A DNA stretch of 64,000 nucleotides from Desulfatiglandales bacterium. GTDB taxonomy: Bacteria > Desulfobacterota > DSM-4660 > Desulfatiglandales > Desulfatiglandaceae. Position 1 is the first letter of the stretch. Each line of letters begins with the position of its first letter. A model generated the notes under the pieces. That model was not told the origin of the DNA. It saw only the letters and a program-made list of their open reading frames with translations, and searched no databases. The DNA lies in the NCBI GenBank assembly GCA_963662465.1, contig OY759599.1, forward strand, positions 7,552,001-7,616,000, read 5' to 3'. Of this stretch, positions 1 to 64,000 are shown one piece after another. The position numbers and the translations under genes were made by a program.

Positions 1-276
1 ATTGTTTACCAGAATATCGATGCCTCCGTGGTCTTTGATCAACCCATGCACAAGACGATCCGTGCTCCCGGTGTCTGTGATGTCCGAAACAAATCCCTTG
101 CCAGCATTGAGACCTTCAAGCCGTCGCTCCAAACGCTTCACGGCCCCTTCATCGATATCCGTAAAGTAACCCCTGGCCCCCTGCTCAGCCATTTCCAAGG
201 CCGTGGCACGGCCGATGTTGGCCCCGGCTCCGGTAACCAGAACCCGCTTTCCCTCCAATAATAAATGATGATCCAC
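1..276 (-). CDS. SDR oxidoreductase, 5' part (runs off window); paralog of 8636-9409
   Basis: GTG start; reads (M)DHHLLLEGKRVLVTGAGANIGRATA (TGxxxxIG NAD-binding motif). DNA is colinear with 9134-9409. Confidence 0.85.
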   Translation of the reverse strand, partial: MDHHLLLEGKRVLVTGAGANIGRATALEMAEQGARGYFTDIDEGAVKRLERRLEGLNAGKGFVSDITDTGSTDRLVHGLIKDHGGIDILVNN

Positions 277-291
277 GATGCCCTCCGCTTC

Positions 292-820
292 TTAGACAAT
301 CCCTTTGTCTTTCCACCTGCCGCTCAAATAGTACACATATGCCGTCATGCCCGCCAGAACGTAGCTCACCGCCAGACCATACCAGACCCCTTCCAGCCCA
401 AAAAAATGCCTGAACATAAAAATGCCTGCCACTCGCCAGGCCCATATTCCCATCACCGCGATGATCATGCCCGCGAAATTGGCCCCTACGATGGAGAGGT
501 AGGTATTCGTTAAAGTGAGAATCGCCTCCGGCGTGTGCATCAAGCGCGGAAGCCATTCTCCGAACAGGAAAATGGCTGCGGTGGCCAGGATGGCACAGGC
601 CCCCAAAAGCAGAAACGTGCTTGATGCCGCCTTTTTCAATTGCTCTGTTTTATGGGCACCGAAGTACTGGGAGATGACCGTGCCGGTTCCGATGGTCAGG
701 CCCATGGAAAACGAGGAAATGACCACCAGGATCACCGCCGCAATGGACAGGGCGCCCAGGGCGCTGTCCCCCAGGAACTTCCCGGCCCAGATCCGGTTCA
801 ACGTGAGATTGACCAGTTGA
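292..820 (-). pseudogene. MATE transporter copy, 5'-truncated, with a 744-bp in-frame internal deletion
   Basis: Matches 9425-9622 and 10367-10697; TNTYLSI is joined directly to VGANFAGM. Confidence 0.9.
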
Positions 821-908
821 TGAAACCCTCAAGGAGTGCCAGACCTATCCATTCAAATTTGTATGTCAGGAACGCAAAGGAACCTTACCCGAAGGAGTGA
901 AAGCATGA
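819..908 (+). pseudogene. 3' remnant of a lost upstream gene (possibly class II glutamine amidotransferase)
   Basis: Open frame DETLKECQTYPFKFVCQERKGTLPEGVKA* ends in an ATGA overlap with the GGCT start. Identity inferred from the usual amidoligase-GATase-GGCT gene order. Confidence 0.45.
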
Positions 909-1399
909 AGAATAACGACAACCATCTCCGACTTTTTGTCTATGGAACCCTGAAAAAGGGATTCTGGAACTTTGACCTGTTCTGCACCCGGGCCATCAGT
1001 ATCGAACCCGCCACCACTTGGGGCAGGCTCTATCATTTGCCTGCCGGATTCCCGGCATTGGAAGTCCAGGAGAGCTGCATACTGGCCACCGGCACTGCCG
1101 ATCCGCTGGCCGATACCCGAACACAGAACACCATCGAGCTGCCGGAAAATGCCATGACTCGACCGGAAGGCGACTGGGATCTGGTCCACGGGGAGCTGAT
1201 GACCTTCGCCAATCCCGGCTTTGATCTGCCGCCCATCGATCTGCTGGAGGCATTCGATCCCAATGGCCGCTGTGTTTATAAGCGGGTTCTGGTGGCGGTG
1301 GCGTCGAACGACTTGAACAGGCCCGTTTGGCTGTACAATTACAAGCTCGGCCATGATGCGGAAAGGATTGCCTCAGGACGCTGGTATCCAGCAATATAA
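905..1399 (+). CDS. Gamma-glutamylcyclotransferase (AIG2-like) family protein
   Basis: LFVYGTLKKG N-terminal motif, V.GEL, and IASGRW at the C-terminus. Confidence 0.85.
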   Translation: MKNNDNHLRLFVYGTLKKGFWNFDLFCTRAISIEPATTWGRLYHLPAGFPALEVQESCILATGTADPLADTRTQNTIELPENAMTRPEGDWDLVHGELMTFANPGFDLPPIDLLEAFDPNGRCVYKRVLVAVASNDLNRPVWLYNYKLGHDAERIASGRWYPAI

Positions 1400-1561
1400 A
1401 ACGAAATCGTCTTAAATCGGCAAAGAACATTTGACTTCTTGCTTTCATCTCAGTATATTTGCAAGGTGAATTAAACTGGGAATGTTGTATTTGCAGCATT
1501 CCTTAACTGCCTCTGTTGAGGTCATGGCAAAAAGCAATAGCCCCCGAGAGGAGTATGAGAC

Positions 1562-1777
1562 ATGGCACAAGATGATCGCTGGTTGTCAGTGGGCGAAATA
1601 TGCAAATACCTTGGGATCGGTAAGGATACCGTCTACAAGTGGATCGATAAGCACGGCATGCCCGCTCATCGAATGGGCCGCCTGTGGAAATTCAAAAAAA
1701 ATCAGGTAGACGCTTGGGTTGAGGCTGGCGGCGCTGCTGCAGGCAATGAGCAACATGATAAAAACAAAGCCGACTAA
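1562..1777 (+). CDS. Excisionase-family (HTH_17) DNA-binding protein
   Basis: WLSVGEICKYLGIGKDTVYKWI...PAHRMGRLWKFKK.QVDAW; SD GAGGAG. Confidence 0.9.
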   Translation: MAQDDRWLSVGEICKYLGIGKDTVYKWIDKHGMPAHRMGRLWKFKKNQVDAWVEAGGAAAGNEQHDKNKAD

Positions 1778-1797
1778 CTTAAATCAGGAGTTTATAG

Positions 1798-3317
1798 ATG
1801 ACAAGTAACCAACAACGCGCCGCCCTGCAGCGCCAGATCTGGCAGATCGCCAATGATGTACGAGGCGCAGTGGATGGCTGGGATTTTAAGCAATATGTGT
1901 TCGGCACCCTGTTTTACCGCTTTATCAGTGAAAACTTTTCCAGCTACATCTATGCGGAACTGGACGATGGGGTGATTACCCCGGAAATCAAAGATGATGC
2001 CGTTAAAACCAAGGGTTACTTCATCTACCCCAGCCGGCTGTTCGCCAATATTGCCAAAGGCGCCAACACCAATGAGAGCTTGAACACCGATCTGGCCTCC
2101 ATATTTGCAGCCATTGAAAGCTCCGCCAATGGCTACCCATCGGAGCGTGACATCAAAGGGTTGTTTGCCGATTTCGACACCACCAGCAACTGCCTCGGCA
2201 ACACCGTTACCGACAAGAACACCCGTCTGGCCGCTGTACTCAAGGGCGTGGCCGGGCTGAACTTTGGTGATTTTCAAGGCAACCAGATCGACTTGTTTGG
2301 CGATGCCTACGAGTTTCTCATCTCAAACTACGCTGCCAACGCCGGTAAATCCGGGGGCGAGTTTTTCACCCCGCAGCATGTATCGAAGCTGATAGCCCAG
2401 CCGCCATGCACAAGCAAACCAGCGTCAATAAAATTTATGACCCGGCATGCGGTTCAGGTTCCCTGCTGCTGCAATCCAAGAAACATTTTGACGCCCATAT
2501 TATTGAAGAGGGATTTTTCGGTCAGGAGATCAACCACACCACCTACAACCTGGCGCGGATGAACATGTTTTTGCACAATATTAACTACGACAAGTTCAAT
2601 ATCCAACTGTGCAACACTTTGATCGACCCGCATTTCGGCGATGACAAACCCTTTGACGCCATCGTCTCCAATCCGCCGTATTCGGTGAAATGGATTGGCA
2701 GTGACGACCCGACGCTGATTAACGATGACCGCTTTGCCCCGGCCGGTGTACTCGCCCCCAAATCCAAGGCCGACTTTGCCTTTGTGCTGCACGCGCTAAG
2801 TTATCTTTCAAGCCGTGGCCGCGCTGCCATTGTCTGCTTTCCCGGTATTTTTTACCGAGGTGGCGCCGAGAAGAAAATCCGCCAGTATCTGGTGGATAAC
2901 AACTATGTGGAGACCGTAATATCACTTGCGCCCAACCTCTTTTTCGGCACCACCATCGCCGTCAATATTCTGGTGCTCTCCAAACACAAAACCGACACCA
3001 CCACCCAGTTTATTGATGCCAGCGGGCTGTTCAAGAAAGAGACCAATAACAACATCCTTACAGAAGCGCACATTGAACAGATCATGCAGGCGTTCGACAG
3101 CAAAGAGAAGGCAGAGCACTTTACCCAGTCCGTCGATAACGACAAAATCGCCGAAAACGACTACAACCTCTCCGTCAGCAGCTATGTGGAAGCCAAAGAC
3201 ACCCGCGAGGTGATTGATATTACAAAGCTCAATGCCGAGCTGAAAACCACCGTCGCCAGGATTGATGAGCTTCGAAAAGATATTGACAATATTGTGGCGG
3301 AAATCGAGGGGGCGTAA
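1798..3317 (+). pseudogene. hsdM: Type I (IC-like) R-M methyltransferase HsdM, frameshifted at ~2401
   Basis: [15 protein letters not shown] in one frame; [17 protein letters not shown] and NPPY in the next. One base is missing at cag-cc-gcc-atg. Confidence 0.92.
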
Positions 3318-3320
3318 GGG

Positions 3321-3355
3321 GAACCACAGATGGACACAGATACACACAGATTGAA
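3321..3355 (+). repeat. 35-bp repeat of 10-nt NNNCACAGAT units (copy 1; copy 2 at 4476-4510)
   Basis: gaaccacagatggacacagatacacacagattgaa versus gaaccacagataaccacagatggacacggattgaa. Confidence 0.8.
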
Positions 3356-3403
3356 GTTTAATCCCGTCGAATCCGGCGGGTTTGAAATACGGAGTACAAA
3401 CCG

Positions 3404-3868
3404 ATGGCTAAAAATAAGAAAATACATGTTCAGGGCAGCGAAATAACAGTCTTTCATGCCGAAAAACAGGACTACATTTCGTTAACCGACATCGCAAAAA
3501 CCAAGGAAGGCGATGGACGAGCAGCAGATATAATAAAAAACTGGATTCGAAATAGAGGAACTATTGAGTTTATTGGCACCTGGGAGCAGTTATACAACCC
3601 GAACTTTAAAGTGGTCGAATTCGACCACTTTAGAATGAATGCCGGCTTAACATCTTTTGTTTTAAGTCCTGGGAAATGGGTTGAAAAAACCGATGCAATC
3701 GGGATTTTTGTCAAAGGTGGCAGATATGGAGGCACCTATGCCCACTTAATCCAGCAGGACTTACCCCAGGGAGAACGATTGAAACTGCTGAACCAGACCG
3801 CCATCCAGCAGATGCGCCTGCTGACTGAAGATAACCGCATTAAAAAGCTGGAGGAGGGAGATAGATGA
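3404..3868 (+). CDS. KilA-N domain DNA-binding protein, probably internally deleted
   Basis: DYISLTDIAK, NWIRNRGTIEFIG.WE.LYNP.F, GRYGGTYAH, then jumps straight to the C-terminal LIQQDLPQGERL. Confidence 0.8.
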   Translation: MAKNKKIHVQGSEITVFHAEKQDYISLTDIAKTKEGDGRAADIIKNWIRNRGTIEFIGTWEQLYNPNFKVVEFDHFRMNAGLTSFVLSPGKWVEKTDAIGIFVKGGRYGGTYAHLIQQDLPQGERLKLLNQTAIQQMRLLTEDNRIKKLEEGDR

Positions 3869-4470
3869 ACCTGGAAAATAAACTGGGTATCACCAATCAG
3901 GTTGAACTGGCCAGGGTCGAAGAAAAAATCAGCAAACAAAAAGCCCGCCAGCTTTTTGATACGGGCGACATTGATCAGGTAACCGTCGGAACCTTTGAAG
4001 GACTGGCCTTCATTCATACCTTTCTGTTTGGGGATATTTATCATTTTGCCGGCAAGATTCGCGAGGCAAATATTGCCAAGGGCAACTTCCGTTTTGCACC
4101 GGTGATGTATTTGGAAGCATCCCTGAACCACATCGATTCCATGCCGCAAAGCAACGTGGATGAAATCATCGAAAAATATGTCGAGATGAACATCGCCCAC
4201 CCCTTTCGGGAAGGCAACGGCCGCGCCACCCGCATCTGGCTGGATCTCATGTTGAAACAGGAGATCCGGAAGATCATCGACTGGAACCAGGTTGATAAAG
4301 CGGAATACCTCTCCGCCATGGAGCGCAGCCCGGTAAAAGATGTGGAAATCAAGGTGCTGCTGAAAAGTGCGCTGACCGACCGGATCGATGACCGCGCTCT
4401 GTTCATGAAAGGCATTGACGTCAGCTACTTCTATGAAGGCTATAGCGAATTTAAAACCGAGGAGCTGTAG
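3865..4470 (+). CDS. fic: Fic family protein adenylyltransferase
   Basis: Canonical HPFREGNGRATR motif; C-terminal SYFYEG resembles the class III inhibitory motif. Confidence 0.92.
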   Translation: MNLENKLGITNQVELARVEEKISKQKARQLFDTGDIDQVTVGTFEGLAFIHTFLFGDIYHFAGKIREANIAKGNFRFAPVMYLEASLNHIDSMPQSNVDEIIEKYVEMNIAHPFREGNGRATRIWLDLMLKQEIRKIIDWNQVDKAEYLSAMERSPVKDVEIKVLLKSALTDRIDDRALFMKGIDVSYFYEGYSEFKTEEL

Positions 4471-4472
4471 CA

Positions 4473-5690
4473 ATGGAACCACAGATAACCACAGATGGAC
4501 ACGGATTGAATTCGTTTATGGAAAAACTGCTGGATGGTGTTGAGGTGAAGTGGATTGCGTTGGGGAATGACAACTTTGTTGAGGTGGCAAATAGTGGACG
4601 AAAGCCTGTAAAAGCATCTCTACGTGTGGCCGGAGAAACGCCATATTACGGTGCGAACAATATTCAGGACTATGTCGATGGCCATACTCACGATGGCGAG
4701 TACGTTCTTATCGCTGAGGACGGATCAGCAAGCCTTGAAAACTATTCAATTCAATATGCAACCGGAAAGTTTTGGGCTAACAATCATGTTCATGTTGTAC
4801 GTGGGAAATCCAGATTGAACACAAGGTTTCTGTTTCATTATTTAAGCATCGTTAGTTTCATCCCATTTCTATCAGGTGGTGGTAGAGCAAAGCTGACAAA
4901 AGGGAAGATGGTAGAAGTCAAAATCCCCATCCCGTGCCCGGAGAACCCGAAAAAATCGTTGGAAATTCAGACCGAAATCGTCCGCATTCTGGACAAATTC
5001 ACCGAGCTTACAGCGGAGCTTACAGCTCGCAAAAAACAATACAACTACTATCGCGACCAGTTTTTGAGTTTTGAAGAAGGTGAAGTGGAATGGAAGACGT
5101 TGGGGGAACTATGCGTAATTGGGGATGGTCTTCATGGCACTCCAGCATACGACGATAATGGGGATTATTATTTTATAAACGGAAACAATTTAGAAAATGG
5201 AAAAATAGTCTTTACTGAAAAGACAAAAAAAGTGAATGACTCGATGTTTGAAAAGCATGGAATTGTTTTTACGGCTAAAAACACTGTTTTTTTATCTATA
5301 AATGGTACAATTGGTAATGTTTCATTTTATGAAAATGAAAAGATTGTTCTTGGGAAATCTGTTGCCTTTTTTAAAATTGAATCATCATCACTCCAATTAA
5401 GATATCTATTCTATTTTCTGCAAACAGATTTTGCTAAAAGATATTTTGAGTCGAATAAAACGGGCTCGACAATTAAAAACTTAGGTTTAAAAGCCTTGAG
5501 AGCATTTGAAATTCCAATCCCACTCATAGCAGAACAAGCCCGCATCGTCGCCATTCTGGACAAATTCGACGCTCTCACCACCTCCCTCACCGAAGGTCTG
5601 CCCCGTGAGATTGAACTGCGCCAGAAGCAATACGAGTATTACCGCGATTTGCTGTTGAGCTTCCCCAGGCCGGAGGAGATTGATGTCTGA
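4473..5690 (+). CDS. hsdS: Type IC restriction-modification specificity subunit
   Basis: EKLLDGVEV.W, two TRDs, IVRILDKFTELTAEL..RKKQY.YYRD, and EGLPREIELRQKQYEYYRD. Confidence 0.95.
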   Translation: MEPQITTDGHGLNSFMEKLLDGVEVKWIALGNDNFVEVANSGRKPVKASLRVAGETPYYGANNIQDYVDGHTHDGEYVLIAEDGSASLENYSIQYATGKFWANNHVHVVRGKSRLNTRFLFHYLSIVSFIPFLSGGGRAKLTKGKMVEVKIPIPCPENPKKSLEIQTEIVRILDKFTELTAELTARKKQYNYYRDQFLSFEEGEVEWKTLGELCVIGDGLHGTPAYDDNGDYYFINGNNLENGKIVFTEKTKKVNDSMFEKHGIVFTAKNTVFLSINGTIGNVSFYENEKIVLGKSVAFFKIESSSLQLRYLFYFLQTDFAKRYFESNKTGSTIKNLGLKALRAFEIPIPLIAEQARIVAILDKFDALTTSLTEGLPREIELRQKQYEYYRDLLLSFPRPEEIDV

Positions 5691-6333
5691 TTTGATCCCT
5701 AAACACGGCGGTTACCGCAAACTGAAGAGCTTTCAGGTGGCGCAGTTGGTGTATGACATCACCGTGCGCTTTTGCGACCGCTATGTGGATCGATTCAGCC
5801 GTACAAAAGACCAAATGGTGCAGGCGGCACGGTCGGGCGTGCAGAACATTGCGGAGGGCTCGCAGGCATCCGCAACTTCGAAAAAGACGGAGCTCAAACT
5901 GACCCAGGTGGCGCGGGCGAGCCTGGAAGAGTTGAAGCTGGATTATGAGGATTTTTTGCGGCAAAGGGAGCTGGCGATGCTGGAGCCGAATCATCCAGTG
6001 CTGAAGCACTTCAAAGAGCGGAAACCATCAACGGTTAATGAGTTTGCAGCGTGGGTGGCGGAAGAGCACCGGAGAAGTTTAGACGCACACGGACGAGCAA
6101 AGATGCACACTGACGATCAGAAGGAAAAGGAAAGGTCTGTGTCTGTCGGTGCATGTCCGTGTCAGTCCTTAAGCTCTTCTTGTTTGGCAGCCAACGGTGC
6201 ACTTTCTCTTCTTAATCTTGCCTGCTATCTCCTCGACCGCCAGGTCGAACGGCTGGCACAGGATTTTGAAAACAAGGGCGGTTTCACCGAGCGCCTTTAT
6301 CGCGTACGCAGCGAAAAGCGGAGGAATAAATGA
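5683..6333 (+). CDS. Four-helix-bundle (suffix-domain) protein
   Basis: HGGYRKLKSFQVA, DQMVQAARSG.QNIAEGS, VARASLEEL..DYEDFLRQR, GGFTERLY. Confidence 0.85.
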   Translation: MSDLIPKHGGYRKLKSFQVAQLVYDITVRFCDRYVDRFSRTKDQMVQAARSGVQNIAEGSQASATSKKTELKLTQVARASLEELKLDYEDFLRQRELAMLEPNHPVLKHFKERKPSTVNEFAAWVAEEHRRSLDAHGRAKMHTDDQKEKERSVSVGACPCQSLSSSCLAANGALSLLNLACYLLDRQVERLAQDFENKGGFTERLYRVRSEKRRNK

Positions 6334-7394
6334 TTGAACCTAACCAGCGCAAACTGACACCCCGGGATGAGGTGACCGACTTTCTACTTTACACCGCGCC
6401 GGATGGCCAGGTGAAGGTGGAGTGCATCCTGCGCGACGAGACCATCTGGCTGACACAGGAGCGAATAGCCGAACTTTTCGGCGTGCAACGTCCGGCTATT
6501 ACCAAGCATCTGAAGAATATCTTTGAGTCCGGTGAACTGGAGGAAAACATGGTTAGTTCCATTTTGGAACATACCACTCAGCACGGGGCCATTGAGGGGA
6601 AGACCCAGACTCGGTCCGTCAAATTCTACAATCTGGATGCCATTATCTCAGTCGGCTACCGGGTAAATTCCTCGAAAGCCACCCAATTCCGTATCTGGGC
6701 GACGAAACTGTTGAAGGAATACATCACCAAAGGCTTCGCCATGGATGATGAGCGGCTGAAGAACGGTCGTTATTTCGGCAAGGACTACTTTCGTGAGCTG
6801 CTTGAGCGTGTTCGTTCCATCCGTGCTTCCGAACGTCGGATTTACCAACAGATCACCGATATTTTTGCCGAGTGCAGCATCGATTATGATCCAAGGTCGG
6901 AAACGACTCAGAATTTCTACGCCCATGTGCAGGATAAATTTCACTACGCCATCACGGGGCATACCGCTGCTGAAATCATTTATCTGAATGCCGACGCCGA
7001 AAAACCGCTGATGGGGATGATGACCTACAAGAACGCACCAAATGGACGTGTGCTCAAATCAGATACCACCATTGGCAAAAATTATCTGCAGGAAGATGAG
7101 ATTAAAAAACTGGAACGGACTGTTACCGCGTTCTTCGACTACATCGAGCGGATCATTGAAAACCGCACCACCTTCACCATGGAAAGCTTTGCCGAAAGCG
7201 TGAACCGCTTTCTGGAATTTAACGAATATAAAATCCTTGAAGGCTATGGTTCCGTCTCCCGCAAAAAGGCCGAAGCAAAGGCATTTGCTGAATACGACAA
7301 GTTCAACAAAACTCAGCGCATCGAATCCGACTTCGACAAAGCTGTTAAACAGATAGAGGCCTCATCAAGGAATAAGGGGGATATCAATGATTGA
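6330..7394 (+). CDS. RhuM family protein
   Basis: [46 protein letters not shown]. Confidence 0.9.
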
Positions 7395-8528
7395 ATACAC
7401 CAAGCCAATTGCGGAATCCAAAAACTTCATTGTTTTAGATAAATACACCCAGGAGTGGAAGGTCTGTGAAAACGGTCAAGGATACCAAAGCGAAAATGAT
7501 TTAGAGCAGGAATTTATCCGTGACCTGCAAAATCGGAGCAGGCGACCATTGATGCCATTACGCTCTTTGGCGATAAAAACACCAAAAACGTGGTATTGGA
7601 GAAAGGCTATAAAGAATACATGGAAGGCTTTACTGATGTAGCAACCGGTGAAGCCCGACGCGGCTATATGGAGGTGGTAACAGAATTACAGCGGCGCTTC
7701 CCCAACCCGGATGAGATTGAAAAAGAAGCGGATAAAAAAGCCTTTGCTAAACTGTTTGGCGAATATTTGCGGGTGGAGAATGTGCTGCAAAACTACGATG
7801 AATTTGCCAGTCTGAAAGCCTTACAAAGCGTTGACATGACCGACTATGAAGCTGTTGAGGCGTTTAAAGCCCAGCATTATGTAACCGATGAAGATTTGCA
7901 GGCTATGCAGGAGATTGAGATACCTCCTGAGCGACAAATTCAGGATTACCGTTCCACATACAACGACATCCGCGACTGGCTGCGCCATGAAAAAGCAAGT
8001 GCGGACAAAGCCGAGTCAAAAATCGATTGGGATGATGTGGTTTTTGAAGTGGATCTGCTTAAATCGCAAGAGATCAACCTTGACTACATTCTGGAGCTGA
8101 TTTTTGAACACCACAAGAAGACCAGAAGCAAAACCGAGCTGGTTGACGAGGTACGCCGGGTGATTCGCGCCAGCCTCGGTAACCGCGCAAAAGAGAGTCT
8201 GCTGGTTGATTTTATTAACCAAACCGACCTTGATCAGGTTCGCGATAAGGCCAGTGTGATTGATGCCTTTTTTGCCTTTGCCCAGGCGGAGCAAAAACGA
8301 GAAGCCGAAGAATTAATCGGCTCTGAAGGTTTGAATGAAGATGCTGCAAAGCGTTATCTTGTCACCTCGTTAAAGCGGGAGTTTGCCAGTGACAATGGCA
8401 CAGAGCTCAATGCCATCCTGCCTAAGATGAGCCCGTTAAATCCGCAATATCTCCCAAAAAAGCAGAGTGTGTTTCAAAAGATAGCCGCTTTTGTTGAGAA
8501 GTTTAAGGGTGTGGGGGGCGAGGTTTAA
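7387..8528 (+). pseudogene. hsdR: Type IC restriction subunit HsdR with large internal deletion
   Basis: N-terminus [20 protein letters not shown] is fused out of frame at 7534/7535 to [13 protein letters not shown]...[24 protein letters not shown]...EKFKGVGG. No nuclease or DEAD motifs remain. Confidence 0.92.
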
Positions 8529-8635
8529 TGCATATAGAGGTGAGGTGATAAGACATTGCTTTTTTTCGGCAACGAGCATGGAGAAAATAAGATTGTGGGC
8601 CAAGAAAAGCAACCCCAACATGCTTGGTATTGTTA

Positions 8636-9409
8636 TCAATCGATAGGAATTTCATCCACCAGATGGTTGTGAAGTGACAGTCCCGCATCCACTTTCAATA
8701 CCGTCCCGGTTGTAAAATGCGAAAAGAAATCTGATGCGAGATACACGACGGCACGCCCCACGTACTTGGCGGGAATGGAGGTGTGATGAAGGGGCGTGAA
8801 GTGATGGGCCGCGGGTGCTGTTTCATCATCGCCCAACACATAACCCGGTGCCACCGCGTTGACCCGGATGCCGTATTTTGCCAGATCCAGGGCCAGTTCC
8901 TTGACAACCATGCCGATGGCGCCTTTGGTGGCGCTGTAAGCCGGGTATCTTCTCACCGTCCACTGATGAACCGAACTCATGAAGATGATGGAACCGGAGA
9001 TCTTCCGGCTGACCATCAGGTCCCCCACAAGCTTCGTGAGATACATGGGGCCGAAGAGATTGGTTTGAAATATCCGGTGCCACTCGGCCGGATTCAACCC
9101 ATTCAGGGCCACCGTCGTGGATGGGATCCCCACATTGTTCACCAGAACATCGATGCCCCCATGGTCTTCGATCAACGCATGCACAAGATGATCCGTGCTC
9201 CCGGTGTCCGTGATGTCCGAAACAAATCCCTTGCCACCATTGAGACCTTCAAGCCGGCGCTCCAAACGCTTCACGGCCCCGTCATCGATATCCGTAAAGT
9301 AAACCCTGGCCCCCTGTTTGGCCATTTCAATGGCCGTGGCCCGGCCGATGTTGGCCCCGGCCCCGGTAACCAGAACCCGTTTCCCCTCTAATAATGAATG
9401 ATGATCCAT
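8636..9409 (-). CDS. Short-chain dehydrogenase/reductase
   Basis: TGAGANIG, NNVG, YSATK (YxxxK), IRVNAVAPG. Confidence 0.93.
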   Translation of the reverse strand: MDHHSLLEGKRVLVTGAGANIGRATAIEMAKQGARVYFTDIDDGAVKRLERRLEGLNGGKGFVSDITDTGSTDHLVHALIEDHGGIDVLVNNVGIPSTTVALNGLNPAEWHRIFQTNLFGPMYLTKLVGDLMVSRKISGSIIFMSSVHQWTVRRYPAYSATKGAIGMVVKELALDLAKYGIRVNAVAPGYVLGDDETAPAAHHFTPLHHTSIPAKYVGRAVVYLASDFFSHFTTGTVLKVDAGLSLHNHLVDEIPID

Positions 9410-9424
9410 GCGATCCTCCGGTCT

Positions 9425-10774
9425 TCAGACAATCCCTTTGTTTTTCCATCTGCCGCTCAAATAGTACACATATGCCGTGGCGCCCGCCAGAACGTAGCTC
9501 ATCGCCAGGCCATACCAGATCCCTTCCAGCCCAAAGAAGTGCCTGAACACAAAAATGCCCGCCACCCGCCAGGCCCATATTCCCATCACCGCGATGATCA
9601 TGCCCGCGAAATTGGCCCCCACCCCGGAAAAAAAGCTGTCCAGAATATTCATCACAACGAGAAAGAAGAGGGGAATGGCGACGATCCGGAGAAGTTCCGC
9701 GCCGCAGGCAATGGTGGCATGGGCATCCGATGACAGAAAACAGAGCATAATGCCCCTTGGAAAGAGTAGCGACGCAACCACAATGACCGATGTATACAGC
9801 AGGCAGATCTTCAAGCCCTCGACCAACCCCTGCCTGACCCGGTCGACGCTGTGGGCCCCCATGTTCTGCCCCGCCACAACGGATACACCGGCCCCAATGG
9901 CCCACGAGACGTAAAGGACGAGGTTGGTCACCGACGTGACGGCCCCGTAAGCCGCCACGGGTCCGGCGCCATATTGATTCACGAACACCTGGACCACCAG
10001 GACCCCTGAACTCGTCGCGACATTCTTGCCCCCCGATGACATGCCGAGCCTCAGGATCTGTTTCGTCACCCCCCAATCCGGTCTGAAGATGTCCTTAAGG
10101 GATGTATGAAGCACATGCGCTTTTTTTTGATACAGATAGAGCGCCACCACAAATCCCACAAACAGGGAGATGAGATAAGAATAGGCGGCCCCCGTCACTT
10201 CCAGCCTGGGAAACGGAAAAATCCCCAACATCAGGAATGGATCCAGGGCAGCGTTCACGCAAACGCTGACCCCTGAATAGATCAACGGCGTCAGGGAATC
10301 CCCGATGGCAAAAAACATGAAACCCACCAGGACCTGGATGAACAGGAAGAGAAATCCGATGCTGGTGATGGAGAGGTAGGTATTCGTTAAAGTGAGAATC
10401 GCCTCCGGCGTGTGCATCAAGCGCAGAAGCCATTCTCCGAACAGGAAAATGGCCCCGGTGGCCAGGATGGCACAGGCCCCCAAAAGCAGAAACGCGCTAG
10501 ATGCCGCCTTTTTTAATTGCCCCGTTTTATGGGCGCCGAAGTACTGGGAGATGACCGTGCCGGTTCCGATGGTCAGGCCCATGGAAAACGAGGAAATGAC
10601 CACCAGGATCACGGCCGCAATGGACAGGGCGCCCAGGGCGCTGTCCCCCAGGAACTTCCCGGCCCAGATCCGGTTCAACGTGAGATTCACGAGCTGAAGG
10701 ACGTTGCTCACCAGGAGCGGCCAGGAAAACACCAGGATTTGCTTCCGAATGTTCCCGGCCGTGAGGTCTTTCAT
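9425..10774 (-). CDS. MATE family efflux transporter
   Basis: MKDLTAGNIRKQIL.FSWP, SQYFGA, GDS.TPL, GQNMGA; TGATG overlap with the upstream gene. Confidence 0.92.
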   Translation of the reverse strand: MKDLTAGNIRKQILVFSWPLLVSNVLQLVNLTLNRIWAGKFLGDSALGALSIAAVILVVISSFSMGLTIGTGTVISQYFGAHKTGQLKKAASSAFLLLGACAILATGAIFLFGEWLLRLMHTPEAILTLTNTYLSITSIGFLFLFIQVLVGFMFFAIGDSLTPLIYSGVSVCVNAALDPFLMLGIFPFPRLEVTGAAYSYLISLFVGFVVALYLYQKKAHVLHTSLKDIFRPDWGVTKQILRLGMSSGGKNVATSSGVLVVQVFVNQYGAGPVAAYGAVTSVTNLVLYVSWAIGAGVSVVAGQNMGAHSVDRVRQGLVEGLKICLLYTSVIVVASLLFPRGIMLCFLSSDAHATIACGAELLRIVAIPLFFLVVMNILDSFFSGVGANFAGMIIAVMGIWAWRVAGIFVFRHFFGLEGIWYGLAMSYVLAGATAYVYYLSGRWKNKGIV

Positions 10775-11733
10775 CAAAAAACCTCGTTGTTCTCTAGCTG
10801 TTCCCGATGGGCATCCACAAAATCTTCCATTTTCTGCCTGGATGGGAACGGACCCGTGTACTGGATGGCCATGTTGATGGAGAAGTTTTGGTGCCCCTTG
10901 GCTGGATCGATGACGCCGAAAAAGCGGGTCTGCCACAAATTGTATTTCCGGTGAAGGGCCAGGGCGCTTTCAAGAGCGGATGCTGCCACATCCGTCACCG
11001 CTTTGGTGTGGGGCCAGTGAAGGGAACACGCCTTTTTGTCCATGACGAAGGCGTTGTTGTTCAGGTACAGTCTGATCCCCAAATCAGTGTCCTCCCCGCC
11101 CCAGTGTTTATAGTCCTCATCGAATCCGCCGACCTTCAGGGCTTCAGCCTTTTCCAGGGATACATGGCAGGTCCAGAAGATCTCGAAGGGCGCGGGCCAG
11201 GTGTGGAGCTTTTCCCCCAGGAGATCATATTGATACTGCCGGATATCGAACATCTTTTGATCCTGAAAAAACCGAATACAGCCATCGGCATCTTGTGAAT
11301 CCAGTTGGCGAATGACGGGCTCAACCCGTTCGTTGGGGACATCGAAGCCGTAAACATATCCGATCATGACACAGGGAGAGGTGGATTGTTCGTGGACGGC
11401 CATATGCCTTTCAAGTGCGCCTGATGCCAGGAGCAGCCCCGTGTCCAGGAGCACCAGATATTTCCCTTCCGCAATACTCATGCCGATATTGCGCACCCGG
11501 CTGAGCCTGAAGCCCTTGTGTTCCTGCCGATAGTACCGGATGTGGAGGCGATCGCCAAAGCGGCCCACGACTTCCCCTGTTTCGTCCGTGCTGCCGTCAT
11601 CCACGATGACCACTTCAAAGCGGTCGTTTTCAAGGGTTTGACGTACAAGGGATTCCAGTTGATAGGACAAAAGGACGGCGCGGTTATACGTGGGGATGAC
11701 GACACTGATCTCTTTTACTGGTTTCTCGCTCAT
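10774..11733 (-). CDS. GT2 glycosyltransferase (paralog 3)
   Basis: SVVIPTYNR, VDDGS, LLDTG, GGFDE...WGGEDTDL. Confidence 0.92.
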   Translation of the reverse strand: MSEKPVKEISVVIPTYNRAVLLSYQLESLVRQTLENDRFEVVIVDDGSTDETGEVVGRFGDRLHIRYYRQEHKGFRLSRVRNIGMSIAEGKYLVLLDTGLLLASGALERHMAVHEQSTSPCVMIGYVYGFDVPNERVEPVIRQLDSQDADGCIRFFQDQKMFDIRQYQYDLLGEKLHTWPAPFEIFWTCHVSLEKAEALKVGGFDEDYKHWGGEDTDLGIRLYLNNNAFVMDKKACSLHWPHTKAVTDVAASALESALALHRKYNLWQTRFFGVIDPAKGHQNFSINMAIQYTGPFPSRQKMEDFVDAHREQLENNEVF

Positions 11734-11766
11734 GTCTTCTGATAGCCCTTTTTCACCGAAATGTTT

Positions 11767-12453
11767 TCAATGGTCGTAAAGCCGCTTCACCACCTGGGCC
11801 GGATTGCCCACGGCAACACAATTCGGGGGAACCGACTCATGAACCACGGAGTTTGCGCTGACAACACTGTTGGCGCCGATTTCGACGCCCGCCAGGATGG
11901 TGGCGCCCATGCCGATCCACGCATTTTCCCGGATGGTCACGGGGTGGGCGTGGGTTCTGGCCACATCATCCTCCCGGCCCCTGTGAAGGAGCGGATGACC
12001 GTTGCTGTCCATGATGGTCACCATGGGGCCGAAGAGCGCATTTTTCTCAATGACGACCCGTTCATAGGCGACGATTGCGAGCCCCGCCAAATAGACATTT
12101 TCCCCAATTTCGATGGTCCCGGGGGATCCGTCATTGCACTTGACCAGCGTTAGCTTCACCGGCTGGTTGTGAAATGCGGGATTGAAGGTGGAATCCATGA
12201 ACACATTTTCCGCGATCCGGATCCTTCCTTCGAAATCACTCACATCAAGCGTTTGAATCTTGGCGTCTTCCTCGAAATTGTGCGAGTCCCTCTCCACCGT
12301 GTAGCAGATCCGGGGAATGCCTTCAATCCTGCAGCTCTCTGCCAAAAGGATGCCGTCTTTTCTCATGATGCCGGGCAGGGCTTCCGGCGTATAGCGATGA
12401 GCCTCTTCACAATCGGGACGACACACAAAATAGTTTTCAAAAATGGTCGGCAT
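11767..12453 (-). CDS. Hexapeptide-repeat (LbH) acyltransferase
   Basis: IRENAWIG, IGANSVVSANSVV, VAVGNPA. Confidence 0.88.
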   Translation of the reverse strand: MPTIFENYFVCRPDCEEAHRYTPEALPGIMRKDGILLAESCRIEGIPRICYTVERDSHNFEEDAKIQTLDVSDFEGRIRIAENVFMDSTFNPAFHNQPVKLTLVKCNDGSPGTIEIGENVYLAGLAIVAYERVVIEKNALFGPMVTIMDSNGHPLLHRGREDDVARTHAHPVTIRENAWIGMGATILAGVEIGANSVVSANSVVHESVPPNCVAVGNPAQVVKRLYDH

Positions 12454-12456
12454 GGG

Positions 12457-13383
12457 TCACTTCCAATTTCTGAATTTTTCAAGTCCTTCTTCGGTCTCAA
12501 CCGGCCCGATACACTTAATGGCCATGTTCAGGGAAAATTTCGCGTGCAGGTCATCCATTTCCATGTATTTGTAGAAGCTCGTCTGCCATAGCTTGTACCG
12601 CCGGTGAAGTTTCATGGCCGCTTTGGCGGATTTCTCCTTGACGTCGGCAACCTGCTTCTTGTGGGGCCAGTGAAACGAACAGATGTTCCGGTCGAAATAG
12701 AACACATGATTGTTCATGAAAAGCCTTATGGCCAGGTCCACGTCTTCCCCGCCCCAGCTGGAATAGCTGGGGTCGGACTCGCCTGAGCGGATGATTTCGT
12801 TCCTGGGGGCCGATACATGGCAGGTCCAGAAGATATCAAAGGGCGCGGGCCAGGCGTGAACATCCTCCCCCAGGGCCCGATATTGCGGTTCCCTCACATC
12901 AAAGGCTTCCTGCGCCTTTGCGACCTCGATACACCGATCCGTGTCCTCGGGATCTATTAAGGGCAGCAACCGGTCTACCTGTTCATCGGTGATCTCGAAG
13001 GCATGCACATATCCGATGACGACACAGGGAAAGCGGGACCGTTTATGCGCCTTCAAACGCAGTTCAAGTGCCTGGCTGGAGAGGAGAATCCCCGTATCGC
13101 AAAAGACCACTAATTCTCCCCAGGCCAGGGACACGCCGATATTACGGGCCTTTCCCACCGTGAAACCATGGTCTTCCTGGGACACGTACTTGATGTCGAG
13201 CCGGTCCTGAAAGCGTTCAACCACCTGACCGCTTTCGTCCTTCCCACCGTCATCCACCACAATGACCTCGAAGTGTTTCCGGGCCAGGGTCTGCCGGGCG
13301 AGGGATGTGAGGGTATACCCCAACAGCTCCGCCCGATTGTAGGTGGGCACCACCACACTGATTTTTTTAAAAAATCGACTCAT
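12457..13383 (-). CDS. GT2 glycosyltransferase (paralog 2)
   Basis: SVVVPTYNR, VDDGG, FCDTG, WGGEDVDL. Confidence 0.92.
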   Translation of the reverse strand: MSRFFKKISVVVPTYNRAELLGYTLTSLARQTLARKHFEVIVVDDGGKDESGQVVERFQDRLDIKYVSQEDHGFTVGKARNIGVSLAWGELVVFCDTGILLSSQALELRLKAHKRSRFPCVVIGYVHAFEITDEQVDRLLPLIDPEDTDRCIEVAKAQEAFDVREPQYRALGEDVHAWPAPFDIFWTCHVSAPRNEIIRSGESDPSYSSWGGEDVDLAIRLFMNNHVFYFDRNICSFHWPHKKQVADVKEKSAKAAMKLHRRYKLWQTSFYKYMEMDDLHAKFSLNMAIKCIGPVETEEGLEKFRNWK

Positions 13384-14357
13384 GCAAAATCTTCCAATTC
13401 AGAGAGAACCGTATCCCCTTTCTCGAACTTCTCCCGGTTCTTTAAAGAGAACGCTTCGAGTTGTTTTTCATCATACCCGGGTCCCGTGAAGTGAATCGCC
13501 ATGTTGAGCGAGAACAGGGGATGTCTTTTGGGTGATCCCAAAAACCGGTAGAAGGCCGTCTGCCACAGGTTGTATCGTTCATGGAGCGCCAGACCGCATT
13601 GGTAGGTTTCTTCTTTGATGTCGCTCACGGCTTTCGGGTGGGGCCAGTGAAAGGAGGTGATGGTGTTGTCGGTATAGAAGATGTTGTTCCGCAAAAAGAG
13701 CTTGATTCCCAGGTCCACATCCTCTCCGCCCCACCGGCTGGTTTCCGCATCGAAGCCGCCCGCCTTGATCACTTCCCGTTTGTCCACCGAAAGATGGCCC
13801 GACCAGAACACATCAAAAGGCGCGGCCCAGCAGTGAAGATCATTTCCCAGTACCCGGTACTGATACTGTCTGAAATCATAGGCTTCAAACTTTTTTGCCG
13901 CTTCGATACACGTGCGGACATCGGTGGAATCGGCATAGGGAAGAATCTTTTCCACCAGTTCATTGGGCGTGTCGAAGGCGTAGATGTTACCGATGACGGA
14001 ACAGGCATGGTGAGAATTTTCGTGAATGGTCAGGTGATTTTCGAGGCCTTCCGGAGAAAGCAGAATGCCGGTATCCAGAAACAGCACGTAAGGGCTCTCC
14101 GCGTGGGCGATGCCCATGTTCCTGGCCCGACCGGCCCGAAAGCCCATGTCTTTCTGCCGTAAATAAGCAATATCCAGATGGCTGTCGTAGGAAAGGGTCA
14201 CTTCTTTTGAATGGTCGCTGCCCCCGTCATCCACAACGATCACCTCAAAAGATTTTGCGGGCAATGTCTGCCGCACCAGGGAATCGAGCGTGTAGGAGAG
14301 GAGTTTTTCCCGGTTATAGGTCGGTATGACAACGGCGATTTTCTTTTCTGATGACAT
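13380..14357 (-). CDS. GT2 glycosyltransferase (paralog 1)
   Basis: AVVIPTYNR, VDDGG, FLDTG, WGGEDVDL; start at MSSEKK. Confidence 0.92.
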   Translation of the reverse strand: MSSEKKIAVVIPTYNREKLLSYTLDSLVRQTLPAKSFEVIVVDDGGSDHSKEVTLSYDSHLDIAYLRQKDMGFRAGRARNMGIAHAESPYVLFLDTGILLSPEGLENHLTIHENSHHACSVIGNIYAFDTPNELVEKILPYADSTDVRTCIEAAKKFEAYDFRQYQYRVLGNDLHCWAAPFDVFWSGHLSVDKREVIKAGGFDAETSRWGGEDVDLGIKLFLRNNIFYTDNTITSFHWPHPKAVSDIKEETYQCGLALHERYNLWQTAFYRFLGSPKRHPLFSLNMAIHFTGPGYDEKQLEAFSLKNREKFEKGDTVLSELEDFA

Positions 14358-14469
14358 GGTTTTATTTGGTATCCTTTTTGCTGTTACTCCCCGAAAAGGG
14401 TCGAATCCAGTGATCATCACATGTGATTTTGTGAAGGATCTTGGCCGGTGAACCCGCGGCCAGTACGCT

Positions 14470-16362
14470 TTTGCCATCAAAAACGTTAGAAAAATTTACG
14501 TTTTTTAACTTTCATGAAATCATTGCAAGCTCCTGAGTTAACAGCCCTAATCCTTTATTGAGGAGTGAGTAAGCAGCTTCAATTTGAGATGGTTGCTCGG
14601 CACCCTTGATAGGTTGCTTTTTGATAACCCCTGAAATCATTGGGTTTTTGAAATGGAGTTCAGAGCAAATTGAGAGCCATAGCCATTTCCAGCCTGTGTC
14701 CGTAACCCTATAGAATGACATGCTATTCTTCTTTTCGACAATTCCCCGGACCCTCAATTTGTTCATTTCATACCGGATTTGTGCAGGATTTCGAAAAGAT
14801 TGGGGGAGGCTGTTGAGAAGATCCACTGTTCTGAAGCCATATGCATGGTATTTTGGCTTTAGAAGCTCTTGGGCCAGGGCGGTCTGACGATCTTTTCTGA
14901 AGTCCGGTGGGGTCACGTTGTGGCCAAGATGATCTGAGACAGGCCTTTTGTAACGCTCCTCTTCGCCTTCTGAAATAGAGGCGATATCCACATCGGCACA
15001 GCATTCCAAGAATCGATCATTACATTCCACACCTTCCCAAAGATAGGCCTGTAGATAGAGGACAGGCTTTTTAAGCCCCAGCGATTTGGGGTTATTGATG
15101 GTGGTCTCGGTGCGGATGTAGTACCCGGTCTTATTGTACTGCTTGATGGAGTTGCCTCGGAACCAGTGTTTGATGCACGCATTATTGTCATATAGCCGCC
15201 AGAAGGTCTTGGATGTTGATCGGCGATGGAGCCGACGATTGAAAATCTGAGCAATGGTCTCGGGCAATCCGAGACGGTGGAATTTATCCAAGAGCCTTTC
15301 AAAGAGGCTGGTGCAAAAACGTGCGGAACGAAACACAATATTAGAAGAGACTTCGACCTGGCTTGAATACCAGTCGTGATAAAGAAATTTGGATCGTGTC
15401 GAATATTTTCCTTTGTCGAATTTGAAGAAAATATTCATCCAGTAGTTGATCCTGTTAAGTACAGCTCTGCCAGTGAGAGACGCAGCGGCTTTTTGAAGGG
15501 CCTCTGGATTTTCAACGTCAACAAATGCGTTTTCGTTTAGCCTGTATTTGATGCCTTGTTTATCGAGCTGGAGTTGAATGGCATTGTGGCCGTTGAAATA
15601 GAATTCTGCACGAAAAGGAAGGTAGGAAGAGATTTTGAGGTAGCAGAGACCACCGAGAAGGGCATCGTGCAAGTAGATGTAATACTGCTTCACCGGCTTT
15701 CTGCAGTCATAGATTCGTTCATAGGGCTTTCCGGCTTTTGAAGTGAGTTGCCTGCAGGCAAATGTTCTAACTGGTTCTTTGTCCGTAAGGATGCAAAACA
15801 CATGGTTCCCTTTTCCTGTAAAGGCCTTGGCGTATTTTTGTTCCACGAATTTTGACTTTGCGCCGTCAGTGCCACCCCCTTCAGAGGGCCACCAGTGAAT
15901 GGGGATATTGTTGTTCCGGGCTACCTTTTGAATATGACCATTGAGTTGGTCGGTTAGAATCCTCATTACACCGTTTGACAACCCTTTGAATCCGAGAGCC
16001 CTGAGGAGCCTGACAATGCCTGCTGGAGAAAAGAGGGAGAGAATGTAGCCTCGAATAATAACCCGATCGAAGCAGAAATATTTGAACTTGATATTTTCTG
16101 AGAATTGATTCAAAAATGAATTCTTCATGGGTGTATCCTCCGGTGAGGGAATGTTAGCTAAACAATCCATACCGGATCACCCATGAAATTTCAAATCAAA
16201 GAATGGGATTTTAGGCAGGGGGTTAAGAGACTTCAGGATGGTCAGATGACGCCAAAAGCTTCATCAACTTTAATATCCGGGATTTGCCCCGGCCAAAAAT
16301 ATAACCATCATGTCATTAGCCCCCTGCCTACAGCCCTTTTCGGAACTTTAGTTTGGTAACTT
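14470..16362 (-). mobile_element. 1.9-kb insertion element without terminal inverted repeats
   Basis: Removing it exactly restores the acyltransferase frame at this point. Single ORF, visibly lower GC than its flanks, subterminal hairpins. Confidence 0.85.
14512..16128 (-). CDS. Putative transposase of uncharacterised family (538 aa, C-terminal winged helix)
   Basis: Only long ORF of the element. Motifs CFDRVIIRGY, FYFNGH, IKQYNK..IRTETTINNP, RYEMNKLR..GIVEK..YRVT; SD GGAGG. Confidence 0.7.
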   Translation of the reverse strand: MKNSFLNQFSENIKFKYFCFDRVIIRGYILSLFSPAGIVRLLRALGFKGLSNGVMRILTDQLNGHIQKVARNNNIPIHWWPSEGGGTDGAKSKFVEQKYAKAFTGKGNHVFCILTDKEPVRTFACRQLTSKAGKPYERIYDCRKPVKQYYIYLHDALLGGLCYLKISSYLPFRAEFYFNGHNAIQLQLDKQGIKYRLNENAFVDVENPEALQKAAASLTGRAVLNRINYWMNIFFKFDKGKYSTRSKFLYHDWYSSQVEVSSNIVFRSARFCTSLFERLLDKFHRLGLPETIAQIFNRRLHRRSTSKTFWRLYDNNACIKHWFRGNSIKQYNKTGYYIRTETTINNPKSLGLKKPVLYLQAYLWEGVECNDRFLECCADVDIASISEGEEERYKRPVSDHLGHNVTPPDFRKDRQTALAQELLKPKYHAYGFRTVDLLNSLPQSFRNPAQIRYEMNKLRVRGIVEKKNSMSFYRVTDTGWKWLWLSICSELHFKNPMISGVIKKQPIKGAEQPSQIEAAYSLLNKGLGLLTQELAMIS

Positions 16363-16880
16363 TTCGGGAATATCGTGGGTGACAAGTGAACCCGCGCCGA
16401 TCACCGAATGATCCCCGATGGTGACGCCCGGCGCGATCATGGCCTGGGAGGCAATCCAGACGTTGTTTCCGATTCGAATGGGCCCCACATGCGTCGCCCC
16501 CCCCCTGCTCCACCGGATGGAACGCGGTGTCCAGAATGGTCACCCAGTCTCCAATGGCGCAGTGCCGGCCGATTTCGATGGATTCCACGGCACAGATGTT
16601 GGCGCCGTCATTCAGGGCCGTGCAGTCACCAATGGACAGAATCGCATCAGGGTTGAAAACCGTGATGTGGCTTCGGACTCTCACCCCCATGAAATTGACG
16701 TCCCTGCCGAGTTTTAGTTTTCCATTGAGTTCGAAGATGGGAAAGAGTCCCGAAAAGGTGGGACGATTCACATACTCGACGTCACACCGGTAAAACTTTC
16801 GTCGTTTATATGCGTGCTCTAACAGAGAAATGAGATGGATCACCACTTCCTCCCATGTTCAACCCGGGAAACCGGAGCAT

Positions 16881-17792
16881 TCAGCGCAGCACGTCCTGAT
16901 ATTTGCGGATCAGATCGTAGCGGTGCCTGTAATATTCATGTTCCAGAATCATTTGATAAAAATACGTGCGCTCATCCCCTAACTTGATGGAATCATGGGG
17001 CCTCAAAGCCATGCCGACAAAATAGTTAATGCTGAAAATTCCCCGGCACGATTCGGAATCGCTTTTCAGCTCGTGGGCGGCAAACTGTCGTTTTTTTTCG
17101 GCGGTGTAATTGGAGGGGACTCGCGCCAGGGCGATGGAATAGCCGCTGCCGTAGACACGCCGAAAAATATGAATGGCACGAATGGCATGAAAATCAGACG
17201 TGACCAACATCAGTTTTCCCGAGGGCGCCAACAGCTTTTTTTGCCTTAGTTTCAATTTTGAAAGCACCGCATTGCCCACGGTATCAATGGAATCATCCTC
17301 AATGACAACCCTCTCGGGGGTCAGGCCAAGGTCATCTTGCGATTGCAGAAACGCCAACATCTGTTCCGACTCCGTCTGTTGACACATGAATCCCCCGCCG
17401 CACAGAATGATAATCGCTTTGGGGCGGTTACGGATGAACCGCACGGCATGACGCGCCCGATCCAGCAAAATTTCCATATGTTTGGAGGCCAGCACAAAGA
17501 TGTAGTCCGCATGGTAGAGTACGTCTGAATCGCCGATGACGTCATTGTCTTCAAAATAGGTCAAATAAAAATCGAGGATCTCCTCCCGTTTCCGATCCAA
17601 CTTCCGGATGACATCCGTGAACAGTTCGGGTTCAACATGAATCGGAATCAGCCGGTGCAGCCATGCCAGTACCGACTCAAGCACCTGATAATGTTCGTCG
17701 AGCGCTCCGTTCGGCAGCCAGTTGGGATATTCATTCGGATCCAGCCGCTCACAAAACGCCATCAAATCATCGATTAATCTGTTGTAACTCAT
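16881..17792 (-). CDS. YdcF/ElyC (DUF218) family protein
   Basis: IILCGG, ESEQM, EDDSIDTVGNA, LVTSDFHAIRA. Confidence 0.8.
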   Translation of the reverse strand: MSYNRLIDDLMAFCERLDPNEYPNWLPNGALDEHYQVLESVLAWLHRLIPIHVEPELFTDVIRKLDRKREEILDFYLTYFEDNDVIGDSDVLYHADYIFVLASKHMEILLDRARHAVRFIRNRPKAIIILCGGGFMCQQTESEQMLAFLQSQDDLGLTPERVVIEDDSIDTVGNAVLSKLKLRQKKLLAPSGKLMLVTSDFHAIRAIHIFRRVYGSGYSIALARVPSNYTAEKKRQFAAHELKSDSESCRGIFSINYFVGMALRPHDSIKLGDERTYFYQMILEHEYYRHRYDLIRKYQDVLR

Positions 17793-18116
17793 GGATCACT
17801 CTCATCCATAGGGGCGCGCTATTGCGATTTCGACAAAAAAACCAATCGATCAACAGCATAGAGACCTTGTGGTATGCCTCAGCTACAGCCGGCACTACGA
17901 ATTCAGATCGCCGTTCGTAAGGTTTCAATATCTTGCATGATTTCTCACCAACCTCTAAAAAATTTAGCACACCATAATTTTTTATGCACACCAAAATTTA
18001 AAAGGAAACCTCTAAATTCTGTCTTGAATAAGATTGGATCATATTCTATTGACTCTCCCTAAAAAAGTGTTATCATAATCCTTAAATTAACATTATGATT
18101 AATGTGGAGACAGCAA

Positions 18117-18362
18117 ATGGTACGCACGCAGATTCAACTTACGGAAGAGCAGGCCCGTTTGCTGAGGGAAATTTCCCGTACGGGCCGGGAGTCCATGGCC
18201 GCTTTGATTCGCAGGGCCGTGGATCAATTTCTCATGACCCGAAAGCCGGATTGTATGGCCCTTTATCGGCAGGCTGGGGCGGTTATGGGGAAGTACGAGG
18301 CAGGGGTTGGGGATATCTCCCAGGAACATGACCGTTATCTTGACGAGGCCTTTAGACAATGA
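18117..18362 (+). CDS. vapB: CopG/RHH antitoxin (VapB-like)
   Basis: MVRTQIQLTEEQ, SMAALIRRAV, D.SQEHDRYL; overlaps the PIN gene. Confidence 0.82.
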   Translation: MVRTQIQLTEEQARLLREISRTGRESMAALIRRAVDQFLMTRKPDCMALYRQAGAVMGKYEAGVGDISQEHDRYLDEAFRQ

Positions 18363-18778
18363 TTGTTTTTGCGGACACGTCGGCACTTTTTGCGCTCCTG
18401 GTCCGTGACGACTTCATGCACGTTCGTGCGAAGGAAAACTTCGGGTATTTTTCCGATCACCGGACCCAGCTCCTGACCAGTTCTTTTGTGTTGGTAGAAA
18501 CAGTCGCTCTCCTCCAGCGGCGTGTAGGACTGGATTCCGTTCGCGACTTCAACGCAAAGATCCTGCCTCTTCTGGAGGTCATATGGGTGGACGCCGACTG
18601 GCAAAATAGGGCCATGCAACGTCTCTTAACCCAAAACAGAAAAAATCTGAGTCTCGTAGACTGTATGAGTTTTGAAATTATGGAGGCGCGAGAAATAGCC
18701 GAGGCTTTCACCTTTGACCGGCATTTTGAGGAAAACGGCTTCCAGATCGCTGATTATCATGGGGGAAACTCTCAGTAA
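18359..18778 (+). CDS. vapC: PIN-domain toxin (VapC-like)
   Basis: FADTSA, VLVET, SLVDCMSF, TFDRHF. Confidence 0.9.
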   Translation: MIVFADTSALFALLVRDDFMHVRAKENFGYFSDHRTQLLTSSFVLVETVALLQRRVGLDSVRDFNAKILPLLEVIWVDADWQNRAMQRLLTQNRKNLSLVDCMSFEIMEAREIAEAFTFDRHFEENGFQIADYHGGNSQ

Positions 18779-18975
18779 ACCCACCCCGGATACCCTAAAC
18801 ACAGAATGTTGGCCATTGCAGTGAAAGTGAAATATAAAGCTTGTCCCTATGCTTCAGTGTGGGCATGACTGTTTCGGAAAGGTTTTTTGCTTTGCATTTC
18901 TTCGAGATCATTTCTATGGCGGCAACTGAATCCAGGCTTGAAACCGGAAGGTTATCCGTTATTCGGCGTCAAACG

Positions 18976-19587
18976 ATGAGAATACTTTGTGCATATCTCA
19001 TCCTTGCCGCCTTTTGCGGATGTGCAACGCCCACCCCTCCCCGGAACGTGGATAACATCTGTGAGATTTTCAGGGAGAATGACCAGTGGTATGACGATGC
19101 GGCGGATGCCTCCAAAAAATGGGGCATTCCCATTCCCGTCATGATGGCCATCCTGCACCAGGAATCAAAATATGTGGCGGATGCCAAACCCCCTCGCACC
19201 ACCTGCTTGTGGATTTTTCCGGGTCCCAGGCCTTCGTCGGCTTTTGGGTATGCTCAAGTATTGGATGCGACCTGGGAGGAATATCAGGAAAGTGCGGACA
19301 ATTCCTGGGCTGACAGGGACGATTTCGGAGATGCCGTCGACTTTGTGGGGTGGTATTGTTCATTGAGTGTGAAAAAGTGCGGGATATCCAAAGACAATGC
19401 GAGAAATCTCTATCTCGCCTATCATGAAGGTCGCGGCGGTTATAACCGAAAAACCTATGCGAAAAAGGCATGGCTTTTGAGGGTGGCGGGCAGGGTTCAG
19501 AACAGGGCTGTAAAATATCGAGGTCAGCTGGCAGCCTGTGAAGATGAGTTCAGGGACAAAGGCGGTTGCTGTTTGTGGCCTTTTTGA
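18976..19587 (+). CDS. SLT-like transglycosylase lipoprotein
   Basis: Lipobox-like FCGC, HQES, SSAFGYAQ, YLAYHEG. Confidence 0.85.
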   Translation: MRILCAYLILAAFCGCATPTPPRNVDNICEIFRENDQWYDDAADASKKWGIPIPVMMAILHQESKYVADAKPPRTTCLWIFPGPRPSSAFGYAQVLDATWEEYQESADNSWADRDDFGDAVDFVGWYCSLSVKKCGISKDNARNLYLAYHEGRGGYNRKTYAKKAWLLRVAGRVQNRAVKYRGQLAACEDEFRDKGGCCLWPF

Positions 19588-19597
19588 TTGCTCTGCT

Positions 19598-20254
19598 CTA
19601 CTTTGAATCTCTTAGCAATGTCTCGGCTTTTTTCTGAGCGTTGCCAATGGCGCTTTCCACTCGGCGGCAGTACTCGGAGACTTTCGAAGCATCGGCGTTT
19701 TTTGGGAAGTAGAGGGGTTTGTCAACCCATACCACCTGGCGGGAAAAGGGGAGGGGAAGATAGGCTCGATTCCACGATTTTTTAAATACATATCGGCTTG
19801 ATCCCGCCACCCCTACCGGGAAGAGGGGAGCGCCTGATTTTTGAACCACCCGGACAATCCCCGGTTTGCAAACGCCGCGAGGACCCTGGGGGCCGTCCAC
19901 CGCCAGCACGACCGCGTGACCGTCTCTCACCGCCTTAATGAGTGCCAGGAGCCCGCCCACGGCGCCTCGGGAAGAGGATCCCCTTGTTACGCGATAGCCC
20001 AGGGCAGTGGTGGCTTTTGCCATGATTTCCCCATCTTTGGAATGACTCACCAGGATGGTGGGGCCGATGTGTCCGAAACGGGGGATGAGCGCCAGCTCAT
20101 CGCCATGCCAGTGAGCGATGCCGCAGGGACCCCTTGTGACTTGTTCTATCCCGACGGCCTTTGTGCGAACCAGCCCGGATACCCACTTTAATGTTTTTGC
20201 CGCCCATATGGGCCAGCGTTTGTGAAACCACTGTTTTACATAGGATTCATACAT
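19598..20254 (-). CDS. DUF374 lysophospholipid acyltransferase family protein
   Basis: HWHG, S.SKDGE, RGSSSRG, DGPQGP. Confidence 0.88.
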   Translation of the reverse strand: MYESYVKQWFHKRWPIWAAKTLKWVSGLVRTKAVGIEQVTRGPCGIAHWHGDELALIPRFGHIGPTILVSHSKDGEIMAKATTALGYRVTRGSSSRGAVGGLLALIKAVRDGHAVVLAVDGPQGPRGVCKPGIVRVVQKSGAPLFPVGVAGSSRYVFKKSWNRAYLPLPFSRQVVWVDKPLYFPKNADASKVSEYCRRVESAIGNAQKKAETLLRDSK

Positions 20255-21362
20255 GGTTTATCGTTCCATTTTCGGTGAGTCCTTGATCCGCGGGAATCCA
20301 GTGCATTCCTTTTCGATTCAGCCCCACCGGGATTTTATGCCCCAGTTCCAGGTTTGTCGGCAGTTCGTCCATTTCTCGCCATGAGAGGGTGGTTATCAGT
20401 TGTTCTCCCTCAGTGTGTTTCAAGTGGATTTTCATATGCCCTTGGGCACGTTCAAGCCCGGTAATGGTCATGGGAAACATGGCCAGGTAGTTGCCGTTAT
20501 GGTTTTTGTTGGGAAAGAGTTGGATGGCCCAGTTGGGTATGATCAAACAAATTGCCTTTTCAGTTTCCTTAGGCGATGCTGAAAAAACGGGCGGATCACC
20601 GGGTCCCAGGCCCTGAAGGAAAAGCTGCTCGCCGGCGCCGAGTCTGGCGGGAATGAAATTCTCAATTCCCAGAAGTTCGGCAACAAATCGATCTTTGGGT
20701 TGCTTCAAAATTGCTTCGGGAGTGCCTTCTTGAATGATGGCGCCGTTTTTCATGACCATGATGCGGTCCGCCAGGAAGAAGGCTTCACTGAGATCATGGG
20801 TAATGTGGATAATGCTGACGCCCAGTTCCCTGTGGATGCGTTTCAACTCCCCGCGAAGCCGGTCCCGGGTCAGGCGATCCAGCGCACTGAGCGGTTCATC
20901 CAGGAGCAGCATGTGGGGGTCCAGTACCAGAGCCCTGGCCAGGGCGACTCGCTGACGTTCTCCCCCGGAGAGAAGTTTTGGCTTTCGCGTAAGGATGGTT
21001 TGGATGTCCAGAAATCGGGCCATTTTCGATACGGTCCCCGCAATTTCACGTGCGCCTTTTTTTTTCAGTTTCAGACCAAAGGCAATATTATCGAAGACTG
21101 TCAGATGGGGAAACAGTGCATACTCCTGATAGACGACCCCCAGGTGTCGTTTTTCAGCCGGCATATGGGTAACGTCCATCCCTTTTAGAAATATCCGTCC
21201 CGATTCGGGATGGTGCAGCCCGGCAATGGTTTCCAGCAAAACGGTTTTGCCCGTGCCCGTGGGCCCCACCAGCACCAGATATTCACCTTGGTCGACTCTC
21301 ATGGAGACGTCGAAAAGGGTGAAATTTCCCAATTGAAGCCTGACGCGTTCAAGCCTGAGCAA
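20247..21362 (-). CDS. wtpC: Tungstate/molybdate ABC ATPase
   Basis: GPTGTGKT, LSGGERQR, LLLDEP; in operon with wtpA. Confidence 0.85.
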   Translation of the reverse strand: MLRLERVRLQLGNFTLFDVSMRVDQGEYLVLVGPTGTGKTVLLETIAGLHHPESGRIFLKGMDVTHMPAEKRHLGVVYQEYALFPHLTVFDNIAFGLKLKKKGAREIAGTVSKMARFLDIQTILTRKPKLLSGGERQRVALARALVLDPHMLLLDEPLSALDRLTRDRLRGELKRIHRELGVSIIHITHDLSEAFFLADRIMVMKNGAIIQEGTPEAILKQPKDRFVAELLGIENFIPARLGAGEQLFLQGLGPGDPPVFSASPKETEKAICLIIPNWAIQLFPNKNHNGNYLAMFPMTITGLERAQGHMKIHLKHTEGEQLITTLSWREMDELPTNLELGHKIPVGLNRKGMHWIPADQGLTENGTINHV

Positions 21363-22154
21363 CTAGGTCTCCTTTCGGGGTTCGGCCAGCCATCTGAGGA
21401 GCGCAAAGATCACCAGGCAGATGAGAATGAGCAGAACGGCCACGGGTTTGGCATATTTGAGCCCATAGGCCTGAAATCGTTCCCAGATCAGGATGGGGGC
21501 GGTCATGGGGTGATAGGCAATGATAATGACGGCGCCGAACTCGGAAATTCCCCGGGCCCACATCATGATGGCCCCCGAAAGGATGGGTCGCCAGGCCAGG
21601 GGAAGGCTAACCCTGAAAAATGCCTGACGGGGTGAAGCACCCAGGGTTCGCGCCACCCGCTCCAGCTTTGGGTCGACCCCCAAAAAGCCGTCCCGGGCGG
21701 CATTGACCAGAAATGGAATGCTTACATAGGCCATTGCCAGGCTGATGCCCGCCTCCGTGCCCACAAAACTCAGACCCATTGTGCCGAGGGTTTTCCCCAC
21801 AAAAGAGGCTCGTCCGAAGACCATGAGCAATGCAATGCCCGCGGCCGTATGGGGAATCATTACCGGCAGATCCACAAGTCCCTGCACCAGGCTTTTGCCG
21901 GGAAAATCAGTGCGGGCCAGGAGATAGGCCAGGGGAATCCCCAGTATCAGACAGGCGATGGTGGCCCACAGGGCCGACCGAAGGGTCAGAAAGATAGATG
22001 ACATTACCTCCCGTTCGGCCATGGTGGAAATAAGGGCCTCGGGGTCGGCGCTCGTAATCATTCGGAGCAGGGGAAACCCAATAAGAATGACCAGAAGGGC
22101 GCTCGCAGAAAATAAAACAGCTTTAAAAGGCCGCCTGCCGAGGAAGGGGTGCAT
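21363..22154 (-). CDS. wtpB: Tungstate/molybdate ABC permease
   Basis: DLPVMIPHT.AG, ARTLGAS, WARGISEFGA. Confidence 0.88.
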   Translation of the reverse strand: MHPFLGRRPFKAVLFSASALLVILIGFPLLRMITSADPEALISTMAEREVMSSIFLTLRSALWATIACLILGIPLAYLLARTDFPGKSLVQGLVDLPVMIPHTAAGIALLMVFGRASFVGKTLGTMGLSFVGTEAGISLAMAYVSIPFLVNAARDGFLGVDPKLERVARTLGASPRQAFFRVSLPLAWRPILSGAIMMWARGISEFGAVIIIAYHPMTAPILIWERFQAYGLKYAKPVAVLLILICLVIFALLRWLAEPRKET

Positions 22155-22171
22155 GGGATGGATTCTCGAAT

Positions 22172-23152
22172 CTATCGGGACGCTGCCAGTTTTTGAAGCA
22201 ATGGCGGCAAGCGGTTCAGATCGCCCGAGGCTCGAGGCGGTGAAATGGGCGGCTGTCCATTTTCCCGCATGATTTTCTGACCTTCCGGGCCCACCACGAA
22301 GGCCACAAAGCGGATGGCCATATCTCGGTTGGGCGCATTTTTAGGAATCGTAATCCCATAAACCATTGGTTTACCGGTTTTTGTAATAAAATCACCCGGC
22401 TTTTTGCCGCTGATTTTGACGGAGGCCTGATTGTAAAATTTTTCGTAGCGAACGGATTTAAGGTTGATTTGATTCGGAAGGACCACGAAAGGCATTTTAT
22501 GTTGTTCGCAGACGGAGCGGTAGATGAAGAGATAATCGATTTCACCCACCTCCAACAAGGCGATGAGGTCGGTTTCCTTGGGTCGAATGTTCTTTTTTGG
22601 ACAACCCGCCACGAGTTGTGAGTATAGTCCCGGATCTTTATAGTATTTCTCCGCAAGCTGCCAGACCAGCAGGGTCCGATACCCGCAGGGATCGCTGTTC
22701 GGGTCCGAATGGCCATACTGGGTCCCTTTTTGAAGCAGGGTTTTGTACCAGTTTTGGCCATTGATGGCTTTGGCCCCGGGTGCGTCGGGCCGGTAGGCAA
22801 TGGCCATTTCATTGGTGGCAAAGGAGATATTCCAGTCCGCATGTTGGGGAATCAGGAGTTCGTCGATAACCGTAAAGTCCGCGGAGGCCATGACGTCGCA
22901 AGGGCGTTTCAGGTCCGTGATTTTTCGAGCGCAGGTGCGGGAACCCGCGGCCTCCAGGTCAATGTTCACCTGGGGATACTGTTGGCTAAAGGCTTTGGCC
23001 AGTGCTTTAAACGGAACGGCAAGGGAACCCGCATGAAACACCATCAGATTTTCTTTGGTTTCTGCATAAACTCCTTTAGCGGAAGGCGAAAAAAGCGTGG
23101 TCAGAAATCCCACGGCTGCGAGGCATAGTGACAAACGGAAAATTCTACGCAT
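22172..23152 (-). CDS. wtpA: Tungstate ABC substrate-binding protein
   Basis: Signal peptide, HAGSL, GS...ARKI, ASAD, DPNSDPCGYR, RPKETDL. Confidence 0.88.
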   Translation of the reverse strand: MRRIFRLSLCLAAVGFLTTLFSPSAKGVYAETKENLMVFHAGSLAVPFKALAKAFSQQYPQVNIDLEAAGSRTCARKITDLKRPCDVMASADFTVIDELLIPQHADWNISFATNEMAIAYRPDAPGAKAINGQNWYKTLLQKGTQYGHSDPNSDPCGYRTLLVWQLAEKYYKDPGLYSQLVAGCPKKNIRPKETDLIALLEVGEIDYLFIYRSVCEQHKMPFVVLPNQINLKSVRYEKFYNQASVKISGKKPGDFITKTGKPMVYGITIPKNAPNRDMAIRFVAFVVGPEGQKIMRENGQPPISPPRASGDLNRLPPLLQKLAASR

Positions 23153-23180
23153 GATGAAAACTCCCTATGTGAGTGTCTTA

Positions 23181-23276
23181 TTTCCTGAAACCCTGTCATA
23201 AAAAACAAGAAATTCATTGGCGGAATAACTTAAAACCTAAAACCTAAAACTTAAAACCGCAGTTTCCCGCTTTAGG
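23181..23276 (-). repeat. ~96-bp intergenic element with heptamer repeats (copy 1; copy 2 at 40304-40401, +)
   Basis: Its reverse complement aligns with 40304-40401. Confidence 0.88.
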
Positions 23277-24189
23277 GTTCTTTGGGGAAAAGCATTTTTC
23301 CTGAAAAACGCAAATCATATCCTGACAGATCTTCACCCAGCTTTTTGAAGGACGGTTCGTTCAAAAAGCTCAGGAATTGTTGCACGCCTTTTTCGAAAAA
23401 ACGTTCCTTGAGGATCAACAGATCAAAACTCTCCCATTTTATGGGAACAAAATCCAGACCCAGGAGTTGGGCTACAGGCCGGATACAGGGGCCGGTTTGT
23501 GCCCGACCGGAAAGAATTTCCAATCCCAGGTCGAGGTGCCGGGATACTTCCCGGTCATAACCCTCAATTTTATTCCCTTCAATCCCGGCCTTGGCCAGTT
23601 CTTCGTCCAGAAGCAGACGGGTTCCGGTGCCCAAAGGGCGGTTGATAATTTTGAGGCCGGCCTGATTGAGGTCTGCTACGCATGCAATACCCCTGGGGTT
23701 GCCTTTTTCAACCAGGAGGCCCTGTTCCCGGCGACAAAAATTGATAATGCCGGGCATCTGAGCCAGTTCGTCCCTGGCAAATCCAAAATTGTATTCCTGC
23801 CCGTCTTTCTGGATCAGGTGGCTTGAAGCCATATGGCAATGATTCCGTCTGAGGGCTCGAATACCCCCAAGGCTTCCCATGTTCCCGAATGCGACCAATT
23901 CTTCCGGGTGGCGCTGGTTGATCAGCGAGATGGTTCTGTCCAGAAGAATATCGTTGCTGCCGGCAATAATGAGCAGGCCGTCGTAGGGCGGCAGCGGATC
24001 CAGCTGTTTGGGGAAATTGATGGTCTGCGCTTCCAGCCATTGCTCTACCAGATGGCGGGGAAAGAGCCATTTGCCCGTGGCTTTGGTGGCGGGGAGACCC
24101 TTTTCGGAAATCAGCGTATAAACCATTTTTTCGTTGATATTTAAAAATTGCGCCAGTTCACGGGTGTTCAGCAGTGGTTTCTCCTCCAT
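23272..24189 (-). CDS. Excisionase-HTH + periplasmic-binding-like domain regulator (Mo/W responsive family)
   Basis: N-terminal LLNTRELAQFL...GKWLFP; AGSND, GSLGG, NRPLGTGTR. Confidence 0.88.
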   Translation of the reverse strand: MEEKPLLNTRELAQFLNINEKMVYTLISEKGLPATKATGKWLFPRHLVEQWLEAQTINFPKQLDPLPPYDGLLIIAGSNDILLDRTISLINQRHPEELVAFGNMGSLGGIRALRRNHCHMASSHLIQKDGQEYNFGFARDELAQMPGIINFCRREQGLLVEKGNPRGIACVADLNQAGLKIINRPLGTGTRLLLDEELAKAGIEGNKIEGYDREVSRHLDLGLEILSGRAQTGPCIRPVAQLLGLDFVPIKWESFDLLILKERFFEKGVQQFLSFLNEPSFKKLGEDLSGYDLRFSGKMLFPKEP

Positions 24190-24445
24190 GGCGTTTTACC
24201 CTCCCTCTTTGCAGCGACAAGAACATACCCGCTTTTATAAATCAATAACGGTCATGGGTCAAGAAAAGTTCCAAAAGGGTGTTTATGGTTAATTTTGATG
24301 CTTTATGGTGTGTATATGATTTGATGTATAAAATGCTTGACAAGAAATGACTCAAAAAGGTAGGAAGTCCTGATCTTTTCACCGCCCAACGAAATCAGTA
24401 TCCGGTAGGGGCAAGCGCTGAGTCCGCAAGACTGATAATAAAATA

Positions 24446-25189
24446 ATGAACTCTATTTCAACAGGATATGTAACTGTTTTTTTCCTCTACGCTCTGACGC
24501 TCTTCACTTGTCTCATGAGATGGAACAGCATTTCCTGTTTACTGTCCCTTATGGCCCTGGTCATAAATGGATTGATTCTGGTGGGGATCTCAATGGTGTC
24601 CGGTCAGCCGCCTGTTTTTGAAATGTTTGGCGGTTTGCTGTTTGTGACATTTGTCCTCGGTCTCCTCGGCGTCTTCTGTTGCCGGGTCGAAGAAGGAAGA
24701 TGGAACGTTAAGGCCTGGGTCTGGATTGAGGTCCTCCTGCTTTTCGGCATTACCCTGTTTTTTTCAAGAGAGCCTCCCCCCCACCGATACCATCACACCT
24801 ATCCCTGGGTGGTTCTGTTTCACGGGTTTAGGTGCCTTGCACTCTCATTCGCACTCTTTTCATCTGCTCATTTCATCCGGTTTAGAAGCGAACCGGTGCG
24901 CAAGAGGGTCAATAACCCGCTGTTGGCGCAAGGCCGGAATTTTCTGCTGCTCAGCGCGGTTTCCTTTCTCTGTGGCGAATACTCGGGGATTATCTGGTGT
25001 CAGAATGGATGGGGTGATTTCTGGCACTGGAGTCCCGCGTTCTTTCAATCGACATTGATCATCCTTTGTTTGATGGTTGCGTTTCATATCCCCGGCAAGA
25101 ATTCCCGGTCGGACGACCTTCGATCGGTTGTTGCGGTTATGACCCCCTTTCTGATGCTTGCTATAAAGGTTGTCAAGGGCTTGTCATGA
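24446..25189 (+). CDS. CcsA/ResC-like cytochrome c biogenesis membrane protein
   Basis: Polytopic; W-rich WCQNGWGDFWHWS motif; flanking His residues. Confidence 0.75.
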   Translation: MNSISTGYVTVFFLYALTLFTCLMRWNSISCLLSLMALVINGLILVGISMVSGQPPVFEMFGGLLFVTFVLGLLGVFCCRVEEGRWNVKAWVWIEVLLLFGITLFFSREPPPHRYHHTYPWVVLFHGFRCLALSFALFSSAHFIRFRSEPVRKRVNNPLLAQGRNFLLLSAVSFLCGEYSGIIWCQNGWGDFWHWSPAFFQSTLIILCLMVAFHIPGKNSRSDDLRSVVAVMTPFLMLAIKVVKGLS

Positions 25190-26037
25190 GAAAATTCTTT
25201 GACCAACTCTCCTCCATGCAGTTTACGATCGTGATATTGAGTGTCCTTATGCTGTGGTTTGCCTGGGGAATTCTTCTGGCTGAGTCGGATGCTTTCCGTC
25301 AGGGATTCAATGTCATGGACCGTTTCCTGGTCCCTGAATGGTTTTCCGTAGCTGGCAGGCTGCCTTTTTTGCTGAAGTTTTGGTTTGTCGGGCTCTGTTT
25401 GATAATGGGCATTCTCGGGATCAATCTGGTTTTCTGTTCTTGGACCAAGATCCTGAAAATGATGCGAAACAAACAGGCCGCTTCTCGATTTGTTATGCTG
25501 ATCATTCATATTGTGTTCGGCCTTGTGGCCTTAGGTCACTTCGGGAGTTTCTTGCTGGGCTATCGGTACGAAAATGTAAAACTGCGGGTGAATCAGTCTT
25601 TTACGCTTCCCCAGGGGCATGTTGTAACCGTCAAGGACGTTCATTTTGGAGATGATATGAAACTTCTTTACCAGCGACCCAGGGAACGTACCCCCGGGGC
25701 CTTTCATCCGGAAGTGAATTTTTGCGAGGTGTCGCTTGCCCAAAATGGAAGTATTGTGGCCGGAGGAAAGGCCTATTTCCTGAGGCCGTTTATCTGGAAA
25801 GACATTCAGGTAACCCTGAAACGCTTTACCCCGCCCAAAGGCAGGGTAAACCGGGATCACGGCGTTCAAAAACCAGGGGTCAGGCTGATCATCAGCAGCA
25901 ACCCCGTCAAGCCTTTTGTGTTTGTCCTGTTCCCGGTCATGATTGCCGGAATAGGTCTTTATATGGTGATGACGTGGCGGACACGCCCATCCCAAAAATC
26001 AAATTCAATGGTGAAACAGGAGGAAAATGAAAAATGA
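25186..26037 (+). CDS. ResB/CcsB-like membrane protein
   Basis: Three N-terminal TMs, INL.FCS, IHIVFGLVALGH, periplasmic loop, NP before the last TM. Confidence 0.65.
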   Translation: MRKFFDQLSSMQFTIVILSVLMLWFAWGILLAESDAFRQGFNVMDRFLVPEWFSVAGRLPFLLKFWFVGLCLIMGILGINLVFCSWTKILKMMRNKQAASRFVMLIIHIVFGLVALGHFGSFLLGYRYENVKLRVNQSFTLPQGHVVTVKDVHFGDDMKLLYQRPRERTPGAFHPEVNFCEVSLAQNGSIVAGGKAYFLRPFIWKDIQVTLKRFTPPKGRVNRDHGVQKPGVRLIISSNPVKPFVFVLFPVMIAGIGLYMVMTWRTRPSQKSNSMVKQEENEK

Positions 26038-28025
26038 GATTGAAAAGCAGTCTATTGTTGTGGATGGCTATGTCCTTTATGATGAGCGTCCCGGCCCTGG
26101 CCCAGGAAGATAATGCGAGTCCCATTCCGGAAGTGGGAGCGGTGTTTACCCTCGGCGAGGTGGTGGTGACCGGGGAAAAGGATGCGGTGTCGCAAATCGC
26201 TACAACCGATATCATCAGTGAGGAACGGATCGATCTGACCACGTCGGAGAACGTTGCTGAAGCCCTCGACACACTGCCCGGCGTTTTTTTATCCGTGGGG
26301 ACCAAAAACGAGCAGAATTATACGGTCAGGGGATTTGATCAGCGGTATGTCCCGATATTTTTCGATGGGATCCCTATTTATGTTCCCAATGACGGCTATG
26401 TGGATGCGGGTAAACTGCCCACGTCCAATATTTCGGAGATCAAACTGACCAAGGGAAACAGCTCGGTGCTGTACGGCCCCAACGCCATGGGTGGTGTCAT
26501 CAATATTCTGTCCAAAAAGCCTGAAAAGAAAATAGAAGTCGATTTCAACATGGGGATGCGTCAGTCCAATGCTGTGAATACCAACCTTTATTTGGGTTCA
26601 CGGATGGACCGGTTTTATGTGGCTTTGAACGCGGGGTTTCTCGATTCAGAGGGATACCGGGTGTCCAATGATCTGACCCCCGGACCGAATCAGGGGCATG
26701 GCACCCGGAACAATTCCGATATTCTACAGAAAAATGTCGCGTTCAAAGCAGGGTTTACACCTGTAGCCGGGCATGAATACGCACTTGGCATCAACCACAT
26801 TAACAGTGAATGGGGGCTGCCACCAGATGCCTACGCTACTTCGCGGCCCGAACTTAAATGGTGGCGATTTACCGAGTGGGAGAAGGATACCTATTATTTT
26901 ATCGGTGATTCCAAAATAACGGACAACCTCAGCACCAAGATACGGATTTACCATGATACATACTATAACGTCCTCGATTCCTATGACGATAATACCTATT
27001 CGACACAGACGAAAAAATACGCTTTTCACAGCACCTACGATGATTTCAGCAACGGTGGTTCATTAACCGTTCGGGGAACTTATATTCCACAAAACATCAC
27101 GAGCTTTTCCTTCCATTATAAGGATGACGTTCACCGGGAGCAGGATGACAGGGGAGAGACCTGGGAGCGTTATGAAACAGAACTCTTTTCATTCGGACTC
27201 GAAGATGATTTTGAGATTATCGAGAACCTTTCCCTGGTGGTGGGGGCCGGCTATGACATTCAGAAACCCAAATATGCCAATGGTGAATCGCTCCGCGATG
27301 ACGATAACACCTTCAACCCCCAGGCCGGTATTCACTGGACTTGTTTGAAGGATCTGGGACTTCATTTTTCGGTGGGGAAAAAGACGCGATTCCCGACGTT
27401 GTTGGAACTCTATTCCGGGCTTCTCGGCAAAAATGAGCCCAATCCCAATCTCAACTCGGAAGAGGCTATTAATTATGAAATCGGTGCTGAAAAACCCCTG
27501 CCCGGAAGAAATTTCGTGGGCCTTAGCCTGTTCTATTCCGATGTCAAGAACTTGATTGTGAATAAAGAGATTGAAGGCGGCATCAACCAATATCAAAATG
27601 TTGGAAAGGCTGATTTGAAAGGGATTGAGCTCAGCTTCAAGTCTGGATTTTTCAGTAGAAACATGTTTGAGCTAAGTTATACATATCTAAACTCAAAAGA
27701 CTGCTCCCCGAACAGGACCAGCGACCATTTAGAGGAGCGTCCGGAGAACAAGCTCTATATCAGCGATTTGTACAACCTGACCGACTGGCTCTCCCTATTC
27801 GGCAAGTTGGAATACTATTCCAAACAGTGGTATGAGGACCCTGACACGGGATGGCAGGAATTAGATGGTTTTGTAACCTTTGATTTCAAGGTTATCGGCT
27901 CCTTCTCTGAGGTCTTTACCCTTGAGGCCGGGGTCAAAAACATGTTTGATAAAAACTATTTTCTTTCTTCCGGGTATCCGAGAGAAGGCCGGACGTTTTT
28001 CGGGATGCTCAGGGCAACCTTTTAA
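26034..28025 (+). CDS. TonB-dependent receptor
   Basis: Signal peptide, LGEVVVTG, plug (SVLYGPNAMGGVINI), NMFDKNY, C-terminal F. Confidence 0.95.
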   Translation: MRLKSSLLLWMAMSFMMSVPALAQEDNASPIPEVGAVFTLGEVVVTGEKDAVSQIATTDIISEERIDLTTSENVAEALDTLPGVFLSVGTKNEQNYTVRGFDQRYVPIFFDGIPIYVPNDGYVDAGKLPTSNISEIKLTKGNSSVLYGPNAMGGVINILSKKPEKKIEVDFNMGMRQSNAVNTNLYLGSRMDRFYVALNAGFLDSEGYRVSNDLTPGPNQGHGTRNNSDILQKNVAFKAGFTPVAGHEYALGINHINSEWGLPPDAYATSRPELKWWRFTEWEKDTYYFIGDSKITDNLSTKIRIYHDTYYNVLDSYDDNTYSTQTKKYAFHSTYDDFSNGGSLTVRGTYIPQNITSFSFHYKDDVHREQDDRGETWERYETELFSFGLEDDFEIIENLSLVVGAGYDIQKPKYANGESLRDDDNTFNPQAGIHWTCLKDLGLHFSVGKKTRFPTLLELYSGLLGKNEPNPNLNSEEAINYEIGAEKPLPGRNFVGLSLFYSDVKNLIVNKEIEGGINQYQNVGKADLKGIELSFKSGFFSRNMFELSYTYLNSKDCSPNRTSDHLEERPENKLYISDLYNLTDWLSLFGKLEYYSKQWYEDPDTGWQELDGFVTFDFKVIGSFSEVFTLEAGVKNMFDKNYFLSSGYPREGRTFFGMLRATF

Positions 28026-28036
28026 GGGGACTTATC

Positions 28037-29797
28037 ATGAAAAAGAGCTGTATGTGGCTGATTATGGCCGCTGTTTTATTTGTTTTTGGCCCGGCATGGG
28101 CCGGTTCATCTCCAGGCCTCAGCATCACCGGTCTTGTGAAACAGCCTGTGAATCTGTCTTTGGCTGACATTAAACAATATCAATCGATTGAGGTTCAGTT
28201 GAATGAAGTGCTTGAGGACGGCGGTTATCGAGGTGTTTTTGTTTTCCGGGGCATCCCTCTGAAGGCGCTTCTGGAAACCGCTTTTATTCAAAAGGAAGAA
28301 ACGGATTTTAAAAAGCATGTGGACCTTGCCATCGTGGTCAAAAACAAAGAGGGGAAACAGGCTGTCTTGTCTTGGGGCGAGGTGTTTTACAAAAATCCGA
28401 GGATCATCGTGGCGTTTTCCGGGCGGCCCATCATGCCCCACAAGGATTGCAATCGGTGTCATAGCCCGGAAGTATACAAGCCCCGTTTGGACCAGCTATC
28501 CCGTCAAATCGGTTACCCCAAACTCGTGGTTTCAGGCGATGCATACGCGGATCGTTCATTGGATGATATTACGAGCATTCAGGTGGTAGATTTGAAACCG
28601 GAGATGCCGACTGAAAAGTTGGAAATGCTATTTTCTCCGGAATTCGTGGTTGCGGGGGCTGTAAAAAAACCGATGACCGTCACGGATTTTTCAGCTTATC
28701 CGAGAAGGTCCGTCAAGGCAAGGCATCTGGGAGAGGGAAAGGGATATCATGGCATTGATCTGATGGAAGGCGCCTCGCTTAGGTCGGTGCTGAACAAGGC
28801 CGGTATAACGCCTGATGTGAACACCGTGTTTTTGCTGTCGGCCCCTGATGGGTATCGTTGCTTGTTTTCTTATGGTGAAGTATTTCTTGACCCTGCCGGA
28901 GAACGGATGCTTCTGGCGGATCGGATGAATGGTCAACCGATTAAGAAGAATGGAAAATTCTTCTTTGTGCCGCCCGATGATCTGATGGCGGATCGGGATG
29001 TCAAGGCGGTTCAAAAGATTGAAGTTATTTCGGTCAAACAGGACCCGAAGATTTATGTTATCGGTGTGGGATGCGGGGATACGGATCTCATTACCCTGGA
29101 TGCCATTTCCCATATGGCCGGCGCCGACGTTTTTGTATGTCCCCCGGATATCAAAAAACAATTTTCCAAGTATATGGGGAACAAACCGGTGTTGTTGAAC
29201 CTTTACGATTTTGTTCCACCGGTGTTGAGAAAGAAGCATCCGGGCCTTTCTTCCGAAGACCTGGAAACCCTGTTGAAAAAAGAGCAGGCCGGCGCCGCCA
29301 AGGTCATTGGACAGGCTTTAGATGAAGGCAAAACCGTCGCCATTCTGGAATACGGAGATCCCAGCATCTGGAGTGGGTGGCGATGGGCATGGGATTCCTT
29401 CCCCACCGGGACCATCGAGATCATTCCGGGGCTCAGCTCTTTTAATGCGGCAAATGCGCTTATCGGCGAAGACCTTGCGTGCAACGGCGCCATTGTCGTT
29501 GCCACGCCAAGAGGCCTCAGGGAAGATCCCGCCATGGTTAAGGCCATTGCGGAGAAGGGCGAAACCTTATGCATCTTCATGGGCTTGAAAGATGTGGGGG
29601 CGTTGGTCTCTTTCCTTAAACAATGGTATCCGGGAACCATACCCGCCTGCATTGTTTACAAGGCAGGGTATTCCGCCGGCGAAGCAATGGCGAGGACAAC
29701 GCTGGATGGCCTTGCAGACGCCGCAAGCAGTGCCGAAGAAAAATTCCTGGGGTTGATTTATGTGGGTCCGTGTTTGGCCAAAAAGGCCGGAAACTGA
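28037..29797 (+). CDS. Exported fusion: two molybdopterin-oxidoreductase-like domains, CxxCH, and tetrapyrrole (CobM/CbiF-like) methylase domain
   Basis: Signal peptide (AWA); two repeats ITG.V..P...G..L..L...SWGEV/FSYGEV...D...DR; CNRCH; IYVIGVGCGD.DLIT, YGDPSIW, IIPGLSSFNAA. Confidence 0.75.
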   Translation: MKKSCMWLIMAAVLFVFGPAWAGSSPGLSITGLVKQPVNLSLADIKQYQSIEVQLNEVLEDGGYRGVFVFRGIPLKALLETAFIQKEETDFKKHVDLAIVVKNKEGKQAVLSWGEVFYKNPRIIVAFSGRPIMPHKDCNRCHSPEVYKPRLDQLSRQIGYPKLVVSGDAYADRSLDDITSIQVVDLKPEMPTEKLEMLFSPEFVVAGAVKKPMTVTDFSAYPRRSVKARHLGEGKGYHGIDLMEGASLRSVLNKAGITPDVNTVFLLSAPDGYRCLFSYGEVFLDPAGERMLLADRMNGQPIKKNGKFFFVPPDDLMADRDVKAVQKIEVISVKQDPKIYVIGVGCGDTDLITLDAISHMAGADVFVCPPDIKKQFSKYMGNKPVLLNLYDFVPPVLRKKHPGLSSEDLETLLKKEQAGAAKVIGQALDEGKTVAILEYGDPSIWSGWRWAWDSFPTGTIEIIPGLSSFNAANALIGEDLACNGAIVVATPRGLREDPAMVKAIAEKGETLCIFMGLKDVGALVSFLKQWYPGTIPACIVYKAGYSAGEAMARTTLDGLADAASSAEEKFLGLIYVGPCLAKKAGN

Positions 29798-29990
29798 GGT
29801 CGAGTTTAACATCCGTCTCTGATAAGGTGACGGTGTGGTAAACCGAATATTCAGCTGTTAACATAAGGAGGCAGGATCGAAGATGGTTCTGCCTTTTTTT
29901 GTTTTGCCATCATTGTATTTCAAAGACGCTCGGATTGTGGTATGTAGATTGGCAATGAGGATGAAACATAACAGAATATAGGGAGATATC

Positions 29991-30623
29991 ATGACACTGG
30001 ATCGGCCTCTGGTTCTGGCCACAAAAAATAAAGGCAAAATATTAGAATTCAAGGAACTTTTCAGGGATTCTGGTGTTGAAATTAAAACCCTGGATGATTT
30101 CGGGCCCATTCCTCCGGTCATTGAGGATGGCGCCACGTTTGAAGACAACGCAGTCAAAAAAGCGCAATTTACAGCAAGGGTGCTGGGGTTTCCCGCTATT
30201 GCCGATGACTCCGGTTTGACGGTTGCGGCCCTCCAGGGCGCCCCGGGCGTATTTTCTTCACGATATGCCGGGGAGGATGGGGACGATGAAGCCAATAACC
30301 GCAAATTATTGACCGATATGAAAGGCGTGGCGGATCGGGGGGCGGCCTTTGTCTGTGTGCTGGCCATTGCCGTGCCGAGGGGACCGGCCCTGATATATGA
30401 AGGCATTTGCGAGGGTGTGATTGGCGAGACCCCAAAGGGCGACCAGGGGTTTGGCTATGATCCGCTTTTTTACTATCCGCCGCTTGGAAAGACCTTTGCG
30501 CAGCTGACCGGCGAGGAAAAAAACAGGGTCAGTCATCGTGGAAAGGCCATTGGAGAATTGCGCGGGGAGTTGAAGAAGGTGATCCTCTGGTTGAAACAGC
30601 GTTTCTCGGAAGAGCCTTTTTAA
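29991..30623 (+). CDS. rdgB: XTP/dITP diphosphatase
   Basis: ATKNKGK, ADDSGL, GFGYDPLF, SHRGKA. Confidence 0.95.
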   Translation: MTLDRPLVLATKNKGKILEFKELFRDSGVEIKTLDDFGPIPPVIEDGATFEDNAVKKAQFTARVLGFPAIADDSGLTVAALQGAPGVFSSRYAGEDGDDEANNRKLLTDMKGVADRGAAFVCVLAIAVPRGPALIYEGICEGVIGETPKGDQGFGYDPLFYYPPLGKTFAQLTGEEKNRVSHRGKAIGELRGELKKVILWLKQRFSEEPF

Positions 30624-30660
30624 AAAAAACCGTAACCTTTTTCTTTGCGACGGCTCTATA

Positions 30661-30688
30661 TTGACAAAGGGGATATCGTGTATATCCT
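30661..30688 (+). promoter_or_regulatory. Candidate sigma70 promoter
   Basis: TTGACA-N16-TATCCT upstream of SD AGGAGG. Confidence 0.5.
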
Positions 30689-30729
30689 AACACAAATCAA
30701 TTGGCAACAAAGGCTCACAAGGAGGAGAT

Positions 30730-31047
30730 ATGCTGGAAGTAACCGAAAAAGCAAGTGAGATGATCAAGGACTTTCTGAAGGACAGGGAAGAGATACCGGC
30801 CATCCGGATCATGATGTCCCAAGGCGGGTGAAGCGGCCCATCACTGGGAATGGCTCTGGATGAGTCACGAGATGACGATCAGGAATTTGATGACCGCGGT
30901 ATTAAGTTTGTTGTGGAAAACACCCTGTATGATCGGGTAAAACCCATAAAGGTGGACTATGTAACGTCCGCCATGGGCTCCGGTTTCAATATTATGAGCA
31001 ACATGCCGGCAGCGCCGTCTTCGTGCGGTTCCGGTTGCAGTTGCTAG
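30730..31047 (+). CDS. HesB/IscA-like selenoprotein (Sec at codon 34)
   Basis: SD + MLEVTEKA...MSQGG-UGA(30829-30831)-SGPSLGMALDE... in one frame; hairpin at 30851-30867. Confidence 0.9.
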
Positions 31048-31065
31048 GAATGCCGGACAAAAAAT

Positions 31066-31123
31066 AAAACATCCTCTGATTGGCATGTTGTCGAGCATGG
31101 TTCATGACGAGGATGTTTTTTTT
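31066..31123. terminator. Bidirectional terminator-like hairpin
   Basis: aaaacatcctc...gaggatgtttttt between convergent genes. Confidence 0.65.
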
Positions 31124-31127
31124 ACAA

Positions 31128-31565
31128 TCACTTAAAAGCGCCCAGCTGACAGGCGTTTATTTTAATTCCCAGCACTTCGCAGGCGGACGACACCGCCATC
31201 TTTCTCAATCCCAGTTTTTCGGCAATTTCCCATGCCTTTTTGCAGGGCAGTCGGTTGTTTTTGAGCCCTTGCCGAATGCAAGCCTCCAGCTCTTTTGAAA
31301 CCACTTCAGCTGGTTTTACAATCCTTTTATTCGGCTTATACCCGAAAAGTCCCATTTGACATTTTGCCAGGCGAAATTCAAGCAGATCCGTGGTTTGTCC
31401 TATAATTTCCGGCGTCACGCCCAGTTCCGATGCGATTTTAAAGGCTACCGCACAGGGAACTTCGCCCTCTGATGCCTTCTGTTTCAATGCGTTAACCACC
31501 CGGGGATCCGCGTCACTGTTGAAAGGGTGCTTCCTGGCAAAATGCCCATCCGCATCTTTTGGCAT
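31128..31565 (-). CDS. Conserved hypothetical protein with a duplicated Cys-containing domain
   Basis: PCAVAFKIA...CQMGLF and PCKKAWEIA...CQLGAF; SD AGGAGG. Confidence 0.7.
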   Translation of the reverse strand: MPKDADGHFARKHPFNSDADPRVVNALKQKASEGEVPCAVAFKIASELGVTPEIIGQTTDLLEFRLAKCQMGLFGYKPNKRIVKPAEVVSKELEACIRQGLKNNRLPCKKAWEIAEKLGLRKMAVSSACEVLGIKINACQLGAFK

Positions 31566-31721
31566 GTCATGGCCTCCTTGATGTTTTATTTCTAAACTCA
31601 AGAATCCTAAATAACACAGACGCCGAAAAAAAACCAACGAAATGCACCTTTATGGCAGTGTACCCCTTTACAGCCATTTGGAATTGGAGTATCAACTTTC
31701 TAAGCACTTAGGAGGTTTATC

Positions 31722-32384
31722 ATGATCAGAGATAATGTGAAACGGATACTGGCGGAATTGCCTGAAGGGGTTCAACTTGTGGGGGCAGCTAAAACCCGCA
31801 CGGCGGAAGAGGTACGGGAGGCCATCGAGGCGGGCCTTACGATTATCGGGCACAACTATGTGCAGGAAGCGGAAAGGCTTTTTGATGTTGTTCGACAACC
31901 CGTGAAATGTCACTTGATTGGCCACCTTCAGTCCAATAAGGCCAAAAAGGCCGCGGCAATCTTTGACATGATTGAAACCGTGGATTCCATGAAGCTGGCC
32001 AAAGCTATCGATAACGCGTGTAAAGGGTTGAATAAAATCATGCCGATTCTGGTGGAAATCAATAGCGGCGAAGAGGCGCAGAAGGCTGGCGTTATGCCGG
32101 AAAATGCGATCTCATTGCTTCAGGATATTGCTGGGCTGGTTCATGTGAAGGTCGTGGGGTTGATGACCATGGGGCCTTTCAGCGGCGACCCCGAGGAGGC
32201 CCGCCCCTATTTTCGAAAGACCCAAAAGCTTTTTGATGAGATCAGGCGGTTACATCTTGATAAAGTGGATATGTCTCTTCTTTCCATGGGCATGTCCAAT
32301 TCCTATGGGGTCGCCATCGAGGAAGGCGCTAATCTGGTGAGAATTGGTACAAAAATTTTTGGGGAACGCATTTGTCGTGCGTAA
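31722..32384 (+). CDS. yggS: PLP homeostasis protein YggS
   Basis: NYVQEA, HLIGHLQSNKA, LSMGMS, VRIGT.IFG. Confidence 0.95.
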   Translation: MIRDNVKRILAELPEGVQLVGAAKTRTAEEVREAIEAGLTIIGHNYVQEAERLFDVVRQPVKCHLIGHLQSNKAKKAAAIFDMIETVDSMKLAKAIDNACKGLNKIMPILVEINSGEEAQKAGVMPENAISLLQDIAGLVHVKVVGLMTMGPFSGDPEEARPYFRKTQKLFDEIRRLHLDKVDMSLLSMGMSNSYGVAIEEGANLVRIGTKIFGERICRA

Positions 32385-32405
32385 ATTAAAGTTCAGGATA
32401 CTTTT

Positions 32406-33746
32406 ATGACAAAAAAGGCAAATGAACTGATTTCGCAAGGTAAGCGGTTTTTGGGAACGGATATCTGGAGAATCCGTCTTGATGCTATTCCCTGGTGGAA
32501 AGCCCTTTATCTTCGCCCGTTGCGGGTGGTGTTGCTGGCCTTTCGTGCTTTTAATGAAGATCAGTGCATGTTCAGAGCATCGGCCCTGACGTTTTATTCA
32601 CTGTTGTCCATTGTTCCTGTTCTGGCCATGGCCTTTGGCATTGCCAAGGGGTTTGGATTTCAGGAAGCCTTGGAACGTCAGCTTTATCAAAGTTTTTACG
32701 GGCATGATGAAATCATCGAAAAGGTAACCGTGTTCGCCAATACAATGCTTGAGAGTACCCAGGGTGGTCTGATGGCGGGCGTGGGGCTTCTGATTCTCTT
32801 TTGGGCTGTGATTCGTGTGTTGGGAAATGTCGAGAGCGCATTCAATCATATTTTGAATTTTCCCAGATCCAGGAGCGTGGGAAGAAAAATCAGCGATTAT
32901 ATGGCGACCATGCTTATTTGTACGATCCTGTTGGTTTTGTCAAGCACCCTCACCGTTGTCATTAAGAGTCACGTCACAAGTGCGGTTCAATCCTTTTCCA
33001 TCCTGGGATCTGTGAGTCCGGCCATTTTCTTTTTGATGAAATTGCTTCCCTACTGCGCCCTATGGCTTCTTTTTATGGTCCTTTATATGTTTTTGCCAAA
33101 CGGAAAAATCAGTGTGAAACTTGGTCTGCCGGCCGCTATTGCCGCAGGTACGCTGTTTCAATTGTTTCAATGGGCGTATCTCTCATTTCAGTTTGGCGTG
33201 ACCAAATACAATGCCATCTATGGCAGTTTCGCGGCGCTTCCCCTTTTTCTCGTTTGGTTGCAAATGAGCTGGTTGATTGTGTTGCTGGGTGCTGAATTGA
33301 TGTTCTCTATTCAAAACGAACGGGCTTATGAGTTTGCACCGGATTGTTCGCGGATTAGTTACCGGCTGAAAAAAACCATTATGCTGCAGGTGGTTCACTT
33401 CCTTGTGAAAAGTTTTTGTCGCGGTGCCCCTCCCGTTACGTTAACCCGGATTGTGGGTGAACTTAAAGTGCCGCAATCCCTTGCGGAGAAAATTCTGGAG
33501 GAAACGACGGCGGCAGGCATTGTTTCGGAAATCTGTTCTAAGAAAGGAGGCGATCGGGCTTATCAGCCAGGCCGGGATGTGAGTCTGTTTACCGTAAAAT
33601 ATGTCATTGATCAGTTTGAACAGCAGGGATTAAACGATGTTCCCATGCTTTCAGGTCCCGATTTTGAAAAAATCAAGGAGAGCATGGACCGATTGGATGA
33701 GGTTGCTGCAAAGGCTTCGGTAAATGTATTATTAAAAGAAGTTTGA
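32406..33746 (+). CDS. YihY/virulence factor BrkB family membrane protein
   Basis: ASALTFYSLLSIVP, YNAIYGSFAALP.FL.W. Confidence 0.9.
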   Translation: MTKKANELISQGKRFLGTDIWRIRLDAIPWWKALYLRPLRVVLLAFRAFNEDQCMFRASALTFYSLLSIVPVLAMAFGIAKGFGFQEALERQLYQSFYGHDEIIEKVTVFANTMLESTQGGLMAGVGLLILFWAVIRVLGNVESAFNHILNFPRSRSVGRKISDYMATMLICTILLVLSSTLTVVIKSHVTSAVQSFSILGSVSPAIFFLMKLLPYCALWLLFMVLYMFLPNGKISVKLGLPAAIAAGTLFQLFQWAYLSFQFGVTKYNAIYGSFAALPLFLVWLQMSWLIVLLGAELMFSIQNERAYEFAPDCSRISYRLKKTIMLQVVHFLVKSFCRGAPPVTLTRIVGELKVPQSLAEKILEETTAAGIVSEICSKKGGDRAYQPGRDVSLFTVKYVIDQFEQQGLNDVPMLSGPDFEKIKESMDRLDEVAAKASVNVLLKEV

Positions 33747-33888
33747 TTTTAATTGAACCAATGCCCCAAATCGTTTTAATATTGCGCATCCTTGAATCCT
33801 TTAGCGTTTCTTCCTAAATATGGTTAGATTGGCACTGAAGAATGGTTTCCAGATGGTGTGATGTACTCATTTGGTCGGGAGTCGGTGA

Positions 33889-35463
33889 ATGGATAAGAAA
33901 ATGATTCTTGTGGTGGATGATGATGTCAATACCGGCAATATCCTCAAGGAGGCCATCGGGTCTTTCGGCCACGACTGTCGAACAGCGAGTGACGGTTTTG
34001 AAGCGCTGGAATTGATTAGGAACAAGATATTTTCCGCAGCCATTTGTGATATCCGAATGCCGGGAATGAATGGTCTGGAGGTGATGGCGGAGGCCCGCAA
34101 AATAGCTCCTGATGTGTCCTTTATTGTCATTACCGGTTTCAGCCATGAATATGTTTATGATCAGATTATCGAAGCCGGCGCCAGTGATTTTATTCAGAAG
34201 CCCATCAAGCTTGCCGAACTCAAAATTAAGCTTGACCGTGTTTTGGATGAACGGTTGCTGCTGCAAAAGAACAAGGATTTGCTCGAAAGAGCGCATTCCC
34301 TGAATGAGCGGTTGACCAGTCTTTTGGACATGGCTCGGGAACTCAGCATGGAACTCGATTTTGACAGCTTGTTCCCTCTGATTATCAGAAAAGTGACTGA
34401 AGCTGTGGGCGCTGAACGGACCAGCCTTTATCTCATCGATTGGGAGCGGGGAGAAATTTGGACCAAGGTTGCTGAACAGTTCAAGAAAATCCGCCTTCCC
34501 ATAGGACAGGGCATAAGCGGTCGAGTGGCGGAGACCGGTGAGATCATCAACGTGGTGGATGCCTGGGACCTTCCCTATTTTGACAGGAGTTTTGACCAGA
34601 ACTCTGATTTTCATACACGGTCCGTGCTTTGTATGCCCATATCGAACCGTCAGGGAGAGAGGATTGCGGTCATCCAGGCTATCAACAAAGCCGGGAGGGG
34701 ACGCTTTGGCAAAGATGACATGCAGCTGTTAAAGTCCCTTTCCGGTTTTGTGGCCATTGCGCTCGAAAACTCATTTTTAATTGAGGAGCTGGAAAGCTCT
34801 TTTGAGGGCGCCATCAGTACCTTGGCGGCAACGGTTGATGCCAGGCATCCTCTCACGGCGGGTCACTCGGAGCGGGTGACGGAATATGCCCTTGCCCTTG
34901 CAAGGGAGATGAACCTGGATGAAAACGCACTGAAAGAGATAAAATATGCCGGTTTGTTGCATGATATTGGAAAAATCGGTATTAAAGACGCCGTATTGCT
35001 CAAGAAGGGTTGTTTTACCGAAGAAGAACGGTTTGAGATGAAGGACCATGCAAAGAAGACCCTTGTGATCCTGGAAAAATTTCATTTTTCAAAACAGTTG
35101 CGTAACGTTCCCGTTGTGGCGGCCTATCATCACGAAAAGGTGAACGGCCGGGGCTATCCATTTGGTTTAACCGGGGACCAACTGCCGCTGGCATCCAAGA
35201 TCCTGGCTGTGGCGGACGTCTTTGATGCGTTGACGTCGCGTAGGGATTATCCCAAGTATGTTGACAATCAGACGTTGGGATTTGAACAGATGCCCTTTGA
35301 AAAAGTAGTGGGTGTTTTGAAGGAGGGTCGCGGTAGCCATTTTGATCCGGAAGTGGTAGACGTTTTTTTCCGATGCATGCCGACGGTACTTCGTCATTAT
35401 CGGGGAAATTATTTTCCCATCGCCTATGTTGACGGCGCCATTGCTTTTCTTGAGAGGGGGTAA
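33889..35463 (+). CDS. REC-GAF-HD-GYP c-di-GMP phosphodiesterase
   Basis: VVDDD, D.RMPGMNG, GAF (GISG.VA, INK), LHDIGK, HHEK.NG.GYP. Confidence 0.9.
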   Translation: MDKKMILVVDDDVNTGNILKEAIGSFGHDCRTASDGFEALELIRNKIFSAAICDIRMPGMNGLEVMAEARKIAPDVSFIVITGFSHEYVYDQIIEAGASDFIQKPIKLAELKIKLDRVLDERLLLQKNKDLLERAHSLNERLTSLLDMARELSMELDFDSLFPLIIRKVTEAVGAERTSLYLIDWERGEIWTKVAEQFKKIRLPIGQGISGRVAETGEIINVVDAWDLPYFDRSFDQNSDFHTRSVLCMPISNRQGERIAVIQAINKAGRGRFGKDDMQLLKSLSGFVAIALENSFLIEELESSFEGAISTLAATVDARHPLTAGHSERVTEYALALAREMNLDENALKEIKYAGLLHDIGKIGIKDAVLLKKGCFTEEERFEMKDHAKKTLVILEKFHFSKQLRNVPVVAAYHHEKVNGRGYPFGLTGDQLPLASKILAVADVFDALTSRRDYPKYVDNQTLGFEQMPFEKVVGVLKEGRGSHFDPEVVDVFFRCMPTVLRHYRGNYFPIAYVDGAIAFLERG

Positions 35464-35589
35464 AACCGAACAACGCAAGTCAGACCCTGAAAGAATTGAA
35501 AACATCTGTCGGGTATGTAAGTGAGGCCATCAGGGGTTTTGCCGACAGTTTGGCGCGAAAGGGTTTGATGTTCAATCAGAGACAAGGAG

Positions 35590-36027
35590 ATGGAAATGAG
35601 AAAAAGAATTTTTGTAAGCCTCATGGCGTTTTTGCTGGTGATCCTTTGCGGCTTTCATGTCCATGCGGTGCCGGTTCCCTTGATTACGGAGGCTCAGAAA
35701 GAACAGAGCATCAAGACCATCATGGACTCCGGAGAAGTGGTTAAAGCGACCATTTCGCAGAAGGGCCGTGTGGTGTCTCTTGCCATTATCGCGGATGCGG
35801 GAATATTGGAGATGGATGCGGCGTCATTGGCCCGAAGTTTTGTAAGGGCTGTCAAAATATTCAGCCCGGATATTTACCAGGGTGAAGAGGACCTCGGGAT
35901 CGGAATATACGACTACCGGGTGACGGTTAGGGATGCGGGTGAAAAAGGACTCCTGGCGGCCGGCGAGAAGCCGGCGGAACAATCGGATATGGTGTGGACG
36001 TTGCCTGCGCCGGGAAAAAGCGACTGA
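35590..36027 (+). CDS. Hypothetical exported protein
   Basis: SD AGGAG and a signal-peptide-like N-terminus. Confidence 0.6.
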   Translation: MEMRKRIFVSLMAFLLVILCGFHVHAVPVPLITEAQKEQSIKTIMDSGEVVKATISQKGRVVSLAIIADAGILEMDAASLARSFVRAVKIFSPDIYQGEEDLGIGIYDYRVTVRDAGEKGLLAAGEKPAEQSDMVWTLPAPGKSD

Positions 36028-36060
36028 TATTGCGGTTTGGATCGTTGTTAAGGAGGTTGT

Positions 36061-36627
36061 ATGAAACAGATCATCATGGCAACTTTTGTTGTTGTAACGC
36101 TGGTGTTGTTATTAATTCCATTGGCTCGTGCAGGGTGGAACCCGGAAAAAACAGAAATTGCCGAAAATCAAAATATTCAGGATTACGAAGTAGCGCAAGC
36201 CATTGCTGATTTCAAAAACAGTGATCCCAGCATGAAGGCCTTTTTTGAAAAGGCCTATGGGTTTGCCATATTCCCATCTGTAGGAAAAGGCGGTTTGGGT
36301 ATCGGAGGTGCTTATGGGAAAGGAAAAGTTTATAGCGAGGGAGTCCTGAACGGTACATCAAGTCTGGTGCAAATTACCTTTGGTTTGCAGTTGGGGGGGC
36401 AGGTGTACCGTGAAATCATTTTTTTCGAAGATAAAAGTACACTTGATCTTTTCAAATTCGGAAATTATGAATTCGGCGCCCAGGTATCCGCTGTGGCCGC
36501 AACCTCGGGCGTATCCGCCAATACGGATTATAATAACGGCGTTGCTATCTTTACGATAGCCAAGGGCGGATTAATGTTTGAAGCTTCCGTGGGAGGACAG
36601 AAGTTTCATTTTGAGTCTCTCAATTGA
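36061..36627 (+). CDS. Ysc84/SYLF lipid-binding domain protein
   Basis: IFP.VGKGG..IGG.YG.G, GLQLGGQ, GGLMFEASVGGQKF. Confidence 0.85.
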   Translation: MKQIIMATFVVVTLVLLLIPLARAGWNPEKTEIAENQNIQDYEVAQAIADFKNSDPSMKAFFEKAYGFAIFPSVGKGGLGIGGAYGKGKVYSEGVLNGTSSLVQITFGLQLGGQVYREIIFFEDKSTLDLFKFGNYEFGAQVSAVAATSGVSANTDYNNGVAIFTIAKGGLMFEASVGGQKFHFESLN

Positions 36628-36828
36628 AGTTTATATCATGTTGCCCAGCCCGAAGAACCTGAAATAAAGGGCCGTCAGTAGTTTATTTTGTTCCCCGGTC
36701 TTTACGGGTTGACAATGGCGCCCCCACACTTCTAAAATCAATTCTTGACAGGGACTTCATCAACCGATCGCCTTCATGGGTGGGTTTAACCATCGGGGGG
36801 ATATATTTAAGGGGGGAATTCATAAACC

Positions 36829-37788
36829 ATGGCGGAAACACACGCAGACAACGGGAAGAAGCATCGGGGACTGCTGGTCGGAATATTGGTTCTGATTCTG
36901 GTCATTTTTACGATTGTTGTGATGAGCATTAACTCAAAAAAACCGGAGCCGTTGGGGAAAATTGAATTTGATGCCAAAGTCAAGGGCGCGGCCTTTGTCA
37001 GGACCAATCAGATGCTCATTCAGCAGATGTTTGAGAACTGGTTGCCCAATGATATTTATTGGCCAACGGTTTTTCTCGACAATATGCCCAGTTTTCAGAT
37101 CGGCGAACTGGAAGTGGTGCGCTACAATGTTCACGTTTTGAGGGACAATCTTTCCCGAATGAGAACCACTGACAAAATTGATGTTCGGGTCGAGGAGGCT
37201 TTCACGGCCCTTTCCAATGATCCCCACAAATGGTGGTTTCCATCGGCAGAGAAAAAATGGAAAGACGCCTATCATGATTTGGAGGTGTACTACCAGAATC
37301 TGGTGAGTGGCCGGAGCCAATTTTATCCCAGGGGCGACAATCTCGTTGAACTCCTGGATGATTATGCGTCTCTCATGGGGGGCGTGAATACGCGTCTGGT
37401 CAATGCGCCCCAGCGCAGCGGATATGTTCTTCCCGTGGATGCCGGGGATAAGAAAATTGGAAAGGCGGCGTCATCTCTGGTGCCGATCAATATTTCATGG
37501 CGTCATATTGATGACAATTTTTATTATGCTCAGGGGGTGGCTTACGGTCTTTACGAATCTTTCAAGGCCATTCGGGTTGATTTCCAGAAGGTCCTGAAAG
37601 AAAAAAGCGCCATGACCCTGGTGGATAAGATCATTGAGAACCTGGAGCGGTGCTATTTTGAGCCCTGGATCGTGTTTAACGGGTCGTCGCACAGTGTTTT
37701 CGCCAATCATTCCTTGAACCTGTCGGGTGTTTTTAACGATGCCAGACAAAAAATCGATTCCCTGTCAATATCATTGCGGCAGGGTTGA
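36829..37788 (+). CDS. DUF2333 family protein
   Basis: LDNMPSFQIG, FYPRGDNL, IDDNFY, FANHS. Confidence 0.8.
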   Translation: MAETHADNGKKHRGLLVGILVLILVIFTIVVMSINSKKPEPLGKIEFDAKVKGAAFVRTNQMLIQQMFENWLPNDIYWPTVFLDNMPSFQIGELEVVRYNVHVLRDNLSRMRTTDKIDVRVEEAFTALSNDPHKWWFPSAEKKWKDAYHDLEVYYQNLVSGRSQFYPRGDNLVELLDDYASLMGGVNTRLVNAPQRSGYVLPVDAGDKKIGKAASSLVPINISWRHIDDNFYYAQGVAYGLYESFKAIRVDFQKVLKEKSAMTLVDKIIENLERCYFEPWIVFNGSSHSVFANHSLNLSGVFNDARQKIDSLSISLRQG

Positions 37789-37825
37789 TCCGGTGTCTGT
37801 TTTAGAGGAGTGAAGCGAATCCCTC

Positions 37826-38167
37826 ATGCATGAAATGTCCATTGCGCAAAGTCTTCTGGATGTGATCAAAGACGAGATGAAAAAAAACGAGGCAACGGTT
37901 TTAAACTCCGTTCTCCTCCATATTGGACAACTTTCCGCCATTGTTCCTGAGTCCCTTTCCTTTTGCTTTGAAATAATGACGTCGGGTACGGAATTGGAGG
38001 GTGCAAAGCTCAATATGGAAATCATCCCTCTGACGGGAAATTGCCGGAAATGCGGTCAGGCCTTTGAAATTAAAAACTATGCATTTGAATGCCCTTTTTG
38101 CGACAGCACTGATATTGAGACCCTTTCCGGTCAGGAGTTGTCCATTGTGGAGATGGAGGTGGATTGA
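37826..38167 (+). CDS. hypA: Hydrogenase nickel chaperone HypA
   Basis: MHEMSIA, CRKC, CPFC, SGQEL. Confidence 0.95.
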   Translation: MHEMSIAQSLLDVIKDEMKKNEATVLNSVLLHIGQLSAIVPESLSFCFEIMTSGTELEGAKLNMEIIPLTGNCRKCGQAFEIKNYAFECPFCDSTDIETLSGQELSIVEMEVD

Positions 38168-38262
38168 GGGGTTTTCTATCTATTGACGCGTTATGCGATG
38201 TTTGTAATCGATGATCGATACATAGAGCAAAAATTTAGTGATAAGATTTAAGGAATTAGAAA

Positions 38263-38895
38263 ATGACGCAATCCCTGGCTCAGTCCAAATATTCGCCGGC
38301 ACAGTACCTGGCATTAGAGCGCGAAGCAGAGCAAAAAAGCGAATACGTTAACGGTCATATTTTTGCTATGGCCGGGGCCAGTCGACAACACAACCAAATC
38401 ACGTTCAACCTTGCCGGTGAACTTCGCGCCCAGCTCAGAGGTCGGCCTTGTGTAGCATATGTAAGTGATATGCGGGTCAAAGTCAGCACAACCGGTTTGT
38501 ACACTTACCCGGATGTGGTGGCACTTTGTGGTGAAGCCGAATTTGAAGATACCTTCATGGATACGCTGCTTAATCCCATGGTTATTATGGAAGTACTTTC
38601 CAGATCTACGGAAGCCTATGATCGAGGAGAAAAATTTGCCCATTATCGAAGGTTCCCTTCGCTCTGCGATTATGTACTCATCACCCAAAACAAAGTACGT
38701 ATTGAGCATTATGTTCGACAGGATAAACAATGGATTCTTTCCGAGTTTGACGATTGGAACAATACGATTCAATTAGCTTCCATTGATTGCAGTTTGTCGC
38801 TTGAAGAGGTCTACGACAAAGTGAAGTTCCCGGAAGAAAATGAAACCGGAACAGTGCCGCTGGGAATGGGTCGGAGTATTACAAGTAAAGGTTAG
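38263..38895 (+). CDS. Uma2 family endonuclease
   Basis: EYVNG.I.AMAGAS..H, YPDV, EVLSRST..YDRGEKF..Y. Confidence 0.92.
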   Translation: MTQSLAQSKYSPAQYLALEREAEQKSEYVNGHIFAMAGASRQHNQITFNLAGELRAQLRGRPCVAYVSDMRVKVSTTGLYTYPDVVALCGEAEFEDTFMDTLLNPMVIMEVLSRSTEAYDRGEKFAHYRRFPSLCDYVLITQNKVRIEHYVRQDKQWILSEFDDWNNTIQLASIDCSLSLEEVYDKVKFPEENETGTVPLGMGRSITSKG

Positions 38896-38935
38896 GATCT
38901 TATTTTCAGGTTTTTTTGCCACAAAAAACAAGAAA

Positions 38936-38996
38936 AAAAGACCATTCTCGCTTTGAAGGACCATTTGAAAATCGGGGTCATTGAAGGCGATATCCA
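38936..38996 (+). repeat. 61-bp copy of internal hypB (39794-39854)
   Basis: Three mismatches by eye. Confidence 0.9.
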
Positions 38997-39009
38997 AGCG
39001 ACATATCGA

Positions 39010-39080
39010 TTTGCGACAGCACTGATATTGAGACTCTTTCCGGTCAGGAGTTGTCCATTGTGGAGATGGAGGTGGATTGA
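39010..39080 (+). repeat. 71-bp copy of the hypA 3' end (38097-38167)
   Basis: One mismatch; includes the stop codon; ttttctatc follows both copies. Confidence 0.92.
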
Positions 39081-39107
39081 AGCATTTTCTATCGGAGAAT
39101 CGTTGTC

Positions 39108-39314
39108 ATGTATTTAACAATTGAGATTGAACAAGAAGAGGATGGACGATGGATTACCGAAGTATTGGAAATCCCAGGTGCAATGGCGTATGGAAAGACC
39201 AAAAAAGAAGCCATTGCAAAAGTTCAAACGCTTGCTTTACGTGTTTTGGTAGATCGTTTGGAGCAAGGTGAGAACGTCCCTGAAATAAATGCGATTTTTT
39301 CGATAGCCGCATGA
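39108..39314 (+). CDS. hicB: HicB-like antitoxin
   Basis: EQEEDGRW.TEV.EIPG.MAYG.T..EA. Confidence 0.88.
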   Translation: MYLTIEIEQEEDGRWITEVLEIPGAMAYGKTKKEAIAKVQTLALRVLVDRLEQGENVPEINAIFSIAA

Positions 39315-39526
39315 GTCAGTGGCTGGCGACAAAAGCGAAGCGTGTTCTCGCGGCCTTGTTGCGAATTGGGTGGCGTATCACGCGTCAAACAGGTGGTTCG
39401 CATCGTATGCTCTCCCGTGCCGATTGGCCTGATTTTGTATTTGCATTCCATGATCATGAAGAAATAGGTCCTCGTATGCTGTCGCGTATTGCTAAGCGGA
39501 CAGGTCTTCACCCAAAAGACTTTTAG
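39311..39526 (+). CDS. hicA: HicA-like toxin
   Basis: GW...RQ.GGSH, H..EEIGP.ML.RI. Confidence 0.88.
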   Translation: MSQWLATKAKRVLAALLRIGWRITRQTGGSHRMLSRADWPDFVFAFHDHEEIGPRMLSRIAKRTGLHPKDF

Positions 39527-39654
39527 GGCGCAACTGGAGGTTATACGGGATAAATGAGTGTGGTATGCCTGTGGCGGCCACGTTTATTTGTGAGGATGAA
39601 AAAAGTATAAACGAGTAGGTTGCATGGCATTTATATTGTAATGGAGAAGCGCCA

Positions 39655-40308
39655 ATGAAAGTGTCGGTTGTGAAAAATATTCTGGCGGCTAACGATCGGA
39701 TCGCTCAGGAAAACAGGGCTATTTTTGATGAGCATAATCTACTGGTCTTTAATCTCATGAGTTCTCCCGGGGCCGGTAAGACCAGCCTTTTGGAAAAGAC
39801 TATTCTCGCTTTGAAGAACCATTTAAAAATCGGGGTCATTGAAGGCGATATCCAGTCTTCTCAGGACGCGGAGCGGATTGCTGAAACGGGAGCGCCGGTG
39901 GTGCAGATTAACACGGGCGGCGCCTGTCATCTGGATGGCAACATGATTCGCGATACGTTTCATGAGTTTGATTTTGATGCGCTTGACCTGCTGGTGGTCG
40001 AAAATGTGGGCAATCTGGTTTGCCCCGCGGAATTCAAGGTGGGCGAAGATTTCAAGGTGATGATTTTAAGCGTCACTGAAGGTGAAGACAAACCCGCCAA
40101 ATACCCCCTCATGTTTCATGAATCAAAGGCCCTTCTGATTAGCAAAATTGACCTGTTGCCCTATGTGGACTGTTCGGTTGAGCGCATCAGGGAAGAAGCC
40201 TTAAAGGTGAACCCCAACCTGGTGATTTTTGAAATTTCCTGCAAAACAGGGGAGGGTCTGGATGCGTGGTGCGATTGGCTTAAAGGGGAAGTTAAATCAA
40301 AGGCCTAA
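39655..40308 (+). CDS. hypB: Hydrogenase nickel GTPase HypB
   Basis: SSPGAGKT, GGACHLD, ENVGNLVCPAEF. Confidence 0.96.
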   Translation: MKVSVVKNILAANDRIAQENRAIFDEHNLLVFNLMSSPGAGKTSLLEKTILALKNHLKIGVIEGDIQSSQDAERIAETGAPVVQINTGGACHLDGNMIRDTFHEFDFDALDLLVVENVGNLVCPAEFKVGEDFKVMILSVTEGEDKPAKYPLMFHESKALLISKIDLLPYVDCSVERIREEALKVNPNLVIFEISCKTGEGLDAWCDWLKGEVKSKA

Positions 40309-40401
40309 CGCGGCATAGCCGCAGTTCTAAGTTTTAGGTTTTAAGTTTTAAGTTTTTCCATCAATGAATTTCTTGTTTGTTTATGGCAGGGTTTCAGGAA
40401 A
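40304..40401 (+). repeat. ~98-bp intergenic element (copy 2)
   Basis: cctaa-cgcggcatagccgc-(gttttaa/g)n-caatgaatttcttg-cagggtttcaggaaa. Confidence 0.88.
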
Positions 40402-40403
40402 CT

Positions 40404-42725
40404 ATGAAACGGCGAACCAGCGGTGTTATTGAAGGGATTGTTCAGGGAGTTGGCTTTCGACCCTTCATCTACCAGTTGGCAGGTCGATATCAACTGTCGG
40501 GTTATGTGGGCAATACGGATTTCGGTGTGGATATCGAGGTGGAAGGCGCCCCCCGGGATATTGACTCTTTTACCGAGGCCGTGGTTTCGAACCCCCCGCC
40601 ACTGGCTCATATCGCCTCGGTTTGCTGGACGGATGTCCCCCTAAAAAACCAGAACTCCTTTGAAATTCGAGAAAGCAGCGGCGCACGGGAACGGTCCGCC
40701 CTTATCACTCCGGATGTGGGCATCTGTTCAGACTGCCTCGAAGAGCTGATGAATCCTTTGGATCGGCGATTTCGCTATCCTTTTATCAACTGCACCAACT
40801 GCGGTCCCCGATATACCATCATCAAAGATATTCCCTATGATCGGGCTGTCACCACCATGGCCTCTTTCAAAATGTGCCCGGTGTGTCAACAAGAATATGA
40901 AGACCCCACCAATCGGCGTTTTCATGCGCAGCCCAACGCTTGCTGGGCCTGTGGGCCGGGTGTGTCCTTCTATGACTGTGAGGGCAAAAAAATCTTCTGT
41001 GATGATCCGGTCCAAAAAACAGTTTCCCTTTTGGCTGAAGGGTCAATCCTGGCCATCAAGGGGTTGGGCGGGTTTCATCTTTGTGTGGATGCTGCAAATC
41101 TTTCGGCCGTGGTTCGACTCAGGAGGCAAAAACATCGGGAAGAAAAGCCCCTCGCTGTAATGGTTCGGGATCTTGAGATGGCCCGGAAAATCGTCCATGT
41201 GAGCCAGGTGGAAGCTGAATTGCTTTCGTCCCATGAAAAACCGATTGTTCTTCTCAAGAAAAGAAAAATCACGGGTCTCGCCGAACAGGTGGCGCCGTTT
41301 AACCGTTCTCTGGGCGTCATGTTGCCCTATACCCCGTTGCATGTTCTTCTGATGGCGGGCCCTTTCAGTGCCCTGGTCATGACCAGCGGCAATGTGAGTG
41401 AGGAACCCATCGCGCGGGACAATGATGAGGCCTTTAAAAAACTTCATGGCATTGCCGATTATTTTCTGGCCCACAATCGGGATATCTATCTTCGCGGGGA
41501 TGATTCAGTGGTTCGGGTGGTGGATGGGGTTGGAAGACAGCTCAGGCGATCCCGGGGATACGTGCCGGTGCCTATTTTTTTGCCCCCATCCTTCGGCGCC
41601 ATGCCGGCGGTGCTGGCCCTGGGGGGGGAACTTAAAAATACGATCTGTTTGACCAAAAAAAATCGGGCTTTTTTAAGTCAGCATATCGGGGATCTGGAGA
41701 ATCTGGAAACTTTCGATTTTTTTCGTTTGACCGTGTCGCATCTGCGGCGAATTCTGGAGATTCATCCCGAAGTGATGGTCCACGACCTTCACCCCGACTA
41801 TCTGAGTTCCAGGTTTGCCAGGGAACAACATGAAATTGCGACCTTCGCCGTGCAACATCACCATGCTCATATTGTGAGCTGTCTTGCCGAGCATGGCAGG
41901 GAAGGCCCTGTCATCGGGGTGGCCATGGACGGCACGGGACTGGGATTGGATGGGGCCATTTGGGGCGGCGAAATTCTGATCTCTGATGCCGTTTCCTTTA
42001 GAAGATGCGCCCATTTGTCCTATCTTCCGCTTCCCGGCGGTGATGCGGCCGCCAAATCGCCATGGCGTATGGGGTTGATCTATCTTCATCATGCCTATGG
42101 GGAGAAACTGTTTGATCTTTCCATTCCCTTTGTTCGGAATATGGATCTGGAGACGTCATCTATTATTCTGCAAATGACCCGGAAAGGGGTTCATTCGCCG
42201 TTGACATCCAGTTGCGGCCGGTTTTTTGATGCGGTTTCCGCTTTGATTGGCATTCGCAACGAAATCGCATATGAGGGGCAGGCGGCTATTGAACTGGAGA
42301 TGATTCAGGATTTAAACGAAGAAGGGGCTTATGCTTTCGACATTCATCCACGAGCGAATAAATGGGTCATGGAAACCACCCCGATCATTCAGGGCGTGGT
42401 CAAAGATCTGCTTGAAGGCGAAAGCCAAGGCGTTATCAGCCGCCGCTTTCACAATACCCTGATTCAAATGTTGCACCGGATCTGCATCATCATCAGGACG
42501 GAAAGCGGTATTGAACAGGTGGCGTTGAGTGGTGGGACCTTTCAGAACGAAACCCTGCAGAGCGGTCTGACGAAGGTCCTTGTCTCTGACGGATTTAACG
42601 TCTTGAGCCACGCACTGGTTCCCACCAACGACGGCGGATTGAGTTTGGGCCAGGCGGTTATTGCCGGGATGATTTGTGCCGGCCATCAGGGTCAATTTGA
42701 GGAAACCTATGAAATACATGGATGA
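40404..42725 (+). CDS. hypF: Carbamoyltransferase HypF
   Basis: GIVQGVGFRPF, CTNCGPR, RRFHAQ, QHHHAH, NDGGLSLGQ. Confidence 0.96.
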   Translation: MKRRTSGVIEGIVQGVGFRPFIYQLAGRYQLSGYVGNTDFGVDIEVEGAPRDIDSFTEAVVSNPPPLAHIASVCWTDVPLKNQNSFEIRESSGARERSALITPDVGICSDCLEELMNPLDRRFRYPFINCTNCGPRYTIIKDIPYDRAVTTMASFKMCPVCQQEYEDPTNRRFHAQPNACWACGPGVSFYDCEGKKIFCDDPVQKTVSLLAEGSILAIKGLGGFHLCVDAANLSAVVRLRRQKHREEKPLAVMVRDLEMARKIVHVSQVEAELLSSHEKPIVLLKKRKITGLAEQVAPFNRSLGVMLPYTPLHVLLMAGPFSALVMTSGNVSEEPIARDNDEAFKKLHGIADYFLAHNRDIYLRGDDSVVRVVDGVGRQLRRSRGYVPVPIFLPPSFGAMPAVLALGGELKNTICLTKKNRAFLSQHIGDLENLETFDFFRLTVSHLRRILEIHPEVMVHDLHPDYLSSRFAREQHEIATFAVQHHHAHIVSCLAEHGREGPVIGVAMDGTGLGLDGAIWGGEILISDAVSFRRCAHLSYLPLPGGDAAAKSPWRMGLIYLHHAYGEKLFDLSIPFVRNMDLETSSIILQMTRKGVHSPLTSSCGRFFDAVSALIGIRNEIAYEGQAAIELEMIQDLNEEGAYAFDIHPRANKWVMETTPIIQGVVKDLLEGESQGVISRRFHNTLIQMLHRICIIIRTESGIEQVALSGGTFQNETLQSGLTKVLVSDGFNVLSHALVPTNDGGLSLGQAVIAGMICAGHQGQFEETYEIHG

Positions 42726-43791
42726 ATATCGGGACGGCGCAGTGGCAAAAGCCCTGTCTGACAGGATCAGGGCCATTTCCACGAAACGGGTGCGCTTGAT
42801 GGAAATCTGCGGGACCCACACCATGGCTATTTTCAGACACGGCATTCGAAGTCTTTTGCCCGAAACCATTGAGCTGGTGTCAGGTCCCGGTTGCCCCGTC
42901 TGCGTTACCGCCATGGAGGAGATTGACCGGGCCGTGAAACTGGCGCGGACCCCGGGGGTGATGGTAACCACCTTCGGGGATATGATCCGGGTGCCCGGCA
43001 GCGGTTTTTCCCTGCAGATGGCGCAGGCTGAAGGGGCCACGGTGAAAATGGTCTATTCTACTTTTGACGCCCTGAAAATTGCTTCCCATAACCGTGACAG
43101 AGAGGTGGTTTTCCTGGGCATCGGGTTTGAGACCACCGCTCCCACGGTGGCGGCCGCCATTCAGACTGCATATGCCAATGGTGATGCCAATTTTTCGGTA
43201 CTCTCGGCCCATAAACTGCTGCCCCCGGCCATGGATGCCCTCCTTTCCGATGGGAATGCCATGGTTGACGGGTTTCTCTGCCCGGGCCATGTGACCACCA
43301 TCATCGGCACGTCCTCTTATGAAACCGTGACCAAAAAGTACAACACGCCCTGTGTGGTGACCGGGTTTGAGCCCGTGGATATTCTTCAGGGGATACTGAT
43401 GCTGGTGGAGCAGATTGAATCAGGCCGGTCGGAGGTTGAGATTCAATATGCCCGCGGCGTTTCACCCGAGGGGAATCCCGGCGCCCAGGCCATCATGAAC
43501 GGGGTATTTGAACCCTGCCATGCGCCCTGGCGAGGGTTGGGAATTATTCCAGGCAGTGGCCTTGCCATCAGGGAAATCTATGAAAGCTTTGATGCGAGAA
43601 ATCGATTTGACCTGGAAGTGCCGCCGGCCCGGGAGCCGTCCGGCTGCCTCTGCGCACGGATACTCCGGGGTGCTGCCAGGCCCCCGGACTGTAAGCTGTT
43701 TCGGAAGTCCTGCACACCGGGGACACCTGTCGGTCCGTGCATGGTATCCAGCGAAGGGACCTGTGCGGCTTATTTTAAATACCATCCATAA
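42709..43791 (+). CDS. hypD: Hydrogenase maturation protein HypD
   Basis: MEICGTHT, GPGCPVC, GFETT, PGHV, CMVSSEG.C. Confidence 0.96.
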   Translation: MKYMDEYRDGAVAKALSDRIRAISTKRVRLMEICGTHTMAIFRHGIRSLLPETIELVSGPGCPVCVTAMEEIDRAVKLARTPGVMVTTFGDMIRVPGSGFSLQMAQAEGATVKMVYSTFDALKIASHNRDREVVFLGIGFETTAPTVAAAIQTAYANGDANFSVLSAHKLLPPAMDALLSDGNAMVDGFLCPGHVTTIIGTSSYETVTKKYNTPCVVTGFEPVDILQGILMLVEQIESGRSEVEIQYARGVSPEGNPGAQAIMNGVFEPCHAPWRGLGIIPGSGLAIREIYESFDARNRFDLEVPPAREPSGCLCARILRGAARPPDCKLFRKSCTPGTPVGPCMVSSEGTCAAYFKYHP

Positions 43792-43801
43792 GGAGGAAGC
43801 C

Positions 43802-44182
43802 ATGTTCAAAATTTTGGAAGGAAGTGAAGGCAATGTGCTGGGTGTTGAGGTGGTCGGTGGTTATATGAAAGAAGACATTGAGGAACTGAAAAAAATCTGT
43901 GATGATAAACTTGCTGAGGGGCACGATAAACTGAATTTTCTCATCAGGATCGATCAGCTGGATTTTGGAAAGAGCGAGTTCGGAGCCTTTTACGAGGATG
44001 CCAAATATGCCCTTTCGCATATGAAAAATCTGCGTCATATTGCAGTGGTGGGTCACAGCAAACTGGAAAAAATTTTGATTGAGTTGGATAATAAGCTATT
44101 GGGTAGCGTAAAGAAGGATTTGATTGAAAAATATTTTGATGTGGCCGATATGGATAAAGCCTGGGAGTTCGTGCGCGGCTAG
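43802..44182 (+). CDS. STAS/SEC14 (SpoIIAA-like) protein
   Basis: IAVVG, YFD..D.DKAWEF; SD AGGAGG. Confidence 0.78.
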   Translation: MFKILEGSEGNVLGVEVVGGYMKEDIEELKKICDDKLAEGHDKLNFLIRIDQLDFGKSEFGAFYEDAKYALSHMKNLRHIAVVGHSKLEKILIELDNKLLGSVKKDLIEKYFDVADMDKAWEFVRG

Positions 44183-44283
44183 GCCTGTTTTTTTCATCCG
44201 TCAATTCGAATATTTTCCCAGGGGATTCGAGATGTTTGTCACGATCACGGAGCCCCCGGGGATTTTTAGCTTTTGATGTCGGT

Positions 44284-45120
44284 CTACCCTTTCCCCAGTT
44301 CAATGGACCGTTTTGTGGCGGATTCAACCGCATTCATGAGGGAAGCGCGAAGGCCGCCTTTTTCCAGCTCATGGATGCCCGCGATGGTGGTGCCGCCGGG
44401 AGAAGTTACCATACATTTGAGTTGCCCGGGGTTCGTGCGGGTCTCAAGGAACATCTTGGCTGATCCCATGAGGGTTTGTGCCGCAAGGGTCTCCGCCACA
44501 TCCCGGGGCAGGCCCATTTTGACGCCGCCGTCGGCCAGGGCTTCCAGTATGATGAACACATAGGCGGGGCCGGAACCGGAAAGACCCGTGGCGGCGTCAA
44601 TCAGCTTTTCTTCAATGCGCACGGTGCGCCCGATGGGATGGAAAAGCGTCTCCACGGTCTCGAAATCTTCGGGACGGGCGGGACTGTCGGAGGCGATGGC
44701 GATGGCGCCTGCCATCACTGTGACCGGCGTATTGGGGATGGTGCGAACAACCCGCGGATGCTGGGGCAGCGCGTCAACGAAAGTCTGAATGGGGACGCCG
44801 GCCACAATGGAAATCAGCAGTTTATCAGGACCCATATGAACGCTGATGTCGTTTAGCACCTCATGGATCACCTGGGGTTTAACGGCCAGAATGAGCACAT
44901 TTGATCGGTCTATCAGCGATCGATTGTCTGCCAGGGTTTCCATGTCAAAGGTCTTGGACATGTGGACTCTTCGTTCATGGGAGATGTCTGATGCCAGAAT
45001 TCGGTCAGGCAATACCACCTGGTTTTTGATGATACCGCGAATTATGGCTTCCGCCATGTTGCCCGCGCCGATAAAGCCTAAGGACTTGTCCTTCAGAGCG
45101 GATTTAATATCTAAAGACAT
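44284..45120 (-). CDS. proC: Pyrroline-5-carboxylate reductase
   Basis: GFIGAGNMA, LAVKPQ, SGSGPAY, VTSPGGTT. Confidence 0.96.
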   Translation of the reverse strand: MSLDIKSALKDKSLGFIGAGNMAEAIIRGIIKNQVVLPDRILASDISHERRVHMSKTFDMETLADNRSLIDRSNVLILAVKPQVIHEVLNDISVHMGPDKLLISIVAGVPIQTFVDALPQHPRVVRTIPNTPVTVMAGAIAIASDSPARPEDFETVETLFHPIGRTVRIEEKLIDAATGLSGSGPAYVFIILEALADGGVKMGLPRDVAETLAAQTLMGSAKMFLETRTNPGQLKCMVTSPGGTTIAGIHELEKGGLRASLMNAVESATKRSIELGKG

Positions 45121-45149
45121 AGGGTGTAAGCCTCCTTAACTGTAAGAAT

Positions 45150-46646
45150 CTAAGACCCAAAAAGCGTTTTCACGATGGGTTTGGTCACCTTTCCCATGGG
45201 GTTGCACGGCAGCTTTTTTACCACCAGAACGTTGGTGGGGACTTTGTAGGGCGCAAGCCTTTCCTTTCCCCAGTTTCGCAGTTCCGCCGGTGAGAGCGAA
45301 GCACCCTCTTCAAGAACGATGGCCGCGCAGACCCTTTCTCCCCATTCGAGATCTTCCTTTCCCACCACGGCGCATTCCGTGATATGAGGGTGGCTTCTGA
45401 GGACTTCCTCGATTTCAAGGGCCGAGATTTTAAAGCCGCCGGTTTTGATAATGTCCGTACTTTGCCGGCCCAGAATGCGGTAGTCGCTTTTTTCCACCAC
45501 GGCCATGTCCCCGGTGCGAAACCAGGCGCCGCGAAATGCACTTTGCGTCTCTTGGGTCCGCTGCCAGTATTCCTGAAATACGGATGGTCCACTGACCTCG
45601 ATTTCTCCCGAAGTTCCGGCGGGAACCGCATTGCCGGCTTCATCTACCAGGCGAACGTCCACTCCGGGCAGTGGGGCGCCCACATATCCCGGTTTCCGTT
45701 TTCCATGGAGCGGATTAGAAAGGGCCATGCCGATTTCCGTCATGCCATAGCGCTCCAGCAGTGCATGACCGCTGATGCTTTGCCACTCATGAAAGGCCGT
45801 GGCCGGAAGGGCGGCCGATCCCGAGACCATGAGCCGGAGACGTGCGCAGGCCTTTGCCATGATCTGCTGCTGTTCCGGGGATGATTCCTTCCAGGCCGCG
45901 ATCAATTTGACATAGATGGTGGGTACCGCCATGAACAACGTGATGTTGCCTTCAAGAAATTTTTGCCATACCCGGGCAGCGTCGAAACGGGGAAGCATTT
46001 CGCAACTTGCTCCGGCCCACTGGGCGCAGCACAGCACATTGACGATGCCGTGGGTGTGATGCAGGGGCAGCACGTGAAGGATGCGATCATCCCCGCGCCA
46101 TTCCCAAGCTTTGACCAGGGTCGTGATCTGGACTTGAAGATTGTGGTGGGTCAGGAGTACGCCTTTGGGTTTTCCCGTGGTGCCGCTGGTGTAGAGAATC
46201 ATGGCCGGGTTTTCAGAACTAACCTCGGGAAGTGCCTGAACATCGCTTTTGAGGAGGCTGTCTGTTGATAGGAAAGGGATATCAAGCTTCCGGGCGATGG
46301 GTGCAAGGGTGTCGATAAAATCCGGATGACCGACCACAATGGATGCCCCTGAATCTTGAATGGCATATGCTAACTCTGCTGGTGGATGGACTTCACAGAG
46401 GGGCACGGCGATGCCCCCCGCACGCCAGATTCCCCACTGGACGGTCGGGTAATCAAAATTCCGGGGCACCAGGAATGCCACCCGCCGGCCTTCAAGGTCC
46501 TTTTTCCCCGCCAGAAGTCCCGCGGCCGCCCGCGAAGAGGCCTCAAGGAGTTCACGGTAGGTGAAATCGCCATCCACTGTGGAGATGGCGATTCGTTCTC
46601 CGTGCTTTTCAGCCCTTGCAACAAGGGGAATGCCGGTGTTAACCAT
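45150..46646 (-). CDS. Acyl-CoA synthetase (MatB/ACSF3-like)
   Basis: YTSGTTGKPKG, LPLHH.HG, ERYGMTEIGM, FRTGD. Confidence 0.88.
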   Translation of the reverse strand: MVNTGIPLVARAEKHGERIAISTVDGDFTYRELLEASSRAAAGLLAGKKDLEGRRVAFLVPRNFDYPTVQWGIWRAGGIAVPLCEVHPPAELAYAIQDSGASIVVGHPDFIDTLAPIARKLDIPFLSTDSLLKSDVQALPEVSSENPAMILYTSGTTGKPKGVLLTHHNLQVQITTLVKAWEWRGDDRILHVLPLHHTHGIVNVLCCAQWAGASCEMLPRFDAARVWQKFLEGNITLFMAVPTIYVKLIAAWKESSPEQQQIMAKACARLRLMVSGSAALPATAFHEWQSISGHALLERYGMTEIGMALSNPLHGKRKPGYVGAPLPGVDVRLVDEAGNAVPAGTSGEIEVSGPSVFQEYWQRTQETQSAFRGAWFRTGDMAVVEKSDYRILGRQSTDIIKTGGFKISALEIEEVLRSHPHITECAVVGKEDLEWGERVCAAIVLEEGASLSPAELRNWGKERLAPYKVPTNVLVVKKLPCNPMGKVTKPIVKTLFGS

Positions 46647-47235
46647 GGATTTTCATTGCTACCTGGGCAACCCTTTGTCCTAGGCTCTCCACGGTTTTAA
46701 GGCCTGCATCATCCTTTTCAATGCCTTCCGGGTGACCTCCCCACATGGTTCCGCCAAAATGCGCCCCCGGCTTGCCGTCTCCCACCAGGATCATGTCGTG
46801 AACCAGCATGACCGATTGAACCTGCTGTATGGCCGCCTCCTGTCCGCCATTCCGAAATCCTCCCACGGCAATGACGCCGCCCACTTTGTCTTGAAACAGG
46901 AATCCATTGCGCCTGAACATGACGCTGCGATCCAGAAAGGCTTTGCATTGGGAACTCATGGCGCCCAGGTATACCGGGGTTGCCACGATAATCCCCCCTA
47001 ATTCTGGATCTTTGAGGATGGGAATGATGTCGTTAAAATCATCTTTCTGGCTGCATTCCAGTGCTTTCATGCAGTGGCCGCATGCAATACACCCTTTGAT
47101 TTCCATTCCAGCAAGGTCGATGATTTCAGTTTTGATTTCAGGGAAATTTTCAGTAATTGCGCGGATGCAATAGTCCAGGGACGTCCGGGTAGTCTTTCCT
47201 TTTCGAGGGCTGCAGGAAACGCCGACAATTTTCAT
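46639..47235 (-). CDS. Iron-sulfur flavoprotein / flavodoxin family
   Basis: SPR..KTT, CIACGHC.....C, TPVY, RNGGQE. Confidence 0.88.
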   Translation of the reverse strand: MKIVGVSCSPRKGKTTRTSLDYCIRAITENFPEIKTEIIDLAGMEIKGCIACGHCMKALECSQKDDFNDIIPILKDPELGGIIVATPVYLGAMSSQCKAFLDRSVMFRRNGFLFQDKVGGVIAVGGFRNGGQEAAIQQVQSVMLVHDMILVGDGKPGAHFGGTMWGGHPEGIEKDDAGLKTVESLGQRVAQVAMKIHG

Positions 47236-47499
47236 GGGATTCTCCTTTCCATGGTTCCGACCGGCGCGGGATAATCATGAATCGCCGGGTTTTGGAACCG
47301 CTTTAAGATTGTATTGATGAAAACATGTTAAACGGGGAATTTAACGATTTCCCATGAAGATTGATATGGCCCATATAGCGCGTGGAGTCAAGGGTATTTC
47401 AGTGAATATGTTTTCGAAAACCGCTAAAATTACCATGACCGCTTGTTGCTTCCGGCGCTTTAACATGGTAATAGAACGACCAACCGTTCACAGGGGGCA

Positions 47500-47579
47500 G
47501 GGAACAGTTGTCAGGGGGCAGGATAAAATTCGAAGCTGATTTTCTGCACCCTGACAACTGCACCCTGACAACTGTTCCT
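47500..47579. repeat. Inverted repeat built from 7-mer units
   Basis: ggaacagttgtcagggggcag ... ctgcaccctgacaactgcaccctgacaactgttcc. Confidence 0.8.
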
Positions 47580-47597
47580 AATAAGGAGACGTATGTT

Positions 47598-49358
47598 TTG
47601 ACCAACCTTTCTTCAGCGGTAGATTATGCCTGGATGAAATTAGAATTTTTTCAAGCCCTTGAAGCCGGTGTTGATCGTGTGGCAGCCTGGGCTGACCTTT
47701 TGGACAGCATCAATGTTTTTCCGGTGGCGGATGGGGATACCGGCAGGAATCTGGTGGTCAGTTTGCAACCGCTCAAGCGCCGGGCCGAAAGCCGGGAAGA
47801 ATTAATTGAAGCACTGCTATTGTCGGCGAGGGGTAACTCGGGGAATATCGCTGCCCGGTTTTTCAGCGCTTTTGCATGTATCGAAAGTCCCCACGAACTT
47901 CACCAAATTGTAAAACGGGGACGGGATCTGGCTTGGAAAGCTGTTCCAGCGCCCAAATCCGGAACCATGTTGACATTTTTTGACGTCTTGGTCGAGGCGC
48001 TTCAGCATTATGATATGGCATCGGATTCGGCGTGCCTCGATGAAGTCCTGGACCGGTTAGAGAAAGTGGTCTTTGATACGCCTGAACAGTTAAAGGAACT
48101 GGCCGTCGCCGGGGTGGTGGATGCCGGGGCTTTGGGCATGTTTATTTTTTTTGATGGCTTTTTTAACGTGCTGTTCAACCGGATGGAAAAATTCCGTTCC
48201 ATCGCGGCGGTATTTGAAAATTTGCTTTATGTGAATTCCTCGTGGCAAACCGACGAGGACGGCGGATACTGTATCGATGCGTTATTGAAACGGGGTGCGG
48301 TGTATGCGGGAGATTCCCTGTCAGGCATCTCTCAAGTGGGAAATGAAGTGGTTGCTTTGGGGCACGGGGATTTTATCAAGGTTCACTTGCATGCGGCCGA
48401 TGAAGCCGGGGCCCGGCGGCGGCTTGAAGGGTTTGGGGATCTGGTGAATTGGAAATCGGATGATTTGAAGGTGCAAACCGCCCAATACCGCGCCCTTCCG
48501 AAAACCCAGGCGCTTCATATTATGACTGATGCAGCCGGTTCCATTACGCGAATGGATGCAAAACGGCTCGGCATTACGCTTCTGGAAAGTTACATCAACC
48601 TGGGGTCTCACAGTTATCCTGAAACCCATATGGATTCGGAACGACTCTATATGGAAATGCGAAAAGGGGTTTCCACCTCTACTGCCCAGGCCTCTGTTTT
48701 TGAGCGGCATCAGCGTTATCAGCAGGCCGCAAGCCTGCATTCTCAAGTCCTCTATTTATGCGTGGGGGCAGGATATACGGGAAATTATCAAACGGCTATG
48801 GATTGGAAAAGCCTTCATGATCCGGAGGATAAGTTGATGGTTGTGGATACCCAAGCTGCCTCCGGAAAGCTGGGGTTGCTGGCCATTGCCGCGGCCCGGT
48901 TTTCCCTGAAAGCGCAAGACCCCCACTTGGTCATCGAATATGCCCTGAAAGCGCAAGCGCTGATTGAAGAACTGATTTTTATCGAAAAACTCCACTATCT
49001 TGCCAGAGGCGGTCGAATTTCAAAGACCGGCGCTTTTTTTGGCGATATGCTCCATGTGAAACCCGTTGTAAGTCCGGCGCCCGATGGGGTTAAAAAGGTG
49101 GGAGTGGTCCGAAACAAGGCTCAGCAGATTGATTTTGCTCTGGAAAAATTGAAGGATGGATTGGGCGACTCGCTGTGTCCCGTGATCATGCTGCAATATA
49201 CGGATAACTATCGGTTGGTGGCAGGTGAATTTAAAGTGGCCGTTGAAAACGAGTTTCCATCAGCCGATGTTTTTGTTCAGCCCCTCAGCCTCACCACCGG
49301 CGCCCATTGTGGCCCAGGCGCCTGGGCCGTGGCTTATTTGCCGGAGATTTTCCTGTAA
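47598..49358 (+). CDS. DAK2-DegV fusion (fatty acid kinase A/B-like)
   Basis: INVFPVADGDTG.N, ARGNSG, DAGA, KVHLH; DegV part TD, L.RGGRI, HCGPG. Start uncertain. Confidence 0.85.
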   Translation: MTNLSSAVDYAWMKLEFFQALEAGVDRVAAWADLLDSINVFPVADGDTGRNLVVSLQPLKRRAESREELIEALLLSARGNSGNIAARFFSAFACIESPHELHQIVKRGRDLAWKAVPAPKSGTMLTFFDVLVEALQHYDMASDSACLDEVLDRLEKVVFDTPEQLKELAVAGVVDAGALGMFIFFDGFFNVLFNRMEKFRSIAAVFENLLYVNSSWQTDEDGGYCIDALLKRGAVYAGDSLSGISQVGNEVVALGHGDFIKVHLHAADEAGARRRLEGFGDLVNWKSDDLKVQTAQYRALPKTQALHIMTDAAGSITRMDAKRLGITLLESYINLGSHSYPETHMDSERLYMEMRKGVSTSTAQASVFERHQRYQQAASLHSQVLYLCVGAGYTGNYQTAMDWKSLHDPEDKLMVVDTQAASGKLGLLAIAAARFSLKAQDPHLVIEYALKAQALIEELIFIEKLHYLARGGRISKTGAFFGDMLHVKPVVSPAPDGVKKVGVVRNKAQQIDFALEKLKDGLGDSLCPVIMLQYTDNYRLVAGEFKVAVENEFPSADVFVQPLSLTTGAHCGPGAWAVAYLPEIFL

Positions 49359-49404
49359 ATGAAACCGGGTTGGTTCACGTCTCAACCTGCTTCCGGTGGA
49401 TTTT

Positions 49405-49587
49405 TTATGTTGGGTCTTTGCAGCCTTCGAGGACCTTTCGCATGTGATTCCTTTCAGCTTTCGATATCCTAAGTTGATCTTTTAGTTCCGCCTGGTTTTC
49501 CCAGGGCGTATCTTCGATTTTTCTCTCCAGTTTTTCAACCTCTCGAATCAATTGGTAGAGGTCCTTTGCGATCATTCGGATGCTCAT
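49405..49587 (-). CDS. Small conserved-looking hypothetical protein
   Basis: MSIRMIAKDLY... coiled ORF with SD GGAGA. Confidence 0.55.
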   Translation of the reverse strand: MSIRMIAKDLYQLIREVEKLERKIEDTPWENQAELKDQLRISKAERNHMRKVLEGCKDPT

Positions 49588-49735
49588 GAACGTTCAATCT
49601 CCGGGTCTGGCATTCAGACTCCAAATTTTGGCTTGACAATGCGCCAATATAATAATAGGACCCAGCTTTAACAACCAAAAAATAGAAAAAAACAGTATCC
49701 CATCTCTTGTTAAACTGAAGAACCGCGCCCTTTTT

Positions 49736-51580
49736 ATGAAAGGCAGTCCCCTGAAAAATCTGAACGCCTCTTTCATCGCCACGCGCAACAATTTTAAACC
49801 CCTTTGGGTCTACTTTGTAGAGAATCGGTGGGCGCTGGGGGTTGGGGTGTTGAGCCTGCTCATGGTGGATTTTCTTCAGCTCATCATTCCACTGATCATC
49901 AAGAAAGCGATCAATGTGCTGGTTTTGCAGCCTTCCGGAACGGGGGCGCTGCTGTTGAAGCAGGGCCTTATGATCGGCATTATCGCCCTGTTGATCGCCC
50001 TGTTTCGGTATGTGTGGCGGCTTTTGTTGATGGGCCATTCCAGGAAAGTGGAGCAAGGCCTGCGCAACCGGCTCTACGGGCATATTCAGCTCCTTTCCCT
50101 CTCGTTTTTTCAGAACACGAAGACCGGCGATGTGATGGCCCGGGCCATCAACGACATCAATGCCGTGCGAATGGCCTGCGGCATGGGGCTGGTGGCCCTG
50201 GTGGACGGTTTTGTTCTCGGCACAGCCGCCATAGGCTTCATGATGAGCATCGATTGGCGGTTGACCCTTATTTCCCTGATCCCCGCGCCCATTGTCGTTG
50301 TGGCCACCCGGATGCTGGCCAACCAGATGTCGTTACGATTTGAACGGGTGCAGAAAACCTTTTCGGATCTCACCGAACAGTCTCGTGAGGGTTTTTCAGG
50401 CATCCGGGTGATTAAGGCCCACCAGCGGGAAGGGTGGGCGTACGACAGGATGAAAGCGGGAGGGGAACGATACGTTGCGGAAAGCATGCGTCTGGCCCGA
50501 ACCCTTGCCCTCTTTTTTCCCCTGATGACCCTGATTACCAATGCCGGGCTTGCCGTTGTGATTCTGCTGGGCGGACGGTATACCATTGTGGGAACCATCA
50601 CGCCCGGGGATTTCGTTGCCTTTATCAGTTACCTGAACCTGCTCACGTGGCCCATCATGGCCATGGGCTGGGTAACCAGCCTGATCCAGCGGGGATCCGC
50701 TTCCATGCGGCGCATCAACGGGATTTTTGATGCGGTTCCGGAGATTCGGGACCCGGAATCCTCAGACCTTTTTGCCAATGGGGAGGGATACGCCACAATG
50801 CCTCCAGAAAAATCCAATGGCGCCATTGCTTTTCACGGGCTCAGTTTTCGGTATCCCGGCCAGGCTGAATATGCTCTCCATGAGGTTCATTTGGCCATAC
50901 GTCCGGGAGAGACCGCGGCCATTGTGGGGCGCGTGGGATCGGGGAAAACGACCCTGCTGCAGATTGTGCCGCGGCTGTTGGATGTTTCCGACGACACGGT
51001 TTTTGTGAGTGGGTGGGATATTCGAAAAATGCCGCCGGCAACCCTGAGGAAAAAAATCGGGTTCGTGAGTCAGGATGTCTTTATTTTCTCCGACACCGTT
51101 CGCAATAATGTGGCATTCGGAAGGGATGACATCAGCGATGAAGAAGTGCGGCGGGCGTTGGGCGTTGCCGGCGTTCTTGAAGAAATGGAAAGCCTGGAAC
51201 AGGGCCTAAATACCCTGCTGGGGGAGCGGGGGATCACCCTTTCGGGCGGTCAGCGGCAACGGCTTACCATTGCACGGGCCATTGTGGGGAATTTCCCCAT
51301 CCTCATCCTGGATGACGCCCTTTCCATGGTGGATACCCGTACCGAAGAGGGGATTTTGAACCGGATTTTGAACTTGCGGCGGAACCGAACCAATGTGATC
51401 GTTTCCCACAGGGTTTCCACCATTCGCCGGGCGGACAGGATCTTTGTATTAGATCGAGGCCGTTTAAAAGAGGAAGGGGATCACGAAAGCCTGATCGCCC
51501 GAGGGGGGATCTACAGCGCCCTCTACGAAGAGCAGCTTTTAGGGGAAGCGCTTGAAAACGGAGGCGTGAACTCGCCATGA
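49736..51580 (+). CDS. ABC exporter fused permease/ATPase (MdlA-like)
   Basis: TMD + GRVGSGKT, LSGGQRQR, ILDDALS. Confidence 0.92.
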   Translation: MKGSPLKNLNASFIATRNNFKPLWVYFVENRWALGVGVLSLLMVDFLQLIIPLIIKKAINVLVLQPSGTGALLLKQGLMIGIIALLIALFRYVWRLLLMGHSRKVEQGLRNRLYGHIQLLSLSFFQNTKTGDVMARAINDINAVRMACGMGLVALVDGFVLGTAAIGFMMSIDWRLTLISLIPAPIVVVATRMLANQMSLRFERVQKTFSDLTEQSREGFSGIRVIKAHQREGWAYDRMKAGGERYVAESMRLARTLALFFPLMTLITNAGLAVVILLGGRYTIVGTITPGDFVAFISYLNLLTWPIMAMGWVTSLIQRGSASMRRINGIFDAVPEIRDPESSDLFANGEGYATMPPEKSNGAIAFHGLSFRYPGQAEYALHEVHLAIRPGETAAIVGRVGSGKTTLLQIVPRLLDVSDDTVFVSGWDIRKMPPATLRKKIGFVSQDVFIFSDTVRNNVAFGRDDISDEEVRRALGVAGVLEEMESLEQGLNTLLGERGITLSGGQRQRLTIARAIVGNFPILILDDALSMVDTRTEEGILNRILNLRRNRTNVIVSHRVSTIRRADRIFVLDRGRLKEEGDHESLIARGGIYSALYEEQLLGEALENGGVNSP

Positions 51581-53700
51581 TGGGGGATTATGGATACGCC
51601 GAGGAAGGTAAACTGGGGAAGCCTTACAACCTCAAGTTGCTGAAGCGGTTGGCTCAATTTGCATTGCCCTATGGGAAACTGATTGCGGCAGGTCTTTTGC
51701 TGTCGATCCTGGTCGCCCTGTTTGATCTCTCGGTGCCTTATTTAACCAAGATTGCCATTGACCGGTATATCCTGTCCTCCTGGTTTGCCGTGAGCGGGGA
51801 AATGGCGACGGATCCGGCCTGCCGGAGGTTGGTAAAACGCTATGGCCCTTTGTTTCAGAAGAGCGAAGGCGCTTCGGTTTCGTATATTTCAAATGTGAAT
51901 CTCAAGAAGGTGGATCCCGCAGATCTCCATTTCCTCAAAAGCCAAGGTCTGTTGTCTTCCGAACGGTTTTACCGGATCGAATCCGGCAGGGAAGCGCTAA
52001 AATGGTTTTCCAGGGATCACCGGGATGTCCATAAGATGGTGGATGGCGCCGTCATGGCGCCCTATGACCAATTGGAGCGATTGCCCCGAAAAGAACTCCT
52101 TCAAATCAGGGCCGGCGATGTGAACGGGGTGACGCTCATCGCAGGGGTGTTTTTTAGCCTGCTGTTGCTTTCCCTGGGGTTCAGCTATCTGGAATATTAT
52201 GTCATGGAATTAACGGGTCAGCGGATCATGCAGGACATGCGCATGAGGCTCTTTGACCGGATGCAGGCCCAGACCCTGCGGTTTTTCGATCGGTATCCCG
52301 TGGGGACCCTGGTCACCCGGGTGACCAATGATATCGGCAACCTCAATGAAATGTTCAAGTCCGTTCTGATAACGGTCTTCAAAGACCTGTTCATGATTGT
52401 CGGTATTCTGGGGGTCCTTTTTTACCTCAACCGGCGGCTGGCCCTGTTGTGCTTTACCCTGTTGCCCATTATTTTCGGGTTGACCCTGATCTTCAGCACC
52501 ATGGCCCGGGAGGCGTTCCGGGAGCTTCGAAGCACCGTTTCAAAAATTAATGCGTTTCTTCAGGAGCGGATCAGGGGGATGCGCGTGATTCAGTTGTTTG
52601 TGAGGGAAGCATCGCAAATGACGGCCTTTGTAGGGCTCAACCGGGAAAATTATCGTGCGGGGATGAAGCAGATCCGTGTTTTTGCCCTGTTTATGCCCCT
52701 GATGGAGCTTTTATCGTCGATCTCTATCGGGTTTTTGATCTGGTATGGCGGTGGACAGGTCTTGCAGGAAGAGATGACCCTGGGAGCGCTGGTGGCTTTT
52801 ATCGGGTATATTCAGATGTTCTTTAAGCCCATTCGGGATATCTCCGAAAAATACAATATCATGCAGATGGCCATGGCCTCCATGGAACGGATTTTCGAAT
52901 TCATGGACAAAAAAGAGGTGCTGCCGCGGCCCACGTCCCCCCGGAACCCTTCCCACGTCAAGGGTCATCTGGTGTTTGACCACGTGTCTTTTGGATACGA
53001 CAAAGACAACATGATTCTCCACGATGTTTCTTTTGAAGTGAAACCGGGGGAGACCGTGGCCATCGTGGGCGCCACGGGTTCGGGGAAGACCACGGTGGTG
53101 AGCCTGGTGGAGCGGTTTTACGATCCGGATCAGGGGAGGATCACCCTTGACGGCATTGATCTCAGGGAGTGGTCCAACCTTAGTTTGCGAAAGGTTGTGA
53201 GCCTCTGCATGCAGGACGTTTTTATCTTTGCGGGAAGCGTGGCGGAAAACATTTCCCTGGGAAGGGAGGGCTTGGATGACCATGCGGTGCGCCGCGCCGC
53301 CGAGACCGCCAATGCCCTGGGGTTTGTTGAGCGGTTGGAAAACGGTTTTCAGCAGGAACTGGGCGAGGATGGCGCCAGTCTTTCAGGGGGGCAGCGCCAG
53401 TTGCTCTCCTTTGCGAGGGCTCTGGCCAGTGATCCCCGCCTGCTGATTCTGGATGAGGCCACCAGCAGCGTGGATCCTGAAACCGAACGTCTCATTCAAA
53501 CGGCCATTTCCAAAATGGCCCGGAAGCGGACCACCCTTGTGGTGGCCCATCGGCTGTCCACGGTCAGGGATGCGAATCGGATTATGGTGATGCACCATGG
53601 CCAAATCAGGGAGCAGGGGACCCATGAAGAACTCATGGCCATGGAAGGGCTTTACTTTAAGCTCAGCCGCCGGTGGAATCGGGGGATTCCTGGCGAATAA
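51577..53700 (+). CDS. ABC exporter fused permease/ATPase (MdlB-like)
   Basis: GATGSGKT, LSGGQRQ, ILDEATS. Confidence 0.92.
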   Translation: MMGDYGYAEEGKLGKPYNLKLLKRLAQFALPYGKLIAAGLLLSILVALFDLSVPYLTKIAIDRYILSSWFAVSGEMATDPACRRLVKRYGPLFQKSEGASVSYISNVNLKKVDPADLHFLKSQGLLSSERFYRIESGREALKWFSRDHRDVHKMVDGAVMAPYDQLERLPRKELLQIRAGDVNGVTLIAGVFFSLLLLSLGFSYLEYYVMELTGQRIMQDMRMRLFDRMQAQTLRFFDRYPVGTLVTRVTNDIGNLNEMFKSVLITVFKDLFMIVGILGVLFYLNRRLALLCFTLLPIIFGLTLIFSTMAREAFRELRSTVSKINAFLQERIRGMRVIQLFVREASQMTAFVGLNRENYRAGMKQIRVFALFMPLMELLSSISIGFLIWYGGGQVLQEEMTLGALVAFIGYIQMFFKPIRDISEKYNIMQMAMASMERIFEFMDKKEVLPRPTSPRNPSHVKGHLVFDHVSFGYDKDNMILHDVSFEVKPGETVAIVGATGSGKTTVVSLVERFYDPDQGRITLDGIDLREWSNLSLRKVVSLCMQDVFIFAGSVAENISLGREGLDDHAVRRAAETANALGFVERLENGFQQELGEDGASLSGGQRQLLSFARALASDPRLLILDEATSSVDPETERLIQTAISKMARKRTTLVVAHRLSTVRDANRIMVMHHGQIREQGTHEELMAMEGLYFKLSRRWNRGIPGE

Positions 53701-53721
53701 GGTCGTCATTCCAAGTTTCCA

Positions 53722-53751
53722 TACGCCTGAGTGTCTCATGTCTCAGGCGTA
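53722..53751. terminator. Hairpin between convergent genes
   Basis: tacgcctgag-N10-ctcaggcgta. Confidence 0.55.
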
Positions 53752-53766
53752 CGATTTGCCTTCGAT

Positions 53767-54183
53767 TTATTTTTCCATTCGTTTCATGGTTATATTGTAG
53801 CTGTCGGCGTCTTTGGCGTTCTCCCCGTCGATGAATGCATTGTAGACGGATGAGCCAACCAGTCGTCCGTCCTCCTGTGCGTTGAGTTTAGCGGTATACA
53901 TCTTTGTTCCGCTTTCGATTACCAGGTAGACAACCTTCCCGTCTACAATACCGTTTACACCGTATGGACCCAGCGTTCCCGTCACTCGGTTTCCATTCTG
54001 GGTGAAAATCCCCTCCCCCCAACCGCCATCCATGTAGGGACCGCAATCCCATTTTCCAGTGATATCCACACCGGCGACAGCCTGTTGCTTTCCATCAAGC
54101 CAGGCAGCGGTTTTATCGGGCATGATGGTTCTGCATGATAAGAGCAGTCCCAGTGCAATTACCAGCAACAACGTCTTTTTCAT
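53767..54183 (-). CDS. Hypothetical lipoprotein
   Basis: MKKTLLLVIALGLLLSC lipobox; SD GGAGG. Confidence 0.7.
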   Translation of the reverse strand: MKKTLLLVIALGLLLSCRTIMPDKTAAWLDGKQQAVAGVDITGKWDCGPYMDGGWGEGIFTQNGNRVTGTLGPYGVNGIVDGKVVYLVIESGTKMYTAKLNAQEDGRLVGSSVYNAFIDGENAKDADSYNITMKRMEK

Positions 54184-54392
54184 GATTTTCCCTCCCTTAA
54201 TTAAATTGATATTTTTCTTCACCCGACAAGCGGTCGTAAATAATGATAACTTATTATATCATTTTGTCAATTTTTCTTGACGGAGTTTTTTTCGCTGTGT
54301 TTCCACATGCCGCAGTGGGAACGTAAATCCATATTTTCCTTGAAATATGGTAATAAAAATGAGAATATTATACTTTTAGAAAGGAAAATATC

Positions 54393-55694
54393 ATGAAAAA
54401 TATTCTCAAACGCATTATTTCCGATTTTCACGCCAACTGGATCCCCGAATTCAAGACCAGGGATGCCAGGGTCCCCTTGGACCTCAACAAGGTGATCTCC
54501 ATTGTGGGACCCCGGCGGGCGGGAAAAACCTATTTTCTTTACCAGTTGATGGCCATGCTGGCGGTACGGGGCGTTTCAAGAGAGCGCATCCTGTATATAA
54601 ATTTTGAGGATGAGCGGCTGGATCTTGAAGGCCGTCATGATTTGATTTTCGAAGCCTGTCTTGAGCTTTATCCTGATCTGGACTTGTCGTCCTGCTGGTT
54701 TTTCTTTGATGAAATTCAGGAGTTGGATCAATGGGAAAAATTTATCCGTCGCGTTTATGATACCCTTTCCAAAAATATTTTTATTACCGGTTCCAACGCC
54801 AGAGTGTTGTCAAGGGAAATTGCCACTGCTTTGCGGGGACGAAGCCTGTCCTTTGAAATTATGTCGCTTTCCTTCAGAGAGTTTCTTTTCTTCAAGGACA
54901 TAGACCAGGAGGACAAGCATTCTCTCAAAAACAGTTCCCGAATAGGGAACGCTTTTGAGGAATACCTCATTTGGGGAGGATATCCGGAGCTGGTGGATAT
55001 TGCGCCTCGTTTTAAATCGAACATCCTTCAGGAATATTTCAATGTCATGTTATATCGGGATTTGCTGGAGCGATACGGGATCAGGGACTTATCCCTTTTG
55101 AAGTATTTGATTAAGCGCCTGATCGCTTCTTATACCAAGGAGTTTTCCGTAAACAGAATGTATAACGATTTGAAATCGAGGGGCTTTTCCATTGGGAAGG
55201 ATCGCATCTATGGGTTGATGGAGGAGATCTTTTCCATTTATATGCTCGCTCGCGTTGAAAAATTTGAGCCATCGGTGGTTAAACGGGAGATGAGCAACAA
55301 AAAGGTTTATCTCCACGATAACGGTTTTGCCTCGGCCATTCAGGGGTCCTTTTTTAAAGACAGGGGAAAACTTCTGGAAAACTTGGTCTTTACACATCTG
55401 AGAACCAAAACGGAAAACATCAATTTTATGAAAAACGGTTGGGAATGTGATTTTGTAGTCTTCCCGGATGATGCACCAAAACCCTTGCTGATCCAGGTAA
55501 CGGAAAAACTGGATGATCACAATCTGAAACGGGAAATCAAAGGTCTTGAAGCGGCCCGAAAGCGGGTTCCGGGGGCCGAGTGCCTGGTTCTTGTCCATGA
55601 GCTGGTGGGAGAGGTCGTTGTTCCGGATTGGGCCAGGATTGTTCCGGTGTCTTTATGGATTCTGGAATCCGGCTTTTATGAAACGGGGCAATAA
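54393..55694 (+). CDS. AAA_14/DUF4143 ATP-binding protein
   Basis: GPRRAGKT, FFDEIQ, ITGSN, GGYPE, LLENLV, ECDF. Confidence 0.9.
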   Translation: MKNILKRIISDFHANWIPEFKTRDARVPLDLNKVISIVGPRRAGKTYFLYQLMAMLAVRGVSRERILYINFEDERLDLEGRHDLIFEACLELYPDLDLSSCWFFFDEIQELDQWEKFIRRVYDTLSKNIFITGSNARVLSREIATALRGRSLSFEIMSLSFREFLFFKDIDQEDKHSLKNSSRIGNAFEEYLIWGGYPELVDIAPRFKSNILQEYFNVMLYRDLLERYGIRDLSLLKYLIKRLIASYTKEFSVNRMYNDLKSRGFSIGKDRIYGLMEEIFSIYMLARVEKFEPSVVKREMSNKKVYLHDNGFASAIQGSFFKDRGKLLENLVFTHLRTKTENINFMKNGWECDFVVFPDDAPKPLLIQVTEKLDDHNLKREIKGLEAARKRVPGAECLVLVHELVGEVVVPDWARIVPVSLWILESGFYETGQ

Positions 55695-55733
55695 TCATCT
55701 CTGTTTTGATTCCGAAGCCAAGAATAATGAAGA

Positions 55734-57227
55734 TCAACCTGTGTGCCCTACGGGAAAAAGCACATAAAAAGTACTGCCTCCGGTTGTAAAACACCCTTTC
55801 CGGTCTTTAATGAAGGCGCAGTCTGATATTTTGCCGGGGCAGGCATCCACATCTGTGGGGATGTAGGGGCATCGCGTGGTGTCGAAGTGGATGGCAAAGC
55901 CCATTCGTTCGGAGAAGACCTTCATGCGCAGGAGATCCGCGCCGGCGCCCCCCGCATTGAATTGATAAGGTTTTTTGGAGGAATACATATCCGTGTCCTG
56001 GGTATGAAAGAATCCTCCGAAAATCAAATCCTGGTTGGTCTCGGTAATGCCTACCCCATAATCCCGCATTTTAATCTCGATGCCGTCTTTCAGGGTTTTC
56101 ACACTCAGTTTGATAAGACCCTCGTCCGGCGTGTTTTCGATGGCGTTTTTCAAAAGCCCTGATAAAACCTTCAACAGTATTCCGCGATCCATGGTCAGCT
56201 GGATGGATTCATCCACATGGCATTCGATGTCAAGCACCCTTGATCCCATGGCGGATCGGGCTTCCCGGATCATATCCCGTAAAAAGGGGCCCATGACGAT
56301 GGGTTCCGCATGGGGTTCATAAACCATGAAAAGATCGTCAAGTCGGTGGGCGATGAGTTCCAGTATTTCCTCCTTTTGAGGGCCGCTCCCGTTCTTGAAT
56401 GAATCCACCAAATCTGCCGCATTTTCAATGATATTAAGAAGTTGACGTTGTTCCAGCACCGGGCGCTGGTTTAAGATATCCCCGATTTTTCTTTCCAGAT
56501 CCACCAGTCGCTGGATTTGCCGCTTGCCGCGGGCAAAGGTTTTGTTGGTATTGGGGTCTTTTTCCCGGTTCAGCCGACGGTCCAGTCGTTCAATGCTGGC
56601 TGAAAGCACGGCAAGGGGCGTTTTCAGTTCATGGGACAGGTGGTTGATGACGCGTTCCTTGGCCTTGTCCAGGATTTTGAGGTCGTCATAGAGCTTGGCA
56701 TTTTCCAGTGCGATGGCGATGGTATGACTGGCCGACAAGAGCAGTTCTTCATCGTCTTGGGTAAAGTCGCCGGATGTTTTGTTGATGACCTGCAGGGTGC
56801 CGATACAATTTCCGTGTCGATTGATCAGGGGAACGCACAGGATGTTTCGGGTTTTGAAGTTGGTTTTCAGGTCTACTCCGGGGTAAAATCGCGAATCACC
56901 GTAAGCGTCGCTGATGATCAACGGTTTATGGTTTTGAAAAACCCATCCGGCAATTCCCGTGTGGGCGGGAAAGCGTATTTCGTTGGTTTTCAAATCCGTG
57001 GAGACCCGCGACCAAAGCTCACCTTTTTCCGGATCGAATATGAAAACCGAACACTTTTCCGTGTTCATGAACCGGCGGGTTTGCTCCATGATCACTTTAA
57101 AGAGGACATGCATGTCCATTTCCGAAACGATCATTCGGCTCAGTTCCAGCAACATGCGGTGCTGCTGAAGCTGGTTTTGGAGGATGATTACCGCTTTTTC
57201 AGGATTGTCTGCGTCTATCTTTTCCAT
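55734..57227 (-). CDS. GAF sensor histidine kinase
   Basis: GAF (GIAGWV, INK), SHELKTPL, KNAIENT, DYGVGI. Confidence 0.9.
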   Translation of the reverse strand: MEKIDADNPEKAVIILQNQLQQHRMLLELSRMIVSEMDMHVLFKVIMEQTRRFMNTEKCSVFIFDPEKGELWSRVSTDLKTNEIRFPAHTGIAGWVFQNHKPLIISDAYGDSRFYPGVDLKTNFKTRNILCVPLINRHGNCIGTLQVINKTSGDFTQDDEELLLSASHTIAIALENAKLYDDLKILDKAKERVINHLSHELKTPLAVLSASIERLDRRLNREKDPNTNKTFARGKRQIQRLVDLERKIGDILNQRPVLEQRQLLNIIENAADLVDSFKNGSGPQKEEILELIAHRLDDLFMVYEPHAEPIVMGPFLRDMIREARSAMGSRVLDIECHVDESIQLTMDRGILLKVLSGLLKNAIENTPDEGLIKLSVKTLKDGIEIKMRDYGVGITETNQDLIFGGFFHTQDTDMYSSKKPYQFNAGGAGADLLRMKVFSERMGFAIHFDTTRCPYIPTDVDACPGKISDCAFIKDRKGCFTTGGSTFYVLFPVGHTG

Positions 57228-57237
57228 GGAAAGGCCT

Positions 57238-58449
57238 TTATACAATAAAAACTTTTTTGGGGATGCGGCTGATCATTCGACACCCTGTTTCGGTGATAAC
57301 GAAAACGCTCTCAATACCCGCGCCGAATTCATTGATGAAGTTAATTTTGGGTTCGATGGCGAACGTCATGCCCGGCTGCAGAGGGTCATGATTTTTGGCG
57401 CTGATGATGGGTTGTTCCACCAGATCAAGACCGATCCCATGACCCACAAAAGAGACTTTGTAATGGGGCGGCCCCAGATAGGTTTCTTCATATCCCAGAG
57501 CTTTTGCCCTGGCAACCGATGCTTCGAAAAGAGCGTTGATGGGGATTCCGGGTTTGGCTGTTTCGAGGATCTCGTCATGAATTTCCAGGGTTGCCATTGA
57601 TGCATCCATGGCCTTTTGGGGCATGGACCCAATGGCGAACATGCGGGTTTCATCCATGTGGTAACCATTGTGAACAAAACCGAGATCGATAAGAATGGGC
57701 TCATCCTTAGCCATCTTTCGATATCCCGCGCCCATGGGAAAGGCCACCGACGTTCCCACTCCGCTGAAGGGGGAGTCCAGAAGACCGAGTTTTCCGCCGT
57801 TGGGGCCGCTCAATACATGCCAGGGGTAGACTTCGGATTGATAATCCCGAACCCTCAGCTTTCCGCCATGGCCGATTTTTCGGGCGAAGGCCTCAAACAT
57901 GCCCGCAAATTCCATCTCCGTATAGCCTTCTTTCAAATGGTTTCGGATATATTCAAAGGTTTTGGCGGAAAGTTCGGCCGTGTTTTCCATTTGCGCAATT
58001 TCCCACGGGGACTTAACGCTTCTGGCCCCGTGAATGAGCGTAGATCCGTCAAGGTAAGCCTTCACGGGAAATAGTTGTTGGTAAAAATTGAAATGGGTAA
58101 CGGGAAGTACGTCCAGCTCGAAAGCCAGATGGTCAGGCAGTCGACCGTAAAAATCCACAATCCGTCCGGGTACGTCCTTGGGGGACGCGATTTCGATGAT
58201 ATGGGAAATGGCGGATTCTTCCCTGGCCCTGGGTGCGTAACGCTTGATCAACAGAAGTGGGTCTCCCTGGGCTGGAACATACAGAAATCCGTTCTGCGCG
58301 GTCCCCGCAAAATAGAGTAAATCGACCCGCTGAACCAGGAGGAGTCCCTCCATATCTTCCTGCCTCATATTTTTCTGCAGGCATTGGATGCGTTTTTTGA
58401 TTTCAAAGGCCGGGATCTTAAATGACGCTGTCATAGGGATGTTGTTCAC
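57238..58449 (-). CDS. Xaa-Pro peptidase (M24) family
   Basis: D.TR, GHGIGL, AIEPK, GIES. Confidence 0.9.
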   Translation of the reverse strand: MNNIPMTASFKIPAFEIKKRIQCLQKNMRQEDMEGLLLVQRVDLLYFAGTAQNGFLYVPAQGDPLLLIKRYAPRAREESAISHIIEIASPKDVPGRIVDFYGRLPDHLAFELDVLPVTHFNFYQQLFPVKAYLDGSTLIHGARSVKSPWEIAQMENTAELSAKTFEYIRNHLKEGYTEMEFAGMFEAFARKIGHGGKLRVRDYQSEVYPWHVLSGPNGGKLGLLDSPFSGVGTSVAFPMGAGYRKMAKDEPILIDLGFVHNGYHMDETRMFAIGSMPQKAMDASMATLEIHDEILETAKPGIPINALFEASVARAKALGYEETYLGPPHYKVSFVGHGIGLDLVEQPIISAKNHDPLQPGMTFAIEPKINFINEFGAGIESVFVITETGCRMISRIPKKVFIV

Positions 58450-58507
58450 ATTTGATTTTTGTTCGTTTCATGGTATGGTATCCAAAAAGAAGGGAGTATG
58501 ACCATAA

Positions 58508-58951
58508 ATGATTACCGAACGGGGTGTTATTAACAAAATTTCGGGCCGAAAGGCCACTGTTGAAATTCAGAAGAGTTCCGCCTGTGCCTCGTGTGAATCC
58601 CGCGATTCATGCGACGTGCATGGGGGAAAACCCATGGAGATCCAAGTGGACAACCGTTTGGACGCGGGTGAGGGAGACCTGGTTGAAATCAGCATTCCGT
58701 CCGGGTCTTTTGTGATCCTCTCACTCTATGTCTATTTTATTCCGGTTGCGGCCCTTATGGGCGGCGCCTATGTCGGCGGCACGTTGTTGGCGCCGCGGTT
58801 GGGTATGGGCGCCACAGCCTGTTCCATTCTACTGGGGTTTTTGGCCTTGGGCGTCACATTTATTTTCCTCAGGCGTTTTGACAAGACGCCGGGCGCCAAC
58901 CGGAAATACCGACCCAAGATGACGCGCATTGTAAAACGACGGCAACCATGA
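58508..58951 (+). CDS. rseC: RseC/MucC family protein
   Basis: MITERGV, SACASC...DSC, Y.IP, two TMs. Confidence 0.85.
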   Translation: MITERGVINKISGRKATVEIQKSSACASCESRDSCDVHGGKPMEIQVDNRLDAGEGDLVEISIPSGSFVILSLYVYFIPVAALMGGAYVGGTLLAPRLGMGATACSILLGFLALGVTFIFLRRFDKTPGANRKYRPKMTRIVKRRQP

Positions 58952-58964
58952 ACCGTAAATGATT

Positions 58965-59004
58965 AAAAAAAGGGATTCTCTTAAAGATAGGGAATCCCTT
59001 TTTT
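58965..59004. terminator. Bidirectional intrinsic terminator
   Basis: aaaaaaagggattc...gaatccctttttt. Confidence 0.8.
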
Positions 59005-59017
59005 CGCTTGCCACTCT

Positions 59018-59042
59018 CGTTCCCATGTTCTGTGTGGGAACG
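59018..59042. repeat. REP-like palindrome (degenerate second copy ~54298-54323)
   Basis: cgttcccatgttctgtgtgggaacg. Confidence 0.55.
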
Positions 59043-59053
59043 TGTGAAGATTC

Positions 59054-59632
59054 TTATACCATCCCCTTAAATGCAAAAAAGGCAAGGGAAAGCATCCCCG
59101 CCGTCACCAGGCCGATGGAGGTGTCTTGAAGCGGTTTGGGAACTCGTGCCAGAACGATGCGCTCCCGAAGACCCGCGAAAAGGACCAGGGCCAGGCCAAA
59201 GCCAATGGCGTAGGCGAAAGACGCGACCAAGGCTTGCATGAAGTTGTATTCCTCCATGATGTTGATGAGGCATACGCCCATGACGGCACAGTTGGTGGTG
59301 ATGAGGGGCAGAAATATGCCCAGGCCCGCATAGAGGGTAGGAATGGATTTTCGTAGAAACATTTCCACGAACTGTACCAGACATGCAATCACCAGGATAA
59401 AGGTGAGAGTTCGCAGGTATTCCAAATCAAAGGGCTTTAGCAGAAAGTTGTTTACCATCCAGGTGATGGACCCCGCCATGACCAGTACAAAAACAACGGC
59501 CATGGCCATGCCCGTGGCCGTTTCCATCCTTTTGGATACGCCTAAAAACGGGCAGTTCCCGAGGTATTGCATCAAAAGGATATTGTTGACGAAAATACAA
59601 CTGACAATCAGAATCAGGTAGTCGGCCATCAT
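59054..59632 (-). CDS. rnfA: Rnf complex subunit A
   Basis: LGNCPFLGVS, LGIFLPLITTNCAV. Confidence 0.95.
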   Translation of the reverse strand: MMADYLILIVSCIFVNNILLMQYLGNCPFLGVSKRMETATGMAMAVVFVLVMAGSITWMVNNFLLKPFDLEYLRTLTFILVIACLVQFVEMFLRKSIPTLYAGLGIFLPLITTNCAVMGVCLINIMEEYNFMQALVASFAYAIGFGLALVLFAGLRERIVLARVPKPLQDTSIGLVTAGMLSLAFFAFKGMV

Positions 59633-59642
59633 TTACTCCTTT

Positions 59643-60236
59643 TTATTTTTTACCCATCATATTCATGATGCACAACATGAGCCCCAGGCATACAAATGCG
59701 CCCGGCGCCTGGACCATAAAGCCAAAGGGTTGAAATGACGGTCCAAAAACCGGAATGTTATAAAATGTGCCATTCCCGAGTATTTCTCGAATGCTGCCCA
59801 ACGCAGCCAGGGACAGGGTGAACCCAAGACCGATGCCGAGTCCGTCGGCAAAGGCGGGGATGACTTTGTTTTTGGCGGCAAAGGCTTCCGCGCGCCCCAG
59901 CACGATACAGTTCACCACGATCAGGGGGATGAATATCCCCAGACTGAGGAACAATGGGTACGCATAGGCCTGCATCAACAATTCCACAACCGTCACGAAC
60001 GTTGCGATGACCGCGATGAAGCATGCGATTCTTACCTTTTTAGGGATGACGTTTCTGAGCATTGAAATGAGGACATTGGAACAGATGAGGACAAATGTGG
60101 TGGCCACTCCCATGCCAATCCCGTTTTCCACGCCCTTGGTCACGGCCAGTGTGGGACAGAGACCTAAGACCAGTCGAAAGGGTGGGATTTCAGCCCAGAG
60201 TCCTTTCGTGAATTCCTGAACAGCCGTTTTTGCCAT
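59643..60236 (-). CDS. rnfE: Rnf complex subunit E
   Basis: LGLCPTLAVT, IPLIVVNCIVLGRAEAFA. Confidence 0.95.
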   Translation of the reverse strand: MAKTAVQEFTKGLWAEIPPFRLVLGLCPTLAVTKGVENGIGMGVATTFVLICSNVLISMLRNVIPKKVRIACFIAVIATFVTVVELLMQAYAYPLFLSLGIFIPLIVVNCIVLGRAEAFAAKNKVIPAFADGLGIGLGFTLSLAALGSIREILGNGTFYNIPVFGPSFQPFGFMVQAPGAFVCLGLMLCIMNMMGKK

Positions 60237-60250
60237 AACCAATGATCCCC

Positions 60251-60844
60251 CTATCCTTGAGACGCTTTCATTTTGTTTTTGAGATCGCTCTTCAATCGTT
60301 TGTAAATTTCTCCCGACTGGACAACAGCGGCGGAGACTCCACGCGATGAAATGGTAGCGCCGCTGACGGCGTCGATCTGGCCACCGTCCGCTTTGACTTT
60401 GAAGATGTCTGTCACAATTTTATCTTTGAACTGGTTGCCGAAGTCAGGGTCACTCTTTGTTTTTGACCCTACGCCGGGTGTCTCGCTGTGAGTGGTTACC
60501 GCAACTCCGACGATTTTGTCCGTGTCCACATTGACCGCTGTAATGACGCCGATATCGCCCCCGAAGCCTTTGCCGTAAGTTTCAAAGGCCACCACATTTT
60601 TCTTGCCGTCAAATTCACCCACAAAGAAATCTCTTTCTTTGTCTTGATCGCTCATCTTGAATCGATCCTGCAGCGGGTCGTTGGTGCAGCCTTCCATGAT
60701 AAGATTAATGGCGGGGCCTTTGACAAAGACGAGTTGCTGATATTCGATGCGATCCTGGGTGGCATTTCGAACAGAGGCTAAAACCCCCCCGGAGACGGCG
60801 CTGAAGATCACGATGGCAATGAACAGTTTAAACATATCACGCAT
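60251..60844 (-). CDS. rnfG: Rnf complex subunit G
   Basis: GFGGDI, ETPGVG, DAVSGATISS (FMN site). Confidence 0.93.
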   Translation of the reverse strand: MRDMFKLFIAIVIFSAVSGGVLASVRNATQDRIEYQQLVFVKGPAINLIMEGCTNDPLQDRFKMSDQDKERDFFVGEFDGKKNVVAFETYGKGFGGDIGVITAVNVDTDKIVGVAVTTHSETPGVGSKTKSDPDFGNQFKDKIVTDIFKVKADGGQIDAVSGATISSRGVSAAVVQSGEIYKRLKSDLKNKMKASQG

Positions 60845-61805
60845 TTTCCATCTCCTTTCCAATGGCGCTGGGCCTGATTTTGTCCAGCAATGGGTTTGCG
60901 AGATTCAGCATTAGAATGGCGAAGACAACGCCATCCACCATGGCCCCGATGTTGCGAATGAGTACGGTGAGAAGACCGGCCAAGGCGCCATAAAGCAACA
61001 TGGGGATAACATTAACCGGGGAGGAAGAGTCTTCCGTGGCCAGGAAAAATGCGCCGATTAGCGTGTAACCGGTCAGAAGATGAAAAACCGGCCCGGCATA
61101 GGCGGTGGGGTTTGCCAGATTAAATAGAAGGGCCGTGATGAATACGCCCACCAGAAAGGAAATAGCAATTTCCCAGCGAATGAGGCCCCGAAGGATCAAA
61201 TAAACACCGCCAAGGATCAGGCCTAGGCCGAAAGTGGCGCCGATGCCGCCCGTTTGACATCCCATGAGCAGCGCCCCCGCGGTATAATCCGAAACCGCTT
61301 CCACACCGAAGTGTTTCAGGGTGGCCAGGGGATACATCATGGGAAACCCCAATTCGTAATCAAGCAGGGCCTCGTTAAAATCCATGATGCCTTTCCAGGA
61401 CAGAAAGACCATGGCAATGGCCACCAGCGCTGGATTGAGTGGGTTGCAGCCGATGCCGCCAAAGACCTGTTTCCCGATCACAATGGCCAGGAAGGTACCG
61501 ATAAGGACCACCCACCAGGGGGTGGCCGCAGGCAGGAGCATGGCGAACAAAAGCCCGATGACGGCGGCATTGCCGTCGCCGATGCTGACGGGCCGTTTCA
61601 TGACAAAATTCATGATGAGTTCCCAGATCATGGCGCAGCCCATGGAAAAGGTTATCACGCCAAGGGCCGGGGCGCCGTATTGATAGATGCCCAGAGCCAC
61701 GGCGGGAAGGGCTGCCAGCATGATATTATAGCTTTTTACCGCAATGCCGCTCCCATTGTGCCGGAAAGGGGCATGTGAGCTGACAAACAGCTTTTGGTTA
61801 TCCAT
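60837..61805 (-). CDS. rnfD: Rnf complex subunit D
   Basis: KQVFGGIG.N..NPA, GAFFLAT, GVVFAIL. Confidence 0.92.
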   Translation of the reverse strand: MDNQKLFVSSHAPFRHNGSGIAVKSYNIMLAALPAVALGIYQYGAPALGVITFSMGCAMIWELIMNFVMKRPVSIGDGNAAVIGLLFAMLLPAATPWWVVLIGTFLAIVIGKQVFGGIGCNPLNPALVAIAMVFLSWKGIMDFNEALLDYELGFPMMYPLATLKHFGVEAVSDYTAGALLMGCQTGGIGATFGLGLILGGVYLILRGLIRWEIAISFLVGVFITALLFNLANPTAYAGPVFHLLTGYTLIGAFFLATEDSSSPVNVIPMLLYGALAGLLTVLIRNIGAMVDGVVFAILMLNLANPLLDKIRPSAIGKEMENA

Positions 61806-63084
61806 TTAATGCCTCCGCTTTTTCCATCAGGGAAAGTTCATACTTCCCCAGCATGATATAGTGAAATACGGGGATTCGCGCCTCGCATACGTAACTGCAA
61901 AGCCCGCATTCAATGCAGGAAAGGAGGTCGTACTCTCTGGCGGCCTCTTCATACTGAGCGTTTTCAAGGAGGCGCACCAGCATATTGACGGGAATGCGGA
62001 CGGGGCACGCCCTGATGCATTCGCCGCAGTTTACGCACGGGTCATTTCCGTTGAGGGTCAGGTCGTCTTTGTCCTGTACCATGATGGCATCCGTATCCTG
62101 CATGACGGGCATGTCTTCCGTATAAATGCTTCTTCCGGTCATGGGGCCGCCGACCACCAACCTGTCGCCCCGATCCATCTGAATGCTGAGAGCGCTGAGA
62201 ACCGCTTTGATGGGGGTCCCCATGTGTACCCTGATCATTTGGGCGTCCTCATTTTTTCCGATAACCGTGACCATTTTGGCGACAGGGGGTTTTCCGGTCG
62301 CAAATGCGGATTTTAGGGCCAGGACCCCTTCAGCGTCAATGAAGGCGACCCCCAGGGATGAACAGTTCATGCCGGCGGGAACCACCTGATGCAGCACATC
62401 TTTCATGATCATTTTGGGCAAACTGTTGGGGTAAGTTGGGGAGACCGTTTGCACTTCGGCTCCTGATTTGGCAGCCTCGACACTGAGGCCGGGGGGGACA
62501 ACCAGGATAACCTTTGGATTCCCGGTGATTTTTTTCAGGTAGTCTATGCCCTCTTTGAGATCGTCCGCGTGCATTTTAATGACCATTTGCTGGGTCGTTA
62601 CCAGAAGGTCTTTGTCCATACCGTTAACCACAAGGGTTTTTAACGGTGTTTCGGGGTGAATCAGCGCGTCAATATCGGAGATTCCCGGCAATCCATTGAG
62701 GCGCTTTCCCGTTTCTTCAAGGTCAGTCGTTTTGATGGCCGCATGAAAGGCATCGTCCCACTGGTCCGTTTTGGAGACATCAATGCCCACTGAAACAAAA
62801 GTCCGTCCCAGATAGCCTGTTTTTCTTGAAATGTCCGTAATGGTTCCCGTTACGGATGAAGTGAAGGTTGTTTTCGAGAATGGCGAAAGTTGCAGATTCT
62901 GCCCGGTTTTGATTTCATCGCCCACCTGGAACATCAGATCGCTTGCAGCGGGATCAGGCGCTTTGACAAATAGGACGGCCCGTTCTGAAAGAGGGATATC
63001 TTTTATCTCTTTCCGTTGAAGCCCTTCAATGCCGGCATAATCCAGTTTGGGTTTTCCAAAACCGAAAAACGGTTTTTTGATCAT
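61798..63084 (-). CDS. rnfC: Rnf complex subunit C
   Basis: SSVTGTI, GGPMTG, CVNCGECIRACP, CIECGLCSYVC. Confidence 0.9.
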   Translation of the reverse strand: MIKKPFFGFGKPKLDYAGIEGLQRKEIKDIPLSERAVLFVKAPDPAASDLMFQVGDEIKTGQNLQLSPFSKTTFTSSVTGTITDISRKTGYLGRTFVSVGIDVSKTDQWDDAFHAAIKTTDLEETGKRLNGLPGISDIDALIHPETPLKTLVVNGMDKDLLVTTQQMVIKMHADDLKEGIDYLKKITGNPKVILVVPPGLSVEAAKSGAEVQTVSPTYPNSLPKMIMKDVLHQVVPAGMNCSSLGVAFIDAEGVLALKSAFATGKPPVAKMVTVIGKNEDAQMIRVHMGTPIKAVLSALSIQMDRGDRLVVGGPMTGRSIYTEDMPVMQDTDAIMVQDKDDLTLNGNDPCVNCGECIRACPVRIPVNMLVRLLENAQYEEAAREYDLLSCIECGLCSYVCEARIPVFHYIMLGKYELSLMEKAEALNG

Positions 63085-63158
63085 ATTTTCCTCCCACCCA
63101 TGAGAAAAAAACACCCTATCTGTCCATGGGTAACAGATGCTTTATTATATGGAGAAGG

Positions 63159-63533
63159 TTACATCACATGGCACTCGGAACAATTTACCGGACCACTGCC
63201 ACCTTCATCATGGCAGCCCTTGCATTGAGAGTGCATTACTTCCATTCGTTTCGGCGCATCCTCGCCTTTCGCGTCATGACATTCACCGCAGGCGGCGGGG
63301 GTGTCTCCTTCATTCTCAATATCATGGTGGCAATCACCGCAGGTGATGCCGTAGCCATTTTCGGAAAAATGTCCTTTATGATCAAAGAGTACATTGCCGC
63401 CTGTATTTTTTAACATGATTCGGATGGGATTTTCCGGGGCTTTTTTTGCGAATGCCGCGTAACAAACCACGCCGATAAGCAGAAAAGCCGCCGCCAGACA
63501 GTAGGCGATAGTTTGAAGATACTTGTTTTTCAT
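63159..63533 (-). CDS. Tetraheme cytochrome c3 family protein
   Basis: Four CxxCH motifs (CGDCH, CGECH, CKGCH, CSECH), V.FDH..H, N-terminal TM. Confidence 0.9.
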   Translation of the reverse strand: MKNKYLQTIAYCLAAAFLLIGVVCYAAFAKKAPENPIRIMLKNTGGNVLFDHKGHFSENGYGITCGDCHHDIENEGDTPAACGECHDAKGEDAPKRMEVMHSQCKGCHDEGGSGPVNCSECHVM

Positions 63534-63842
63534 GATGATTTTCCTTAAGTTCCCAACATCGGTGTAAGGTTTATGACGACCATGGGGGCGCTGATGAAAC
63601 ACCGCCCATGAAATTAGGACTCTTTTACTGAAAAGGGATTCCTTTTGTCAAGGGAGTTTTGTGGCATATTCCGGGAAAAGCGTTGTGAGATGCGAGCGGT
63701 TGGTGGTTGGTCGATGATTCACAGGCAATGGTTGACGGCTTGACAGTATCGGCGAGGTTTGTTAGAAGCAATTAAAGCCGGTGAGATGTGCCGACTTTAA
63801 AAAAGAGATCCTTTTCCCGTAAACGCTATCGATCCGGTTTTT

Positions 63843-64000
63843 ATGCATTATGAAGGTCCCATTTACCGTCCCCCCAGTGAAGCTGACAGCCTCCTTGTGC
63901 AGGCCACCGTCGGTTGTCCTCACAACAAATGCACCTTTTGCATGGTTTATAAGAAGGGACCCCGTTTTCGGGTGCGGTCCGTTGAAGATATTGAAACGGA
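63843..64000 (+). CDS. Radical SAM protein, 5' part (runs off window)
   Basis: MHYEGPIYRPPSEA.S..QATVGCPHNKCTFC (CxxxCxxC). Confidence 0.85.
   Translation, partial: MHYEGPIYRPPSEADSLLVQATVGCPHNKCTFCMVYKKGPRFRVRSVEDIET

Follow-up and report, generated by a model that had tools for sequence, protein, structure and literature searches.

A bacterial insertion element without terminal inverted repeats or target duplication, probably moved by a Rep_trans-like tyrosine nickase

The window, a 64,000-nucleotide stretch of a Desulfatiglandales genome (contig OY759599.1, positions 7,552,001 to 7,616,000), carries an insertion element of 1893 bp on its minus strand (14467..16359). Read in the orientation of its ORF, the element begins TTACC and ends AAAAGC; its limits follow from an empty-site joint and from alignments of the ends, and it has neither terminal inverted repeats nor a target duplication. 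Its only long ORF (14512..16128, minus strand) encodes a 538-aa protein, a putative transposase. Compared with the relative L002, this ORF differs at 55, 31 and 200 first, second and third codon positions (159 synonymous and 77 non-synonymous codons), and on this comparison it is under purifying selection. The element abuts the 5' part of the gene that it interrupts (16360..16846, minus strand), which we label a hexapeptide-repeat acyltransferase from its repeat pattern, its match to the Hexapep profile being weak (E 0.25).

The empty site was found in run X19, where one contig joins position 14466 straight to 16360 with the 1893 bases absent. No ambiguous letters at this joint fit both sides. 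X19 contigs are identical to the flanks of the window over 867 and 841 bases, and the contig with the empty joint has a depth of 42.9, compared with 38.8 for the flank. The insertion site is polymorphic in near-identical DNA, and the insertion is therefore recent. A break in an X19 contig at 14466 hints that the filled allele is present there too, and X19 may be the sample from which the assembly came. Loose ends belonging to other copies were seen at 14467 (three contigs in X19, two in X22) and at 16359 (three contigs in X22, one in X1); run X21 covered the stretch in pieces that yielded no joint. A search for an orthologous empty site in relatives found none of 40 genomes that matched the flank.

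These joints bear out the precise insertion proposed in a preliminary description of this DNA, and they move its limits, given there as 14470-16362, by 3 nt with the length unchanged. The same description had placed both junctions in TTTT runs with a duplication of 0-3 bp; the joint is exact, with no duplication. It had also held that deletion of the element restores the acyltransferase reading DIPE joined to SVLAAGSPAK. With limits of 14467-16359, the empty site therefore encodes PE-K-VLA and not PE-S-VLA, and removal of the element does not restore the acyltransferase because a C9 run at 16497-16505 (nine G on the coding strand) already shifts the frame upstream, in the filled and empty alleles alike. 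The empty-allele contig has no gap at this run, which is possibly a slippage tract.

The two ends are not inverted repeats, as had been proposed. The best local score for a terminal inverted repeat was 5, and 489 of 500 shuffles equalled or beat it. The element instead has a conserved 5' terminal motif (16342..16359, minus strand), whose first three bases mimic an NTA target. That target is here a GTA in host DNA just past the 3' end (14464..14466, minus strand), which is present as a single copy and stands in the empty allele too. To define the ends we collected 29 5' junctions and the same number of 3' ends, all of them distinct, from 40 related loci, further loci and the window's own genome, and left out six 3' ends that had no terminal AGC, leaving 23. 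These junctions are not fully independent, with several coming from one genome; a junction contig and an end repeat are counted among the 3' ends, and a remnant that may not belong to the family among the 5' junctions. At the 5' end the sequence is N-T-A: T and A occupy positions 2 and 3 in all 29 junctions, and position 1 is T in 24 and another base in 5/29. After the 3' end, position +1 is free (A 10, T 8, C 3, G 2; n = 23), followed by T at +2 in 22/23, A at +3 in 21/23 and C at +5 in 13/23. The left flank prefers A at -5 (20/29), A at -4 (17/29) and T at -1 (18/29), and the bias on both sides is significant relative to flank composition (p from 3e-11 to 6e-4). Insertion thus occurs 5' of NTA, and the target consensus, AAWWT^NTAWC, resembles the junction formed when the element's own ends are joined, AAAGC^TTACC.

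We submitted 15 loci to a duplication test, and in 11 of them both ends were readable. Repeats from flank to flank measured 0 nt in seven of these copies, 1 nt in three and 2 nt in one. At the position of the element's initial T the empty site has G, which excludes a duplication of TA; duplication of NTA is excluded likewise, the two N bases being unlike in 8/11 two-ended copies. Copy c3 in the window's genome follows the same G-to-T rule: two paralogous empty repeats read GT^GTA, and the copy reads GT^TTACC. Other copies, examined for terminal inverted repeats and for target duplications of fixed length, carried neither. Three copies have short tandem repeats at their 3' ends: a 22-nt repeat that begins at an internal TTAC in L023 (near 2503), and CTAG-CTAC units in two Rhodococcus copies, L051 (near 3180) and L057 (near 2575).

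A distant clade, 22-26% identical and found on plasmids of Burkholderia and Rhodococcus, comprises 1.8-kb elements that start with CTA and are followed by CTAG after their end. No clean empty site was found in this clade, L053 fitting only the 5' flank. The flanks of its members are often the ends of IS701, IS5 or IS630. The Rhodococcus copies L051, L056 and L058 adjoin IS701, IS5 and IS630 ends at CTAG, several types of element reusing the same word.

Two structured regions lie inside the element. A subterminal inverted repeat (14479..14506), 12 nt inside the 3' end, is conserved in the 29 distinct 3' ends and is a candidate transposase binding site. We call it from conservation because the window copy does not exceed shuffles in folding energy. 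Counted from the 3' end, its centre is at about 26 nt, on the downstream side of the presumed nick on the strand opposite the ORF. The 5' leader contains a covarying three-way-junction fold (16212..16330; z -3.6). In a set of 19 sequences, 15 of its 28 pairs show compensatory change; none of 500 shuffles scored as high, and slid controls were lower. A comparison of the two strands gave p about 0.4, favouring neither, and the folded molecule may be RNA or single-stranded DNA. The fold has no match in Rfam, is missing in the relatives L014 and L015, and may serve as a terminator, a single-strand origin or a small RNA. Promoter and terminator scans gave results at chance level.

The window's genome (G000) contains three more copies, broken but with intact 5' ends, in addition to remnants; long pieces are 92-99% identical, and all end-bearing copies lie on one strand. 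Copy c2 (G000:C1:7291104) has retained its 5' end but breaks off at an internal GTGC, with ATA coming next, in the manner of a premature 3' end, and an internal deletion in copy c3 ends within a few bases of this stop. Another genome, G334, has copies in both orientations on one contig. Four copies with the same orientation lie within 25 kb there (G334:C1:1160676-1185705), suggesting local hopping or a preferred region. Two contigs that are circular by terminal overlap, L012 (1887 bp) and L110 (1981 bp), carry the junction AAAGC-TTACC, and L110 is longer by about 95 bases, the first of which form another 5' end; this fits read-through of the 5' end. These contigs, from which strandedness is not readable, may represent circles or collapsed head-to-tail copies; tandem copies may arise because the 5' end is itself a good target.

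Relatives of the protein fall into 1904 clusters at 50% identity (E up to 0.001), and database records call them 'hypothetical protein'. We found the family in 18 of 301 genomes of the phylum and in 16 plasmid records from Actinomycetota and Betaproteobacteria, where it lies inside large plasmids. None of 50,697 phage records contained it; three motif matches in viral contigs had no transposase and were discarded. The element is real and active, and belongs to a large family without a name.

The 538-aa protein had no match in Pfam, NCBIfam, PHROGs or the sequences of the PDB. No transposase model matched any of 42 family members searched against Pfam, or the query and 41 relatives searched against NCBIfam, which agrees with the early impression of a single ORF with no DDE, HUH or recombinase signature. 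The 41 distant relatives gave weak winged-helix or helix-turn-helix matches and stray profile matches, one of them above the cut-off. Neither the query nor the 41 relatives matched the Rep_trans profile (PF02486), DUF7845 was likewise without a match in the query or relatives, and hhalign against 50 Rep_trans proteins gave a probability of 1.8% in the wrong register. The profile comparison with Rep_trans that the preliminary description had proposed as a check thus came out negative. The ESM Atlas offered unnamed clusters for the whole protein and none that was usable for residues 235-385.

The full-length model was predicted with a pLDDT of 89, and Foldseek found no match to it in the PDB at E 0.001 or better. 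Because a wide search with this model was filled by winged-helix matches, we refolded residues 1-385 (14974..16128, minus strand) alone. The resulting model (pLDDT 92, pTM 0.90) has a TBP-like saddle and forms a putative Rep_trans-type nickase domain. TBP itself was the top fold match (Z 8.3-8.6 over about 178 residues). The next whole-domain matches were the Rep_trans initiators RepDE (4cwc, Z 6.5, 180 residues aligned, rmsd 5.1; 4cwe, Z 6.7) and RepSTK1 (4cij, Z 6.0-6.4), with alignments to the Rep proteins spanning 177-187 residues. These Z scores of 6-7 with an rmsd of about 5 are middling, within the range that the tool calls common, and a phosphoglucomutase domain also reached Z 6.7, over 97 residues. 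No RNase H or HUH proteins were among the structure matches listed; where the preliminary description had suggested looking for an RNase H DDE fold, the model showed the TBP-like fold that aligns with RepDE and RepSTK1. Matches to viral models in Foldseek included A0A345MNV4 and A0A2N9QVX7, of which the accessible part of the study on Rep-Arvir calls the first a Rep_trans protein from an inovirus and the second a viral TBP, both on the route that led to Rep-Arvir (PMC13107129). Residues 383-506 (14611..14982, minus strand) are predicted to form a winged helix of the MarR/PadR/HxlR type (Z up to 10.0, rmsd 3.3 over 90 residues), as had been anticipated for the C terminus.

We counted residue conservation over 99 aligned proteins. 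The best conserved positions include K329-x-Y331-x-K333 followed by R339-x-E341 (15106..15144, minus strand), a candidate catalytic tyrosine and third metal ligand: K329 is present in 97/99, Y331 in 98/99, K333 in 97/99, and R339 and E341 in 99/99 each. The two motifs sit on predicted strands 326-333 and 337-344, which places Y331 on a beta strand. Further upstream, Q257-x-E259 (15352..15360, minus strand; Q in 98/99 and E in 97/99, on strand 252-266) is a candidate counterpart of the Rep_trans RxD motif, and D21-R22 (16063..16068, minus strand; 97/99 each) of motif N' with RepD D46. The RepDE alignment begins at residue 14 of the model, equivalent to 39 of the chain, an offset that would put D21 on D46 if ungapped. 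A Rep_trans site, as set out in the available excerpts of PMC5714925, consists of the N' Asp, RxD, T/SxY/ExG, YxKxxE with its tyrosine on a strand, and W/LxRxE. D21, QxE, KxYxK and RxE occur in this order in 97-99 of the 99 proteins, and we infer their equivalence to Rep_trans residues from motif order and from where the structural alignment begins. The proposal that IKQYNK and IRTE are a YxK and RxE pair agrees with these motifs, with D21 and E259 as probable further members. Motif II (T/SxYxG) is absent, positions 318-325 not being conserved as such, as is the Glu of motif III (YxKxxE), and motif I is present as QxE and not RxD. There is a second invariant set, E118, Y150, Y152, D155, N179, H181 and N200 (96-99/99), which adds two more conserved tyrosines. 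An HUH motif is not conserved: one His column reaches at least 80% conservation, and HxH occurs in 13/99.

Several known systems resemble parts of this element. The Rep_trans superfamily (PF02486; RepC and RepD of pT181 and pC221, RepDE 4CWC, RepSTK1 4CIJ and the MOBT relaxases), whose members are described in the accessible text of PMC5714925 as initiators of replication and conjugative transfer, has in common with it the TBP-like sheet, a tyrosine on a strand in K/R-x-Y-x-K, an RxE downstream and an N-terminal Asp. For origins of the pT181 type, the portion of PMC4797284 available to us puts the middle of the binding site 23 bp downstream of the nick, and the inverted repeat here likewise lies a short way inside the presumed nick. 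The protein differs from Rep_trans in that it has no match at the sequence level, QxE for RxD, no motif II, a winged-helix tail, and about 200 additional residues that have an invariant set of their own; moreover, its gene sits in an inserted element and not in a replicon or oriT. Rep-Arvir proteins (RepSNJ2, DUF7845), from archaeal viruses and plasmids, combine a TBP-fold Rep_trans-like domain with a MarR-like winged helix, show the same pattern of Foldseek matches and have a D/E..D/E..Y..E layout. The excerpts of PMC13107129 report that the tyrosine and two acidic residues are essential in Rep-Arvir and that it, too, has a MarR-like domain. In contrast to the protein studied here, which has a bacterial insertion context and no DUF7845 match, Rep-Arvir is an archaeal replication initiator with KHYYM where ours has KQYNK, and the elements that carry it integrate through a separate integrase.

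The ends and target have the layout of the IS91 family (IS91, IS801, IS1294) and ISCR, which have no terminal inverted repeats, no duplication, a short oriented target by the transposase-downstream end, a target-like word at the start of the other end, subterminal palindromes and joined-end circles, to which the two circular contigs may correspond. For IS91, the parts of 10.1101/2025.01.24.634351 that we had describe a target beside oriIS, a target-like word at terIS, the absence of inverted repeats and duplication, and integration of bottom-strand circles. However, IS91 TnpA is an HUH enzyme with its tyrosine (Y1/Y2) on a helix, whereas HUH is not conserved here, and its target is GTTC/CTTG where ours is NTA. 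IS200/IS605, Helitrons and Replitrons similarly move as single strands through a tyrosine, usually without duplication and with hairpins near their ends. As far as the available text of PMC10288648 goes, these and IS91/ISCR make up four groups of single-strand transposons, all of them HUH; IS200/IS605, Helitrons and Replitrons also differ from the present element in size, fold and domain content, and the element has no helicase or TnpB. DDE insertion sequences (IS630, IS5, IS701 and others) have inverted repeats and a fixed duplication, and this element has neither. Strand-biased circularizing elements were set aside, as those need tyrosine recombinases according to the accessible part of PMC10782965.

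The element inserts precisely and without duplication at an oriented NTA, has fixed, non-inverted ends whose junction occurs in DNA, and carries one conserved protein. Catalysis by this 538-aa protein is our inference from structure and comparison. We consider it likely that the element is an autonomous insertion sequence moved, by way of a circle, by a tyrosine nickase of the Rep_trans superfamily with a TBP fold and no HUH motif. The transposon class with a Tyr nickase that was first suggested from the YNK tyrosine is thus supported by the predicted structure and by comparison, with middling Z scores and a negative profile-profile result for Rep_trans. The winged helix would bind the inverted repeat near the 3' end, and Y331, together with a metal that D21, E259 and E341 coordinate, would cut one strand at one end and stay bound to the 5' phosphate. 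This strand would next leave by displacement or peeling, and after a cut at its other end it would be closed into a circle. A host site that resembles the junction would then be cut by the same enzyme, which would join the strand in, and replication would fix the insertion. With a polarity of the IS91 type, the 3' end would be the starting point, on the strand opposite the ORF, and the 5' end the stopping point, with the donor kept. Within the nickase reading we think this the somewhat likelier of two versions; copy c2, with its kept 5' end and its stop at an internal GTGC before ATA, points against a start at the 3' end.

The same enzyme could act by peel-and-paste in the style of IS200/IS605, with single-stranded DNA excised at forks, the donor resealed without a scar and no displacement synthesis. 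Such a route accounts for the lack of a helicase gene and of a duplication, for structured ends and for a short oriented target, and precise excision would also leave an exact empty site. The layout of end and target, however, is that of IS91; on a single contig of G334 copies are found in both orientations, the presence of many copies per genome fits copy-out, and Rep_trans enzymes are replication initiators. We regard peel-and-paste as unlikely. A different possibility concerns the chemistry: the TBP-like saddle might mainly bind DNA, and the cluster formed by E118, Y150, Y152, D155, N179, H181 and N200 might catalyse another reaction or belong to a two-site enzyme. This cluster is as conserved as the Rep-like set (96-99/99), about 180 of 385 residues align to RepDE, and TBP is the top fold match. 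Against this, there is no reason why a TBP should retain D, QxE, KxYxK and RxE in the order of Rep_trans, and Rep-Arvir gave the same pattern of matches and proved to depend on its tyrosine, as the excerpts of PMC13107129 relate; catalysis by the second cluster seems to us quite improbable.

Two further explanations concern what kind of element this is. Distinct chromosomal and plasmid sites by the dozen, several of them per genome, would be hard to reconcile with a small rolling-circle replicon, a cryptic plasmid or satellite, that integrates occasionally through its Rep at origin-like sites. The matches also lie inside large plasmids, the phage records had none, and many copies are decayed, as is seen with insertion sequences. 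A Rep-like protein, the two circular contigs (1887 and 1981 bp), a leader whose structure might serve as a single-strand origin and a target that resembles the junction would fit such a replicon, which we nevertheless hold to be very unlikely. It is more far-fetched still that this is an already classified group, such as an ISNCY entry or a DDE family that targets TA or CTAG, which the profile libraries missed. The target contains TA, or CTAG in the distant clade, and could be mistaken for a duplication of TA or CTA, but the empty site has G where a TA duplication needs T, there are no terminal inverted repeats, no transposase model matches, and relatives are recorded as 'hypothetical protein'.

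The element most likely represents a new class of tyrosine transposase, in a comparison that took in Pfam, NCBIfam, PHROGs and the literature, without ISfinder. No Rep_trans-fold transposase was described among the entries listed by the full-text literature searches, which covered few subscription papers. With slightly less assurance than for the nickase itself, we think it likely that the family is a large class of prokaryotic single-strand transposons spanning several phyla, invisible to profiles and equipped with a TBP-fold, non-HUH tyrosine transposase. Rolling-circle transposition would then have arisen a second time, independently, from the Rep_trans branch of initiators, with scarless insertion at a short site that mimics the circle junction and a leader that may be a terminator, an origin or a small RNA. 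If true, a Rep_trans-fold transposase would be a new catalytic class among transposases and would explain about 1900 protein clusters that are now called hypothetical. Insertion sequence finders that work with profiles do not see such elements, which nevertheless disrupt genes and vary between near-identical strains. Should termination be leaky in the way it is for IS91, neighbouring genes could be moved, and a scarless integrator of 1.9 kb may be a useful tool. The exact ends, the target consensus, the empty site and the candidate catalytic residues make the idea directly testable.

Several copies are associated with other sequences. In the window's genome, copy c1 is split by a 6.5-kb insert (G000:C1:7334432-7340957) that has terminal inverted repeats of 16 bp and a duplication of 9 bp. 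Copy c3 (G000:C1:7007708) adjoins a gene on its truncated 3' side, with 5 nt of microhomology at the break; from a motif in its translation, we take this gene to encode a PIN-domain protein of the VapC type. At G000:C1:3958025 and one more site, a motif like the 5' end starts with CTAT, has near-identical left flanks and is accompanied by no transposase match, and these are a different element or chance. L050 (1-3153) holds two divergent family members in tandem on a Mycobacterium plasmid with four matching places. Palindromic units of about 100 nt, whose ends read CCTGCCCGC..GCGGG and which look like a miniature element, interrupt many relatives (L006, L024, L026, L027, L037 and L076).
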